From: an uncultured candidate division Zixibacteria bacterium
GTDB taxonomy: Bacteria; Zixibacteria; MSB-5A5; UBA10806
Length of the DNA: 64,000 nucleotides
Reading direction: 5' to 3'
Assembly: GCA_963817915.1 (NCBI GenBank)
Contig: CAWFQL010000009.1
Span: forward strand, 160,001 to 224,000
Each line of letters opens with the position of its first letter. The first letter of the stretch is position 1. A program made the translations under genes and the position numbers. This document shows positions 1 to 64,000 of this stretch, one piece after another. Below the pieces are notes generated by a model, which searched no databases, was not told the DNA's origin, and saw only the letters and a list, made by a program, of their open reading frames with translations.

Positions 1-115
1 CAAAATATTTGGGAAATACTTAAAAGGATGAAAAATGGACGCCGGAAATGCTGGGATAATTATATGATTTTAAATAGACTAAATAGTGCTTATTTTTATA
101 AATTGTGGCAATTTG

Positions 116-1027
116 ATGTCTGAAACCGTGTTTAAAATAATCGGGAGGTTTAATAATGTGCTGCAGTGGGCGCACGGGAAAATCTTCGTAAAATTCTCAA
201 AAAAGCGGCAATTGGCCGGTGAAGGGCATTTTGATAAAACCGGCATGCAAGCCAAAAGCGGCGAGCGGCTGCCTATATTTTATGAAGACGAAGAGATCTT
301 ATTTCCACTTTATCGAATGCTTCCTCATTCATTGGCTAGGGCGCAGGAATTTACATTATTTAAATTAAATCGCCACCGAATCAAAAGGCCTATGGCGGAT
401 TTCGGATGTGGAGATGGGTCTTTTGCCTCGGTACTATTTGAAGACATTGAATTTGGAATAGATAATGATCCGGAGGCTCTCGCAATTGCCAGAAAGGGTA
501 ATGCATATAAAAGACTAATATTGTCAAATAGTGAAGGCATCCCTTTAGCCGATAATTCCGTTAAAACCGTCATTTCTAATTCAGTACTGGAGCATGTCGA
601 TGAACTCGAATTGTTTTTGCGGGAAATCAATAGAATCTTGAATCCAGACGGGTTACTTATATTTTCAGTTCCGCTTATCCAATACAGAGAGCATTTGGCA
701 AAATATTTTGGGCGGAAAACCAGTGAGAGACTCAACAAGGAAGCTTATCATAGAAATCTTTTTTCATCAGAGGAATGGACTGATATTTTGAAACTGACTG
801 GATTCGAGCTCGTTTCGCAGACTCGTTATCAGCCTGACTGGTTCGTTTTCTGGTATCAAATATTGAGGTTGACCGGGAAGACCGGATTTGGATTGGTGAT
901 ACCAAGTCTTCCGGACATGGTTAAAAAGCGATACAAAGCTAAAATGATTGAGGCGATAAAAAAATCAATCAAATGCGGGGACAAAGGAGGAAGCGCATTT
1001 TTTATCGCAGAAAAGATAAAAAAATAA
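116..1027 (+). CDS. Class I SAM-dependent methyltransferase (Methyltransf_11-like), probably glycan-related
   Basis: DFGCGDG SAM-binding motif, SNSVLEHV and EINRILNPDG motifs; start uncertain (GTG 86, ATG 116 or a later ATG). Confidence 0.8.
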   Translation: MSETVFKIIGRFNNVLQWAHGKIFVKFSKKRQLAGEGHFDKTGMQAKSGERLPIFYEDEEILFPLYRMLPHSLARAQEFTLFKLNRHRIKRPMADFGCGDGSFASVLFEDIEFGIDNDPEALAIARKGNAYKRLILSNSEGIPLADNSVKTVISNSVLEHVDELELFLREINRILNPDGLLIFSVPLIQYREHLAKYFGRKTSERLNKEAYHRNLFSSEEWTDILKLTGFELVSQTRYQPDWFVFWYQILRLTGKTGFGLVIPSLPDMVKKRYKAKMIEAIKKSIKCGDKGGSAFFIAEKIKK

Positions 1028-1121
1028 TGACACTTTATATAGATATCATCAAAAGATTTTTATGAATACTAAGCATTATTAAACGATTCCCGTAAAGGCA
1101 ATGAATTTTAAGAGATAAACA

Positions 1122-2333
1122 ATGAATATTCGTTGGCTAAAAAGAACACGGATACTTATCAGGGCCGCCCTTAAGTATTTTATTCATATTGCCGGCTTAT
1201 TTTTTATAAAACCATTTATCAAATCAAAGACCGCGGAGTCTTTCAAGCCTGATGCTAAGTACAGAATTCTATATGTCAATCTCGCATATCGCGGAGATTT
1301 TATATTGAGCTTGCCTGCGATTAGAGCGATAAAGACACATTTCCCAAATTCACATCTAACGGTTTGGCTGCGAGAGTATAATTCACCACTGGCGAAGCTA
1401 GAGGCAACAATAGACGAATCCTTTTCATATGACAATTTTCATGGTCAACCTCTACATGAAATTATTGATCTTTTTTTCCGTAGTAAACATAATGCGTTAT
1501 TGGAAAGATTAAGTAATTTCGATATCTATATAGATGATTCAGGATATGCATTTACTTCAATCGCTGGATATTTGGCTCATATTAAATTCAGAGTAGGCAG
1601 AAATTTTCAGGGATTTGGTTTTTTAAATCATTTTGAACAACCATATGGCACAAATACTCAGTTGATCGAAAGAAGATTAACACTGCTTTCGCCCTTAAAT
1701 ATAAAATTGAAACTAAAAGATATTCAAAAGCCATTTTTTCTAATTGAAGATAAAGCGATATCCCAATGCCAAAGCAAGTATGGGCTTTTAGGGAGCAAAT
1801 ATTATACGGTACAAATGTTCGCTGGCTGGGCGGCCAAAAACTGGGGAATTGACAACTATTTGTATGTCGTGAACGAATTTTCAAAAACCAGCGGATTTAC
1901 ACCAGTTTTTATCGGATCAGAATCTGAACGTGAAATCATTGAAATAGCAATACGAAAAAATAATCTTAATGCCATTAATATTGCGGGCCGTGCCGCCCTT
2001 GATGAGGTCGCCGCGATAATTGCGGGTGCTGAAATTCATTTGGGCGCGGATTCTATTGGAGCTCAATTGGCGACAGCATTAAAGACAAGGAGTCTCGCAA
2101 TCTTCGGGCCCGTGAATCCAAGATTATGCATGTATTTGGGAGATCCGAATTACGGAATATTCAAAAAGACTTCATGTACGCCAAAACCGGATAAATTGTA
2201 TTGTTGTTTTGATGCGGGACGTAGCTGCAAACGGCTATATTGCATGAAAAACCTCAAAAATGAAGACGTATTAAAGGCACTTACCGATATCTGGTCGGGG
2301 GAAAAGCTGCCTTCAGTAATAGAGTTAGATTAA
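1122..2333 (+). CDS. Glycosyltransferase family 9 (LPS heptosyltransferase-like)
   Basis: GDFILSLPAIRAIK N-terminal motif, AKNW, GADSIGAQLA and AIFGP motifs. Confidence 0.88.
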   Translation: MNIRWLKRTRILIRAALKYFIHIAGLFFIKPFIKSKTAESFKPDAKYRILYVNLAYRGDFILSLPAIRAIKTHFPNSHLTVWLREYNSPLAKLEATIDESFSYDNFHGQPLHEIIDLFFRSKHNALLERLSNFDIYIDDSGYAFTSIAGYLAHIKFRVGRNFQGFGFLNHFEQPYGTNTQLIERRLTLLSPLNIKLKLKDIQKPFFLIEDKAISQCQSKYGLLGSKYYTVQMFAGWAAKNWGIDNYLYVVNEFSKTSGFTPVFIGSESEREIIEIAIRKNNLNAINIAGRAALDEVAAIIAGAEIHLGADSIGAQLATALKTRSLAIFGPVNPRLCMYLGDPNYGIFKKTSCTPKPDKLYCCFDAGRSCKRLYCMKNLKNEDVLKALTDIWSGEKLPSVIELD

Positions 2334-2370
2334 AATTGGCCTATTTATGCCAAATTAATCTAAATGCGAT

Positions 2371-2398
2371 TTGACAAACCCAAAAAGATTACTATATT
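2371..2398 (+). promoter_or_regulatory. sigma70 promoter of tRNA-Glu
   Basis: TTGACA-N16-TATATT, 13 nt before the tRNA. Confidence 0.7.
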
Positions 2399-2411
2399 CC
2401 GCCTTGCAGAC

Positions 2412-2485
2412 GTCCCCATCGTCTAGCTGGTCCAGGACACCGCCCTTTCACGGCGATAACAGGGGTTCGAATCCCCTTGGGGACG
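2412..2485 (+). tRNA. tRNA-Glu (TTC), CCA not encoded
   Basis: GTCCCCA/TGGGGAC acceptor stem, CTTTCAC anticodon loop, GGTTCGAATCC T-arm. Confidence 0.97.
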
Positions 2486-2495
2486 CTTTGAATTT

Positions 2496-2538
2496 ATTCC
2501 CGCAAGTTTATAATGGCCTTGCGGGAATTATTGTTTTA
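2496..2538 (+). terminator. Hairpin terminator after tRNA-Glu
   Basis: ATTCCCGCAAG...CTTGCGGGAAT followed by a T-rich tract. Confidence 0.6.
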
Positions 2539-2778
2539 TAAACGCATCGCACATTATAAAATATTTCAATGGTAGATTAATTCATTTTAAATAGTTAGTT
2601 CTATTGTGATTCAACGTCTCCAAGAAGCGCTCAAATTGCGGTGCTATTGAGTGAGAAGATCGGTCGATAAACAATATCCAATTTGGGTGAAAGACTTGCC
2701 GATAGCACGATTTTCCGGGAAATAAGAGTCTTTTACCGACTCGTGACTCCAGTATCTACAATTATATAAAAAAATCTA

Positions 2779-2837
2779 TTGACAATAATTGCGATTTTAT
2801 TATTTTGATAGTGTCGTCACTGGCAGTGGTGACAAGA
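2779..2837 (+). promoter_or_regulatory. Promoter plus palindromic candidate operator of trmB-1
   Basis: TTGACA-N16-TATTTT, then TGTCGTCACTGGCAGTGGTGACA imperfect palindrome just before the RBS. Confidence 0.6.
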
Positions 2838-2853
2838 AGGAGAAAGGATTTTG

Positions 2854-3696
2854 ATGCATCAAGATGATTCCTTAAACCAGCTATTAACCCTTGGATTGAC
2901 TACATACGAGTCAAAAGGATATCTGGCTCTGCTCCAAAAGCAATCTTCAACCGCATCCGAACTCGCTCGACTTTCAGGAATACCTCGAACAAGAATATAT
3001 GATGTCCTGGAACGGTTGACGTTGAATGGAATGTGCGTGGAGTTATTGGGCAAGGAAAAAAAATACCAGGCGGTGGCGCCGGATATCGCGCTTCAAAGAT
3101 TGGTAGAGCATCAAAAAACGGATATTCTATCAAAGGAAACCTTAGCCAAAGCATTAGCCCAAACATTAACAGATCATTTCAAAAAAGGCTCTACCAATAA
3201 TGACCCTTTGGATTATATCGAACTTCTTAGGGATCCGCAGCAAGTGGCCAGGAAGGTCATGCAATTGGTAAGCGAGGCCCAATCGGAAATACTTGCTTTT
3301 GTAAAGCCGCCATTTTCCAATCCAAAGAGAGAATTGGAAAAACAGAACGAGAAATCCATTCAGGCTTCGGCAAGGCATATCGCTATCAGGGCAATCTATG
3401 AAATTCCCAAAGGCGATGAAGAAGCGATCTGGATGCTTGGTCAAATTGAACGATCCGTGGAGTCGGGCGAACAAGCGCGGGTCATCGATAATCTCCCATT
3501 GAAATTGGTAATTGTCGATGAACACAAGGTGGTATTCGCGATGGAGGATTATCTCAAAACCAAAAGCCAGCAAACATCGCTATTAATTGAGCATCACGCA
3601 TTGGCTCAAGGCCTCAAAATCTTGTTCGAAACTTTGTGGGAAAAAGCCTGGGACTATAAAAAAATGGCGGTATATGCCGAATCGAAGCGCTCTTGA
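2854..3696 (+). CDS. TrmB-family transcriptional regulator (paralog 1)
   Basis: LGLTTYESKGY...SGIPRTRIYDVLERL wHTH; PLD-like effector domain ending LPLKLVIVD...FETLW. Confidence 0.92.
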   Translation: MHQDDSLNQLLTLGLTTYESKGYLALLQKQSSTASELARLSGIPRTRIYDVLERLTLNGMCVELLGKEKKYQAVAPDIALQRLVEHQKTDILSKETLAKALAQTLTDHFKKGSTNNDPLDYIELLRDPQQVARKVMQLVSEAQSEILAFVKPPFSNPKRELEKQNEKSIQASARHIAIRAIYEIPKGDEEAIWMLGQIERSVESGEQARVIDNLPLKLVIVDEHKVVFAMEDYLKTKSQQTSLLIEHHALAQGLKILFETLWEKAWDYKKMAVYAESKRS

Positions 3697-3782
3697 AAAA
3701 ATTCTATTTAATATCGAGTGGTCAACGAGAAAAATGGCTCAGCTTTCTCATTGAAGTTATGTAGTAAAGAAAGGGTAGTATT

Positions 3783-5987
3783 ATGAATAAATATTTAAGG
3801 TTGATTCCAATTTTAATATTTGGCTTGAATCTGTCCGCCATCGCTCAGAATGACTATGGGTTCCAGCTGATAGGCAGGGCGCTGCCAGGTGAAGCGTCAG
3901 CCTCACAAGTGATCGACAATAACTGCTATCTTGGTGCCGGGAATTGCCTCCAGATTTATAATATTGCCAATCCTTCGCATCCGATACCATTAGGTCAAAT
4001 TCCGCTTCAAGGACTTGTGGAGGATGTTTCCGTAATAAATAATCTTGCTTATATAGCCAATGGCACAAACGGACTCGTTATCGCCGATATTTCGGTGCCA
4101 TCGGAAATTCAAATTCGGGGCCAGCTGCAATTGACCGATGAGGCCTTCGGTATTCAGATTCAGGGCGATTATGCATTTGTGGCGGGCCTGAGTGCCGGAT
4201 TTGTCGCAATCGATATCTCCGATCCGTCCGCGCCATCACAAGTGGGTTCATTCCCGGTGGATTGGGCCGCTCTGAATGTTGATGTGCTAAATAATATCGC
4301 ATGTGTCGCCAGTGGGTATGGTGGATTATATATTCTCGATATCTCTTCGCCTTCCAACCCCACTCAATTGGGTCTGGTGGATACCCAGGATACTTGGGCG
4401 TATGATGTTAAAATCAATGATAATTATGCTTATATGGCATACTCGCTTGCTTCCGGAGGGGGAGGCTTGAAGGTTATTGATATTTCGAATCCCGCGGTCC
4501 CGGTAGTCCGATCAAACTTGTATATTGAAACCTCGTTGAGACGGATGGATTACAGTTCGGGGTATGTAGTCGCCGCGGGGGAAGACGGCGGATTGTTCGT
4601 AATCGAGGTCGCCAATCCTTACGCCCCGAGAGTTGTCGGCGGTTGGCACTATGGCTATGGGAATAATATCGATTATGCGAATAATCGAATTTATCTATCG
4701 GGCGGTAAAGAAGGATTGTACATTTTCAACGCCGCCAATATGAATTTCCCAAGTCTGCTATCAGCCACTCCAACATACAGCTCCAGCCAGGATGTCACCG
4801 TATCGGGGCAATACGCATATATAGTTGAACAGCCATCGGGATTGAAGGCAATAAATATATCTAATATTAGAATGCCGCTCGTGACCTACAGCAGACAGTT
4901 TTGCTGGGAAAATAATGCATATCAGGGAGTATCGTCCGGCGTCTCGGTAGTGGATAATAAGCTTTATGTCTCGGATTTTGCTGACATGTTGGGCGGACGA
5001 CATGATTTTCGCGCATATGGGTTGGATAACCCCGAACAGCCCGAATCATTGAGCGTTTATGGCAATCTTAATATCGGGGTCAGGGGACATGCTGTTAGAA
5101 ATGACATCGCGTATCTTTCGAATAGCAGCGATCTCAAAATTCTCGATGTCAGGAATGGCAGCAATATGCAATTGCTAAATACATTCAACGGCGGCTGGGA
5201 TTTCGCCTACGGCATGGATCTGGTTGGTAATTACATCTATGTAGGAACAATGGATACCGGGCTCAAGATATTAGATATAACCAATGAAACGCGACCGGAG
5301 ATAGTGGGCTCATTCGATACCAATGGCCAGACATTCACCGCGAAATACCATGACGGATATATTTATTTACCCGATTACGAGCAGGGGCTCCGAATTGTCA
5401 ATGTCGCCAATCCTGCCGCGCCATTTGAGGTCGGTCATTTCTCTACCTACCAAAATTGTGTCGATGTCGCCTTTATTGATACCAGAACAGATTCATATGC
5501 CATCGCCGCCTTTGATGATCAAATAGTGGCGCTGAATATCGCAGACCCATCGAATCCGGTTGAGGTCGGCTATTTTGAGAGCGGCGATCCGCGCAGACTT
5601 TGTACGCGGGGAGATACGATTTTTGTGGCAGATAGAATAGCCGGTTTGTACATATTTCTTTTAGACGTTCAGGTTGGAGTGACGGATGATCAAACCTCAC
5701 CGAAACCGGAATATTTGAATTCATTACGAAATTATCCAAATCCATTTAATCCGCAGACCACAATTTCATTCGATATGCCTGTCGGAAATTATCTAACCGT
5801 AGATATATACGACATACTTGGCCGTCACACGATTCGCCTCCTGGATGGATATACCGAACCGGGCCAGCACAGGATTATATGGGATGGCAAGGATTCACAC
5901 GGGAATCAAGTATCTCAGGGAGTGTTTTTCTATAAACTCTATACCGGAGGTAAGAGCTATACCGGGAAAATGATACTGTTGAAATAG
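3783..5987 (+). CDS. Exported LVIVD-repeat (beta-propeller-like) protein with T9SS/FlgD-Ig-like C-terminal domain
   Basis: Signal peptide; many repeats like AYIANGTNGLVIADISVP; tail NYPNPFNPQTTISF...WDGKD...KMILLK. Confidence 0.88.
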   Translation: MNKYLRLIPILIFGLNLSAIAQNDYGFQLIGRALPGEASASQVIDNNCYLGAGNCLQIYNIANPSHPIPLGQIPLQGLVEDVSVINNLAYIANGTNGLVIADISVPSEIQIRGQLQLTDEAFGIQIQGDYAFVAGLSAGFVAIDISDPSAPSQVGSFPVDWAALNVDVLNNIACVASGYGGLYILDISSPSNPTQLGLVDTQDTWAYDVKINDNYAYMAYSLASGGGGLKVIDISNPAVPVVRSNLYIETSLRRMDYSSGYVVAAGEDGGLFVIEVANPYAPRVVGGWHYGYGNNIDYANNRIYLSGGKEGLYIFNAANMNFPSLLSATPTYSSSQDVTVSGQYAYIVEQPSGLKAINISNIRMPLVTYSRQFCWENNAYQGVSSGVSVVDNKLYVSDFADMLGGRHDFRAYGLDNPEQPESLSVYGNLNIGVRGHAVRNDIAYLSNSSDLKILDVRNGSNMQLLNTFNGGWDFAYGMDLVGNYIYVGTMDTGLKILDITNETRPEIVGSFDTNGQTFTAKYHDGYIYLPDYEQGLRIVNVANPAAPFEVGHFSTYQNCVDVAFIDTRTDSYAIAAFDDQIVALNIADPSNPVEVGYFESGDPRRLCTRGDTIFVADRIAGLYIFLLDVQVGVTDDQTSPKPEYLNSLRNYPNPFNPQTTISFDMPVGNYLTVDIYDILGRHTIRLLDGYTEPGQHRIIWDGKDSHGNQVSQGVFFYKLYTGGKSYTGKMILLK

Positions 5988-6313
5988 AAGGAATGGTGTT
6001 TGCTCAGGCGAGTATTTAATTTCTGCGCATATCCCGAATAATCTTCTGTATTAACTTCTTAAAAGCAAAAAAGAGAATAATTCAGTCAAATGATTTCTCA
6101 AAATAAAATTCAGATTTCCGAAATACCGACAAGGAGGTGCGACGCTATAGATAATCTTTATCCTCGCATATTAGCCAAGAAATGGAAAGTGGAAATCAGG
6201 AAGAGTTAATGAGCTTAGGGGAGCCGTCACAAAGACCGAAATTAAGGCTCCCCGTAAGCCACCCTGACACAACAGGCTAACTTCACATTATATTGTATTG
6301 AAGGATTGATGCA

Positions 6314-9300
6314 ATGAAAAAGATTCTAATTTTTAGCAATATCTGCATAGCGTTGTTTTTGCTATCGGTAGTTTCTCAAGCAGATACGATTCTATCGACG
6401 GATTTTTCCGCGGGTCTGCCGTCAACCTGGACTCTGGTAGACAGCTCCGGTATGAATACCGCGCCTGCCGGACCAGATGGTTTTACCTGGTCAGATCAAA
6501 ACCCAGCCGGAAGGGCGCTCCCTTATACCAACGGGCTGTTTATGCTCTGCGATTCTGATTGGAATAGCAGTGCCACATATCGTGATATGATCATCACTCC
6601 CATCCTGGATTGCAGTAATTACACTGGAGTGACCCTTCAATTCGGAAACAATTTCCGTTCATACGGAGCGTCAAGAGCCGCGGTAGATATCCGAATTGCC
6701 GGCGGTGCCTGGCAAAATGTGGTGACATATTCGGTTACGACTAGTGAAAATACGACCATTAATATATCGTCGTATGCCGATGGTCAGAGCTCCGTTGAAA
6801 TTCGCTTCTTCTACTACGATGCTCTTTACGCGTACTGGTGGGGCGTAGATAACGTCTTAGTCACCGGTACTCCGCCACCGTCTGACGATGATATTTCCGC
6901 GGTTGCAATCGCAAATCCGGCCGGAACGATGTTTGTAAATTCCCAATATACGCCTCAGGTAACGGTCCTCAATGCCGGAACGGCTGCCCAGACATTTGAT
7001 GTAAATTTGGTAGTGACTAATTCCGTTCCAGAGCAGGTTTACAATCAGACTGTAACCGGAGTAACCTTGGATCCGGGTCTTTCGACAACTGTTAGCTTTA
7101 CTCCAAATTTCGCTCCCGCGACCGTAGACAATTATACTTTCACGGCTACTGTTCAAAATCCTGGGGATCAGAATCCGGGCAACGATGTCGTCTCGGCTGT
7201 CCGCAATGCGATCTTACATTATGGCGTTGGTGGCCCGGACGCGTTCGGCAATACCTGGAAAGATAATACTGTGGTTGGAGGACCCACCTTTAGCTACATC
7301 GATATTAGAAGCGGTGGTACTGTTATTGGCAATGGCGACGATACCGCATTTGGACCATTCCCTGTCGGTTTTGATTTCCCATTTTATGATGCGGCCTATA
7401 ACCAATTTTATGTTAATACGAATGGCTTAATTACCATGACCGCCTCTACCAACTCTCGAAATAATTATTGCCCAGTACCGGGTGCGGGAGAGGCCGCTTT
7501 TTGGATTACGCCATTCTGGGATGATTTGAATGTAAGATCGACCGATGGCGGAAATATGTATTATCAATTTTTCGATGCCGCGGTCGATTACGTCGTAATA
7601 CAATGGTATAATTTCAGTATCTATGGAGTTTATGGCGAACCAATGGACGCTGAAGCCATACTTTATGCCGACGGCAAAATTGTATTCCAATACAATCATG
7701 TCAATAATCTTGTCAGAGGACATGGACAATTGGCTACGGTTGGTATTCAGAAGGATGTTACTGACGGTTTGGCATATTTGTGCAATGACGTTCCAGTCGG
7801 TAATGAGTTGTTTTCGGGCCTCGCTATCGGTTGGTTCCCTCCGGTTATTAATCATGATATCGGAGTGACTACGATAGATTCGCCTGTTGCTCCTCTGGTT
7901 AAGACAAATGCTATCATGAATTTTGCCGCGACTTTCACGAATTATGGCATAAATCCGGAAACATTCGATGTCTATTTGGCGGTCAAAAATTCCGCGCTTG
8001 AGACTGTCTACGCAGATACGGTAGGGCTGACCATCGCAGTAGGCGGATCAGCTCAGGCCACTTTCACAGGCTGGGCAGCAACGATACCTGACAACTATTC
8101 ATTTACAGTCACAAACGGGCTTGTTGGAGATCAAAATGCCAACAACGATATGATCGCGCGTTCAATAAAGGCAGTGGATATGATTTCCATGCCTGTGAAT
8201 CAGGATTTTGAAGCAGAATTTCCGCCCGCGGGATGGACCATTCTCGACCGAAGCGGAACCAGCAGCTGGACCTGGACCAATAGCATGTATCGCAGTGCGA
8301 CTCACTCCGCCCAGGTATCATATGATTGGCTTCATAATACCGATGATTGGCTAGTACTGGCTCCGATTGACATGTCAGCGGGGACTAATATCAAATGGGC
8401 GTACTTTGAAGCTCAAGAACAATGGGCAACGCATGGCTTGAGACATTCGATGTACGTTTCAAATAGTATTTATTTTGATCCAGCTACCGCCACGCCGATT
8501 GCAATTCAAACTCCCGCGGATCACTCTATCGCCGGATTCGCTGGTGATCCGGTCGAATTCGATCTGAGCGGCTATGCAGGCAGCGCGAATGTCTGGTTGG
8601 CATTTCGTCAAGAGAACGCTCAAGGTCCCAATACCGAGTACTGGTGGATCGATGATGTGAGCGTTCTGAATGGTCTTAATGCCGATGCCGGACTTTATTC
8701 CATAGATTCACCGATTCGGGGAATTGTTCCTGGGTGCGATGCGCCTGTTAACGTGACAATCAAAAACTTTGGCCAGCAAATCCAGTCATTCGACGTGAGA
8801 GTCACTATCGATGGAGCAGCTTCAGGCAGAGTTTACGATAATGTGGTTCAGGCAGCCAACATCCCGCCCGTTACAGTACAAAGTATTCAATTCCCGAATT
8901 TTGTTAACCCAGCGGCAGATAGATATCTTTTAAGCGCAACCACAATGCTGACCGGAGATCAAAATACATCCAATGACGCGATGAGTGACAGCTTCTATGC
9001 GTCGACAGTCATATTGCATACCTGGGATGATAACTCCGCTGAAGGCTCATCCACTCCATATCCATTCAGCAATTCAATGATTGCGACCAGGTTTACTCCA
9101 TCAGATACCAATTTCACGATTTTGGGCGGCAATATTTATGTGAACCAATATTCTCCTGATGGCAATGATTACGCCGAATGGGAATGGGTAAAGATATGTC
9201 CCGAAGTCGCCGGCGCTCCCGATATCGATAACGCCTTTGGCACGATCAATAATCTCGGTACATACTTTGTCCCAGTCTTAATACCTGTGGATATACCTGA

Positions 9301-9820
9301 TACGGTGGTAAGTGATTACCACGGCCAAATTTGGATTGTCGCAAAATATTGGGATGGCGCGAACGATTTTCTATCGGTTGCTACCGATATCAACAAGCCA
9401 GATGGAAATTCATTTTTCAATCAAAATGATATTCCCGCGATATGGCGCCAGGTCACCGAAAGCGACTATATGATGCGAATCGAGCTAGAGTATCAAGCAT
9501 GCGGTTCGGTAGGAGCTTGCGACTATATTGACGGCGATGTCAATGGAAGCAATTCCTTCAATGGTCTCGATGTGACCTATAGTGTCAACTATTTCAAGGG
9601 TGGTGCGGCTCCGCTTTATTCTTGCGAATGCACACTGGGCAATACCTGGTTTGTATCCGGTGATGTCAACGGAAGCTGTTCCTTTAACGGCTTAGACGTA
9701 ACCTACATGGTTAATTATTTCAAGGGAGGAGCGGGTCCGATTGCATGTCCTGACTGCCCTCCAGCAAGATTGGGTCCGGCGGTTCAGCCGAAAATCGCGC
9801 CTGTCAACCAGTCCAACTAA
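6314..9820 (+). CDS. Large exported multidomain protein (adhesin-like, three CARDB-like Ig repeats, nidogen-like segment, C-terminal dockerin-like duplex)
   Basis: Signal peptide; three repeats ending GDQNxxND; DFEAEFPPAGWT; two GDVNGSxSFNGLDVTYxVNYFKGG motifs. Confidence 0.8.
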   Translation: MKKILIFSNICIALFLLSVVSQADTILSTDFSAGLPSTWTLVDSSGMNTAPAGPDGFTWSDQNPAGRALPYTNGLFMLCDSDWNSSATYRDMIITPILDCSNYTGVTLQFGNNFRSYGASRAAVDIRIAGGAWQNVVTYSVTTSENTTINISSYADGQSSVEIRFFYYDALYAYWWGVDNVLVTGTPPPSDDDISAVAIANPAGTMFVNSQYTPQVTVLNAGTAAQTFDVNLVVTNSVPEQVYNQTVTGVTLDPGLSTTVSFTPNFAPATVDNYTFTATVQNPGDQNPGNDVVSAVRNAILHYGVGGPDAFGNTWKDNTVVGGPTFSYIDIRSGGTVIGNGDDTAFGPFPVGFDFPFYDAAYNQFYVNTNGLITMTASTNSRNNYCPVPGAGEAAFWITPFWDDLNVRSTDGGNMYYQFFDAAVDYVVIQWYNFSIYGVYGEPMDAEAILYADGKIVFQYNHVNNLVRGHGQLATVGIQKDVTDGLAYLCNDVPVGNELFSGLAIGWFPPVINHDIGVTTIDSPVAPLVKTNAIMNFAATFTNYGINPETFDVYLAVKNSALETVYADTVGLTIAVGGSAQATFTGWAATIPDNYSFTVTNGLVGDQNANNDMIARSIKAVDMISMPVNQDFEAEFPPAGWTILDRSGTSSWTWTNSMYRSATHSAQVSYDWLHNTDDWLVLAPIDMSAGTNIKWAYFEAQEQWATHGLRHSMYVSNSIYFDPATATPIAIQTPADHSIAGFAGDPVEFDLSGYAGSANVWLAFRQENAQGPNTEYWWIDDVSVLNGLNADAGLYSIDSPIRGIVPGCDAPVNVTIKNFGQQIQSFDVRVTIDGAASGRVYDNVVQAANIPPVTVQSIQFPNFVNPAADRYLLSATTMLTGDQNTSNDAMSDSFYASTVILHTWDDNSAEGSSTPYPFSNSMIATRFTPSDTNFTILGGNIYVNQYSPDGNDYAEWEWVKICPEVAGAPDIDNAFGTINNLGTYFVPVLIPVDIPDTVVSDYHGQIWIVAKYWDGANDFLSVATDINKPDGNSFFNQNDIPAIWRQVTESDYMMRIELEYQACGSVGACDYIDGDVNGSNSFNGLDVTYSVNYFKGGAAPLYSCECTLGNTWFVSGDVNGSCSFNGLDVTYMVNYFKGGAGPIACPDCPPARLGPAVQPKIAPVNQSN

Positions 9821-9851
9821 TGCCTAATATCAAATAGTATTCGCTATGGGG

Positions 9852-9888
9852 AAGAGGGTCATCCGGAAACGGGTGGCCCTTTTTCTTT
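9852..9888 (+). terminator. Rho-independent terminator (copy 1)
   Basis: GGGTCATCCG-GAAA-CGGGTGGCCC plus T tract. Confidence 0.85.
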
Positions 9889-9994
9889 AAGGCTGGTCAA
9901 CTATTGAGATCAGTAGATCAGTCAGGACAGTATCATCTGATAATGCGGTGAGAAGGCAATTCCTTCCCTTTAAAACACTATTCTGCACTTTTAA

Positions 9995-10023
9995 TTGATT
10001 TTTGTTCAAACTGCATGTATAAT
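9995..10023 (+). promoter_or_regulatory. sigma70 promoter of trmB-2
   Basis: TTGATT-N17-TATAAT; GGAGGT RBS ahead of the TTG start. Confidence 0.6.
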
Positions 10024-10057
10024 GTCGCCCTGAATTGGATTTAGGGAGGTAATACAG

Positions 10058-10894
10058 TTGCGCGAAATAAATGAACACAAATATCTGGATGCCCTGATAG
10101 AAATAGGTCTGAATTTGCGTGAAGCGAGGATATATTTAAGCTTGCTCACCCGCCATGATTTTTCGGTTACTGAGATAGCAAAATCAGCCAAGCTCTCAAG
10201 ACCGGCCGCATATGAGCTTTTGAATAAGATGGTAATGCTGGGGATATGCAAGGAAAAGCCTGGCAAGGTCAAACGATTCATGGCGATATCTCCTGGTGTA
10301 GCATTGCCTAATCTTATCGAGAACGAGGCAGAGGGGCTTAAAACATTATTGGCCAACAGGCAAAACAAAATTGGAGCCCTAATTCCAGTCCTTGAAGACC
10401 TCTTCAAACAAAGCAGGGGTCAGGAAGACCCCTTGGATTATTTCGAGGTGTTGCGTGATAGAAAGCAAATAGCGCAAGGATTCCTTGAATTAGAGAGACA
10501 GGTCACCGAAGAGATGCAGGCCTTTGTCAAACCGCCTTATTCTCTTTCCTTTGAAGATAACGTGGAGGAATCGAATCTCCTCAAAAGAGGCGTAAAAGTG
10601 CGGGGGTTATACGAGTACGACGGAACACATGAGGAAATGGTAAAACTGATTGAGCCAACATATAAGTTGGGGGAGGATGCCAGAGTCATAAGATCACTTC
10701 CGACAAAGCTCGCCATATTCGATTGTAAAATTACCCTTCTTGCTCTTAACGATCCTATCGCAGGAAAAGCATCAATCACGACATTGCGCATTTATCATAA
10801 AGATTTTTCGATATTATTGAAGGAGGCATTTGAGTCTTATTGGGCGAAAGCTATACCTTTCGCCAAGTTTAAAGATGACCCATCGATTCTATAA
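10058..10894 (+). CDS. TrmB-family transcriptional regulator (paralog 2)
   Basis: IGLNLREARIYL wHTH; DPLDY, FVKPP, LPTKLAIFD and FESYW motifs matching paralog 1. Confidence 0.92.
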   Translation: MREINEHKYLDALIEIGLNLREARIYLSLLTRHDFSVTEIAKSAKLSRPAAYELLNKMVMLGICKEKPGKVKRFMAISPGVALPNLIENEAEGLKTLLANRQNKIGALIPVLEDLFKQSRGQEDPLDYFEVLRDRKQIAQGFLELERQVTEEMQAFVKPPYSLSFEDNVEESNLLKRGVKVRGLYEYDGTHEEMVKLIEPTYKLGEDARVIRSLPTKLAIFDCKITLLALNDPIAGKASITTLRIYHKDFSILLKEAFESYWAKAIPFAKFKDDPSIL

Positions 10895-11170
10895 TACTCC
10901 CCAAAATGCGCAACATATTGCCTCTAACATCTGGATGATATCATTATAAGTCACCCACTTATCGTCCTTCCAGAAAAGCTTCGAGCGAGTAAGTCAAACT
11001 TTAACTGTCCCATAGACTTTGTATTTTGTGCTTTAAAGCGTATGGCATAACTTATTACAATATTGCGCCTTAAAGAAATAAAGACTGATCTCTTAGTTCC
11101 GATAAAATAATATATATGATTGTTGCCTTCTACATGGTAATAAAAATATTTAGCCAATCACTTTTTTTGC

Positions 11171-11225
11171 TTGACAAGAAATGAATATTGTGTAAATTAT
11201 TGTTGTTATCGCTCTATTGACAACA
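11171..11225 (+). promoter_or_regulatory. Promoter plus palindromic candidate operator
   Basis: TTGACA-N16-TAAATT, then TGTTGTTA-N9-TGACAACA. Confidence 0.6.
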
Positions 11226-11435
11226 GAATTGAACCAGAATTTAGCCCCCGCCTTTTTTGTGGGAAAATAAAGGGAGTCGGAATTAAAATAATAGATAAGG
11301 AGATCGAGAAATAATTATTATTACGGTCTATTTTCAATTCTACGAAGAATCTTAAATTAATCAAGAAATCAGGACTTCAGTTTTTGTTGGTAGTTTTTTT
11401 CTTTCTTCACAACTAAAAATTAAATGGAGAAGCTT

Positions 11436-14400
11436 ATGAAGAAACTTCTATTGGTGTTATCCGCGATTGTATTTTTGATGTGTTGGAGCATGGCTACTGC
11501 AGGGAAGGTTGTTCAAAGCTCTCCCACCACAGCATTATCGCAAAGTCCGACGCAACAAGTCAATATCGCGAATAAAAACAAAAAAATATCTATCAATAAT
11601 AGCAAATCTAAATTAACTTTTGACGGAGAAAAATCCCGGACCGCGACTGAAAGGTCTGCGCCTGCATCGAATCCTGAAAAGAAGATTGCGCCGTTTGTAA
11701 AATCAAATTCCAACGAAATTCCCACTTTTACTATATCCAATACAGCCCCCTTCGACAGAATGAGAGGTGTCGATTCAAGAAAGGTTGATAGGTGTATCCC
11801 TGCCCCGCCGCCGGATCCGAATATAATCCTGCAAGGAGGCGACAACATGTATGACGCCACGGTCATTTCTTCAATTCCGTATGTCGATAGCGGCAGTACA
11901 GCCGGCTATACTCATGATTTCTCATTAGACTGCGCGGATGCCTATAATTACGCTCCCGACGTTTTCTACTCTTATACTCCTGCATCAGACGGCTGGATAA
12001 CCGTTGCAACGTTTAGTCACGTATATTTTAATTCTATGCTGGGTATCCTCGATGATAGCGGCACTCAGCTTGCATGCAGCGACAATTACTGGACCATGCA
12101 GCCCCAAATAGCCAATTTTCGTGTTACGGCAGGCGCTACTTATTATATAGTCGTCTCCGGTTTCGAAGGCAGTTATGGTCCCTATACACTCTTAGTTAAC
12201 GGAAGTCCTAATTGCGCATTCACCATTCCCGAGCCAAATACTCCGGAAAACGAACCCGATTGTTATGACGATTTTATTGACGACACTAATGGCGGCTGTA
12301 ATTCCACTCCCAATGTATTCAGCACTGTCAGTTCGGGCGAAACCATCGCGGGGAAGGCAGGCACTTATCTAATCAACGGCATAGTTGAGGCTCGCGACAC
12401 CGATTGGTATACTCTTACTCTTGATGCTCCGAAAGTGGTACACATTACTGGTATGGCCGAGTTTCCATTGTTGATCGGGCTACTTGTGCCACCCTGTCCA
12501 GGCCTTCCTTACTATTTCGGAACCGCCGGCCCTTGTACAGAGCTTAACATAAATTCTACTACCCTTGACCCCGGTGAATATTGGATCGTTGCCTTACCTT
12601 CGGTTTTCTCGGGCGTTACATGTGGCTCAGATTACTACTTTACTGTTACAGTTGAAGATCCTCCGGCAGCGCCGGCAAACGACTTATGCGAAAATGCGAC
12701 GCCTATTACTGGTCCTTATCCGCAAATTGTCAATGGTACTACCAAAGGCGCCACCGCTGATTGCCCCGATTACCTCGGGTATAATGCGGCTTGGTACGCG
12801 ATTAATCTTCCGTATGAGGTAAATTTATTATCAATTAATTTCTGTCCTACCGCGGATCAAATCAGAGGTTTTGGTTATGCCTTTTTAAACGACTGTAATA
12901 GTTGCGATTCATACAATATATTTTATTGGACATTTCCGCTATGCGATAACTTGCAGATTCAGCCTGAACTTAAGCAGGAGATAGCCGGTCCCACGACCAT
13001 ATACTATCCGCTCGATCTGGCAGAACCAATGGATTATAGTTTTATAATAGATGTTCAGGAAATTATTCCTCCGCCAAACGATAATTGCGTTGACGTCACG
13101 CCGGTTCCACTCGAACTGGGAGTGCCTCTGCAATTCACGGGTGACAATACGGGCTCCACAGTTGATTGCCAAATGCATTGGGACAAAGAGTCCTGGGTGG
13201 CATTCACAACTACAGAATTCATGAACATTACTGTCGATTTATGCGGCACCAACCCTTACTTCGACAATATTTATATAATTCTTGAAACAAACTGCCCATG
13301 TGATCAAAACACCCTATATGCAAACAGTTGGTCACGAGATTTGTGCGATTACAATTGGTCTTCGACATGGCTGACCGTACCACCGGGAACGTATTATTAT
13401 CCGATCTACCAGTGGTTTGATGCTGAGGGACCATACGTACTTAATATTAATAGTGAAGCCTGCGCTCCGCCACCTGCTAATGACATCTGCGCTGATGCCG
13501 AAGCCATCGGTGAAGTCGTAAGTCAACCCTTTTCGACGATTGGCGCTACCTACGACGGTTCCAGCTCCTGCATTTTCTCACCAGACATTTGGTATGTTTA
13601 CAACGCAACTGCGACAGCTCCAGTGACTGTCAACCTTTGCGGCTCGTCACTTGATACTAAGTTGGCCATTTACGAGGGCTCAAGCTGTCCGGTCGCGCCC
13701 GATCCTCCTGCTTCTGTACCACTACAGGGCGGAGAAGATATTGCCAACGCAACTTTCATCTATGACCCACTCCCCGTGTCCTACACCGGAACAACAACAG
13801 GCTACATCAATAATCACGTTTCGGGATGCGGATTTGAAGGTAATGATGTAATATATTCTTACTTACCTCTGGAAGATGGCACCATAGATGTTGATATGTG
13901 CGGAACCAGCTTAGACACATATATTCCGGCTCTTGTGATTTTAGATGATGCCGCAACAGAAATCGCCTGCGCCGGCGATGGTTGCGGCCTTACCGGTTCG
14001 CCAAAACTCACAGGTGTTCCCGTGGAATCCGGTAGAATGTACTATGTAGTGATCACCGGCTGGAACAACAATGAAGGCGGCGATTATATAGTGCACATCT
14101 CTAATTCTACATTCACTCTGCTGGAATGCAATGACGACTTCTGCGACTTTCAATCTCAAATTACTTTTGATGCCAATGCCGGTACTCAGTATCTGATCCA
14201 GGTAGGCGGCTATTGGCAAGACGTTGGCGAAGGGGTCATTTCAATCAGCAGAGCAGGCGGCTGCGCCTACGTACCTGGTGATGCCAATAACAGCAACTCC
14301 TTCAACGGTCTCGATGTCACGTACAGTGTCAACTACTTCAAGGGGGGAGCAGCCCCATCATACTCCTGCGAATGTCCGCCGCCTAATAGCTGGTTCGTCG

Positions 14401-14573
14401 CGGGTGATGTCAACGGATCATGCTCGTTTAACGGTCTCGATGTTACTTACATGGTTAATTATTTCAAAGGTGGAGCAGCCCCGATACCATGCGCGGATTG
14501 TGCTCCCGCCGGACTGGCGCCGGCTTCACCGGCAATTCCACCGATAAATTTGACCGAACCAAAAACCTACTAA
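11436..14573 (+). CDS. Large exported Cys-rich protein with PPC-like beta-sandwich repeats and C-terminal dockerin-like duplex
   Basis: GGAG RBS and MKKLLLV signal peptide; repeated PxNDxC and LQGG(D/E) modules; tail matches the 6314 protein. Confidence 0.8.
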   Translation: MKKLLLVLSAIVFLMCWSMATAGKVVQSSPTTALSQSPTQQVNIANKNKKISINNSKSKLTFDGEKSRTATERSAPASNPEKKIAPFVKSNSNEIPTFTISNTAPFDRMRGVDSRKVDRCIPAPPPDPNIILQGGDNMYDATVISSIPYVDSGSTAGYTHDFSLDCADAYNYAPDVFYSYTPASDGWITVATFSHVYFNSMLGILDDSGTQLACSDNYWTMQPQIANFRVTAGATYYIVVSGFEGSYGPYTLLVNGSPNCAFTIPEPNTPENEPDCYDDFIDDTNGGCNSTPNVFSTVSSGETIAGKAGTYLINGIVEARDTDWYTLTLDAPKVVHITGMAEFPLLIGLLVPPCPGLPYYFGTAGPCTELNINSTTLDPGEYWIVALPSVFSGVTCGSDYYFTVTVEDPPAAPANDLCENATPITGPYPQIVNGTTKGATADCPDYLGYNAAWYAINLPYEVNLLSINFCPTADQIRGFGYAFLNDCNSCDSYNIFYWTFPLCDNLQIQPELKQEIAGPTTIYYPLDLAEPMDYSFIIDVQEIIPPPNDNCVDVTPVPLELGVPLQFTGDNTGSTVDCQMHWDKESWVAFTTTEFMNITVDLCGTNPYFDNIYIILETNCPCDQNTLYANSWSRDLCDYNWSSTWLTVPPGTYYYPIYQWFDAEGPYVLNINSEACAPPPANDICADAEAIGEVVSQPFSTIGATYDGSSSCIFSPDIWYVYNATATAPVTVNLCGSSLDTKLAIYEGSSCPVAPDPPASVPLQGGEDIANATFIYDPLPVSYTGTTTGYINNHVSGCGFEGNDVIYSYLPLEDGTIDVDMCGTSLDTYIPALVILDDAATEIACAGDGCGLTGSPKLTGVPVESGRMYYVVITGWNNNEGGDYIVHISNSTFTLLECNDDFCDFQSQITFDANAGTQYLIQVGGYWQDVGEGVISISRAGGCAYVPGDANNSNSFNGLDVTYSVNYFKGGAAPSYSCECPPPNSWFVAGDVNGSCSFNGLDVTYMVNYFKGGAAPIPCADCAPAGLAPASPAIPPINLTEPKTY

Positions 14574-14601
14574 AATCTAATTAAGGAAATCAACGATGGG
14601 G

Positions 14602-14639
14602 AAGAGGGCCATTCGGAAACGGATGGCCTTTTTCTTTTT
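14602..14639 (+). terminator. Rho-independent terminator (copy 2)
   Basis: GGGCCATTCG-GAAA-CGGATGGCCT plus T tract. Confidence 0.85.
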
Positions 14640-14757
14640 ACTCTTGACTTCAATCAACTCGGCGAAATATGCTTATATCATGCGCAGCTCGATGACGACA
14701 TAATAGCGTTCAACAATTGTACTTAGTGAATGATGGAATTTTGTTCGGGAGGTGATT

Positions 14758-16060
14758 ATGTGTTGGAGAATTCCTTTGGCAGTATTTTTCATGCTGACAA
14801 TTTTTTCATGCGACAAGCTTAAACCTTCAAACTCGATAAAGAATGATCCGCCTGATGCTCCGTCCAATCCTGTTCCGGCAGATGGCGCGGTAAATCAGGA
14901 GATATCAGCCAATATAACCTGGGATTGGAATGATGTAGACGGCGATTCGCTTACGTTCGATGTCTACTTCGATGAAGCACAAGAACCCGCGCTCATCGAA
15001 TCGGATCGTCGAGAAAGCTGGTATGAACCGGAAAGTCTGGAATATGATCATACTTATTATTGGAAGGTAGTTGCAGATGACGGACATGGAAATCAGACTG
15101 CCGGGCCGATATGGCATTTTTCCACTCGAGCCCTGAGATCATTTGATGTTCTCGGCCACTATAATAACTCCGAGCACGGTCCATACTACGAAATTACCGG
15201 CAATATCCAATCCAGCTACCTTTATGTGACCAATAGACATTCGTCCGGAACACAGAGACTCGTCGTTAATTCTCAATATCGCCGATATCAATAATGTCAG
15301 CGTTGCGGGGTACATTAAAGGAGCATTGTTTGGCAATCAATTTGGGCCTGGTTATATTTTTAGCGTAGGCCGGCTTGATAGCGGCTATAAGCTTAGAGCC
15401 TATTCATTGGGTGATCCCACTAACCCTAATGAGGAATTTAGATTTGATGTTACCAATATCCAGGATTTGGCTGTAGTCAATGACTACGTCTATGTATATA
15501 AGAACGGTTCCGCAGATGGTCAGTCCAATGGTGTGATTACTGTCCATGACATGACCATAGTTGATACAGTAATCACTCAAAGTGCGTTGAGCTGGGGACG
15601 ACTAAGGGCATTCGGGAATCTATTATTGATTGCGGAAAATACGGTAATTGAGATTCTCGATATCACCAATCCGGCCGCGCCGCAGGTTTCGGTAATGGCC
15701 CCCGTACCTGATCAGTGTTTTGACGCCGCTATTTCCGGAACTACGTTGTATATTGCCCTGCATAATACCGGAATTGCGATCGTGGATATTTCAAGCCTGC
15801 CATCGACAGTCCCATTAGGTTCAATACCGACAGTAAATCAATCGACTGACGTACTTTTAGCAAATCAAGGAGTTCTTTATGTCGCCGATAATAATCTCTT
15901 GATCGCCTATAATATTTCCGTTCCAGGCAGTCCTTATGAGATGGCCCGATTTGAAGCCCCAGCGAAAATCATATCATTGAACTATATTCAGGTACTCATG
16001 ATTACCTATTCTGATGGGGCCGGGGTTAGTGGAATTATGGCGCTTGATATGCAACTCTAA
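14758..16060 (+). CDS. Lipoprotein with Fn3-like domain and LVIVD repeats; one +1 frameshift near 15250
   Basis: IFSC lipobox; NPVPADGA...YYWKVVADD...GPIWHF domain; the +1 frame continues SLILNIADINNV into ORF 15326-16060. Confidence 0.75.
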
Positions 16061-16124
16061 TAAATCCTTGAAACGGTTGACATTGCTGTTTTGAATAATT
16101 GATAATGATTATTAATTTTTCGAC

Positions 16125-16152
16125 TTGACAGTCTGATGATATGACGTATATT
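16125..16152 (+). promoter_or_regulatory. atp operon promoter
   Basis: TTGACA-N16-TATATT; overlaps the ORF-track ATG at 16141, favouring a GTG start at 16177. Confidence 0.7.
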
Positions 16153-16176
16153 CGGGCTTGTTTTTGGTACGGAATT

Positions 16177-16407
16177 GTGGCGAAGAAAAAAGATGACACC
16201 CAAAGGAGTTACAGACAGGTCGCCCTCGCTACCACAATCCCGCTCATAATGTTGGCGGCGCCTGGCGTAGGTTATTTTATAGGACGATATCTCGACAAAG
16301 TTGTTCAAAACCACCAATGTCATGACAGTAATTTTTCTTTTACTTGGCGTGGCAGCGGGGGGGTCGAAACCTACAAAATAATCAAAGAGCTTAATCGAGA
16401 GGATTGA
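16177..16407 (+). CDS. atpZ: AtpZ/AtpI-family (ATPase gene 1) protein with a compensated internal frameshift
   Basis: GYFIGRYLDK motif; the shifted frame gives the expected second helix LFKTTNVMTVIFLLLGVAAGG. Confidence 0.75.
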   Translation: MAKKKDDTQRSYRQVALATTIPLIMLAAPGVGYFIGRYLDKVVQNHQCHDSNFSFTWRGSGGVETYKIIKELNRED

Positions 16408-16811
16408 ATGCGAACTTGGATCTTAATTTCGTTGATAGAATAATAAAAGCGACATTGATAGTAGCGGCAATTCTGTTTCCATTTCTGGCGCTATATATTG
16501 CCATGAACTTCGCTCTTTCAGTGCTATTTGGCGCGGTCTGGGGATGCCTGAATCTTCTGGCAATTAAGATTATTATCGTAAGCTTATTGCCCGGAGAGAA
16601 GAAGAATACGACACTCGGAATAATTATTTTATTCGTAAAATTGCCGGTCTTATATGGTATTGGATATTTATTGGTGACCTGGAAATATCTGTCAATTTAC
16701 GGATTGCTCTGGGGCTTTTCGGGAATATTGATCGTGGCATTATTGAAAGTGCTCGGTCGAATCTATCTGGGACTTGATAATCGGGTTAAACCGGAGGGCT
16801 CCAAGGCTTGA
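16404..16811 (+). CDS. atpI: ATP synthase subunit I-like membrane protein
   Basis: Four hydrophobic helices, position directly before atpB. Confidence 0.75.
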   Translation: MNANLDLNFVDRIIKATLIVAAILFPFLALYIAMNFALSVLFGAVWGCLNLLAIKIIIVSLLPGEKKNTTLGIIILFVKLPVLYGIGYLLVTWKYLSIYGLLWGFSGILIVALLKVLGRIYLGLDNRVKPEGSKA

Positions 16812-17662
16812 TCAGTTTAATCAACTCTGCGCTGCTTCTGGTAAATCAGGTCGAGCATGTCGCATCGGATACATTGGGCCATGCCGCCGAAAAGGCCGCT
16901 GAGGAAGGCGCGCCTGAGCTTCCAAATATTATTGAGATACTGCATAAAAATGTTCACGCCGATTGGGTAAATTTTCTATTCCAATACAGGATTGTGGTAT
17001 TTTCAACTATAGTCTGGCTTATACTTGGGCTTCTGGCATTTCTGGCATTCAGAAAAAGAACTTTGGTGCCGGGTAAGCTGCAGAATGTTCTTGAATGGGT
17101 AGTTGAATCATTGGCCGGTCTTGTCACCAGTGTTCTCGGTGAAAAGGGACGAAAATTCATACCCTTCATTGGGACATTGTTCGTTTATATTTTCTGCATG
17201 AATTTAATCGGGTTGATTCCCGGTATGTTTTCATCGACAGCCAAGCTAAATACGACGCTGGCACTTGCGATATGCGTATTTTTATATGTTCAATTTACGG
17301 GGCTTCGCAGTTTCGGTATTCTCGGTTATCTTCACCATCTGGCCGGCTCGCCGAAATCGACAGTCGAATGGTGTCTTGTGCCGTTGAATATGCCTCTGCA
17401 TATAATAGGGGAATTGGCCAAGCCGATTTCGCTTTCTCTGCGTCTTTTCGGAAATATCAGCGGCGAGGATATGCTGCTGGCGATATTCGTAACTCTCGGC
17501 GTCTCGGTGATGAGTTTCACTCATCTGCCGATCGGCCTTCCGTTGCATCTGCCGTTTATATTTTTGGCGATTTTAACCAGCTTCGTACAGGCGCTGGTAT
17601 TTACACTTTTGACAACAATTTATTTTTCGTTAATGTCACATCATGATGAAGATCATCATTAA
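16808..17662 (+). CDS. atpB: F0 subunit a
   Basis: [25 protein letters not shown]. Confidence 0.97.
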
Positions 17663-17673
17663 AGGAGGAAATA

Positions 17674-17895
17674 ATGGATCCTAAAACTTCTGTTGGATTT
17701 CTACTACCGTTGGCGGTCGGTGTTGCCGCGATAGGGTCGGGGCTTGGATTAGGTAAAGCAGTCGGCGCGGCGATGGAAGCCATGGGACGTCAGCCGGAAG
17801 CCGCTGGAAAGATTCAGACCGGTATGATCATCGGCGCCGCGTTTATCGAGGCCTTGACAATTTACGCACTCGTAGCGGTAATCCTTATTAAGTAA
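17674..17895 (+). CDS. atpE: F0 subunit c (H+-type signature)
   Basis: GxGxGxG, RQPE loop, FIEAL carboxylate without the Na+-type Q/ES(T) ligands. Confidence 0.97.
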
Positions 17896-17896
17896 A

Positions 17897-18394
17897 ATGG
17901 GAGACATTGCCCGTTCTTTAGATCTAAACTGGGGGATTATAGTCACCCAGATTATAGGCTTCATTATCGCCCTCTGGATATTGAAGGCCTTTGCCTGGAA
18001 GCCGCTTTTGAAGATGCTTGACGATCGTAAGAATAAGATCGTCGGCGATATTCAGGCCGGCGAAAAAATCAAGCAGGATGCTAACAGGCTGCTTGATGAT
18101 TATCAGGCAAAAATCAAGAATATCGATGCTGAGGCCAGGGTCAAAATCCAGGAGGCGATCGCTGAGGGAAACCGAATTGCCGCCGAGATTAGGGAGCAAG
18201 CCAGGGAAGACTCGCATCAAATGATTTTGAAATCGCGCGAAGAGCTCAATCGCGATATCGCCAAGGCCAGAGTGCAGTTGCGGGATGATATGATCAATAT
18301 GGCGGTGAAATCCGCGGAAAAAATCATATCGACCAAATTAGATGAAGCCGAACAGAAACGACTTCTCGAAAATTTCCTGAAGGGAGCCGATTAG
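17897..18394 (+). CDS. atpF: F0 subunit b
   Basis: N-terminal TM, WKPLLKMLDDR, coiled coil. Confidence 0.95.
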   Translation: MGDIARSLDLNWGIIVTQIIGFIIALWILKAFAWKPLLKMLDDRKNKIVGDIQAGEKIKQDANRLLDDYQAKIKNIDAEARVKIQEAIAEGNRIAAEIREQAREDSHQMILKSREELNRDIAKARVQLRDDMINMAVKSAEKIISTKLDEAEQKRLLENFLKGAD

Positions 18395-18400
18395 GCTAAA

Positions 18401-18949
18401 ATGAAAGACACCAGTGTAGCCAAACGGTACGCTCACGCGCTCTTTAATGTCTCGGTATCACGAGGCACTCTTGATATTACCGCGTCCGAGCTATTTCAAT
18501 TAAAGTCCTTTAGCGATAAGGATAGGACTTTCATTGGATTTTTGGTTGCGCCTCAGGTACTGGCAGAACACAAACAGGCTATTATCAGGACTCTCTTCAC
18601 TACGAGGCTTTCTCCGCAGCTTTTATCTTTTCTATACTTGCTTATTGAAAAGGGCAGAATCGATATGCTCGGCGAGATTGCCCGTGAATTCGAGACTTAT
18701 CTCGAACATCATAAAGGAATTATTAAAGCCAAAGTTATTACCGCAATCCAGATTGACGAGGATTATAAAAATCGACTCAGGGAAAAATTGGAAAAGCTTT
18801 CTGGCAAGAAAATTGAAATCATCCACAAGATCGATAGAAGCATTCTTGGCGGAATTGTAATCCATCTCAATTATCAGGTCATGGACGCATCGGTTAAATA
18901 TCAGTTAAACCAGCTAAAGCACGACCTGAAAGCTATAAAGGTTTATTAA
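18401..18949 (+). CDS. atpH: F1 subunit delta
   Basis: VAKRYAHAL; IDRSILGG...DASVK. Confidence 0.95.
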   Translation: MKDTSVAKRYAHALFNVSVSRGTLDITASELFQLKSFSDKDRTFIGFLVAPQVLAEHKQAIIRTLFTTRLSPQLLSFLYLLIEKGRIDMLGEIAREFETYLEHHKGIIKAKVITAIQIDEDYKNRLREKLEKLSGKKIEIIHKIDRSILGGIVIHLNYQVMDASVKYQLNQLKHDLKAIKVY

Positions 18950-18961
18950 AGGGGATTAAAT

Positions 18962-20476
18962 ATGGCGTTTCGTCCTGAAGAAGTAAGTTCTATTCTACAA
19001 AAAGAGATAGAGAAGTATCAAACGAAACTCGAAATGCAATCTGTGGGGACTATTCTGCAGATTGGCGACGGTATTGCCAGGATATGGGGCCTTGAGGACG
19101 CCATGCAGTCTGAGCTATTATCATTCCCCAATGATATTATCGGATTAGTATTGAATCTCGAAGAGGATTCCGTGTCCGCCGCGATTTTCGGCAATGATAC
19201 TCAAATCAAAGAAGGCGATACCGTTAACCGCACGGGGGCGGTAGCCCGCGTGCCGGTCGGTCAGGCGCTTGTCGGAAGAGTTGTCAACGCTCTCGGGCAG
19301 CCCCTCGATGGTAAGGGCCCTATCGTCACGGATCATTATCGTCCAATTGAAGGTCTGGCGCCAAATGTGGTTTCCCGTCAGCCGGTAAAAGAGCCGATGC
19401 AGACCGGGCTCAAATCGGTCGATTCGATGATTCCCATCGGCCGCGGACAGCGAGAATTAATTATCGGAGATAGACAGACAGGCAAGACCGCGCTGGCTAT
19501 CGATGCCATCATCAATCAAAAAGATTCTGATATTTTCTGCATCTATGTTGCGATCGGCCAAAAATCTTCGACGGTCGCTCAAGTTGTAGAGACATTACAA
19601 AAGCATGGCGCTATGGAATATACCACTGTGGTGGTTGCCGGAGCCAATGACCCCGCGCCGCTGCAGTATATCGCACCGTATTCCGGATGTGCCATTGGCG
19701 AAGAATTTCTATATAATGGAAAGCATGCTCTATGCGTATATGACGATCTTTCCAAACACGCCCAGGCGTACAGGCAATTATCGTTGCTGGTTCGCCGTCC
19801 TCCGGGTCGTGAAGCTTACCCTGGCGACGTCTTTTACCTGCATTCCAGGCTCTTGGAAAGAGCTGCAAAATTATCTGATAAATTAGGCGGCGGTTCGCTA
19901 ACTGCCCTGCCGGTTATCGAGACCCAGGCAGGCGATGTCTCCGCTTATATTCCCACGAATGTTATTTCTATCACCGACGGCCAGATATATCTCGAAGCAG
20001 ATCTATTTTACTCCGGCGTTCGTCCGGCCATCAATGTCGGTATATCCGTATCGCGTGTCGGCGGCAATGCTCAGACAAAAGCCATGAAGCGCGTGGCGGG
20101 CAAGCTTCGTCTTGACCTGGCTCAATACCGCGAACTGGCGGCATTTGCTCAGTTCGGCTCGCAGCTTGATGACGCCACTCAAAGGCAGTTGACCCGCGGA
20201 GCCAGAATGGTCGAAATATTGAAACAAGGTCAATATGTTCCCATGCCGCTCGAGAAGCAGGTTTCGATTATCTGGGTCGCCGTAAACGGTTTCCTGGATG
20301 ATCTTCCTGTTGAAGTCTGCCACAAATTCGAGACTGAATTTTTCGACTATATCCAGAATAAATATCCGGATATTTATCATGATATTAAATCCAAAAAAGA
20401 TATCGATGATGCTATCGCAGCCAAATTGAAAGACGCAACTGCCAAATTCAAAGATGAATTCAAATCGAGAATGTAG
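18962..20476 (+). CDS. atpA: F1 subunit alpha
   Basis: [30 protein letters not shown]. Confidence 0.99.
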
Positions 20477-20495
20477 GGTAATCTAAGGATCTACG

Positions 20496-21353
20496 ATGGC
20501 ATCATTACGCGATATTAAGCGACGAATTAAGTCGGTTGAAAATACCCAGCAGATAACCAAGGCCATGGAGATGGTTGCCGCCGCTCGTCTGCGCAAGGCT
20601 CAATTGAGGGTAGAGGCCGCTCGTCCGTATGGTCTTAAAATGCAGCAGATGCTGGAATCGTTAGCGTCAGCGGCCGCCGGTCTGCATCATCCGCTATTTG
20701 AGGAACGACAGGTCAAAAAGACACTGCTCCTGGTATTCGCATCCGATCGCGGTCTTTGCGGATCATACAATAGCAATATTATCAGGACAGCTTCGAAATA
20801 TCTGCATGACGCTCCGCCGGGAACAGTCTCACTCGGGATAATTGGAAAGAAGCCCGCAGAATATTTCAAGCATTACAAGGCCCCGACTGATTTCGCGATC
20901 ACCGATCTGGGCGGCAATGTTGATCTGGTTCGTACCCGGCAGTTGGCGCTTCAAATTACCGATAAATTTTATAAAGGCGAAGTCGATGAAGTCAGGTTGC
21001 TTTATACTAGATTTGTTTCAACTGTCAGCTATAAGATAACGCTTGAACGATTCCTGCCGATCGAAAAGCCAAAATCGGCCGAACAGGGAATGCCGTCGGA
21101 TTATATTTTTGAGCCAAGCGCCGATGGTATTTTTGCCAATCTCTTGCCCCGTTATTGTGTGACCAAAATATTGCAGGCAATGCTGGAATCATTTGCATCG
21201 GAGTACGGCTCCCGTATGATTGCCATGTCCAATGCCACCAAAAGCGCCAAAGAGATGATCGACAATCTCACACTGGTGCGCAACAAGGTCCGCCAGGCAT
21301 CGATAACCAAAGAGCTATTGGATATCGTCGGAGGCGTCGAAGCCCTGAAATAG
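20496..21353 (+). CDS. atpG: F1 subunit gamma
   Basis: ITKAMEMVAAA, DRGLCG, RQASITKEL. Confidence 0.99.
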   Translation: MASLRDIKRRIKSVENTQQITKAMEMVAAARLRKAQLRVEAARPYGLKMQQMLESLASAAAGLHHPLFEERQVKKTLLLVFASDRGLCGSYNSNIIRTASKYLHDAPPGTVSLGIIGKKPAEYFKHYKAPTDFAITDLGGNVDLVRTRQLALQITDKFYKGEVDEVRLLYTRFVSTVSYKITLERFLPIEKPKSAEQGMPSDYIFEPSADGIFANLLPRYCVTKILQAMLESFASEYGSRMIAMSNATKSAKEMIDNLTLVRNKVRQASITKELLDIVGGVEALK

Positions 21354-21440
21354 GATAATTTATCATCTGAAAATATGGTTTAAGAGAATAATGTAATTTG
21401 ATAATATACAACACGTTAATAATGGAAATAATTTAATTAA

Positions 21441-22868
<1,428 letters not shown>

Positions 22869-22870
22869 GA

Positions 22871-23272
22871 TTGTTCAAGCTCTCAGTCGTCACTCCTGAA
22901 AAGACAGTTTTTGAAATGGATGTTAAATCTATAATTGCGCCGGGAAGCGAAGGTTATCTCGGCGTTCTGACTAATCACGCTCCCATTATCACTGCCCTGA
23001 TACCCGGCAAATTGACTGTTATCGAATCAGATGACAGGCAGGTTGATTATTGCATTTCGGGCGGCTTTCTCGAAGTCTCCGGCAATATCGCCGCTATTCT
23101 CGCCGATTCTATTGAAACTGTCGAACAAATTAATCTCGAGCGCGCCAAAAAAGCCGAGCAGCGCGCTCGCGAGAGACTTGCCCGTCGAAGCGATGACGAT
23201 ATCGATGTTGCTCGTGCCGAAGCGGCATTGGCTCGTTCGATAAACAGGCAGCGGATAGCGGAAGACCGCTGA
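22871..23272 (+). CDS. atpC: F1 subunit epsilon
   Basis: VVTPE, GYLGVLTNHAP, SGGFLEV. Confidence 0.97.
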   Translation: MFKLSVVTPEKTVFEMDVKSIIAPGSEGYLGVLTNHAPIITALIPGKLTVIESDDRQVDYCISGGFLEVSGNIAAILADSIETVEQINLERAKKAEQRARERLARRSDDDIDVARAEAALARSINRQRIAEDR

Positions 23273-23535
23273 TCTCTTTTTTTATACTATGATTAATCTA
23301 TTCTATTAATTATAATAAATATCAATAAGCCTATTTTAAATTGCTAAATATTCGTTAATATTTTAATTATTTTCTTGACTATCCATTTAAAGATTATAAT
23401 TTCATTCCTTGATTTGTGAAATTTTGAACTATATCAAAATATTCACAGCTGTTCTTTAATTATTCTTGTAGTTATAAAATCAGCTGAGACGTTAGTACTA
23501 CGGGAAGGCGTTTCGCAATCATCAAGGAGATGCAG

Positions 23536-24894
23536 ATGTCCAACAAAGTCACTGCCTTCATGGAGCCATTGATAGCCAAGAATCCAGGCGAAAAAGAATT
23601 CCATCAGGCGGTTCAGGAAGTAGTCGAGTCTTTGATGCCCATCCTGGATAAGCATCCTGTATACCGTGAGGCCAAGATACTGGAAAGGATCGTTGAGCCT
23701 GAACGAATTATCATCTTCCGTGTGCCCTGGGTCGATGACAGCGGAAAAATCCAGGTCAATCGCGGATTTCGTATTGAAATGAATAGCGCGATCGGCCCCT
23801 ACAAGGGCGGACTTCGTTTCCACCCGACAGTCAATCTCGGCATCCTGAAGTTCCTTGCTTTCGAGCAGGTTTTCAAGAACAGCCTGACAACATTACCGAT
23901 GGGCGGAGGCAAAGGCGGTTCAGATTTTGATCCCAAGGGAAAATCCGATAACGAAGTAATGCATTTCTGCCAGTCATTTATGACCGAATTATTCCGTCAT
24001 ATCGGCGCTAATACTGATGTCCCGGCGGGCGACATAGGAGTCGGAGGTCGTGAAATCGGATTTCTGTTTGGACAGTATAAAAGACTCCGCAATGAATTCA
24101 CCGGCGTGCTTACGGGCAAGGGGCTCAAATGGGGTGGAAGTCTGATTCGTCCTGAAGCTACGGGTTACGGCTCAGTTTATTTCGCATCAGAAATGCTTTC
24201 TACTAAAGGTGAAACTCTAAAGGGGAAGACTTGCCTGGTTTCCGGCTCCGGCAATGTCTCTCAATATACTGTTGAGAAGATTCTCGATTTGGGCGGCAAG
24301 CCGGTTACGCTTTCGGATTCGGCTGGCTATATTTACGACGAAGCAGGTATCGACCGTGAAAAACTGGCCTTCATAATGGATCTAAAAAATATCAGACGCG
24401 GCAGAATCAAAGACTATGCGGATAAATATAAAGGGACAGTCTATACTCCAGTCGACAACAAGCTTGCCTATAATCCACTATGGGATCACAAAGCGAATTG
24501 CGCCTTCCCCAGCGCCACTCAAAATGAAATCAATGGCAAGGACGCGCAGAACCTGATTAAAAATGGTGTAAATGTTGTCAGCGAGGGCGCAAACATGCCT
24601 TCGACTCCTGATGCCATCAGTATATATATCGATAGCAAGATTCTCTATGGCCCCGGCAAGGCGGCCAACGCTGGTGGAGTGGCAACATCCGGCCTCGAAA
24701 TGTCCCAGAACAGCTTGCGGCTTTCTTGGACAAGGGAAGAGGTTGACCAAAGATTGCATGGTATTATGAAGGCGATCCATGCGCAGTGCGTCGAACATGG
24801 CAAAGACGGCAATTATATCAACTACGTGAATGGCGCTAACATTGCTGGATTCATCAAAGTCGCGGATTCGATGCTCGATCAGGGTGTAGTCTAA
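23536..24894 (+). CDS. gdhA: NADP-specific glutamate dehydrogenase
   Basis: GPYKGGLRFHP, GGGKGGSDFDP, RPEATGYG; the AAGGAG RBS favours ATG 23536. Confidence 0.97.
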   Translation: MSNKVTAFMEPLIAKNPGEKEFHQAVQEVVESLMPILDKHPVYREAKILERIVEPERIIIFRVPWVDDSGKIQVNRGFRIEMNSAIGPYKGGLRFHPTVNLGILKFLAFEQVFKNSLTTLPMGGGKGGSDFDPKGKSDNEVMHFCQSFMTELFRHIGANTDVPAGDIGVGGREIGFLFGQYKRLRNEFTGVLTGKGLKWGGSLIRPEATGYGSVYFASEMLSTKGETLKGKTCLVSGSGNVSQYTVEKILDLGGKPVTLSDSAGYIYDEAGIDREKLAFIMDLKNIRRGRIKDYADKYKGTVYTPVDNKLAYNPLWDHKANCAFPSATQNEINGKDAQNLIKNGVNVVSEGANMPSTPDAISIYIDSKILYGPGKAANAGGVATSGLEMSQNSLRLSWTREEVDQRLHGIMKAIHAQCVEHGKDGNYINYVNGANIAGFIKVADSMLDQGVV

Positions 24895-24962
24895 AACTTA
24901 AATCAGGACTTTCGGCAAGTAGTTGAAATCGAAGGTCTGATTTTATTCAGTCGACGGAATAA

Positions 24963-24994
24963 TTAAAAGGCGGGTCAGAAGGCCCGCCTTTAAT
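24963..24994. terminator. Bidirectional terminator between convergent genes
   Basis: AAAGGCGGGTC-AGAA-GGCCCGCCTTT. Confidence 0.75.
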
Positions 24995-25015
24995 ATTTAC
25001 TGATTTTATCGTATA

Positions 25016-26185
25016 CTATTTTAAGAGCAGAAATTTCGATATGCTCTGAATAGTTACTTCCGTAGATATCCGCACAAAATAGACACCCGATTTCCACGAC
25101 CCGGCATCAAGCGATATCTTATGTTTACCTTGATCCAAGACGCCTTGTATAAGCGCTGCGATTTTACGACCCAGGATATCATAGATTTCAAGATTTACAT
25201 TAGCTTGTGTCGGCAGATCGAATGATATCATAGTTTTATTATTGAACGGATTCGGATAGATCGATATTATCTCGGAATTTCGCGGGACAGGATTGTCGTC
25301 AATCCCCGTGGCATCATCCATGAATTGCGCCATTACCGGACGATGATCAGATATGCGACTGAAATAATTACTATATTCGTCATCCAGCCTTAATGTAATC
25401 GTATTGCCGTTGCCATACTCACTATTTGCCTGTGTGGTAATCAGAATATTATCGATTAGTAGATTCAGGAATGGATACGATGACCAATACGGATTTCCCG
25501 CCATCGGCAGGGTCAAGAAACGATAATCTGTTGTATCCTGCAAAATCGGCAGGAACACATTTTCGCTGTTGGAGTCGCTTAAATCATCGTTGTAATCGCC
25601 GACTATAATCCAATCCTGATCGGGCGCGCTGGGGACGTGAGTATCAAGATAAGCTTTCAGCATTATGATAGCCGCCCGCCGACGCAAATAATCATCGTAA
25701 GTATCTTCTGCCTTCAGATGAAGCACTATCAGATGAAAATCAAATTGATGATCGCCAAATTGGACACTGCAATAAAGATGAATCGGCGGCCTTGGGAATT
25801 GGTATAAACTCCCTACAAATAGCTGCTCGATATAGGTTACATTGGCTCTATCGGTTCTCCAGATAACCGCAGTCTTCTGATAGGTGCCATCGGGATAATT
25901 ATCGGGCGCATATATTCCATCCCAGCCGGGCAGATGGCCCAAAAAATCTCTGAACGCCGTCGTATCGCTTATCTCTTGAAACGCTACCATATCGATATTG
26001 AGGTCGGAAATCAACACGGCCAGGGTGTCTATAGTTCTGAAACCAGTGCGTGGGAAATCTTTGACATTCCAGGTAATCAAGTCGAATGTCCCATCGCTGC
26101 CGCGGGGCTGAACAAGTTGAGCTTGGCCGAAACCAAAAGATAATACAATCGTGGCAACTACCATAAATAACAATCGATTACGCAT
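25016..26185 (-). CDS. Exported endonuclease/exonuclease/phosphatase (DNase I-like) with T9SS-like C-terminal domain
   Basis: TWNV, AFQEI, HLKA, GDYND, SDHRPV motifs; YPNPFN...KFLLLK tail; signal peptide from MRNRLL. Confidence 0.9.
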   Translation of the reverse strand: MRNRLLFMVVATIVLSFGFGQAQLVQPRGSDGTFDLITWNVKDFPRTGFRTIDTLAVLISDLNIDMVAFQEISDTTAFRDFLGHLPGWDGIYAPDNYPDGTYQKTAVIWRTDRANVTYIEQLFVGSLYQFPRPPIHLYCSVQFGDHQFDFHLIVLHLKAEDTYDDYLRRRAAIIMLKAYLDTHVPSAPDQDWIIVGDYNDDLSDSNSENVFLPILQDTTDYRFLTLPMAGNPYWSSYPFLNLLIDNILITTQANSEYGNGNTITLRLDDEYSNYFSRISDHRPVMAQFMDDATGIDDNPVPRNSEIISIYPNPFNNKTMISFDLPTQANVNLEIYDILGRKIAALIQGVLDQGKHKISLDAGSWKSGVYFVRISTEVTIQSISKFLLLK

Positions 26186-26366
26186 GTCGAAAAAGTTATA
26201 CCCATTATTGTTCATATGGGAAATATAGTTCAATTAACTTGGTTGTCAATTCATTAAAATATCTGCTAAATTTTGGGGGTGGTTTATTATGGTTTTGATT
26301 GGCTTACTTTGATATTGACTTTTCAGCGTTCTGATATAATTTAGGCTTTGGATAGATTTTCTCAAA

Positions 26367-26440
26367 CGGGGCGTAGCGCAGCCTGGTAGCGCACATGGTT
26401 CGGGACCATGGTGTCGGAGGTTCAAATCCTCTCGCCCCGA
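26367..26440 (+). tRNA. tRNA-Pro (CGG), CCA not encoded
   Basis: CGGGGCG acceptor stem, CATGG-TTCGGGA-CCATG anticodon arm, GGTTCAAATCC. Confidence 0.97.
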
Positions 26441-26601
26441 TGAACTTTGGACGACATATGGACAAAAAATCTATGCCAAATAGCCCCAGGATACATGTTG
26501 ATATATTGTTCTTATTTATTGCTCGACAGGTATTTGACATTTATGCTATAAATGAAATGTAAAATAATTGGTGATTGCAAAATTAGGGAGGCACGAAGAA
26601 A

Positions 26602-27123
26602 ATGAGCAAAACAGAGGATAATCTCAAAGCCGCGTTCGCGGGCGAATCGCAAGCACGGAATAAATACACCTATTTCGCCGCAGTTGCGAAAAAAGAAGGC
26701 CTGCATTATATCGCGAAAATATTCGAAGAAACCGCAGACAATGAACGCCGCCATGCAAAAGACGAATTAGATCTTTTGGGCGGTATCGGCAATACAGCAG
26801 CCAACCTAAAAGCCGCCATGGGCGGGGAAGACTATGAAACTACATCGATGTATCCCGAATTCGCCAAGCAAGCCGACGAAGAAGGCAACCGTCCGGCGGC
26901 GAATTTATTCCGCCAGATCGCCAAAGTTGAAAAACATCACCGCGACCGCTATAAAAAATTATTGGATTTGTTGGAAAAGGGCATGGTTTTCAAACGAGAC
27001 AGTCCAATTAAATGGAAATGCAGCGTCTGCGGTTTTATTCACGAGGGAACCGAACCGGTCGCCAAATGTCCCTGCTGCGCCCACCCGCGCGAATATTTCG
27101 AACCTGCAAATTTGGATTTATAA
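26602..27123 (+). CDS. rbr: Rubrerythrin
   Basis: AFAGESQARNKY, ExxH pairs, C-terminal CSVC...CPCC rubredoxin domain. Confidence 0.95.
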   Translation: MSKTEDNLKAAFAGESQARNKYTYFAAVAKKEGLHYIAKIFEETADNERRHAKDELDLLGGIGNTAANLKAAMGGEDYETTSMYPEFAKQADEEGNRPAANLFRQIAKVEKHHRDRYKKLLDLLEKGMVFKRDSPIKWKCSVCGFIHEGTEPVAKCPCCAHPREYFEPANLDL

Positions 27124-27147
27124 CCTAATCAATAATTATGATCCGTA

Positions 27148-27226
27148 GTAGAGACTTGCGATCGCAAGTCTCTACAAAACTATAACCTTAATCCCAGCGT
27201 AGAGACGCAAAATCTTGCGTCTCTAT
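27148..27226. repeat. Two GTAGAGAC...GTCTCTA REP-like palindromes
   Basis: GTAGAGACTTGCGATCGCAAGTCTCTAC and GTAGAGACGCAAAATCTTGCGTCTCTAT. Confidence 0.85.
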
Positions 27227-27282
27227 ATGTGATATTTTCATTTCCAATTGACATCTATCGCTCGCCATATTAAATCATCTCC

Positions 27283-27729
27283 ATGAATAATTTCATCGGC
27301 GTAATCGGGGGATCGGATATTGATGAAAAAACTTACCGGATTGCTTACCGCGTTGGAGAATCAATCGCTCGGAACAAGGCGATATTGATTTGCGGCGGAC
27401 TTGGCGGAGTTATGGAAGCCGCCTGCAAGGGTGCGCATGAAAATGGCGGTACGACAATCGGTGTTCTGCCCGGCAACAATATCAAAGACGCCAATCAATG
27501 GGTCGAATTCCCGATCGCCACAGGTCTGGGACACGGCCGAAATTCAATCATTATTAATACCGCTCATTCGTTGATAGCAATTGACGGCAAATACGGGACA
27601 CTCTCTGAAATCGCCCTTGCCCTGCAATCAGGCAAGCCGGTTTATGGATTAGGTACATGGGATATCGAAGGCGTTATCGAATGTGAAAGCCCTGAGGATG
27701 CTGTCGACAAAGCATTGGAGAGTAATTGA
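27283..27729 (+). CDS. LOG/TIGR00725-family protein
   Basis: CGGLGGVMEAACKGA, GKYGTLSEIA. Confidence 0.9.
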   Translation: MNNFIGVIGGSDIDEKTYRIAYRVGESIARNKAILICGGLGGVMEAACKGAHENGGTTIGVLPGNNIKDANQWVEFPIATGLGHGRNSIIINTAHSLIAIDGKYGTLSEIALALQSGKPVYGLGTWDIEGVIECESPEDAVDKALESN

Positions 27730-28014
27730 TTGGCTGGGGAGCTTAAAGGATTACGTTTGATTGTCACCGGCGTCGTCCAGGGGGTGGGATTTCGCTATTT
27801 TGTGAAACGGGTTGCCGATGAGCTAAGGCTGGTCGGATATGTACGAAATAATTTTGATGGTTCAGTCGAGACTTATGTCGAAGGGGATGTCAGTATGTTG
27901 AACGCATTTTATGATGAAATAAAAATCGGCCCGAGACATGCCCATATTGCTTCTGTACAAGTTGAATGGAATGAATATAAAGGAGACTACAAAGTTTTCA
28001 GGATTATGCTATGA
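27730..28014 (+). CDS. acyP: Acylphosphatase
   Basis: VTGVVQGVGFR, GYVRN..DGSVE. Confidence 0.95.
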   Translation: MAGELKGLRLIVTGVVQGVGFRYFVKRVADELRLVGYVRNNFDGSVETYVEGDVSMLNAFYDEIKIGPRHAHIASVQVEWNEYKGDYKVFRIML

Positions 28015-28541
28015 AACAAAACGAATTAAAAAACACAATCAGAAATGTGCCTGATTTCCCAATTAAGGGAATTGTCTTCAGGGATATTACGACTCTTGTC
28101 AACGACGCGAAGGCGTTCAAATTTGTGATCGACACTCTTTATAAACGTTATAAAGATAAAAAAATCGATGTCATCGTTGGAGTGGAATCGCGCGGCTTTA
28201 TTTTTGGCGGAGCTCTCGCCAATAAGCTCAAATGCGGTTTTGTTCCGGCACGCAAGCCGGGCAAGCTGCCTGCCAGTACTATCGAAGAATCATACGATCT
28301 GGAATATGGCAAGGCCGCGCTTCAGATTCATACCGATGCTATCGCCAAAGGCCAGCGAGTTATTATTATCGATGACCTATTAGCAACTGGTGGGACATTA
28401 TCCGCTACTGCCAAATTAATCGAACGGTTGGGCGGCAAGATATTTGAAATCGCAGTTGTTATCGATCTAACTTTCCTGCGCGGCCGCGAAAAGCTCAAAG
28501 GCTATAAAATATTTTCAATGGTTGATTACGATTCGGAATAG
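28011..28541 (+). CDS. apt: Adenine phosphoribosyltransferase
   Basis: PDFPIKGIVFRDIT, ESRGF, IIDDLLATGGT. Confidence 0.97.
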   Translation: MKQNELKNTIRNVPDFPIKGIVFRDITTLVNDAKAFKFVIDTLYKRYKDKKIDVIVGVESRGFIFGGALANKLKCGFVPARKPGKLPASTIEESYDLEYGKAALQIHTDAIAKGQRVIIIDDLLATGGTLSATAKLIERLGGKIFEIAVVIDLTFLRGREKLKGYKIFSMVDYDSE

Positions 28542-28561
28542 TTGGAATATATATAAAAAAA

Positions 28562-28588
28562 GTAGAGACTTGCATGGCAAGTCTCTAC
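28562..28588. repeat. GTAGAGAC-type REP palindrome between convergent genes
   Basis: GTAGAGACTTGCATGGCAAGTCTCTAC. Confidence 0.85.
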
Positions 28589-28616
28589 ACGAAAATTCGC
28601 ATCTATTAAATATTAC

Positions 28617-29528
28617 TTACCCAATTACCTTGGCCAATATATATCCAACTCCCATAAGAAATTGAATCGATAGCACTATCATCACATTGGCGCCTTGAGC
28701 CGGGACTAATTCCGGCAATGATTTGAATGTGAATGAGCCCTTGATCGCCTTGATTCCAATCGGCAATGTCAGCAACGACAGCATCGTCCAGGCTGGCATT
28801 AATCCGGCGATAGTTCCAATGATTGGCCAGAGATATGTTAATATTACTAATGATGAATAAACAACCGCCGCCTTCTTATGACCTACAGTTATTGGTAACG
28901 TCTTGCGATTGTTGGTCTTGTCGGCTTCAGAGTCAGGGAATTCATTCAACAATAAAAGATTGGCGACTAATAATCCCGATGGTATCGAAGCGTACAATGC
29001 AGGGAATGAAAACCCGCCGTCCATTATCATGAATGTGCCAAGCACGGGCAATGTGCCTAATCCTAATCCTGCGGCAATTTCTGCCACACCACCGCCGATC
29101 TTGGTTAGATGAGTAGTATAAAATACCACAAATAATGCCCCGACAACGAACAACGGTATTAGGTATGTGCCCCTGACTATCACGAAATAAATCCCGATCG
29201 GCACTGCTGCGATAAGCGTACCAAATCCCAACCATAGGGCAGCTTTGGGAGAAATTATTCCAGCAGGCATAAGTCCTGAACCGCCGGAGAACGGTGTCCG
29301 ACTTACCTTCAAATCGATACCGGTTTTGAAATCGCTGTAGTCATTCAGTACATTTACACTGGCATGCAAGAGCACCAGCCCGATAACCGATAGAATAAAA
29401 TAAAGTGCGTTAAAATTACCGTTGTTCAACGCTATTGACATCCCCAAAAATACCAAGATAGGGGAGAGGATCAAAAATTGCGGTCTTGTTTCCAAAAAGA
29501 GATTCTTAACACTCACAGTTGCCTCCAT
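28617..29528 (-). CDS. UbiA-family prenyltransferase, MenA-like
   Basis: NDYSDFKTGID and NEFPDSEAD Asp-rich motifs; multiple TM helices. Confidence 0.85.
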   Translation of the reverse strand: MEATVSVKNLFLETRPQFLILSPILVFLGMSIALNNGNFNALYFILSVIGLVLLHASVNVLNDYSDFKTGIDLKVSRTPFSGGSGLMPAGIISPKAALWLGFGTLIAAVPIGIYFVIVRGTYLIPLFVVGALFVVFYTTHLTKIGGGVAEIAAGLGLGTLPVLGTFMIMDGGFSFPALYASIPSGLLVANLLLLNEFPDSEADKTNNRKTLPITVGHKKAAVVYSSLVILTYLWPIIGTIAGLMPAWTMLSLLTLPIGIKAIKGSFTFKSLPELVPAQGANVMIVLSIQFLMGVGYILAKVIG

Positions 29529-29592
29529 TTCATTTCTTGGATGGCTATTATTTAGAATTCGCCGACAAAAATCAAGCGAAATTTATTTCCTT

Positions 29593-29664
29593 GGGCGGCA
29601 GTCGTCATCGACTGCCCCTATTGAATCCAGTAAGAAGGGGCAGCTGTGGACAGCTGCAGCCCAC
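29593..29664. repeat. Two-hairpin REP composite, also present near 55176-55245
   Basis: GGCAGTC...GACTGCC followed by GGGCAGCTGTGGACAGCTGC. Confidence 0.75.
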
Positions 29665-29753
29665 AAAATTAAAAGGAATAAATTGACAAGATATCATGCC
29701 TATAGTAAATGATTTTATGATATCAGCAATATCGAATTTAAAGGTGAAATTAA

Positions 29754-30731
29754 ATGCCCGATGATTTGACACCATCCCAACCCGAAACTCTAGCTCAAGA
29801 AACCCCGCCGTATAAGAAACGGCACGTCTGGGTTTCGGTTGTCCTGTCATTTTTTGGTAGCGGCCTGCCGTTGATATATTGTGGAAATCTAAAAGGCGGG
29901 ATATTGTTGTTGCTAGCGACGTTTGTTTTCGAATACATTTTCCTAATTTCCAATGCATTTATCATGACTTTCACTTGGCTGGTTATATCGGTAATCATTT
30001 CCCTCGCAGTATTTGCGGGTATTTTGATATTCAATATTCGATATACTAATAAGGCTAATTATGATAAATCCCCTCGAATCCGCAAAACCTGGCTATGGAT
30101 TATTTTCGTATTTTTAGGCCTGAATATATTATCGTCATTTAGCAGTGATTTTATCAAAGCGACTATTATCGAATCCTATAGAATCCCATCAGGCGCGATG
30201 GAGCGAACATTGCTGAAAGGAGATTATCTTCTGGCAAATAAATTCATTTATGGTAGTAAGCTGACCATCCTTTTGACCGATATAAAATTGCCTGCATGTG
30301 ATGAGCCCAAGCCTGGAGATATTATTATTTTTAAATATCCCATGGACCAAAAGCAGAATTATATCAAAAGAGTCGTTGCCATTGGGGGGGATAAAATAAA
30401 AATATTCAATAAACAATTATTTGTAAATGATCAATACATTCCACCACCACCCGGATCGCAGTTCATGGATTCAACGCATGTGTATCCTCATTTCAATGAG
30501 GGCAAATGGGGCATGGGAATCCGCGACAATATGCCTGTGAAAGAAGTCCCGATAGGTTATTTATTCATAATGGGGGACAATCGAGACAATTCCGCCGATT
30601 CGCGTTTCTGGGGATTTTTGGATCGTAAATTGGTAATTGGTAAGCCAATGTACATATTCTTCTCCTGGGATAGCGAAAAGCATCGCATCCGCTGGGAGCG
30701 TATCGGCCTCCGCCTCGATAATCAGAATTAG
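29754..30731 (+). CDS. lepB: Signal peptidase I family protein with extra N-terminal TM helices; nucleophile position is Ala
   Basis: IPSGAM (canonical SGSM), YIKRVV, GDNRDNSADSRFWG. Confidence 0.85.
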   Translation: MPDDLTPSQPETLAQETPPYKKRHVWVSVVLSFFGSGLPLIYCGNLKGGILLLLATFVFEYIFLISNAFIMTFTWLVISVIISLAVFAGILIFNIRYTNKANYDKSPRIRKTWLWIIFVFLGLNILSSFSSDFIKATIIESYRIPSGAMERTLLKGDYLLANKFIYGSKLTILLTDIKLPACDEPKPGDIIIFKYPMDQKQNYIKRVVAIGGDKIKIFNKQLFVNDQYIPPPPGSQFMDSTHVYPHFNEGKWGMGIRDNMPVKEVPIGYLFIMGDNRDNSADSRFWGFLDRKLVIGKPMYIFFSWDSEKHRIRWERIGLRLDNQN

Positions 30732-30747
30732 AATTCTTCCATAACTC

Positions 30748-30935
30748 GTCATTCCCGCGAATGCACGAATCCATCTCAGTTTGCCAAAATCACAAATGTC
30801 ATGTAGGGGCGAACTGCTGTTCGCCAATTTTGCTTCTATGTCATTGCGAGGAGTTCGCCACGGCGAACGACGAAGCAATCTGAGGGCGACGAGCATTTTG
30901 TCGCTTTTATGTCGGGTCAGGCGACCCGACACCAC
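30748..30935. repeat. Cluster of four different REP-like palindromes
   Basis: GTCATTCCCGCGAATGC, GTAGGGGCGAAC...GTTCGCC, GTCATTGCGAG...GAAGCAATCT, GTCGGGTCAGGCGACCCGAC. Confidence 0.8.
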
Positions 30936-31048
30936 TTCTATTCCAGTTTTCCGGAACCGCATGCCTTACGCAGTAGTATTATTATCAAATGGAAATGAAT
31001 GTCGTTGTCAATTGGAATTAATGACGGTTAATTTAAAGAGAGGAAAAT

Positions 31049-31702
31049 ATGGGATACGAATGGAGATTTAATCCCCGTCCATACACGGATGAGGAAGCAA
31101 AGAAGCTTTTGAAGGATGTCATTTCGCAGGAGACTGCCGACTGGCATTACAACAAGCATCACAAGGGCTATGTTGTCGCGTTAAATACAATCGAAACCGG
31201 GCTGGCCAAGGCCGATATCGCCACCGCCAACGGCAACTACTCCGAATTCGGCGAGCTGAAACGTCGCCGCGGATGGAACCATGCCGGCGCTTTGCTGCAT
31301 GATGTCTATTGGGAGGTCATGGGGGGAGATGGCAATCCATCGAAGGGATACGAAATCTACAAAGCCATCGAACGGGAATTCGGCAGCTACGAGAAATGGC
31401 GCGATGATTTCAAGGCAACCGCTGTCGCGGCCAAGCTTTCGGGCTGGGCCGTGCTGGTTTACGACAAGCTATACAGCGGACGGTTGCTCAATGCCCTTGT
31501 CGATGAGCATCAAAATGGCGCTATCTGGGGCGGCATACCGTTGATCTCACTCGATGTCTTCGAGCATGCCTACTACCACAAGGATGGCCCCAATCGCCCC
31601 GGCTATATCGATAATTTCATCAAGAATCTGCATTGGGAACGGATCAACGACCGCTATCGCCGCTTCGTCACGCAAGAAAAACCCTCGATGGTGACGGTGT
31701 AA
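31049..31702 (+). CDS. sod: Fe/Mn superoxide dismutase
   Basis: HYNKHHKGYV, LLHDVYW and DVFEHAYY metal ligands. Confidence 0.93.
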   Translation: MGYEWRFNPRPYTDEEAKKLLKDVISQETADWHYNKHHKGYVVALNTIETGLAKADIATANGNYSEFGELKRRRGWNHAGALLHDVYWEVMGGDGNPSKGYEIYKAIEREFGSYEKWRDDFKATAVAAKLSGWAVLVYDKLYSGRLLNALVDEHQNGAIWGGIPLISLDVFEHAYYHKDGPNRPGYIDNFIKNLHWERINDRYRRFVTQEKPSMVTV

Positions 31703-31712
31703 ATATCAACCT

Positions 31713-31957
31713 GTCATTCCCGCGAATGCGGGAATCTCATCTTTCTTGCCAACATCACAAATGCATCGGTAGGGGCGTCCGGCGGTTGCCGGACGCCCTT
31801 TAACATGATGGGCGTTCAATTGACCGCCCCTACGATAAATTATCCTTTGTAGGGGTTTGATTCATCAAACCCACGCATGAAAACTGCAAATCTTTCGTAG
31901 GGGCCGACCTACGCGTCGGCCCGTTGGACGAGGGCGAACACATAGGTTCGCCCCTAC
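31713..31957. repeat. REP cluster with REPIN-like inverted doublets
   Basis: GTCATTCCCGCGAATGCGGGAATC; GTAGGGGC...GCCCCTAC doublets at 31769-31833 and 31897-31957. Confidence 0.85.
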
Positions 31958-32006
31958 AATAAATTCACTCCTTGCTTCCCCTGCTAATCTCATATATTTT
32001 CTCCTC

Positions 32007-32744
32007 ATGTCGAAATCGGAAAAAACAATCGTCCTCCTCAGCGGCGGACTGGACTCTGTCACGGCGTTGTATTACGCGCACAAAAACTATTTATCATCTG
32101 TGAGAACGGGTGACCTCACCCGATCGACGCCAAATGTCGGGTCAGGCGACCCGACACCACAGCCAATCGCCGCTATCAGCTTCGATTACGGCTCCAAGCA
32201 CAACCACAAGGAACTGCCATTCGCCGAATATCATTGCAAAAAGCTTGGCGTGACTCATTCGACAGTCAAATTGGATTTCATCGATAAGCTGTTCTCGTCG
32301 AGCTTGCTCAAATCGGGCGGCGAGATCCCCGAGGGTCATTACGCCGATGACTCTATGCGGCAGACCGTGGTACCATTCCGCAATGGCATCATGCTATCGA
32401 TCGCGGCGGGGTACGCCGAGAGTATCGGCGCCAACTCTATCGTAATCGCGGCGCACGCGGGCGATCACTCTATCTACCCCGATTGCCGCGAAGATTATAT
32501 GCGCGCTATGGATGACGCTATCGCCAAAGGCACATATGCCGGTATTCATATTCTGCGGCCATTTATATCAATGACCAAGGCGCAGATCGTAACCGCCGGT
32601 ATCGAGCTCGGTATCGATTACACCAAGACCTGGTCATGCTATAAGGGCGGTGAGATTCATTGCGGACGATGCGGCACCTGTGTCGAACGCCGCGAAGCCT
32701 TCAACTTCGCCGGAGTAGAGGACAGTACGAAGTACGAAGCATAA
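32007..32744 (+). CDS. queC: 7-cyano-7-deazaguanine synthase with an in-frame 21-codon palindromic insertion
   Basis: SGGLDS, VPFRNG, YPDCR, TWSCY...HCGRCGTC. Confidence 0.96.
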   Translation: MSKSEKTIVLLSGGLDSVTALYYAHKNYLSSVRTGDLTRSTPNVGSGDPTPQPIAAISFDYGSKHNHKELPFAEYHCKKLGVTHSTVKLDFIDKLFSSSLLKSGGEIPEGHYADDSMRQTVVPFRNGIMLSIAAGYAESIGANSIVIAAHAGDHSIYPDCREDYMRAMDDAIAKGTYAGIHILRPFISMTKAQIVTAGIELGIDYTKTWSCYKGGEIHCGRCGTCVERREAFNFAGVEDSTKYEA

Positions 32745-33041
32745 ATGTATCGTAGGGGCACAATATATTGTGCCCAATGTGTGGGAGAGGTGAGTCGGAA
32801 GGAGGGGATTGCTGGCGACGGGAGAAATAAGCTAAATAACTATTGATATCCATTTTAAAATCGCTATATTAAAGCCGTCAGGGTTGAAAAAATAAATTAA
32901 GAAATAGGTAGGTCAAAATCATTATTGTTTCGACATTACGAAAATAAGAAAGCGCTAGTCAAGTGAAAAGATGATCATTTGTAATAAGATAAAGATGAAA
33001 CTTCATCAAGAGGACATAGCTAATTTCAAGGGAGAGCAAAA

Positions 33042-35174
33042 TTGGATGAATTTGTGAGCGATATTCTTGGAAGTTCGTATTTAGATATTTCTCAGAAGAG
33101 ATTTTGCTCATACCCACGCAATAAAATCAGATTACTAGCTCCCGCTGGAAGTGGGAAATCCAATTGTATTTTGTGGCGCTGCCTGAATATTCAACAATTG
33201 AATCCGAAAACTCCATCGAAATACATTGTCTTCACCTTCACAAAAATTGCATGCGAAGAGTTGAACAACAGACTGAATAAAGACAGAGCTTTTGAATCTC
33301 TAAAGGGGGTTGTAGAAATTACAACCCTAAATGCTTGGGGATGGAAATATATAAAATTGCATACGCGCGGAATTAATCTGATAGACACTACAAAAGCTCA
33401 ATACTCTTATATTTATTATTCATTAAGACCAGTTTGGCAATGCTATCCTAAAATAGAATATTTAATAAAGGAAAACGGTTCTGACGTAATTAAGGTTATT
33501 TATAATTCGATGGAAATTCTCAAATCGCTTGGTTTTCGGCACGATATTCACAATACTTTTGATATATTTCTAAAACATATGGATTACTTAATGCGAACGA
33601 GAATGGGGATTCGGATTAATGAACTAATCAAAAACCTTAAATCAATCAATATTATTGATTTAATTAATAATGATGAAACTTTATATAAGGCTTTTTATGA
33701 TTCGTTTTGGACTTTTTGGCTACAGGGATGCATATATTTGAACCATAAACGTCAATATACTTGGGAAGATCAGAAATACTGGCCTTTGATCGAACTCGAT
33801 AAATTATCTTCTGATAGCGAAATTAGGCATCTCCCCAATTATTCCTCCATATTTGTTGATGAATTCCAGGATATTAATATGCTTGACTTAAATTTATTGA
33901 AAACAATTGCTAAAATAAGCAATACTGATATTACAATTATAGGAGACGATGACCAGGCAATTTACGAATGGAGAGGTGCTACGCCTGAATTTATTCTAAA
34001 TCCGGACACATTTTTATCGGATGAGTATTTTACTATTACTTTGGGCGTCAATTATAGATCACCTACGAACATAATAGAATACACTCAAAGATTAATTAAA
34101 AACAATTTAAATAGAGTCGCCAAGGAAGTTGTCGCTAATTCTAACAATGAAGCCATTGTTGAGGCATTATACTTTGCAAATATTGGTGAAACATCAGCTT
34201 GGGTAATGGATTACATTAATGGATTCTTGAAAAAATCAGACATGACAACAATTGCATTAATTGCTCGAAAACGAAGTCAAATTATACCATATCAAATTAA
34301 ATTTGCTCTAGAAGGTATTCAGTATTATTGCGACGATGACCTACAGATATTTTTAAGCGATACATTCAATGAATTCAGAAATATTATGCTAATAAAATCG
34401 AATTTGGGGAAGCTAAACAGAAATAGTGCTGAGGTTGTTGAGGACTTTTTAAAAATCTGCGATTTTGTAAAAAAATACCGCGTAAAATCAAATGATAAAA
34501 ATGAAATAGGGAAATATCTAAATTCCAAACGTCCCTCAAATTTTGAAGCAGCTCTAAATATATTTAAATATTATTCTGGAGAATTAAAGGGCAACAATAG
34601 AAATGGAAAGATGACATTACTATTTTACGACATAATAAAAGAATTCGTCTCTGCAAATACCGTGACTGCTACAATCGAGTTCATAAATTCGTGCTTTCAA
34701 GGTCTTCAAAAGGACTATTCAAAAGCAATTGATGACGTTTTTTATGTTGATCCGCCATTTTTGTATCTAAGCGATTATGCACGAACATATGGTGATGATT
34801 ATTGTAAATTTTCAAATGATCTTACGCAAGCATGCGAAATGCTGGCCACGGTTTCAAGGGAATATAAAAGTGAGACGCAATTATTTAGGCTGCCATTGCA
34901 TCTTATGACTCCATTTCGAACCAAGGGAAAAGAATATGACGAAGTAATTATTCTAGATGCAAATGAAGGTATTTGGCCCATAAAATATGCTATTACACCT
35001 GATACGCTCGAAGCTGAACGCCGTCTATTTTATGTAGCCACAACGAGAACTCGCAATAAATTAAGTTTTCTTGTGAATTATAAAATGCTGGGAGAAAATA
35101 CTTCTAAAAGCCGTTTCCTTGATGAAATGGGTATAGCTCTTACTAGCCCTTTTATGAAAGTGCAAAATGTTTAG
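33042..35174 (+). CDS. UvrD/Rep-like superfamily 1 helicase, low GC
   Basis: APAGSGKS, VDEFQD, GDDDQAIYEWRGA, NYRS, ERRLFYVATTR. Confidence 0.9.
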   Translation: MDEFVSDILGSSYLDISQKRFCSYPRNKIRLLAPAGSGKSNCILWRCLNIQQLNPKTPSKYIVFTFTKIACEELNNRLNKDRAFESLKGVVEITTLNAWGWKYIKLHTRGINLIDTTKAQYSYIYYSLRPVWQCYPKIEYLIKENGSDVIKVIYNSMEILKSLGFRHDIHNTFDIFLKHMDYLMRTRMGIRINELIKNLKSINIIDLINNDETLYKAFYDSFWTFWLQGCIYLNHKRQYTWEDQKYWPLIELDKLSSDSEIRHLPNYSSIFVDEFQDINMLDLNLLKTIAKISNTDITIIGDDDQAIYEWRGATPEFILNPDTFLSDEYFTITLGVNYRSPTNIIEYTQRLIKNNLNRVAKEVVANSNNEAIVEALYFANIGETSAWVMDYINGFLKKSDMTTIALIARKRSQIIPYQIKFALEGIQYYCDDDLQIFLSDTFNEFRNIMLIKSNLGKLNRNSAEVVEDFLKICDFVKKYRVKSNDKNEIGKYLNSKRPSNFEAALNIFKYYSGELKGNNRNGKMTLLFYDIIKEFVSANTVTATIEFINSCFQGLQKDYSKAIDDVFYVDPPFLYLSDYARTYGDDYCKFSNDLTQACEMLATVSREYKSETQLFRLPLHLMTPFRTKGKEYDEVIILDANEGIWPIKYAITPDTLEAERRLFYVATTRTRNKLSFLVNYKMLGENTSKSRFLDEMGIALTSPFMKVQNV

Positions 35175-35292
35175 TCAATTACGATGTTTCTTTTTCTAGC
35201 CTTCGATTGTCCCCAGCAGCCCCTTCCGGTTCTCTTTCAAATCACTCTTGCCTCTTTTGGCGGCATATCTTATCATACAGGTGTTTGCGGAT

Positions 35293-35365
35293 GCCCCCGT
35301 AGCTCAGATGGATAGAGCAGCGGCCTCCGGAGCCGTGTGCGGCCGTTCAAGTCGGCCCGGGGGTA
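35293..35365 (+). tRNA. tRNA-Arg (CCG), CCA not encoded
   Basis: GCCCCCG acceptor stem, GCGGC-CTCCGGA-GCCGT anticodon arm; upstream TTGCCT-N17-TATCAT promoter. Confidence 0.95.
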
Positions 35366-35377
35366 TTTTGATTTTGA

Positions 35378-35767
35378 GTAGGTCGAAACCTTTATGGTTT
35401 CGACAATTTGTATTAGGTGCTCGGATTCTTGGTAGAGATCGCAAAATCTTGCGTCTCTACATGATGTAGGGGCGTTTGACGAAAACGCCCATCAAAGCCG
35501 TAGGGGCACAATACATTGTGCCCGCAGCCCTAGATTCCTGCCGGTCAGAGGCCCGGCCCTTGACGGGCTTTCGCAGGAATGACAGGCAATGCAAGTTGTA
35601 GGTCGGGTTCCGAATGAGCGCAGCGATTGAGTAACCCGACAACTTTGACAAGATAAGATGGATTCCCGCATTCGCGGGAATGACAACAGGGGATTGGTAA
35701 TCGTCAGAATGGGATTCTTGACGACGCAATAAATTTCCGTAGGGGCGGGTTTGAAACCCGCCCCTAC
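35378..35767. repeat. Dense array of about eight heterogeneous REP-like palindromes
   Basis: GTAGAGA...GTCTCTAC, GTAGGGGCACAATACATTGTGCCC, GATTCCCGCATTCGCGGGAATGAC, GTAGGGGCGGGTTTGAAACCCGCCCCTAC and others. Confidence 0.85.
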
Positions 35768-35815
35768 ACGAGATAATGTGAAAAATACAATAACTTTGAC
35801 GAAATAAAGGTAAAG

Positions 35816-37531
35816 ATGCTCTGGAGCCAAACATTTATTCCAACATTGCGGGATGATCCGGCCGACGCCGTAATCGATTCCCATAAGCTACTGGTCCGCG
35901 CTGGATATATCCGTCAACTTACCGCAGGAGTATACAACTATCTGCCGTTGATGCACCGATCCTTGCAACGAATCATGACCATCATCCGTGACGAGATGGA
36001 CGCGGCAGGCGGTATCGAGGTTACCATGCCGGTACTGCATCCAGCCGAGCTCTGGCAGAAATCGGGACGATGGGACGTTGTCGGCAAAGAGCAGATGCGC
36101 ATGAAAGACCGCCATCAACGAGACCTGGTACTCGGCGGCACCCACGAGGAGGTCGTCACCTGGATTGTCCGCGGCGAGCTGCGCAGCTATCGTCAATTGC
36201 CGAAAAATATCTATCAGATACAGGTCAAATTCCGCGATGAGAAACGGCCCCGTTTCGGGCTGATGCGCGGACGAGAATTCATCATGAAGGACGCTTACAC
36301 TTTCGATGTAGATACCAAGGGCCTCCAGAGAGCCTATGACAATATGGCCAATACCTATTTCAAGATATTCCGCCGTTGCGGCTTCGATATCAAGATGGTC
36401 GAATCGGATGTCGGCGCCATGGGCGGCACCGGCGCGCATGAATTCATGGTGCTGGTCAATACCCAGGGCGGCGAAGAGGTCATCCTTTCATGCGATCATT
36501 GCGAATACTCCGCCAATGTTGAGAAGGCCACATCGATTGTAATGACCGATGAGCCGAGCCACGAGGAGCCGAAGGAAAAGGGAATGGTATTCACGCCCGG
36601 CATGAAGACTGTCGAGGAAGTGACATCATTCCTAAAGGTCGGGCCGGAGAAGCTCGTGAAGACATTGCTCTATCAGGCTGACGGCGAAACCGTAGCCGCC
36701 TTGATCCGCGGCGATCGCGATATCAATGAAATCAAATTGAAAAATCATCTCCGCTGCCTCGAATTGGAAATGGCGCCGCCGGAAGTCGTGACTCGAGTTA
36801 CAGGGGCGACGGTTGGATTCGCCGGACCGATCGGCTTGAAGGGGATTAGAATAATCGCCGACACCGAAGTTAGAGTTATGCGTAATTTCGTTGTCGGAGC
36901 CAATAAAGACGATACGCATATCATCAATGTCAATCTGCAGGACTTTGATGTCGAAGGTTACGCCGAAATCCGCAAGGCCGAGGCTGGTGAAATCTGCCCG
37001 CGCTGCAATCAGGGCCGCTTACAAGCATATTCCGGTATCGAGGTCGGCAATATATTCCAACTCGGCACCAAATATTCGGAAGCGTTGGGAGCAAATTTCA
37101 TCGATGCCGACGGTAATGAGCGGCCATTTGTCATGGGTTCGTACGGTATCGGAGTCACCAGAACCGCTCAGGCGGCTATCGAGGCTTTCCACGATGCCAA
37201 GGGGATTATCTGGCCGAAAAATATCGCGCCGTATGATTTCCTTATAGTCTTGTTGGGTATCGATGATCCCCGTCAAAAAGAGGTCGCCTTCGGTATCTAC
37301 GATGAGCTCCAGAAAAAAGGCTACAGTGTCCTCCTTGATGACCGTGATGAACGACCCGGTGTCAAATTCAATGACGCCGACCTTATCGGTATTCCGATTA
37401 GGATCGCTGTAGGCGAAAAGGGCCTAAAAGAGGGCAAAATCGAAATTGTCCGCAGAAAAGACCTCAAAATGGAAAAAGTCGCGGTCGAGAATGCGGTCGA
37501 ACAGATAATAAAGACCTGGAACGAGCTTTAA
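35816..37531 (+). CDS. proS: Prolyl-tRNA synthetase (bacterial type with editing domain)
   Basis: FRDEKRPRFGLMRGREF, IEVGNIFQLG, MGSYGIG. Confidence 0.98.
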   Translation: MLWSQTFIPTLRDDPADAVIDSHKLLVRAGYIRQLTAGVYNYLPLMHRSLQRIMTIIRDEMDAAGGIEVTMPVLHPAELWQKSGRWDVVGKEQMRMKDRHQRDLVLGGTHEEVVTWIVRGELRSYRQLPKNIYQIQVKFRDEKRPRFGLMRGREFIMKDAYTFDVDTKGLQRAYDNMANTYFKIFRRCGFDIKMVESDVGAMGGTGAHEFMVLVNTQGGEEVILSCDHCEYSANVEKATSIVMTDEPSHEEPKEKGMVFTPGMKTVEEVTSFLKVGPEKLVKTLLYQADGETVAALIRGDRDINEIKLKNHLRCLELEMAPPEVVTRVTGATVGFAGPIGLKGIRIIADTEVRVMRNFVVGANKDDTHIINVNLQDFDVEGYAEIRKAEAGEICPRCNQGRLQAYSGIEVGNIFQLGTKYSEALGANFIDADGNERPFVMGSYGIGVTRTAQAAIEAFHDAKGIIWPKNIAPYDFLIVLLGIDDPRQKEVAFGIYDELQKKGYSVLLDDRDERPGVKFNDADLIGIPIRIAVGEKGLKEGKIEIVRRKDLKMEKVAVENAVEQIIKTWNEL

Positions 37532-37538
37532 AAAATAC

Positions 37539-37601
37539 TTGCATTTAAATTGCTAATCTGCTATAATTTAGGCTTCTAGAGTGGGTCAGACCCACTCTTT
37601 T
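37539..37601 (+). promoter_or_regulatory. rimP promoter and rimP-leader attenuator hairpin
   Basis: TTGCAT-N17-TATAAT with extended TG; AGAGTGGG-TCAGA-CCCACTCTTTT at 37578-37601. Confidence 0.8.
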
Positions 37602-37641
37602 GGTATGCAGTGATTAATTTATTCTCTACTACCAGGCAGAT

Positions 37642-38088
37642 ATGAAGATAAACGTGGATGAATTAAGGAGTAAATTGGAACCAATGGCCGAGGCTTTAGG
37701 GTTCGAATTAGTAGAGTTAACGGCGCCCGTGGTTGGGGGCAGGCTGATATTAAGGGCATTTATTCATTCCCCCAATGGTGTTAGGTTGGATGATTGCGCC
37801 AGAGTCAGCCGCGAATTTTCCGATCTCCTCGATACTGACGATCTTGTAAAGACGCGCTATACTTTGGAGGTTTCATCGCTGGGACTCGATAAGCCGTTGA
37901 TGAATTTAAAGGATTTTCAACGAAGAGTGGGCGAGAAGGTTAAAATTAAGTACACATTGGAAGATAAGGAAATGACCGTGCAGGGGATTCTGAAAAATGC
38001 TGATGAATCTTCTATCGGTCTCGATACAGGTGATGAAATAATAATGATTCCTGTGGCCGCAAATCCTAAGGGCAAAATTATTATCTGA
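37642..38088 (+). CDS. rimP: Ribosome maturation factor RimP
   Basis: LDDCARVSR, YTLEVSS; position before nusA. Confidence 0.95.
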   Translation: MKINVDELRSKLEPMAEALGFELVELTAPVVGGRLILRAFIHSPNGVRLDDCARVSREFSDLLDTDDLVKTRYTLEVSSLGLDKPLMNLKDFQRRVGEKVKIKYTLEDKEMTVQGILKNADESSIGLDTGDEIIMIPVAANPKGKIII

Positions 38089-38114
38089 ATGGATTCGGCA
38101 CGGAGGGTTTTAAG

Positions 38115-39464
38115 ATGAATTATGATATTATAGAAGCATTTGGACAAATCGCTCAGGAGAAAAATCTTGAGCTTGAGTATGTTATGGAGACTGTCAAGAC
38201 AGCTCTCAAATCGGCAGTCAAGAAAAAATACAACGTCGAGTCGGATGATAATATCCGGGTCGAGATAAATCGAGCTGAAGGCGAAATCCAGGTTTTCCTT
38301 ACTAAGAAAGTCGTCGAAAACGTTGTAAATCCTATTCTCGAAATGTCTGTCGAAGAAGCGTCGGAATTCTATGAAGACGTGGAACTCGGGCAGGAGCTTG
38401 ATGTGCCATTGCCATTCGAGGAATTTGGCCGCAACGCTATCTCCACAGCCAAGCAGATATTGATTCAGCGTGTCCGCGAGGCCGAACGCGAGAAAATATT
38501 CCAGGAATACAAAGACCGTGTCGGCGAACTGGTCACGGGCAATGTACAGCAGGTTGATAAAGGCAATATCATTGTCAATCTGGGCCGAGCCGAAGCGGTG
38601 ATCACATCGCGCGAACAGATCAAAAAAGAAAAATTCCGCCAGGGCGACAGGATTCGTGCGGTCATTGTCGCGGTCGAGGATACCAATCGCGGCCCGCAGA
38701 TATCGCTATCCCGTGCATCCAATGATTTCCTGCGCAAGCTATTCGAAATGGAAGTCCCTGAATTAGCCGAAAAAATTATCGATATCAAGGCAATGGCCCG
38801 TGAAGCCGGTGAAAGATCAAAAGTCGCCGTCTACTCCAATGACGACAGAATTGACGCGGTCGGTGCTTGTGTCGGTGTCAAGGGTGTCAGAGTCCAGAAT
38901 ATTGTCAGGGAGCTTAACAACGAACGTATCGATATCGTACCCTGGTCATCGGAGCCGATGATATTCGTAACTAAGGCACTCGCTCCCGCTAAGATTGTCA
39001 ATGTCGATGTTTATCCCATAGATCGTAAAATGCTGGTCGCCGTGGCCGATGATAAATTGTCATTGGCTATTGGTAAGGCCGGACAAAATGCGCGTTTGGC
39101 TGCCAAGTTGACAGGATGGAAAATCAATATCATGTCAGCTACCGAATATGACGCGTTGAAGAAATCCGAAGAAGAGAAGCTTGTCGATATCGAAACAGTC
39201 GAAGCTATCGCGCCGAAAATGATTCAAAAACTCATTCAGGCCGGATTCGAAACCGCGCAGGATATTTTGGCCGCCGATATTGAACGGCTCACTAAGATCG
39301 AGGGCGTCGGCGATAAAACAGCGGAAAAGATTGTCGAAGCTGCGAAGCAAGCGGTCGAAAAGGCTGAAGAAGAATTAGCCAGGCAGGAATCTGCTGTAAG
39401 TGTTAAACCTGAAATGGAATTTTCTCCCGACGATGAAAGCCAGCCAAGACCTGAGGATTATTAG
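38115..39464 (+). CDS. nusA: Transcription termination factor NusA
   Basis: FGRNAI, GACVGVKG, AIGKAGQNARLAAKLTGW. Confidence 0.98.
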   Translation: MNYDIIEAFGQIAQEKNLELEYVMETVKTALKSAVKKKYNVESDDNIRVEINRAEGEIQVFLTKKVVENVVNPILEMSVEEASEFYEDVELGQELDVPLPFEEFGRNAISTAKQILIQRVREAEREKIFQEYKDRVGELVTGNVQQVDKGNIIVNLGRAEAVITSREQIKKEKFRQGDRIRAVIVAVEDTNRGPQISLSRASNDFLRKLFEMEVPELAEKIIDIKAMAREAGERSKVAVYSNDDRIDAVGACVGVKGVRVQNIVRELNNERIDIVPWSSEPMIFVTKALAPAKIVNVDVYPIDRKMLVAVADDKLSLAIGKAGQNARLAAKLTGWKINIMSATEYDALKKSEEEKLVDIETVEAIAPKMIQKLIQAGFETAQDILAADIERLTKIEGVGDKTAEKIVEAAKQAVEKAEEELARQESAVSVKPEMEFSPDDESQPRPEDY

Positions 39465-39545
39465 TTATCGGATTTATCGTGGAGAAACATATTAATGGAC
39501 TCTATTAATTGGAAAAAGAATTTCTTGAATATTGGCGGGTAAGTT

Positions 39546-41804
39546 ATGGCAACTAAAAGATTATATGATCTGGCAAAGGAGTATAACGTATCATCGAAGG
39601 CTATGGTCGACATAGTTAAAGAGCTGGGATTTGATATTAAATCTCACTCGTCGACCGCGTCGGATGAAGTTGTAATCGCTGTCCAGAAGAGATTCGCCTC
39701 CGAAAAAGAAGAGGTGAAAAAAGAGATAGAAGAAAAGAAGAGAAAGGCCGAAGCTCGACATCTCGCCGACGAAGAAGCTGTTCGCAAGAGACAGGAAACC
39801 GAGCGAAAAATGCTTGCGGAATTGCGTCAGACTAAGAAAAAAGAAATAAAGCAGGTTGAGAAAAAGGCCGTAATCGTCAAAAAGAAAAAAGATCGTCGCA
39901 AAAAGAAGCGCGAACGGATTGTTGATATAAAAGCTGTCCAGGCAAGTTTCAAAAAAACAATGTCGAGTCTCGAAATCGGCAAAAAGAAAAAGTATAGACA
40001 CCGTGATGATAAGGGCGAGCTCCTGCCCGGAGAAGTCTTGGCCGAGAATGTCATCAAAGTCACCGAATTCATGACTGTATCGGAATTAGCTGGACTAATG
40101 GATGTCAAGCCGGCGGCGCTGGTCGCGAAGTGCATGGAAATGGGAATGATGGCTACGATCAATCAACGTCTGGACCTCGATACTATTGGCACCCTTGCCC
40201 TGGAATTCGGATTCAATATCGAAGAATCTAAGCTGATTGGTGAAGAGGAAGCGGCAGATTATGACGCTTCAGAAAATTTGCAGCATAGAGCCCCGGTCGT
40301 CACAATCATGGGGCATGTCGATCATGGCAAGACTTCGCTTCTCGATTATATCAGAAAATCCAATATCATCGCCGGCGAATCCGGAGGAATAACCCAGCAC
40401 ATCGGCGCCTATGAAGTAATTCTCCCCGGAGGCGCGATAACGTTCCTTGATACTCCCGGTCACCAGGCGTTTTCATCGATGAGAGCCAGAGGCGCGCATG
40501 TTACCGATGTCGTAGTACTGGTTGTCGCCGCGGACGATGCGGTAATGCCGCAGACTATTGAAGCTATAGATCATGCTCGTGCCGCTGGAGTTCCGATCCT
40601 TGTCGCAATTAATAAGATCGATCTGCCAGCCGCGAATATCGATAAAATAAAAGAACAGCTTGGAAAGCATAATTTAATTACGGAAGAATGGGGCGGAAAA
40701 ACTGTCATGGTCGAAATCTCTGCCAAGACCGGCAAGGGAATAGACAAATTACTCGAAATGATTCTGCTTCAGACCGAAATGCTTGAATTAAAAGCCAACC
40801 CCGATAGATTAGCGCGCGGCGTAATTATCGAAGCCAAGCTCGATAGGGGCAAAGGGCCTGTGTGCACCGTTCTTATTCAGAAGGGCACTTTGAGGATTGG
40901 AGATCCGTTCGTTACCGGCAATAATTATGGCCGTGTTCGCGCCATGCACGATGAAAGAGGAAATATTATTTATGAGGCACCTCCGTCGACACCCGTTCAA
41001 ATTCTCGGCTCAAATGGCGTGCCTCAAGCCGGAGACCCATTTACGGTAGTGGAAGGCGAAAGCGAAGCTCGCACAATCGCGCAGAAACGTTTCCGGCTAA
41101 AACGAGAAAAAGATTTCCATATGCTCAAGCGTCTTACCCTGACCGAGGTTTATGATCGAATCAAAGAAGGCGAAATCAAAGACCTCAATTTGATTATCAA
41201 GGGAGATGTGGACGGATCAGCGGAAGCGTTGGCCGATACTCTGGCGCGTATCCAGCATAAAGAGGTGAAGATCAATGTTATTCATAGGGGTGTCGGCGCG
41301 ATTTCAGAATCGGATGTTCTATTAGCCGCCGCCTCTCAGGCAATTATCATCGGCTTCCATGTCAGACCTGAAACCAGGGCCGCCGAATTGGCCGCGCATG
41401 AAAAAGTCGATATCAGATTGTATAAGATTATTTATGAAGTCGAAGCCGACATTAAGGCCGCGTTAGAGGGGCTGCTTGCTCCGGAAATAGTGAAAGTGGC
41501 TCTTGGCGAAATCGAAGTTCGACAAATATTCAAGGTCTCCAGATCCGGCGCTATTGCGGGCAGTATGGTCAAGAGCGGTATTGCTAAACGCGGCGCCAGA
41601 GTCGAAGTATTTCGAAATGGTGTTAAGTTAGGTGATGGCGTCATATCTTCATTAAAGAGATTCAAAGATGATGTCAAAGAAGTCGCCGCGGGTTACGAAT
41701 GTGGAATAGTTGTCGATCCCGATTTAGGATTGGAAACTGGAGATATTATCAAGGCATTTACTGAAGTCGAGGAGGCTCGCCGGCTGGAACCGGGTATGAT
41801 TTAG
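39546..41804 (+). CDS. infB: Translation initiation factor IF-2
   Basis: GHVDHGKT, DTPGH, NKID. Confidence 0.99.
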   Translation: MATKRLYDLAKEYNVSSKAMVDIVKELGFDIKSHSSTASDEVVIAVQKRFASEKEEVKKEIEEKKRKAEARHLADEEAVRKRQETERKMLAELRQTKKKEIKQVEKKAVIVKKKKDRRKKKRERIVDIKAVQASFKKTMSSLEIGKKKKYRHRDDKGELLPGEVLAENVIKVTEFMTVSELAGLMDVKPAALVAKCMEMGMMATINQRLDLDTIGTLALEFGFNIEESKLIGEEEAADYDASENLQHRAPVVTIMGHVDHGKTSLLDYIRKSNIIAGESGGITQHIGAYEVILPGGAITFLDTPGHQAFSSMRARGAHVTDVVVLVVAADDAVMPQTIEAIDHARAAGVPILVAINKIDLPAANIDKIKEQLGKHNLITEEWGGKTVMVEISAKTGKGIDKLLEMILLQTEMLELKANPDRLARGVIIEAKLDRGKGPVCTVLIQKGTLRIGDPFVTGNNYGRVRAMHDERGNIIYEAPPSTPVQILGSNGVPQAGDPFTVVEGESEARTIAQKRFRLKREKDFHMLKRLTLTEVYDRIKEGEIKDLNLIIKGDVDGSAEALADTLARIQHKEVKINVIHRGVGAISESDVLLAAASQAIIIGFHVRPETRAAELAAHEKVDIRLYKIIYEVEADIKAALEGLLAPEIVKVALGEIEVRQIFKVSRSGAIAGSMVKSGIAKRGARVEVFRNGVKLGDGVISSLKRFKDDVKEVAAGYECGIVVDPDLGLETGDIIKAFTEVEEARRLEPGMI

Positions 41805-42086
41805 ATGGTTGTCGGAGTTTTAACTATCGAGCTTTCTATTCCTCAGGCTGATTCCCTTAAAGATAAAAGAAGGGTTTTAAAGAGCATAAAGGATAAGGTA
41901 CGTAATGCCTTCAATGTCTCTGTGTCCGAAATAGGCGAACAGGATATCTGGCGCACTGCTCTGCTCGGTGTTGCGGTTATTTCGGAAGATGCCGGTTATG
42001 CAAATGGTGTTCTTTCACGGGTACAGGATCTGGTGCGCGATCGCACCGAAGCTATAATGACCAATTGCCAACTCGAATGGCGGTAA
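41805..42086 (+). CDS. ylxP: DUF503 (YlxP-like) protein
   Basis: SLKDKRRVLKS...FNVSVSE; position between infB and rbfA. Confidence 0.9.
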   Translation: MVVGVLTIELSIPQADSLKDKRRVLKSIKDKVRNAFNVSVSEIGEQDIWRTALLGVAVISEDAGYANGVLSRVQDLVRDRTEAIMTNCQLEWR

Positions 42087-42089
42087 AAA

Positions 42090-42446
42090 ATGGAATTTTC
42101 GCGTGTTGACAGACTTCAGAGCCAGCTAATCAAAGTGATTTCAGTAATTGTCGCCGATGAATTGAAAGATTCTCCTCCCGCCATGATTACATTTTTGAGG
42201 GCGGAGGTCAGCAAGGATTTGAAATACGCAAAAGTATATTATTCTGTTTTTGGCGAACAACCCAAAATCGATGAATGCCTTACTTTTCTGAAACGACATA
42301 ATGGGGCGATCAGAAGGCTTGTTGGCCAACAAATGAGAATGCGCTATCTTCCCGAAATTACATTTCATTTCGACTCATCTATGGAGAATGTTTTCAAGAT
42401 ATCGGATATTTTAGACAAATTAAAAAAAGATGAAAAACCTGAGTGA
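42090..42446 (+). CDS. rbfA: Ribosome-binding factor A
   Basis: VSKDLKYAKVY, MRYLPEITFHFD. Confidence 0.93.
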   Translation: MEFSRVDRLQSQLIKVISVIVADELKDSPPAMITFLRAEVSKDLKYAKVYYSVFGEQPKIDECLTFLKRHNGAIRRLVGQQMRMRYLPEITFHFDSSMENVFKISDILDKLKKDEKPE

Positions 42447-43410
42447 AATCGAAAAAATACTCGATGTTATAAATGAAAACGATCGTTTTCTGATAACTTC
42501 GCATATGGATCCCGATGGCGATTCAATCGGATCCCAGCTTGGGCTTTTCTATGCCCTCAAGGACCTTGGCAAAAAATCGTATATAGTCGATCAGGGTCAA
42601 TTGCCAGCGAAGTATGATTTTCTCGACCCCGAAAACCTGATAAAAGGTGAGGCAAATTCGATTCCATTTTCTCCGCAGGTGACAGTTTTTGTCGAATGTC
42701 CCGAGATCAAGAGAATCGGATTTGTCAGCGATCTGCTTCCGCCAGAATCTATCAAGATCAATATCGATCATCACCATGATAACGATAATTATGGCGATTT
42801 GAATTGGGTGGATACTGAATGCTGCGCCGCCGGTGAAATGATTTACTATATCCTAAGAGAGGGAAAATTTAATATAACCCCCGTAATCGCGATGGAGCTT
42901 TATGCCGCAATTGTTTCCGATACCGGGCAATTCAAATTTTCATCCACTTCGGCTAACGGCATGAAGGCCGCCTCCGAGCTCATCCAATTGGGAGCCAATC
43001 CCAAAATGATTTCCGATAAGATATTTTCCCGTTTCGCTCCCGAGACAATAAAGCTCCTGGGCAATACTCTAGGCAATATGGCGATTGTAGCCAATGGTAA
43101 AATAGCCGTCACTCAGATTTCCAGAAATGATTTGAAAGCATCCAATGCCAAATTGGAAAATAGCGAAGGATTCGTGGATTATTTACTTTCGGTCGCACAA
43201 ATCGAACTTGGAATATTATTTAAAGAGATTGATGATAAAACTGTCAAAGTTTCACTGCGATCACAGAATGGCGTCGACGCGTCCAAATTGGCCAGAGAAT
43301 TTAATGGCGGAGGACATATCAATGCTGCCGGTTTCACAGTGAACGGTGCTCTAAAAGAAGTAAAAGATAAGGTTGTCAAAAGGGCGACAGAGTATATACA
43401 TGCCAAATAA
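42430..43410 (+). CDS. nrnA: DHH/DHHA1 oligoribonuclease / pAp phosphatase
   Basis: HMDPDGDSIGS, IDHH, DTG, GGGH. Confidence 0.9.
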   Translation: MKNLSEIEKILDVINENDRFLITSHMDPDGDSIGSQLGLFYALKDLGKKSYIVDQGQLPAKYDFLDPENLIKGEANSIPFSPQVTVFVECPEIKRIGFVSDLLPPESIKINIDHHHDNDNYGDLNWVDTECCAAGEMIYYILREGKFNITPVIAMELYAAIVSDTGQFKFSSTSANGMKAASELIQLGANPKMISDKIFSRFAPETIKLLGNTLGNMAIVANGKIAVTQISRNDLKASNAKLENSEGFVDYLLSVAQIELGILFKEIDDKTVKVSLRSQNGVDASKLAREFNGGGHINAAGFTVNGALKEVKDKVVKRATEYIHAK

Positions 43411-44350
43411 AGATGGAATAATGCTCATAGATAAACCGGCGGGCATGACCTCGCATGATGTCGTCGATTATCTGCGCCGTTATCTGCAAACTAAGAGGAT
43501 TGGTCATATTGGTATTCTCGATCCCAATGCGACCGGTCTTTTGGTGATGCTGATTGGACAAGGAACATTGTTTTCAGCCATGCTCATGGGCCTTGGTAAA
43601 CGATATGTAGCCCGAATGGAATTCGGTGTTGCAACTGACACTTATGATTCCGATGGCAAGATTACGAGAACAGGCGATCCAGGCACAATGACAAAAAGCG
43701 ATTTTGAAAAATTGCTCATGGGATTCAAAGGCGAAATCGAACAATTAGTACCTGTTTACTCAGCCGCCAAGCGGGATGGCAAGACCATGCACAAAATGGC
43801 TCGTAAAGGCAAAGCTGTCACGCCTGGCCATAAAGTTGTTCGCATAGATGATATAAATATTATCGATTTTGGCTGGCCTGAGGTAGCATTGGATATCAAA
43901 TGCGCGTCGGGTACTTATGTTAGAAGTATCGCTCACCAGCTCGGGGAAATTATCGGATGCGGCGGTCATCTCAAAAAATTAAGACGAATGGAAGTAGGAC
44001 AATTCAAGATAGCATCCGCGGTCACCCTTGAAGAAGTATCGAAATCGGATAATCCGACAAAATATATTATGCCTCTTATGGACGCTTTGCCGATGTTTCC
44101 GGCGATTTCAATCAAGCCAGAGTATTTCGGCGCAGTCCTAAATGGTCGTCCGCTAATGAAAAAATATATTACCGAAAATAATTATTCCGGCAAGGGGGGA
44201 GAGCTCTCTTTGCTTTTGGGACCGGAAGAAAAAGTATTGGCCCTTGCAAGATTGAATATGCTTTGGGCTTCTGTAAAAAGCCTCGGACCGTCCGAGATAA
44301 TGGGAACATACGTCAGGGTTATAGATGAAGGTCATCTCAGGGATAGATAA
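43400..44350 (+). CDS. truB: tRNA pseudouridine(55) synthase
   Basis: DKPAGMTSHDVV, GHIGILDP, GTYVRS. Confidence 0.95.
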   Translation: MPNKDGIMLIDKPAGMTSHDVVDYLRRYLQTKRIGHIGILDPNATGLLVMLIGQGTLFSAMLMGLGKRYVARMEFGVATDTYDSDGKITRTGDPGTMTKSDFEKLLMGFKGEIEQLVPVYSAAKRDGKTMHKMARKGKAVTPGHKVVRIDDINIIDFGWPEVALDIKCASGTYVRSIAHQLGEIIGCGGHLKKLRRMEVGQFKIASAVTLEEVSKSDNPTKYIMPLMDALPMFPAISIKPEYFGAVLNGRPLMKKYITENNYSGKGGELSLLLGPEEKVLALARLNMLWASVKSLGPSEIMGTYVRVIDEGHLRDR

Positions 44351-45254
44351 ATTAGAATCAGCCGGTTTACTCGAAAGCGCCGCTACTCTGGGCACATTCG
44401 ATGGTGTTCATAACGGACATCGGCAAATAATCGCGAACCTGCTTGAGGTCAGCCGCAAAGGCAATTTGCATCCGGTTCTGGTCACATTCGATCCTCATCC
44501 TCAAATGGTTCTTGGCACTCGCGGCCCGATAGAAATATTAACTACACTCGACGAAAAATTGGACCTCCTAAAAGATACAGGTATTGAGACAGTAGTCGTC
44601 CTTGAATTCAATCGCCAACTCGCTTCATTCCCTCCACAGCAATTCGTCAAAGATATTTTGATGGATAAGCTTGGCATGAAAGCATTAATTATAGGTTTTG
44701 ATCACGCCTTTGGAAAGAATCGCGAGGGGAATAAAGAACTCCTGGCATCAATGGCCAAAAAAGAAGGCTTCCATTTCGTAGTAGTTCCTGAATTCAAAAT
44801 CGATGGCCAAATAATAAAATCGACTGCAATCAGGTACGAATTGAAAAACGGCGATTACGCTCTCGCAAAAAGAGCCTTGGGTTATAATTATCTGATTTCG
44901 GGCAAAATCATTCATGGCCATGGAATTGGTAAAACTCTCGGTTATCCAACAATAAACCTCGCTGTGCAGGCGGGCAAATTGCTTCCCAAGCAAGGAGTTT
45001 ATTCAGCCAAAGCCGCTATCGACGGCAAGAAATATGATGGCATGACATATATCGGTGAACGATTGACATTCGATGATACCTCGCTTGTAGTGGAAATAAA
45101 TCTGTTTGATTTCAAAAATGAACCTCAGTTCGATCACGCCACGATCGAATTGATTGATTACATCAGGCCGCCGGAAAAATTCGAAACCGCGGCAAAATTG
45201 GTCGAGAAAATTAAAAACGATGAAGTAGAGATTAAAAAAAGATTCAAATATTAA
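44325..45254 (+). CDS. ribF: Riboflavin kinase / FAD synthetase
   Basis: GTFDGVHNGH, GYPTIN. Confidence 0.96.
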   Translation: MKVISGIDKLESAGLLESAATLGTFDGVHNGHRQIIANLLEVSRKGNLHPVLVTFDPHPQMVLGTRGPIEILTTLDEKLDLLKDTGIETVVVLEFNRQLASFPPQQFVKDILMDKLGMKALIIGFDHAFGKNREGNKELLASMAKKEGFHFVVVPEFKIDGQIIKSTAIRYELKNGDYALAKRALGYNYLISGKIIHGHGIGKTLGYPTINLAVQAGKLLPKQGVYSAKAAIDGKKYDGMTYIGERLTFDDTSLVVEINLFDFKNEPQFDHATIELIDYIRPPEKFETAAKLVEKIKNDEVEIKKRFKY

Positions 45255-45265
45255 GGAGGAATTAA

Positions 45266-45535
45266 GTGACTATCACTAAGGAAGCAAGAAAGAAAACAAT
45301 TGATACGTATCGTCTGCACGAATCCGATACCGGCTCGGTCGAAGTCCAGGTGGCCCTCTTGACCGCCCGCATCAATGAACTCACAGGTCATCTGCAGACG
45401 CATGTAAAAGACCATCATTCCCGTATGGGACTATTGAAGATGGTCGGCCAAAGGCGCAGATTGCTCGAATACTTGAAAAAATCGGATCTGACAGCATACA
45501 GATCGCTCATAGAAAATCTCAATTTGAGAAAGTAA
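45266..45535 (+). CDS. rpsO: 30S ribosomal protein S15
   Basis: [22 protein letters not shown]. Confidence 0.98.
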
Positions 45536-45561
45536 ATATTTCCGTTATCGGAGGATAAGTT

Positions 45562-47733
45562 TTGGATAAAGTAGAACTGCGTTTTGATGATGGCAGAATT
45601 CTCAGCATAGAAACCGGGCATGTTGCCAAGCAAGCCGGAGGTGCCGTCATGGTGCGACTGGGCGATACGGTTGTATTTGCCGCCGCCACCGGCTCGGATA
45701 AAGGTCTCGATCAGGATTTCTTCCCTCTAACAGTCGATTACAGAGAGAAATCCTACGCGGCCGGAAAAATCCCTGGCGGCTTTTTCAAACGAGAAGGCCG
45801 TCCCAGTGAAAAAGAAATACTGTCGGCTCGTCTGTGCGACAGACCATTAAGGCCGCTCTTTCCCGATGGCTACACCAATGAAGTACAGATCATGATTAAT
45901 GTACTATCATCGGATCAGGAAAACGACGGCGATATATTGGGAATTATCGCGGCGTCAGCGGCGCTTCGTATTTCCAATATCCCATTCCATACGACTATCG
46001 GCGCGGTCAGAGTCGGACGCATCGATGGTCAATACAGAATAAATCCGTTGTTCTCGGAGCTCGAAAAATCTGATATGAATATCAGCATTGCCGGAACGAA
46101 GGATTTTATCAATATGGTCGAAGGCGGGGCTCGCGAGATATCAGAAAAAGATATGGTCGATGCCCTATCATTCGGCCATGAGTTCATCAAGAAGGTCGTA
46201 GCGATAATTGAAGAACTCACCGCCAAAGTCGGCAAACCCAAACCCGAAGTTGTCCCGCCGGTTATTAATCCCGAGATAGTCTCTGAGGTTACTAACCTGA
46301 CAGCTGGGAAGATAAAAGCCGCCAACAGAATCCGCGATAAGAAGGGGAGAAGCGACGCTATCGAGAAGATCAGGACAGAGACGCTTGAAGCATTAGCCGA
46401 AAAATTCCCCGAATCCGAAAAGCAGATTAAAGCCGTTATCGAAGAAATCGAACGAACCGATCTGCGTGCCATGATCCTTGATGAGCATGTTCGCGCCGAT
46501 GGCAGAGGATTCGAAGACATCCGCGATATCTCTATCGAAATTGGCGTGCTACCGAGAACACATGGCTCAGCGCTATTTACTCGAGGCCAAACTCAGGCGC
46601 TGGTAGTTGCCACTCTCGGAACCAAAATCGATGAACAACGTATCGACGATCTTCTTGGCGAATCATTCAAGAGCTATATGCTTCATTATAATTTCCCGTC
46701 GTATTCGGTCGGCGAAGTTCGTCCGATCAGAGGCCCGGGACGTAGAGAAATCGGACATGGCGCTTTGGCTGAACGAGCCTTGGAGCCGGTCATTCCCGTT
46801 GAAGAGAAATTCCCATATACGATTAGAATTGTATCGGATATTCTCGAATCAAATGGCTCGTCGTCAATGGCGACTGTATGCGGCGGCTCTCTATCATTGA
46901 TGGACGCTGGAGTACCGATCAAGGCTCCCGTTGCGGGTATAGCTATGGGGCTTGTTAAGGAAGGCGACAAGACCGCTATCTTAACTGATATTCTTGGAGT
47001 TGAAGATCATCTTGGTGATATGGATTTCAAAGTCACCGGCACGGATAATGGCGTTACCGCGTTCCAAATGGATATCAAAATCGGCGGCGTGACTGTTGAG
47101 CTCATGGAAAGGGCCCTCGATCAAGCCAAGAGAGCTCGCCTTGTCGTTCTTGGTAAAATGAATCAGGCGATCTCAACACCTCGTCCTGAGCTTTCTCCTT
47201 ACGCGCCTCGTATCATCACCATTAAGGTTCCTATCGATAAGATTGGAGAGATCATCGGCCCCGGAGGCAAAATGATTCGCAGTATTATCGAGCAAACCGG
47301 CGCCAAGATCGATATCGAAGACGATGGTACAGTTATCATCGCCTCGGTCGATCAATCCGCCGGAGAAGCCGCACGTGACAAGATTTTGGGTATGTGCGAA
47401 GTGCCTGAAATCGGCAGAACCTACACGGGCAAGGTAAAGAGAATCGCCGCATTTGGCGCGTTTATCGAAATCCTGCCCGGCACCGATGGTCTCGTGCATA
47501 TTTCCGAATTGGAATATCACAGGGTCAACAGGGTCGAGGATGTCATTAATCTCGGCGATACCGTCATGGTTAAGGTTATCGATATCGATAATGAAGGTAA
47601 AATCCGTTTATCGCGAAAAGCCTTATTGCCCAAACCGGAAGGTTATAGCGAAAATTCCGGCGGTGGAGGTGGTGGTAGTAGTGATAGGCCTTCGAGGCCG
47701 CCATATCGCCCCAGGAGAGATAATGACCGCTGA
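45562..47733 (+). CDS. pnp: Polyribonucleotide nucleotidyltransferase
   Basis: FFKREGRP, RREIGHG, DMDFKV, KH and S1 domains. Confidence 0.99.
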   Translation: MDKVELRFDDGRILSIETGHVAKQAGGAVMVRLGDTVVFAAATGSDKGLDQDFFPLTVDYREKSYAAGKIPGGFFKREGRPSEKEILSARLCDRPLRPLFPDGYTNEVQIMINVLSSDQENDGDILGIIAASAALRISNIPFHTTIGAVRVGRIDGQYRINPLFSELEKSDMNISIAGTKDFINMVEGGAREISEKDMVDALSFGHEFIKKVVAIIEELTAKVGKPKPEVVPPVINPEIVSEVTNLTAGKIKAANRIRDKKGRSDAIEKIRTETLEALAEKFPESEKQIKAVIEEIERTDLRAMILDEHVRADGRGFEDIRDISIEIGVLPRTHGSALFTRGQTQALVVATLGTKIDEQRIDDLLGESFKSYMLHYNFPSYSVGEVRPIRGPGRREIGHGALAERALEPVIPVEEKFPYTIRIVSDILESNGSSSMATVCGGSLSLMDAGVPIKAPVAGIAMGLVKEGDKTAILTDILGVEDHLGDMDFKVTGTDNGVTAFQMDIKIGGVTVELMERALDQAKRARLVVLGKMNQAISTPRPELSPYAPRIITIKVPIDKIGEIIGPGGKMIRSIIEQTGAKIDIEDDGTVIIASVDQSAGEAARDKILGMCEVPEIGRTYTGKVKRIAAFGAFIEILPGTDGLVHISELEYHRVNRVEDVINLGDTVMVKVIDIDNEGKIRLSRKALLPKPEGYSENSGGGGGGSSDRPSRPPYRPRRDNDR

Positions 47734-48988
47734 GACCGCTCTCTATAAGAAGACCGTTCTGCCTCATGGTCTGAGGATTATCACTGAGGCCATACCTCAT
47801 GTTCGTTCGGTATCGATGGGAGTTTGGATCAATGTCGGCTCCAGAGATGAAAACGATTCATCGTCTGGCGTTTCCCATTTTATCGAGCATATGGTCTTCA
47901 AGGGTACCAAAAATCGAAATGCATCTGAAATCGCCTCCTACCTCGAATCCGTAGGAGGCGTTCTCAATGCCTTCACCAGCCGCGAGCAGACCTGTTTCTA
48001 CGCGAAATTCCTCGATGAGCAATTGTCCAAAGCGACCGAAATTCTTTTCGATCTGATCAACAATGCTTTATTCGATCCGAACGAGATAGAAAAGGAAAAA
48101 AAGGTCGTGTTGGAGGAATTGAAGGATATAGAGGATTCGCCCAGCGATATCATCCATGATCTTTTCGCGAGCGCGCTTTTTGGCAAACATCCTCTGGGCC
48201 GCTCCATCATGGGCAATCGCACTACAATCAACAATATCAAGAAAAGACACATACTTGGCTATGTAGGAAAATTCTATCGTCCCGATAGGATCATTGTTTC
48301 CGCTTCCGGGAATCTTGTGCATGAAAAGTTGGTTGAAGAAGTACTAAAACATTACGATCCTTCACAGATTGATCAATCTTCTAATGGCCGCAGAAAGCCG
48401 GTATTCAAACCAGTGCAGAAGGTTCATTACAAGAAAATTAAACAGACACATGTGTGTTTGGGCGTTCAGGCTAGAGATTTCAACCATAATTCCAGAAGCG
48501 CCATGTCGCTTTTAAATTCAATTATGGGTGGCGGCATGTCATCCAGACTATTTCAGGAAATCAGGGAAAATCTCGGACTGGCCTATAGCATATTTTCATA
48601 TCTCGATTATTTCGAAGACACGGGAGTTTTCGGAATTTATCTGGGTACAGATAAGAAAAATGTTAAAAAAGCGCTTCTCGCCGTACGGAAAAAGATCAAT
48701 GAGGCTATGGAAAATAAGCTTCCTCAAGATGAGCTCGAACGGGCCAAAGAACAGCTAAAGGGCAACCTCATGCTCGGTTTGGAAAATACATCCAATAGAA
48801 TGAATCGCCTTGCCAAGCATGAATTGCTAGCTGGTAGATATATAAGTCTCGATGAAACAGTCTCATCGATAGACGCCGTGACATCAGAGGGCATTGCCGA
48901 GGTCGCCAACGATATGTTTTCCAAAAAAGATTTTACAATAGTCACGCTCGGCCCCGTCGAAAACAACATTTATAAAGCCTTAGATTAA
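47723..48988 (+). CDS. M16-family zinc peptidase
   Basis: HFIEH inverted zinc motif, NAFTSRE, GGGMSSRLFQEIRE; ATG 47723 overlaps the pnp end. Confidence 0.93.
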   Translation: MTAETALYKKTVLPHGLRIITEAIPHVRSVSMGVWINVGSRDENDSSSGVSHFIEHMVFKGTKNRNASEIASYLESVGGVLNAFTSREQTCFYAKFLDEQLSKATEILFDLINNALFDPNEIEKEKKVVLEELKDIEDSPSDIIHDLFASALFGKHPLGRSIMGNRTTINNIKKRHILGYVGKFYRPDRIIVSASGNLVHEKLVEEVLKHYDPSQIDQSSNGRRKPVFKPVQKVHYKKIKQTHVCLGVQARDFNHNSRSAMSLLNSIMGGGMSSRLFQEIRENLGLAYSIFSYLDYFEDTGVFGIYLGTDKKNVKKALLAVRKKINEAMENKLPQDELERAKEQLKGNLMLGLENTSNRMNRLAKHELLAGRYISLDETVSSIDAVTSEGIAEVANDMFSKKDFTIVTLGPVENNIYKALD

Positions 48989-49096
48989 CCGCTTTTATTA
49001 GTTAAGCCGAAAAACCATATTGCATAATATTATTTCTGGTATTATTCTAAACAAAGTTGGAAAATATAATGAGCGATTTCTAATGGAGAAGGCGAA

Positions 49097-49447
49097 TTGG
49101 AAAGATTCATTCTAAAACTGCTGGTAACATCTGTGGCCATTTTCATAGTTGTAAAAATACTTCCCTGGATAAAAATCGATAGCCCGGTGACGCTTATCGT
49201 AACCGCGTTATTGCTTGGTATTTTAAATACATTTCTGAGGCCGATTTTGATATTTCTTACATTGCCGATAAGTATTCTAAGTTTAGGATTATTCATACTC
49301 GTAATAAATGGTATCATCCTTTACCTGGTGTCATTGATAGTCCCGGGATTCGAGACTTTGAATATCTGGGTGGCAATTCTGGCCGCCTTATTGATATCAA
49401 TTATTTCCTCGGCTATTAATTTGATGATTAGAGACAATAGACATTAA
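49097..49447 (+). CDS. 4-TM phage-holin-family (YvlD-like) membrane protein
   Basis: LNTFLRPILIFLTLPI...GLFILVING. Confidence 0.85.
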   Translation: MERFILKLLVTSVAIFIVVKILPWIKIDSPVTLIVTALLLGILNTFLRPILIFLTLPISILSLGLFILVINGIILYLVSLIVPGFETLNIWVAILAALLISIISSAINLMIRDNRH

Positions 49448-49462
49448 AAGGCAGCAATTGAA

Positions 49463-51964
49463 ATGGCAGTTAACGATCAAAAGACAAATGCCCCTACTTC
49501 ATATCCATTCAAGGAAATAGAGCTCAAATGGCGAAAATTCTGGGAAGAAAATAAGCTTCATAAGACAGATTTTTCTAAGGCCGATAAAAAGCTTTATTCG
49601 CTTGTCATGTTTTCGTATCCGTCGGGAGACAAACTCCACGTCGGACATTGGTATAATTTCGCTCCCGCCGATACCTGGACGCGAAAGAAAAAGATGGAAG
49701 GCTACAATACCTTCGAGCCAATGGGGTACGATGCATTCGGACTGCCGGCTGAAAATTATGCCATAAAAACCGGCATTCACCCGGCTAAATCGACAAAAGA
49801 TAATATTGAATATATTCGCAAACAGCTCAAGGAAATCGGCGCCATGTATGATTGGGATCATGAGCTTTCGACCTGCGATCCCGAATACTACAAATGGACT
49901 CAATGGCTCTTCCTGCGGTTTTTTGAAAAAGGAATGGCGGTCCGCAAAGAAGCGCCTGTAAATTGGTGTCCATCCTGCAAAACCGTATTAGCTAACGAGC
50001 AGGTCGTCAATGGCCGTTGCGAGCGATGCGATACGCCGATTACAAGAAAAAACCTCAAGCAATGGTTTCTGCGGATAACCGAATACGCCGATCGCTTGCT
50101 CGATGGGCTCGACAAGCTCGATTGGCCGGCTAAGACAGTTACCATGCAACGAAACTGGATCGGCCGATCCGAAGGCACAGAGATTATTTTCAAGGTCGAG
50201 AAGTCGAATGAGAAAATCCCTGTATTCACAACCCGAGCCGATACTCTATTTGGAGTAACCTATATAGTTCTTGCTCCTGAGCATCCGATGGTCGAGAAGC
50301 TGACAACCGCTGAAAGCAAAACCGCTGTTAATAATTATATCGAGCAAAGCCGCAGACTTTCGGAAATCGATCGGCTTTCAACTGTCAAAGAAAAGACCGG
50401 TGTCTTTCTGGGCAGCTATGCTACCAATCCTATTAACGGCCAGAAAATACCGATCTGGATCGCCGACTATGTACTTTACTCGTATGGCACTGGGGCCGTA
50501 ATGGCTGTTCCCGGCCATGATGAACGAGATTGGGAATTCGCCACCAAATTCAGGCAGGAGATAAAACAAGTAATCGCTTCATCGGATGGGTCGATAGTCG
50601 ACATCTCCGGAGGAGCTTATGTCGAATACGGCAAAATGATTAATTCCGGCGATTTTAGTGGTCTGGATTCTGAAATCGGAATCAAGAAAGTGACCCATCA
50701 GCTTAAATCGGTCGGCGCTGGAGACTTTCGAATCACTTACAAGCTCCGGGATTGGTTGATTTCCCGTCAACGATATTGGGGCGCACCGATTCCTATAATT
50801 ATTTGTCCCAAATGCGGCGATGTTGCTGTCCCTGATTCCGATTTGCCTATACTTCTGCCCGAAGTCAAAGATTTCAGGCCAACAGGCGAGGGTAAATCGC
50901 CCCTGGCAAGCTCAGAAAAATTTGTCCGTACCAAATGTCCAAAGTGCGGGGGAGAAGCTGAGCGAGAGACTGAGACCATGGATACCTTTGTTGATTCCTC
51001 CTGGTATTTCCTGCGCTATGTCGATCCTCATTACAGTAAAGGCCCCTGGAATCCCGAATTGATCAAAAAATGGCTGCCGGTCGATATGTATATTGGCGGC
51101 GCAGAACATACGGTAATGCACCTAATGTATGCCCGTTTCTTCTGCATGTATCTGCATGATATAGGCTTATTGCCTTTTGCTGAACCATTTCTAAAGCTTC
51201 GCCATCAGGGTACAATCACCAATAAGGGCGATAAAATGTCGAAATCACGCGGCAATGTTGTTAGCCCTGATCAATTTACCAATCTCTTCGGTTCGGATAC
51301 CTTCAGGATGTACTTGATGTTTATGGGCTCATATAGTCTCGGCGGCGATTGGGATGATTCCGGCATCAACGGTGTCGCGCGCTTCCTCAATCGAGTCTAT
51401 CGCATCGTGATGACTTACAAAGATGAAATCAAGTCCCGAGGATCTTTGACCTATGAATCCATTAAGGACAAAGACCCCGACTTAAACCATCGCCTGAACC
51501 TGACCATCAAACGGGTTACTGTCGATATCGATAATCTCGATTTCAATACTGCGATCGCATCCTGCATGGAACTTGTTAACGATCTATATAAGATAACAGA
51601 CAATCAAAATGAAACCAAGCCCGATCTGTTTTACTATTCGATAAAGCAATTGATTTTGATTCTTGCGCCATTGGCTCCGCATTTATCCGAAGAGCTCTGG
51701 CATCAGATCGGCGGCAAACAGACTGTATTCACGCAATCATGGCCGAAATATAATGAAGCCGCTTTAGAGCAGGCCACGATTACCATGGTAATTCAGGTCA
51801 ATAGCCGCTTGAGAGGCAGCTTTAACGTCCCGGTCGATATCAATGAGGGTCAGCTATTTAAGCTGGCTAATTCAGATGCTAAAATTGCCCAGTATCTTGA
51901 TGGCAAAGAGATAGTCAAAAAGATATTTATTCCTGGAAAGCTTTTGAATATCGTCGTAAAGTAG
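49463..51964 (+). CDS. leuS: Leucyl-tRNA synthetase
   Basis: HVGH, DWLISRQRYWG, KMSKS. Confidence 0.98.
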   Translation: MAVNDQKTNAPTSYPFKEIELKWRKFWEENKLHKTDFSKADKKLYSLVMFSYPSGDKLHVGHWYNFAPADTWTRKKKMEGYNTFEPMGYDAFGLPAENYAIKTGIHPAKSTKDNIEYIRKQLKEIGAMYDWDHELSTCDPEYYKWTQWLFLRFFEKGMAVRKEAPVNWCPSCKTVLANEQVVNGRCERCDTPITRKNLKQWFLRITEYADRLLDGLDKLDWPAKTVTMQRNWIGRSEGTEIIFKVEKSNEKIPVFTTRADTLFGVTYIVLAPEHPMVEKLTTAESKTAVNNYIEQSRRLSEIDRLSTVKEKTGVFLGSYATNPINGQKIPIWIADYVLYSYGTGAVMAVPGHDERDWEFATKFRQEIKQVIASSDGSIVDISGGAYVEYGKMINSGDFSGLDSEIGIKKVTHQLKSVGAGDFRITYKLRDWLISRQRYWGAPIPIIICPKCGDVAVPDSDLPILLPEVKDFRPTGEGKSPLASSEKFVRTKCPKCGGEAERETETMDTFVDSSWYFLRYVDPHYSKGPWNPELIKKWLPVDMYIGGAEHTVMHLMYARFFCMYLHDIGLLPFAEPFLKLRHQGTITNKGDKMSKSRGNVVSPDQFTNLFGSDTFRMYLMFMGSYSLGGDWDDSGINGVARFLNRVYRIVMTYKDEIKSRGSLTYESIKDKDPDLNHRLNLTIKRVTVDIDNLDFNTAIASCMELVNDLYKITDNQNETKPDLFYYSIKQLILILAPLAPHLSEELWHQIGGKQTVFTQSWPKYNEAALEQATITMVIQVNSRLRGSFNVPVDINEGQLFKLANSDAKIAQYLDGKEIVKKIFIPGKLLNIVVK

Positions 51965-52005
51965 GGCGGAGTCGCCAAAACATAGAGTTAGTGACTTCTC
52001 CCGCA

Positions 52006-52033
52006 AGTTTACATAATATATCTTATAGGACAT
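52006..52033 (-). other. dif: dif-like XerCD recombination site (probable chromosome terminus)
   Basis: Minus strand ATGTCCTATAA-GATATA-TTATGTAAACT, 11-6-11 layout; located at the gene-orientation switch. Confidence 0.85.
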
Positions 52034-52073
52034 TAGTGAAAGAAGCGGATTGCGCTTTCAGTCGTCAAAACCA

Positions 52074-54252
52074 CTAGACTACCCAGGGTATCTCGTGTCC
52101 CCCCGGTCCGGGTAGCTCGATCTCCAATGTCTCCGATGGCGGCCAGCTTTCGAGAAGCTGATTGCCTTCCTTTATATTCAAACGCATCTGAAGCGAATTG
52201 TTTTTGCTAATCGGTAATACCTTTCAGCGGGCATGACAGCTCAAGTAAATCTTTAAGGGCAAAGTCAAATCCTGTATGCAAATCATCATTGCCAACGATT
52301 TCCCCGCTTGAGCCCTGAATCGTCATTAACACTTTTCGTGTATCGAAAAATTCAATCTCAAAGGTGAAATTGGCAAATCGTTCGCGGCTTACGGTAATTC
52401 CCCGGTCGATCTTCAAATATAAATTATCCGTATCAAAACCAAACCAAATCCCCGCGATCAATCGTTCAGCCTTGTGCATGGTCGATCCGGCCTTCAGACA
52501 ATCGAAAAAGCCCGCCTGCTGCCATTCATAGTAATGCGTTAACTTGCCATCGATTATGGGAGTGATATAATCAATAGGTTTAGATACGTGCGCTGCCAGG
52601 AAGCTGGTTCGAATCGGCTGATATAGTGCCAGAGGCGGCTCCAAGCCTATAAAATGATAAATATTAGCCAGATGCGAGCGAAAAAGCCTGTCGAAATCAT
52701 CATTATTCGGCCCAACATGATCCTCGCCGAACCACCAACACCAATCTGAGCCTTCGGAGATCATGAGTTCTTTCCAGGCCAGTTTGAGCTTGTCCTTATC
52801 GTAGTCCGGATGGCTATTTTCGAAATCTACGAGGTCTCGACGTGCATCAAAGAGCAAATCCCAGGCGCGATTATCCTCGTCATGTCCAATCCACACGGAG
52901 AAATTGTGGTTAATCCAACTGCCGGGAAACAGCTTTTTCAATACCGGAAGCTTGTCGGTGGATTTCAGATAATCACCGAATGTTACCGTCTCGAGCCAGG
53001 GAGCATCGGCGATTCGTTTATATAATGCATCGAGAAAATCGTGTCCGTCATTCTTATAGTATTCCCAGGCATTTTCACCATCGAGCATTACTGACACGAT
53101 CGGGTTTTCTGCCTTTCTGGATATCAAATTCTTATGTATTGCCTCGAGTTTCATCATAAAATCAGCCGCCGCTTTGTCGCCATCCCAATTTGAATAGACA
53201 AAACCGATATTATCCGAAAGCGCATGATCTCTGAAAAATATTGATATCGAAGCTTCGTCTTTTTGAGCCTTATACGCTTTGTACAGATCGCCGCTGGAAA
53301 TAAGGCTGTTTTTGTCATCGGAACGGCTCGGAACTCCCAGGCTCTCGCTCAGAATTTCCTCATCCGTGGCTATCCAATTGATGCCGTATTTGTGCAGAAT
53401 CGGAATTATTTCCTCCGATACTGAGCCTTCCGATGGCCACATGCCTTTCGGCTCGCGTCCAAATAGATTACGGTACATCTCAACCGCGTCAGCTACATGG
53501 CGTTCGGCGTCTTCTGGATGCCTGAAGCGCTGCTTAGGCATCGGCGCAGTCGGCATTGCGGTAATGGCGGAATCAGTATCGCACAATAATGGCAATATCG
53601 GGTGGAAAAACGGGGTAACCGAAACCTCAATCTGACCATCATCCATTTTTCGCTTCAATGTTGGAATTATTCTGGAGATTATCCCCCGCTGTTCATCCAA
53701 AATCTCGCGCTTCTCCCCTTCCGTGTACTTCTCCCCTTTGGCTTCGAGTTCCTTAAGCCGTCCGGAAGCCTTGTACATGGGATCAATCCAGGCAAGATTG
53801 GCTAGAGTCTGCAAGTCACGCCATTCGAATTCTGTCCATTTGGCTAATGCGCTTTCGCGCTGTTTATAAAGGAAATTATATCGTTTATTTGGAGCAATCA
53901 GATGATCATAATTCGCCTGGAAAAATAGTCTCAAAATATCGCTTTTATCATCGTCGGAAAGCTGATCGGCCTGCTTCAGGGTCAGAGTCAAATTCTGCTC
54001 GATAGCCTTGCCGTCAGCATAGTCAATTATTTGCTCCAGCAATGATGGTACCATGTTGAATGTCTGCTTAATCTGAGGGTGTTGATCCAATATCTCAACC
54101 ATATCCAGATAGTCCTTAACGCCGTGCAAACGCACCCATGGCAAAAAGTACTCGCCGGTCAGCAAGTCCTTATAATATGGTTGATGTTGATGCCAGAGAA
54201 AGCCGAGTTTTAGAACCGGGCCGCTATATCTTTGACTGCCCGCCTGAGCCAT
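52074..54252 (-). CDS. Glycoside hydrolase family 57 (amylopullulanase-like); +1 frameshift near 52223
   Basis: WHQHQPYY, WPSEG, LDGENAWE, EGSDWCWW; the shifted frame gives ...LLESWPP...EIPWVV-stop at 52074. Confidence 0.9.
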
Positions 54253-54258
54253 TGGGAA

Positions 54259-54933
54259 TTAATAGCTTATTTCAGCCTTGAGGCGGCGAGCGTTATTCAC
54301 TTCCGGCGAATTTGAAAATTTCTTTTCAATTTCATCATATACTTCGATGGCAGATTTCTTATCTCCCGCCTTGGCAAAATTAATCCCAGCCTTCAGGAGA
54401 TGCTGAGGAGCCCAAATATTGTCATCCGGATAGAGACTCACCGCTTGTTTATAATATTTGCCGGCGTTGGCAAAATCACCTTTTGCCTCGTAGCAGGCCG
54501 CCATTCCTGTAGCCGCGATCGATGCCATCATATTATCAGATGAGTAATCATTCGAAATTTTCTTGAATCCCTCGAGCGCTTTGTCATAATCGCCCGTATT
54601 AAAATTGGAATTAGCCAATGTCAATGCCGAGAGCCTGGCAAATGAAGTCCCGCCGTAGTTGCTGACAAGCAGATTCATGTCGGATAATGCAGCGTCCTCT
54701 TGTCCCATGGCCGCTTCCATCTGACTGCGAATAAAGATATTCTGAGCCTCGTCGTTTTTGTTTGTGCTGCTGTATCTAAGTAAAACGATGGCGATTAGCG
54801 CCACGACAAATATAAGCCCGCCAATTATAAATGGTTTGGGATTCTTTTGAACATACTCAGTTGTCATGAAGGCAGTTGAAACCAATCTATCTTGTTTCAT
54901 TTGTTGCTTGGTAATTCTTTTTGACGGATTCAT
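54259..54933 (-). CDS. Membrane-anchored TPR protein (YfgM-like)
   Basis: Single TM followed by TPR-like helices. Confidence 0.8.
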   Translation of the reverse strand: MNPSKRITKQQMKQDRLVSTAFMTTEYVQKNPKPFIIGGLIFVVALIAIVLLRYSSTNKNDEAQNIFIRSQMEAAMGQEDAALSDMNLLVSNYGGTSFARLSALTLANSNFNTGDYDKALEGFKKISNDYSSDNMMASIAATGMAACYEAKGDFANAGKYYKQAVSLYPDDNIWAPQHLLKAGINFAKAGDKKSAIEVYDEIEKKFSNSPEVNNARRLKAEISY

Positions 54934-55100
54934 TCTGTTCGCTCCTTATCTCTATTTAGACTGCGAATCTATAATAATATCGTCACAAGGGCAAGAAATA
55001 TTTACGTGTCTGTGTCGATTGTACCTGTTTATTTGCGTGTTTTTCCGCAATTGCACTGCGGTCAAAGCAAGCTTTGACACGCAAAATAACATTATGGCTC

Positions 55101-55318
55101 GTGGTGTCGGATCGCCTGATCACACGCATAAATGCATCGGTCGGGTGAGGCCACCCGACCTCACAGCAATTTACCGGGCGGCAGTCATCCTTGACTGCCC
55201 CAAAGTAATGCGCCCCGAAGGGGCAGCTGTGGACAGCTGCCCCAGTAGGAAAATAAAAAAGGCGGACAACCTGTGCCCGCCTCTATCATCAGTGGTGTCG
55301 GGTCGCCTGACCCGACAC
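55101..55318. repeat. REP cluster with an embedded minus-strand terminator (55255-55282)
   Basis: Reversed copy of the queC insert at 55101-55166; copy of the 29593 composite; GTGTCGGGTCGCCTGACCCGACAC. Confidence 0.8.
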
Positions 55319-55345
55319 CGAAACTTCATTGTACCTTACTTTATC

Positions 55346-56680
55346 CTAAAAATACATACCGGCCGAAATCAAGAAGCGGCTGTACTTTTTGCTCAATCTT
55401 AAATGCCAGTGGCGACCTATAAATGATATTAGTATTGTATGAGTTTGAGCCGAATTGATAAGCAAGATCAATCCAGGCCTTTTCGAATTTGACACCCGTT
55501 CCGAAAGTGATTATAAAAGGCGAGACTTGATTGCCTTCTACCCTTGTGCCGGCGCTATCCAAGGAATTTAGCGCCTTAGCGACTAACGGCAATGTCATAC
55601 CACCCGCCCGGAGGGCGATTTTTGCGAAATCGGCATTGTAAGTGTATTCGGCGCCAAACCGCAACTGGGTCAGGTCTTGCCATTTGTTATTAAATGTAGT
55701 GTCGGAATATATCCTCGATTCCCATGATTCAGTAGTTTCTACCTTCGACATGGGCTTTATATCGGCGTCAAAATCAACAAGCAAATTTTCTATAGGCTTG
55801 ACCGAGATTCCAAAGGAATAGCTTAACGGATACTTGATTGTGGAAGTGATTCGTTCGATCGCTTGATAAAGTCGGAGGAGGTTCCGGAGGAACCATTGTC
55901 AATGAAGAAAATATAGTATTTTGTTTCAATTTGTACGGCGTATGGATCACGGCGCTGGCGCGTACAATATTGAATTCCCCAATTACGCCGATATCAAAAT
56001 TCAATCCGGAAAAATGCGAATTGTCGTGCTGCCATACATCGAATGTATCAGGAACAGAGTTTCCGGGCATGAATACCAGGGCACCTTTCGCGATAAATTC
56101 ATTATTTTCAAAATATCGCATATAATAATTGGCGGTGATTCCTACCCCGATACCTTCAGCCAATTTATTGGAGATCGCCGCGCTTATAGCATCCATTCCG
56201 CCGGTCTGAATAAATTTGTCCGGAGCGTCGTAATACAATGGGCGCATATATGTAAATCTCATATCGAGGATATTTCTAAAACCTCCACCGATTGCCCATT
56301 CTCTATCCATAAAGGTAACAGGCGCTACAAAGCCGAAATTATTAACAGGTGTATGCTTGCGATTAACTGTAAATTGATTAAAGTGAATTGTATCAGCATA
56401 AACGAAACCATGAAAAATTACTAAATTTATCGGATATCGATGAAAGCTGAAGGCCAAATAGAGTTTTGGTCGTGAATATCATGCCGGCGGGATTCCATGA
56501 ATAGGTCATTTCGCCCTCGGAAATTCCAAGATAGGCGTTCCCCATACCGGCGGCTCTGGCTCCGCCGCCTACGGTATTATATTCAAGATAATTACTGAAT
56601 GAGTTCTGTTGAGCGCTCAATGAGACCGTGAGAAAGATGAAAATCGAAAGCGATAGTAAAACACCAAAAAACCTTTTCAT
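55346..56680 (-). CDS. FadL/OmpP1-like outer-membrane beta-barrel, broken by three +1 frameshifts
   Basis: GARAAGMGNAY...WNPAGM motif; the repaired end reads YSRFLISAGMYF with a terminal Phe. Confidence 0.75.
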
Positions 56681-56870
56681 TATCCCTCCAAATTGCGTAA
56701 TTGATTTTTCGCCATGCTTATTATTCCTGCGAGACCAAACATGCGATGATCTCGTTGACACCATTTTTCGCTCTCTTCATGCGAGCGGCTACAATACTAC
56801 AAAGCGGGTGAAATTTAATTCCCTTCAATCTTATATGCAAGCAGTTTTTTTAAACGGGTCTAATGTAAAA

Positions 56871-56944
56871 TACCCCCGGCCCGAATTGAACGGGCGACCT
56901 GCGGTTTAGGAAACCGTCGCTCTATCCAGCTGAGCTACGGGGGC
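56871..56944 (-). tRNA. tRNA-Arg (CCT), CCA not encoded
   Basis: Reverse complement GCCCCCGTAGCTCAGCTGGATAGAGC...TTCCTAA...GTTCAATTC. Confidence 0.95.
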
Positions 56945-57035
56945 AATCGTTTTCTTGTAGTAGATAAAAATTATTAGGTGATGTGTCAAGTGAATGTTGG
57001 CATATGAGTGGATTGCATGAATACAATCAGATGTT

Positions 57036-57539
57036 TCATACTTCTATTATCTCGCCCCAGGGAGATTCATCCAAATGAAGAAGACCGAAACTACAAGGCG
57101 CTCCACGGCCATCGGTCAAGCTGCCGGGATTGAAAAAAAGAGTCCCGTTGTCTTTTGAATGATGCGGGTGATGAGTATGGCCAAAAAGAGCTATGTCAAC
57201 TTTGCCGTTAAACTCTGTTTGAACATTATGAATAGTCTCGTCCGGCCCGCCGCGTCCGTGCATGAGGCCGATATTGAAACCATCAATTTCGATAATCTTA
57301 TTGCGCTTCAGTAATCGGCGCAGATCCGGGCTATCCATATTGCCGCAGACTCCGTCGAATTGACACAGTGACCGCAAATGCTCAACCGCTTCGAGGGTGA
57401 TGAAATCCCCCAAATGTAAAATCATATCCTCCCGGCTGATTTTTTTCGTAAAAAAATCCGGGAGGATTTGACCTTTTCTTAGATGGGTATCCGAGATCAC
57501 CCATATTTTACGGGATGATTCTCGACTACCATTTATCAT
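57036..57539 (-). CDS. YfcE-like metallophosphoesterase
   Basis: SDTH, HLGD, GNMD, GHTH, NPGS. Confidence 0.92.
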   Translation of the reverse strand: MINGSRESSRKIWVISDTHLRKGQILPDFFTKKISREDMILHLGDFITLEAVEHLRSLCQFDGVCGNMDSPDLRRLLKRNKIIEIDGFNIGLMHGRGGPDETIHNVQTEFNGKVDIALFGHTHHPHHSKDNGTLFFNPGSLTDGRGAPCSFGLLHLDESPWGEIIEV

Positions 57540-57631
57540 CTTATTTTCTTTTTATGACGATCTTTGCGTAGGCGTTTTTTACGCTTATGCGTTTTTATTT
57601 TATGTCGTTTACGTTTTTTACCGCTTGGCAT
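57536..57631 (-). CDS. Small basic ribosomal protein bS22 / mS38-like (31 aa)
   Basis: MPSGKKRKRHKIKTHKRKKRLRKDRHKKKIR; ATGA overlap with the downstream gene. Confidence 0.85.
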   Translation of the reverse strand: MPSGKKRKRHKIKTHKRKKRLRKDRHKKKIR

Positions 57632-57637
57632 TTCTTC

Positions 57638-57931
57638 CTACAATTTGTTTGACGCTGCATTCATTACAAGAATTTTAAATTCATTTGATGGCTTAAATAC
57701 CGGTATTTTTCTATCCGGGACAGGCACTACGTCGCCAGTGCGAGGATTGCGAGCCTTTCTCGCCTTTCTCGGCTTGATCTTGAACGTGCCAAATCCCCTG
57801 ATTTCAATATTGGCGCCACTCTCTAAAGTAGCCTTAATCGCATCCAAAAAAGAATCGACGGTGGCGGCCACGTCTGTCCTGGTAAGTCCGGTCTTTTCCG
57901 CCACCTGTTCAACCAGATCGGCTTTTGTCAT
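57638..57931 (-). CDS. HU/IHF-family DNA-binding protein
   Basis: MTKADL, IRGFGTF, RNPRTG. Confidence 0.95.
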   Translation of the reverse strand: MTKADLVEQVAEKTGLTRTDVAATVDSFLDAIKATLESGANIEIRGFGTFKIKPRKARKARNPRTGDVVPVPDRKIPVFKPSNEFKILVMNAASNKL

Positions 57932-57968
57932 TTATCCACCTCCTGCAATCTTGATTTTATTATTTGCC

Positions 57969-58190
57969 CTAATGTTTACATCCACCGCAATTATGACTGG
58001 AACATCCGCCGCATGACGATCCGGATGATGTCACCATCGCGCGGCCTTTTGACTGAAATCCAAAAACCGAAAATTTCTTTTCGACATTGCTTGTTCCGCA
58101 TGACGGACAAAATTGATCCTGACTACTGTTCCTTATCAATAACTCGAAATCTTTTCCGCAGCTATTACAGCAATATTCAAATATAGGCAT
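57969..58190 (-). CDS. FmdB-family zinc-ribbon protein
   Basis: MPIFEY.CxxC...FE...CPxC. Confidence 0.88.
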   Translation of the reverse strand: MPIFEYCCNSCGKDFELLIRNSSQDQFCPSCGTSNVEKKFSVFGFQSKGRAMVTSSGSSCGGCSSHNCGGCKH

Positions 58191-58197
58191 AATGACC

Positions 58198-59115
58198 CTA
58201 TGGGATAAACCTATATTCCAATGATGGCACGTTATTACTGCCAGTTAGCATTCCCGGATCGATGCCGAATTTCTGCATCATCGCTTCCCACCATGTCATG
58301 CGAGTACGTCTCTCCTTGATCACGGTCGGATTATCTCCCAGATTGCACATCTCACCGGCTAATGATATAGCGTCCTGAAGAGTGCCAAGCTTGTCGACAA
58401 GCCCCAATTCCAATGCCTGACGTCCGGTATAGATCGAACCATCGGCGAGACTCTTGACTTCTTCGATATCCAGGCCCCTGCTGTCGGCGACGACATTGAC
58501 GAATTGATCGTAAGTATCATCGATTACGGACTGAAGCATTTTACGTTCATCGGAAGTCACTTCGCGGTCATAATTTCCGACATCCTTCATCTTGCCGGAT
58601 TTGAACACCTCTAAACGGACACCTACCTTATTCAATAGGCTATCGATCACGTGAAATGAGAATATCACACCGATAGAGCCGGTTATAGTTCCGGGATTGG
58701 CTACAATACTATCCGACGCGCATGAAATATAGTAGCCGCCAGACGCCGCTACCGATCCCATGGAGACAACTATGTGTTTGCCGCTTTCTTTATATCTGCG
58801 AAGCTGATCGTAGATCTCCTGTGATGCGGCCACTCCGCCGCCCGGGCTATCGACTCGAAGCACTATCGCTTTGATAGTGTTATCCTTTTCATATTTCGTC
58901 ACTTGCCTGACGACGTCATCCGAACCATCGATAACTCCATTGACTTCGATAAGCGCGATTTTACCGCCAAGCCCCTTTAAGGAAAAGCCGCTGTCTTGAG
59001 TCGCAAAATCCATCGACTTGGACATGCCCCAAAATAGGACCGCAAAACCAATGAAAAATACAAAAACAGAACCTAATATAATAACAATGATGATCTTATC
59101 CCTATTCTTTGCCAT
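58198..59115 (-). CDS. sppA: Signal peptide peptidase SppA (short form)
   Basis: DSPGG, AASGGYY, GSIGV. Confidence 0.95.
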   Translation of the reverse strand: MAKNRDKIIIVIILGSVFVFFIGFAVLFWGMSKSMDFATQDSGFSLKGLGGKIALIEVNGVIDGSDDVVRQVTKYEKDNTIKAIVLRVDSPGGGVAASQEIYDQLRRYKESGKHIVVSMGSVAASGGYYISCASDSIVANPGTITGSIGVIFSFHVIDSLLNKVGVRLEVFKSGKMKDVGNYDREVTSDERKMLQSVIDDTYDQFVNVVADSRGLDIEEVKSLADGSIYTGRQALELGLVDKLGTLQDAISLAGEMCNLGDNPTVIKERRTRMTWWEAMMQKFGIDPGMLTGSNNVPSLEYRFIP

Positions 59116-59170
59116 AACTACCGAGCCGAATTTATTTTAAGAAGACCGTGATGTCAATTCATTTTTCCAG

Positions 59171-61226
59171 TTACTTCAAATAAATCTTTAACTTATCGCC
59201 AGGATAGAGCTTCGTCCGATCGCTAATATTGTTCCACCGTATGATTTCATTAACCGCAACCGAGTAGATTTTGGCCAGTTTCCAGAGCGTTTCACCACGA
59301 CGAATTGTGTGCATTTTATAGTCTAAGCTGTTTGAATCATTGGAATTATCGGCAACAACGCGACTATTACTTGAAGTGGTTGATGGAACTTTCATATTCA
59401 TACCGGGATATATCGTTGCCGATGACAATCCATTGATATCTTTCAAAATTTCTATCGTAGTATTTTGCCTCATGGCGATTTTTGCCAGGCTATCCCCTCG
59501 CCTGACCCTGTAATTTACAAAGCCCTTTATCGATTTGGAGTCGTTGGAATCATCGGAGGCCGATGGTATCTTAAGCCACCGCCCGGCATAAATAGTGTTG
59601 CCGGAAAGATTGTTGATATCCCTCAATGATGACATGCTGACATTATATGCTGTCGCGATATCATAAAGGGTATCGCCATTTTTTACGAGATATCTTCCGG
59701 ATGAGTCGGTTTCGATCGGTTTAGATTTTTCCGCCTGAGCGACAACTGTCTTCCTCGACGTGGCTCCACCGGGTGGAATCGGAATAATAAGCTGTTGCCC
59801 GACAGACAGACGATGACGGCGATTAATATTATTGGCCTGAACAATCGCCGCGATGGATACACCGTACTTTCTGGCAATAGTCGATACAGTCTCGCCTCTT
59901 CTGACCTGATGCTGGGCCCAGGTTGTCTTTTCGGATTCGATTGTATTGTAAACTTGAGCAAATTTATCGGTATATCCCGGTGGAACTCTCAAGTAATATT
60001 CGGGCAGATTTGGGGGAGTTACACCTCTGAGCAGCTCTGGGTTCAATATCTCCAAATCGGAAACAGGAATACCAGTAGCATTGGAAATATTATTAAATGA
60101 CAAACATTTATCGATTTTAATTTTTTCGAATTCAAGCGGCTTTGGATAATTGGGATGGAAACCATACTTCTCAGGCTCTTTCGCGATAATAATTGCAGCC
60201 ATAAATAGAGGAACGTAGCTTCTGGTTTGACTGGGCAATTTCAATTTCCAGAAATCGCTGCTTTTCTTCCGTCTCATTTCCTTTGATATTCGTCCGGATC
60301 CCGCATTATAGGCGGCAAGCGACAGGTTCCATGAAGAGAAAGTATCGTATAGGTCCTTTAAATGACGGGCGGCAGCATCTGTCGATTTTTCGAAATCGCG
60401 TCTTTCATCGTACCACCAATTATGCTCCAGACCGTAGAGCCGTCCGGTTGATGATATAAATTGCCAGAAACCGGATGCCCTCGCGTAGGAATAAGCATTG
60501 GCCTTAAAACCCGATTCAATCAATGGCAAGTAGACGAGGTCATGAGGCAATCCCTTATCCTTGAATATTTTTTCCATCAGGGGAAGGTACTTGGCGGCGT
60601 TCTCCAGATAAGTCTCGAATTTATCACGCGCAACTGTCTGCAAGATAAGCCAGTGAATTTTCGACCTTTTCATTGTATTCAATTGGAATATCATATATGA
60701 CAGTATCGGCTTCCGCGAATGTATGATATTCCTGCGATTCTTTTAATTTCTTAAAATTCTTGAGGTCATCGAAAAGCTCTCTGAACGCAATCGTAGATGA
60801 TTCCGAGGATAGTTCTCCGGAACTCATTAATGTCAGTCTGTAATCCTGCTCAATTTCATTCAAGAGGGTTTCGAGACGAGTGGCTTGCTCCGGGCTTTCG
60901 TCAGGATCTATATCCATTTCGGAAATTACCGAAAGTGCTTGTTCATATGTAGCTTGAGCGGAATCCAATTTAGAAATTTGAAAATAACGAACACCTTTGG
61001 CGTAATAGTATTCAGCCTTATCAATCGCCTCGTCTATAAGGGCATTGTCAATTGTAGAATCGGCGGATGCAGAGGAATCGGTGGTAGCGGCAAGGCTTTG
61101 AACAGTATCCACCACCGGAGCAGCTTCCTGTGTTCTCATTAGCCGACCGGGATCGGGATGGGAACATCCAGTGAAGATTACCAAAATAAGCAATAATAAG
61201 CCCAAAGATGTCTTTCTAATTAGCAT
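59171..61226 (-). CDS. mltD: MltD-like lytic transglycosylase lipoprotein with four LysM domains; +1 frameshift near 60632
   Basis: FTGC lipobox; IES, GFWQF and AAYNAG SLT motifs; LysM repeats; two ORF-track pieces join at YLQTVAR. Confidence 0.85.
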
Positions 61227-61261
61227 AACCCTATCTCTTTTAATAAGATTCCCCTAAACTG

Positions 61262-62186
61262 TCAAGCCTTTTTAAGATATTCGTCCAAAGACTTGAAAAC
61301 TTTATCATAAATTTTGATGTCATTTGGATTTAGCCATTCAACACAGGCCCTATTATTAAACCAGGTAAGCTGTCTTTTGGCATAATTTCGGCTATGCTGT
61401 TTAATTAATATTACTGCATCATCCAATGATATCTGGCCCTCAATAGCCAAAATTATCTCATAATATCCGACCACTTTCTTCAGTCTTAGAATCCCCCCCA
61501 GGCCATCGGCAAGAAGTGACTTGACTTCGCTGACCAATCCGACGTCAATCATTTTATCGACCCTGTCGTCGATCCGTTTATATAGCTCTTCTCTCGAATA
61601 TTCTAATCCCAACCATCTATATTCCCCCAACGGCTCCCTATAATTTCCATGTTTTTTCATCCAGGTCAGGGTTTTGCCGGTAGAATTATATACTTCCAAT
61701 GCCCTTATAATTCTGATTCTATCGCCAGGCGATATTTTGACGGCGGCCTCTTGATCTATCGAGGCCAGTTCATCATGCAAGACCATCAGCCCCTTTTCTT
61801 CGGCCTTTTGTTCGAGCAACTGACGATAGTCCTCATTTTTCGCGGGACCCTCGAACAAACCTTTTGTAAGCGATTCCAGATAGAGGCCGGAGCCCCCGAC
61901 TATAATTGGCAATTTCCCGCGATTCGAAAACGTCATCGATTATGGGATTCGCAAGCTCAGCGTAACGCTTGGCAGTGAAATCCTCAGTAATATCGACAAT
62001 ATCGATCAGGTGGTGTTTTACCCTCTTACGGTCGTCCAAAGTAGGCTTGGCAGTTCCGATATCGAGCCTTCTATATATCTGACGGGAATCGGCGTTGATT
62101 ATTTCGCCGTTGTATCTTTCGGCAAGCTCCATTGCGAAGATCGATTTGCCGGATCCAGTCGGACCACAGACTATAATAGCTTCCAT
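61262..62186 (-). CDS. miaA: tRNA dimethylallyltransferase; +1 frameshift near 61928
   Basis: GPTGSGKS, DSRQIY..LDIGTAKP, VGGSGLY, YAKRQLTWF. Confidence 0.92.
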
Positions 62187-62190
62187 ACCC

Positions 62191-63930
62191 TTATTTCCGC
62201 CTAAAGATTTTTTCGAGGTCTTCACGATTCAATGATATTATAGTCGGACGTCCATGAGGACAGCGATAAGGCTCATCGCATCTCAGCAATTGATCTATCA
62301 GACCCGTCATTTGAATATTGGACAGCTTCTGTCCGGCCTTGACCGCGGCTTTGCAAGCAACAGCGGCCGCAATGGCATTTTTCATTTCTCGCCCCTCTTT
62401 AACATATGCCGAATACAAGCCCAATACTTCCAATAACGCCGCCTGAGGTGAAATTTTATCCATTTCGGGAGGAGTTCCGGAAATTATTATTTCATCCACC
62501 CCGAACGCTCTTGTTTCGAACCCCGCCAATGTTAAATACTCTGAAATCCTTTCGAATGTCTCATGGTCTTCTGGATTAAGTTTTACTCTCTCTTCGAAGA
62601 GAAGTTTCTGCGCCGAGGACCCATTTTGGCTAAATGCCTTAATATATTTTTCGAATAGGATTCTCTCATGGGCCGTATGCTGGTCGATAATGACAGTACC
62701 CGATTTCATATTGGCAATTATAAATGTGTCATAGAGCTGAAATACGCCATCCAGGGGTATGTTTTTGGATTCCGGCAAAGGAGATTCCTGCCGAGTGGCG
62801 CGGCTTTGATTTGGCGGATAATTTGGTTGGATGGGCGGTTCCTGAAAATTAACTGATCGATTAAAATCCGCAGCAAACTCCTGATGCAGGCTGACAGGCG
62901 ATTCTTCTTTTTTGGGATCAAATTGAGTGCCGATACTGGCAGGTAACGCCAGCGTTTTATCAAATGCCTTCTTCAAAGTAGAAAAAATGTAACCTTCATC
63001 GGCGAAACGCACCTCGGTCTTAGCCGGATGAACATTGATATCGATGAAATTCGCATCGATATCGAGATAGACCGCCGCGAATGGATGCCTGCCGGGCGGC
63101 ATTGATCGTCCGTAAGATACAGATAATGCCCCGAAGAATGTTTTATCGATCACCGGCCTTTTATTGACGAAAAAGAAGATTTCGCTCCTGGTCGAACGAT
63201 TAGTCTCGGGTTTGGAAAGATAGCCGCCAACCTTCAATGGCCCTGATGATGCACTATCGATTTCCACGAGATTGGTGGCGATACCCTGCCCCCAAACTGC
63301 CCTGAGCCTATCTATGTAATTCTCATGAGAGGCTATCGAGTTAATTGACTGGCCATCAAAACTTACCTTAAAAGATATTTCCGGATGGGCAATAATATAT
63401 CGTCGAATAATATCAGCAATCTTCCTTCGCTCGGATGAATCAGATTTTAGAAATTTTCGGCGCGCGGGGACATTATAGAAAAGATTCCTGACAGAAATAG
63501 AGCATCCTTGTCTCGGAGGCGCGGGCCCGAGAAAGACCTGTTTACCCCCCTCGAATTTTATCGAAGTGCCTGTCTTTTCGCCGGCATACGCGGTAGATAA
63601 TTCCATGATTGATACGGAGCTTATGGATGGCATCGCCTCTCCCCTGAAACCCATCGTGAAGGTCCTCAAGAGGTCGTCCCAGCTTTTAATCTTTGATGTC
63701 GCATGGCGGTAAAATGCCAATTCCACCTGATCCTTGGGTATGCCTTCGCCATCATCGACTATAAGAATTTCTTCTTTGCCTCCGCCGACAATACTGATTT
63801 CGATATTTTTCGCCGACGCATCGATCGAATTTTCAATAAGCTCTTTTACTACCGAGGCGGGATTTTCAATTACCTCGCCCGCGGCGATTCGGTCGATCAA
63901 ACCCTCCGGCAATACTTTTATGAATTTCAT
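62191..63930 (-). CDS. mutL: DNA mismatch repair protein MutL with endonuclease motif
   Basis: IAAGEV, GFRGEA, DQHTAHER, CPHGRP. Confidence 0.98.
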   Translation of the reverse strand: MKFIKVLPEGLIDRIAAGEVIENPASVVKELIENSIDASAKNIEISIVGGGKEEILIVDDGEGIPKDQVELAFYRHATSKIKSWDDLLRTFTMGFRGEAMPSISSVSIMELSTAYAGEKTGTSIKFEGGKQVFLGPAPPRQGCSISVRNLFYNVPARRKFLKSDSSERRKIADIIRRYIIAHPEISFKVSFDGQSINSIASHENYIDRLRAVWGQGIATNLVEIDSASSGPLKVGGYLSKPETNRSTRSEIFFFVNKRPVIDKTFFGALSVSYGRSMPPGRHPFAAVYLDIDANFIDINVHPAKTEVRFADEGYIFSTLKKAFDKTLALPASIGTQFDPKKEESPVSLHQEFAADFNRSVNFQEPPIQPNYPPNQSRATRQESPLPESKNIPLDGVFQLYDTFIIANMKSGTVIIDQHTAHERILFEKYIKAFSQNGSSAQKLLFEERVKLNPEDHETFERISEYLTLAGFETRAFGVDEIIISGTPPEMDKISPQAALLEVLGLYSAYVKEGREMKNAIAAAVACKAAVKAGQKLSNIQMTGLIDQLLRCDEPYRCPHGRPTIISLNREDLEKIFRRK

Positions 63931-63934
63931 TAAA

Positions 63935-64000
63935 TTAGAATTCTTTTCCCGCTGGAAATTGGAAGTTCTTGGGGTAAGCCTGCCCTAATCGTTTATCGAT
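63935..64000 (-). CDS. 3' end of an unidentified gene entering from the window edge
   Basis: Open frame IDKRLGQAYPKNFQFPAGKEF-stop ending 4 nt before the mutL ATG. Confidence 0.4.
   Translation of the reverse strand: MDKRLGQAYPKNFQFPAGKEF

Follow-up and report, generated by a model that had tools for sequence, protein, structure and literature searches.

What do two TrmB-type regulators control in an uncultured member of the candidate division Zixibacteria, and by what means? In the window, which is the whole 64,000-nucleotide stretch of DNA analysed here, the cluster in question lies where the sequence-only reading had placed it, between a tRNA-Glu gene (2412–2486, forward strand; context only) and an atp operon that begins at 16141. 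The first regulator gene, trmB-1 (2854–3696, alternative start 2851; 281 aa), is followed by cargo 1 (3783–5987), which encodes a 734-aa LVIVD-repeat protein with a signal peptide and a T9SS type A tail, and by cargo 2 (6314–9820), which encodes a 1168-aa adhesin-like protein with a dockerin-like tail. Similarly, the second regulator gene, trmB-2 (10058–10894), precedes cargo 3 (11424–14573), a gene for a Cys-rich protein of 1045 or 1049 aa that also ends in a dockerin-like tail. All five genes are on the forward strand, and the recognition of two trmB genes is borne out by Pfam TrmB (E 2e-18 for trmB-1, 1e-12 for trmB-2), both being TrmBL2-like.

Two forward-strand, terminator-like hairpins, noticed earlier as terminators, end cassette 1 (9847–9888) and cassette 2 (14597–14638, of the intrinsic type); they are near copies of each other, and the genome holds no further copy at up to 6 mismatches. 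A third, strong GC-rich hairpin without a T-run can be read in the intergenic sequence at 6213–6259; Rfam returned the tRNA as its sole match over 2300–16500, leaving this hairpin unmatched, and gave zero matches at the loci of eight relatives. Integration at the tRNA-Glu gene was considered and set aside, as no copy of its 3' end that could form an att repeat was found near the cluster. The fourth gene, previously taken for an intact LVIVD lipoprotein gene, is a frameshifted neighbour outside the system (14752–16060, forward strand; Ig-like and LVIVD), split into two ORFs (14752–15294 and 15326–16060) by one extra base near 15252 in the contig sequence. An intact 431-aa orthologue, 66–70% identical, occupies a different genomic place in the relative G008, with no trmB match within the 19.5 kb around it. 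The region is two separate cassettes beside an unrelated, broken lipoprotein gene, and the single surface complex once proposed for it is not supported.

Both regulators pass the PF01978 cut-off of 25.6 bits (66.5 bits for TrmB-1, 48.1 for TrmB-2) and are the only proteins of the genome to do so. TrmB-1 consists of a winged HTH with the recognition helix IPRTRIY, a 42-residue linker and a C-terminal domain with a P-x-K-x4-D motif; TrmB-2, 34% identical to it, has a 46-residue linker and the recognition helix LSRPAAY. The regulator profile aligns with TrmBL2 at positions 1–286 of 298 (E 5e-28), and the TrmBL2 architecture of winged HTH, dimerisation helix and single C-terminal domain is present end to end; TrmB itself (3qph) aligns with the profile at positions 6–145 only. 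Scores are far under the NCBIfam cut-offs for TrmB and TrmBL1, and that of the TrmBL2 equivalog (NF041141) is not reached (55 and 37.7 bits vs 530). TrmB and TrmBL1 measure about 340 aa, and the regulators, at 278–281 aa, are without the TrmB sugar site because their second C-terminal subdomain is missing; six of the seven sugar contacts of TrmB lie in that subdomain, at residues 305–326 (PMC4158304). Ligand sensing "as in TrmB", which had been carried over from the archaeal proteins, is therefore not transferable, since the regulators match TrmBL2 over the full length and stop before the sugar-binding subdomain, and many such proteins carry, in one source, an automatic annotation as "sugar-sensing regulator" that is corrected here. 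Among 118 sequences, Tyr50 is kept in all 118, and the C-terminal residues P216 (117), K218 (111), D223 (117), E146 (109), T242 (108) and H248 (104), judged by their conservation, look like a maintained pocket.

The cargo proteins have the marks of secreted surface proteins. Cargo 1 had been described as an LVIVD protein with a T9SS-like tail, which agrees with matches to LVIVD (E 3e-55) and TIGR04183 (30.4 bits, cut-off 23); the signal peptide and C-terminal domain of T9SS type A cargo are accompanied by T9SS genes in the genome (SprA_N, 115 bits; six PorV matches individually above cut-off). Cargo 2 comprises a cleaved-adhesin/MAM-like sandwich, CARDB Ig domains, a NIDO-like region, a CBM-like sandwich and a Cys-braced dockerin-like tail. 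In its structural model, residues 24–186 resemble 4itc (Z 13.0, rmsd 3.0, 139 aligned), residues 190–300 resemble 3idu (Z 13.3, rmsd 1.8, 101 aligned) and residues 625–788 resemble 1pmj (Z 10.2); Foldseek with the entire model was uninformative. Cargo 3 contains 39 Cys and runs from a disordered N-terminal stalk through tandem beta-sandwich modules to its dockerin-like tail, and Foldseek with its entire model gave weak matches to CUB-like and ColG collagen-binding domains (TM <0.4). No catalytic domain was detected in the cargo, in keeping with the lack of catalytic motifs remarked on earlier, and the non-cellulosomal character suggested for the dockerin proteins stands, given that neither has a catalytic family and that their models show sandwich domains only.

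The tails themselves call for a more cautious name than dockerin: they are dockerin-like, and both fall under the cut-off of PF00404 (18.8 and 15.9 vs 22.9 bits), while a tail relative at C11:104757 scores 38.6 bits. Further copies of the tail, for which a search had been advised, proved to be many, with 64 dockerin-tailed ORFs by HMM next to 163 T9SS-tailed ones; 221 of 2936 ORFs are tailed, and both tail types are genome-wide tags, not peculiar to this locus. The expected partner encoded elsewhere was likewise found, in the form of T9SS-tailed, cohesin-bearing proteins at other loci (C18:30286–32400, 45 bits in three stretches; C18:8220–10424, 26.9 bits; cut-off 24.1), one cohesin-bearing protein occurring as a single copy in 21 out of 24 genomes from the order. 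Paralogues of the LVIVD protein and of the 1168-aa protein are numerous in the genome.

The link between regulator and secreted cargo is conserved in relatives. A co-oriented gene comes next downstream of the regulator in 45/45 homologues having downstream DNA; this next gene is tailed in 30 of the 45 (T9SS 19, dockerin 11), and 36 have a tailed gene within three downstream genes. The linkage of TrmB to dockerin genes that had been anticipated thus holds for exported proteins in general, without singling out dockerins. In a metagenome set, low-GC loci gave 53/54 co-oriented genes and 26/34 tailed among complete next genes, and high-GC loci 4/8 and 0/7. The unit of trmB-1, LVIVD-T9SS gene and 1168-aa dockerin gene is found again, in different genomic surroundings, in G008, G012 and G018, cargo 1 orthologues 51–55% identical lying downstream of trmB-1 in three relatives; cargo 3 homologues are found downstream of trmB genes in many relatives. 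The cargo next to homologues is very varied (propellers, beta-helix, TonB receptor, S8 peptidase), and none of the 40 first cargo proteins scanned, from 45 next genes, contains a cohesin. That common tailed genes for secreted proteins merely came to stand beside regulators by chance would be helped by the 221 tailed ORFs and the many LVIVD and 1168-aa-like paralogues, but is scarcely credible when 30/45 tailed next genes are set against a background, taken from this genome only, of 120/2679 (4.5%) behind untailed genes, when the three-gene unit is kept in other settings, and when G017 carries five tandem units of regulator, T9SS gene and dockerin gene.

Sugar-type sensing as in archaeal TrmB, controlling one dockerin surface complex of four exported proteins, has in its favour the Pfam TrmB matches, the CBM-like folds in the cargo and the cohesin proteins elsewhere in the genome. 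It is nonetheless very improbable, because the regulators lack the subdomain with most of the sugar contacts, the fourth gene is disrupted here and stands apart from the system in G008, terminators lie between the cassettes, and three relatives have cassette 1 but not cassette 2.

Where, then, would the regulators act? Cassette 1 is headed by a sigma70-type promoter, TTGACA-16-TATTTT (2779–2806, forward strand), and immediately after its -10 box lies the predicted TrmB-1 operator, a 23-bp palindrome at 2812–2834, TGTCGTCACTGGCAGTGGTGACA, with a CACT-N3-AGTG core. The palindrome is kept in G008, G012, G018 and L087 and is the only intergenic match in the genome to the orthologue consensus at up to 2 mismatches; no second intergenic site, and hence no wider TrmB-1 regulon, was found in the genome. 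Upstream of trmB-2, a promoter-like site, TTGATT-17-TATAAT, occurs with a weaker palindrome (9995–10046, forward strand); the 19-bp palindrome at 10028–10046 deviates from the half-site expected for the trmB-2 helix, and the usual site is missing there. The 1049-aa gene has its own TTGACA promoter and a 25-bp palindrome (11171–11225, forward strand), TGTTGTTA-N9-TGACAACA at 11201–11225, whose half-site is of the type paired with RP-x-x-Y helices and whose span equals the median of the 46-aa class; we infer that it is the TrmB-2 operator, an assignment made after seeing the site. Moreover, CTTGACA is present in 39/48 homologue upstream regions, each time followed by a palindrome; the inverted-repeat score averages 9.4 at the palindrome window vs 6.9 in a control window upstream of the -35 box; and half-sites, judged by eye, group by recognition helix across genomes. 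These private palindromes argue for specific DNA binding by the regulators. The sequence-only reading had captured the gene link and the exported cargo and missed the operators, together with the ruler described below.

The predicted half-site was shown to co-vary with the recognition helix, and the predicted operator span with linker length, at about 0.45–0.5 bp per residue, over linkers of 30–151 residues and spans of ~17 to 67 bp. Palindrome span correlated with linker length at rho 0.70 (n=42), at rho 0.55 in a separate set treated by the identical algorithm (n=52) and at rho 0.01 in a control window (n=80). Using a half-site matrix, rho was 0.50 (n=42) and 0.39 (n=44), with medians of 22 bp for 38 aa, 32 for 60, 41.5 for 82, 57 for 104 and 65 for 126, and with outliers that include 38 aa/64 bp and 60 aa/16 bp. 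The triplet periodicity of the arms makes the span calls noisy, and palindromes beat shuffles at p ≤0.05 in 25/42 and 24/52 cases. Anchoring the measure by hand in the RP/RT-N-Y group yielded a slope of 0.53, yet over-extended 3/14 rows. With one and the same helix, VPRGRVY, a linker of 52 aa goes with 29 bp (twice) and one of 74 aa with 39 bp. A paralogue with a 151-aa linker has its helix-expected half-sites at a separation of 67 bp, downstream of the promoter at the head of its operon, a site located after inspecting three intergenic regions; leaving this point out, its helix group predicts 56 bp rather than 67. Long linkers consist of tandem 22- or 11-residue repeats, and whole-turn steps fit these long forms but not every change, because many steps amount to 4–14 residues (linker sizes 42, 46, 52, 53 and 60). 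No relation was seen between the position of the palindrome centre and the linker (rho 0.26, p 0.10). The dependence of spacing on coiled-coil length that is known from BusR was thus found as co-variation and failed in one clade, a distant group with RTK helices, where span and linker were uncorrelated by a simple ACCC..GGGT measure (rho -0.22, n=12).

The palindromes lie in the transcribed leader and kin share traits; they might be hairpins of the RNA leader, or promoter elements, that have nothing to do with the regulator, with shared ancestry behind the length trend, and the failed clade would suit that view. The correlation persists in phylogenetic contrasts (r 0.45 and 0.61; slope 0.47 bp per residue, near helix rise over base-pair rise) computed on a tree built without the linker, none of 2000 permutations being as high and 29/37 and 28/37 contrasts sharing sign, although that tree was made quickly with FastTree and has poor support at 25 of its 83 inner branches. 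With long linkers on separate branches, half-sites that follow the recognition helix, and unpaired AT-rich spacers of 27–49 nt in the long sites, such an origin of the palindromes has very little to recommend it.

The reading that we prefer, to which we give a probability of roughly 70%, is that of autorepressed cargo cassettes whose repressor is predicted to bind through an extendable antiparallel coiled-coil ruler. Each regulator would repress its own cassette via the palindrome right after the -10 box, repression being predicted because the site overlaps the start region. The dimer, by analogy with the TrmB and TrmBL2 structures, would carry one winged HTH head at each end of the coiled coil; in TrmB the coiled coil is antiparallel, Phe81 pairing with Ile91' (PMC4158304), and the TrmBL2 helix sets the heads on adjacent major grooves (PMC4877046). 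Linker length would set the distance separating the two half-sites, so that every 22 residues (~33 Å) may lengthen the site by a full DNA turn, leaving both heads on one helix face. Release would come from a small molecule in the conserved, probably non-catalytic P-x-K-x4-D pocket, probably not a sugar bound in the TrmB manner; the cargo may then be displayed on the surface through the T9SS, where dockerin tails could dock on the cohesin protein conserved in the order. It is also rather probable, if less so, that the family gains specificities along two independent axes, a half-site code in the recognition helix and a telescoping coiled-coil ruler built from 22-residue repeats, each worth one DNA turn, with which operators of ~17 to 67 bp would be read.

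The same operators and ruler could serve regulators that have no small-molecule effector or that activate, the former being constitutive autorepressors that set dosage or switch each mobile cassette on and off noisily. An effector-binding part is said to be missing from TrmBL2, the nearest relative with a solved structure (PMC4158304), and the varied cargo points away from any single signal; the conserved C-terminal residues, on the other hand, resemble a kept pocket, which makes such a switch unlikely. As regards activation, a site downstream of the -10 box is the repressing position in TrmBL1/Tgr.

Among known systems, TrmBL2 of Thermococcales (PDB 5BPD, 5BOX, 5BQT) shares the three parts and the length class; that chromatin protein, 264 aa long, is conserved and abundant and binds DNA as a tetramer and largely non-specifically, whereas the regulators here are found in bacteria, in multiple copies, and are local, having private palindromes and linkers of 30–151 residues. 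TrmB of Pyrococcus furiosus and Thermococcus litoralis (PDB 3QPH) is likewise a local repressor and coiled-coil dimer, and its site TACT-N3-AGTA resembles the core of operator 1, but it controls an ABC transporter and not a secreted surface protein. In BusR, of the GntR family, the available part of PMC8517857 describes how the coiled coil serves as a molecular ruler that measures a bipartite operator, changes of +5 and -10 bp abolishing binding; that text presents a tetramer with an RCK_C sensor whose single ruler is fixed at 22 bp, and no natural series of ruler lengths, unlike the ruler lengthened by tandem repeats here. Type IC HsdS comes close in that the length of the DNA spacer depends on how many repeats make up an antiparallel helical spacer, two vs three tetrapeptide repeats giving 6 vs 7 bp (cited in PMC10030836, as far as its accessible text goes); HsdS is the specificity subunit of a restriction system and moves in steps of 4 residues per 1 bp over 5–8 bp, whereas a transcription factor family with steps of up to 22 residues per DNA turn is at issue here. 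Type I dockerin–cohesin and T9SS type A systems share the duplicated dockerin-like tail, cohesins, T9SS tails, SprA and PorV; the tails here differ in being Cys-braced and under the Pfam cut-off, the predicted scaffold is a T9SS-tailed protein, and the dockerin-like cargo, judged by its models, looks non-catalytic, unlike that of cellulosomes.

The novelty is in the regulators and their ruler rather than in the tails. In the portions of the literature available, rulers for the spacing of DNA sites are either fixed (BusR) or move in 1-bp steps (HsdS); no natural regulator family with whole-turn ruler extension tracked by the operator was found there, nor any description of this system (Zixibacteria with dockerin, TrmB with type IX secretion, TrmB in Zixibacteria). 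Because the slope agrees with helix rise over base-pair rise, synthetic genes would let the ruler model be tested straight away, in E. coli or in vitro. The regulators also give a way into the control of the many T9SS and dockerin surface proteins of an uncultured phylum. If the ruler reading is true, one genome could carry well over a dozen separately switched surface-protein cassettes, and the family would be a natural parts list for length-programmed repressors and a simple path to orthogonal ones. As to orthogonality in nature, same-helix paralogues differ in linker in 8/10 pairs within a genome vs 413/599 between genomes, which is not a significant difference (Fisher p 0.73) and shows no selection for it. 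Several members with 42-aa linkers apparently have two short operators in tandem.

The regulator family of trmB-1 (2854..3696, + strand) and trmB-2 (10058..10894, + strand), the two TrmBL2-like genes heading cassettes 1 and 2, was found in 17 of 41 genomes by a single-protein search and, by profile, in 19 of 285 genomes with this one counted (8 of 13 of the same family, 6 of 10 of the sister family and 4 of 261 others). The closest orthologues of trmB-1, in Zixibacteria genomes of the same family, are 68–69% identical, and the two genes are the only TrmB genes above the cut-off in the 3.33 Mb genome containing the window. The link between regulator and cargo is real. Across 40 loci from 16 relatives, comprising 46 distinct regulator genes or fragments, the next gene is co-oriented in 45/45 homologues having downstream DNA; it bears a sorting tail itself in 30 of the 45, and a tailed gene lies within three downstream in 36, the background for untailed genes in this genome being 120 of 2679. 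The sequence-only reading had named synteny of TrmB with dockerin genes as a check; what stands is linkage to tailed cargo at large, since dockerin tails occur on only 11 of the 45 next genes and T9SS tails on 19. In three relatives (G008, G012 and G018), all three genes of cassette 1 are again found together in other genomic settings, and another relative, G017, carries five tandem units of regulator, T9SS-tailed and dockerin-tailed gene.

A second linkage set was drawn from 78 metagenome loci and three further genome loci. Among its low-GC members, the next gene is co-oriented in 53 of 54, has a signal peptide, as judged by a rough criterion, in 47 of 54 and is tailed in 26 of the 34 cases in which it is complete; among the high-GC members the pattern is absent (co-oriented in 4 of 8, tailed in 0 of 7). 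Atlas clusters suggest, as a lead only, that the family also occurs in Ignavibacteriota, Cloacimonadota and WOR-3. The arrays of G017 lie at C8:223000-255000 (L053-L055) and C10:399000-436000 (L043-L045) with an operator for each unit, and its 22 matches to trmB-1 include some that are two pieces of one gene. At L063:10172-11406 (G019:C24), a trmB-like gene is halved onto opposite strands with tailed cargo genes after each half, which represents an inversion or an assembly artefact.

At the locus itself, the ORF positions of the earlier layout were confirmed, except that the last gene, the LVIVD lipoprotein gene before the atp operon, is broken in two by one extra base near 15252. It had been counted as part of the system; it is a neighbour only, because G008 carries an intact 431-aa orthologue with no trmB match in the 19.5 kb around it. 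Upstream of tRNA-Glu (86-2333) lie ordinary envelope genes, for a SAM-dependent methyltransferase and a GT9 heptosyltransferase-like protein. A long GC-rich hairpin without a T-run (6213-6259), which separates the LVIVD gene from the 1168-aa gene in cassette 1, may serve in transcript stabilisation or processing.

The regulators are members of the TrmB superfamily, yet fall outside the sugar-sensing TrmB; they are TrmBL2-like, yet no TrmBL2 equivalog. In a profile of 34 sequences, positions 1-286 of 298 align with TrmBL2 (E 5e-28) and only positions 6-145 with TrmB. In their C-terminal domain, the P, K and D of a P-x-K-x4-D motif are kept in 117, 111 and 117 of 118 sequences, and we take this motif to resemble the phospholipase D motif H-x-K-x4-D minus its histidine. 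According to a review (PMC4158304), a second subdomain, absent from TrmBL2, holds six of the seven sugar contacts of TrmB, the TrmB site is TACT-N3-AGTA, and the TrmB coiled coil sets Phe81 opposite Ile91', i.e., antiparallel; in TrmBL2, according to PMC4877046, the helix sets the two heads on adjacent major grooves.

Of 48 regions upstream of the homologues, 39 contain CTTGACA, and immediately behind the -10 box stands a palindrome whose arms are triplet-periodic. The predicted operator of trmB-1 (2812-2834) is conserved across four orthologues and has no second intergenic copy in this genome. For trmB-2, the usual site was not found before its own gene; the same layout precedes its cargo gene, with a promoter at 11171 and a 25-bp palindrome at 11201-11225, which is assigned to TrmB-2 as a putative operator because its half-site is of the type seen with RP-x-x-Y helices and its span fits the 46-residue linker class. 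Sorted by eye, half-sites group by recognition helix across genomes: ACCACCAC with RGRV, ACTACT with RAR or RAK, TGTTGT with RPN or RTN, and ACCCC with RTK-I. In the interval between regulator and cargo, five loci from four genomes share a conserved, structured element some 90 nt long (L037:5197-5287 and the corresponding parts of L039, L050, L058 and L068); it comprises an outer stem CTTGACG/YGTCAAG, a small hairpin, a second stem and a conserved AACCC in the loop, shows little covariation in the five sequences, has no match in Rfam, and is possibly an undescribed cis-regulatory RNA or a processing site.

The linker, a predicted coiled-coil segment joining the wing to the C-terminal domain, is 30 to 151 residues long across the family; the series 38-60-82-104-126 accounts for 45 of 118 sequences, 46-68 for 28 and 30-52-74 for 9, long linkers are tandem repeats of 22 or 11 residues (self-identity 0.53 at lag 22 in the L102 regulator), and steps of 4–14 residues are common. 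The span of the palindrome increases with linker length, with rho 0.70 over 42 genome rows (one being the after-the-fact trmB-2 pairing) and a correlation of 0.76 in the 25 rows beating shuffles; span calls are noisy, only about half of the palindromes individually beating shuffles. A separate set of 74 genes, reduced to 52 rows by removal of 19 without a TTGAC promoter and 3 duplicates, gives rho 0.55. Using a half-site matrix as a second method (86 rows, after 8 of the 52 were removed for high GC or a weak promoter), rho is 0.50 and 0.39, and the median spans for linkers stepping by 22 residues are 22, 32, 41.5, 57 and 65 bp; in a control window upstream of the -35, rho is 0.01 (80 rows). 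Phylogenetic contrasts, on a midpoint-rooted FastTree tree built without the linker and having many weak branches, yield r of 0.45 and 0.61 and a slope of 0.47 bp per residue, exceeding all 2000 permutations. From rises of 1.5 Å per residue and 3.4 Å per bp, an antiparallel coiled coil would give 0.44 bp per residue, which amounts to about 10 bp for every 22 residues.

Three proteins that share the helix VPRGRVY have linkers of 52, 52 and 74 residues and spans of 29, 29 and 39 bp. The 151-residue paralogue has no promoter of its own; at its operon head, two genes upstream, helix-expected half-sites lie 67 bp apart behind TTGACA, a site found after looking in three regions, versus 56 bp predicted by the helix group without this point. 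In the distant RTK clade, span did not follow linker length by a simple measure (rho -0.22, n = 12), and several short-linker members there appear to have two tandem sites. Apparent pairs of short tandem operators upstream of short-linker regulators, at L132, L133, L137, L139 and L159, would fit binding by a tetramer, the mode known for TrmBL2. Linkers usually differ between same-helix paralogues within a genome (8 of 10), though no more often than across genomes (413 of 599, p 0.73), which does not demonstrate selection against cross-talk.

Judging by this co-variation, the regulators appear to work as a coiled-coil ruler, as does BusR, whose ruler is fixed at 22 bp (PMC8517857); HsdS likewise has a repeat ruler (PMC10030836). 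In contrast to both, as these texts describe them, the ruler here seems to grow through a natural series in steps of full DNA turns, and literature searches, mostly outside subscription sources, returned no description of an extendable-ruler regulator system. Most likely, a regulator dimer would sit over the start region of the cassette and repress it, with the sequence read by the recognition helix and the distance by the coiled coil; a small-molecule effector would probably free it by way of the pocket conserved in the C-terminal domain. Export of the cargo would follow, T9SS-tailed members being anchored directly and dockerin-tailed members docking on the conserved cohesin protein.

The cargo behind the homologues is varied: the 40 proteins scanned are mostly propellers or sandwiches and include a single TonB receptor, a single S8 peptidase and a single aspartyl protease. 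The window cargo, read earlier as lacking catalytic motifs, indeed looks adhesive rather than catalytic in structure models: the 1168-aa protein (mean pLDDT 65) is modelled as a cleaved-adhesin/MAM-like sandwich with CARDB domains and a CBM-like domain, and the 1045-aa protein of cassette 2 (pLDDT 78) as a disordered stalk followed by tandem beta-sandwiches, with weak matches to CUB-like and collagen-binding domains. Homologues of the latter carry PF23759 and PF04151, presumably T9SS-associated galactose-binding-like and PPC domains, and a homologue of the former has PF06119, which we take to be NIDO.

The tails are genome-wide tags, with 63 dockerin-like and 152 T9SS-type matches by single-sequence search, and 64 and 163 ORFs by profile (221 of 2936 tailed overall). 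As anticipated, cohesins are encoded elsewhere than the locus; one protein that combines cohesin, dockerin and T9SS parts occurs as a single copy in 21 of 24 genomes from the order. The genome also encodes homologues of SprA and PorV; a PorV-like match with four in-frame stops, at C9:137769-138506, is possibly a broken gene. The dockerin tails of the two cargo genes and the terminators behind them (9847-9888 and 14597-14638) are near copies, which suggests duplication of this 3' module between the two genes. An IPTL-CTERM tail on cargo behind the regulator, seen in L037 and L050 (1019-aa genes of L037 and L039; L050:1898-4903), constitutes a third sorting signal on cargo with similar bodies.
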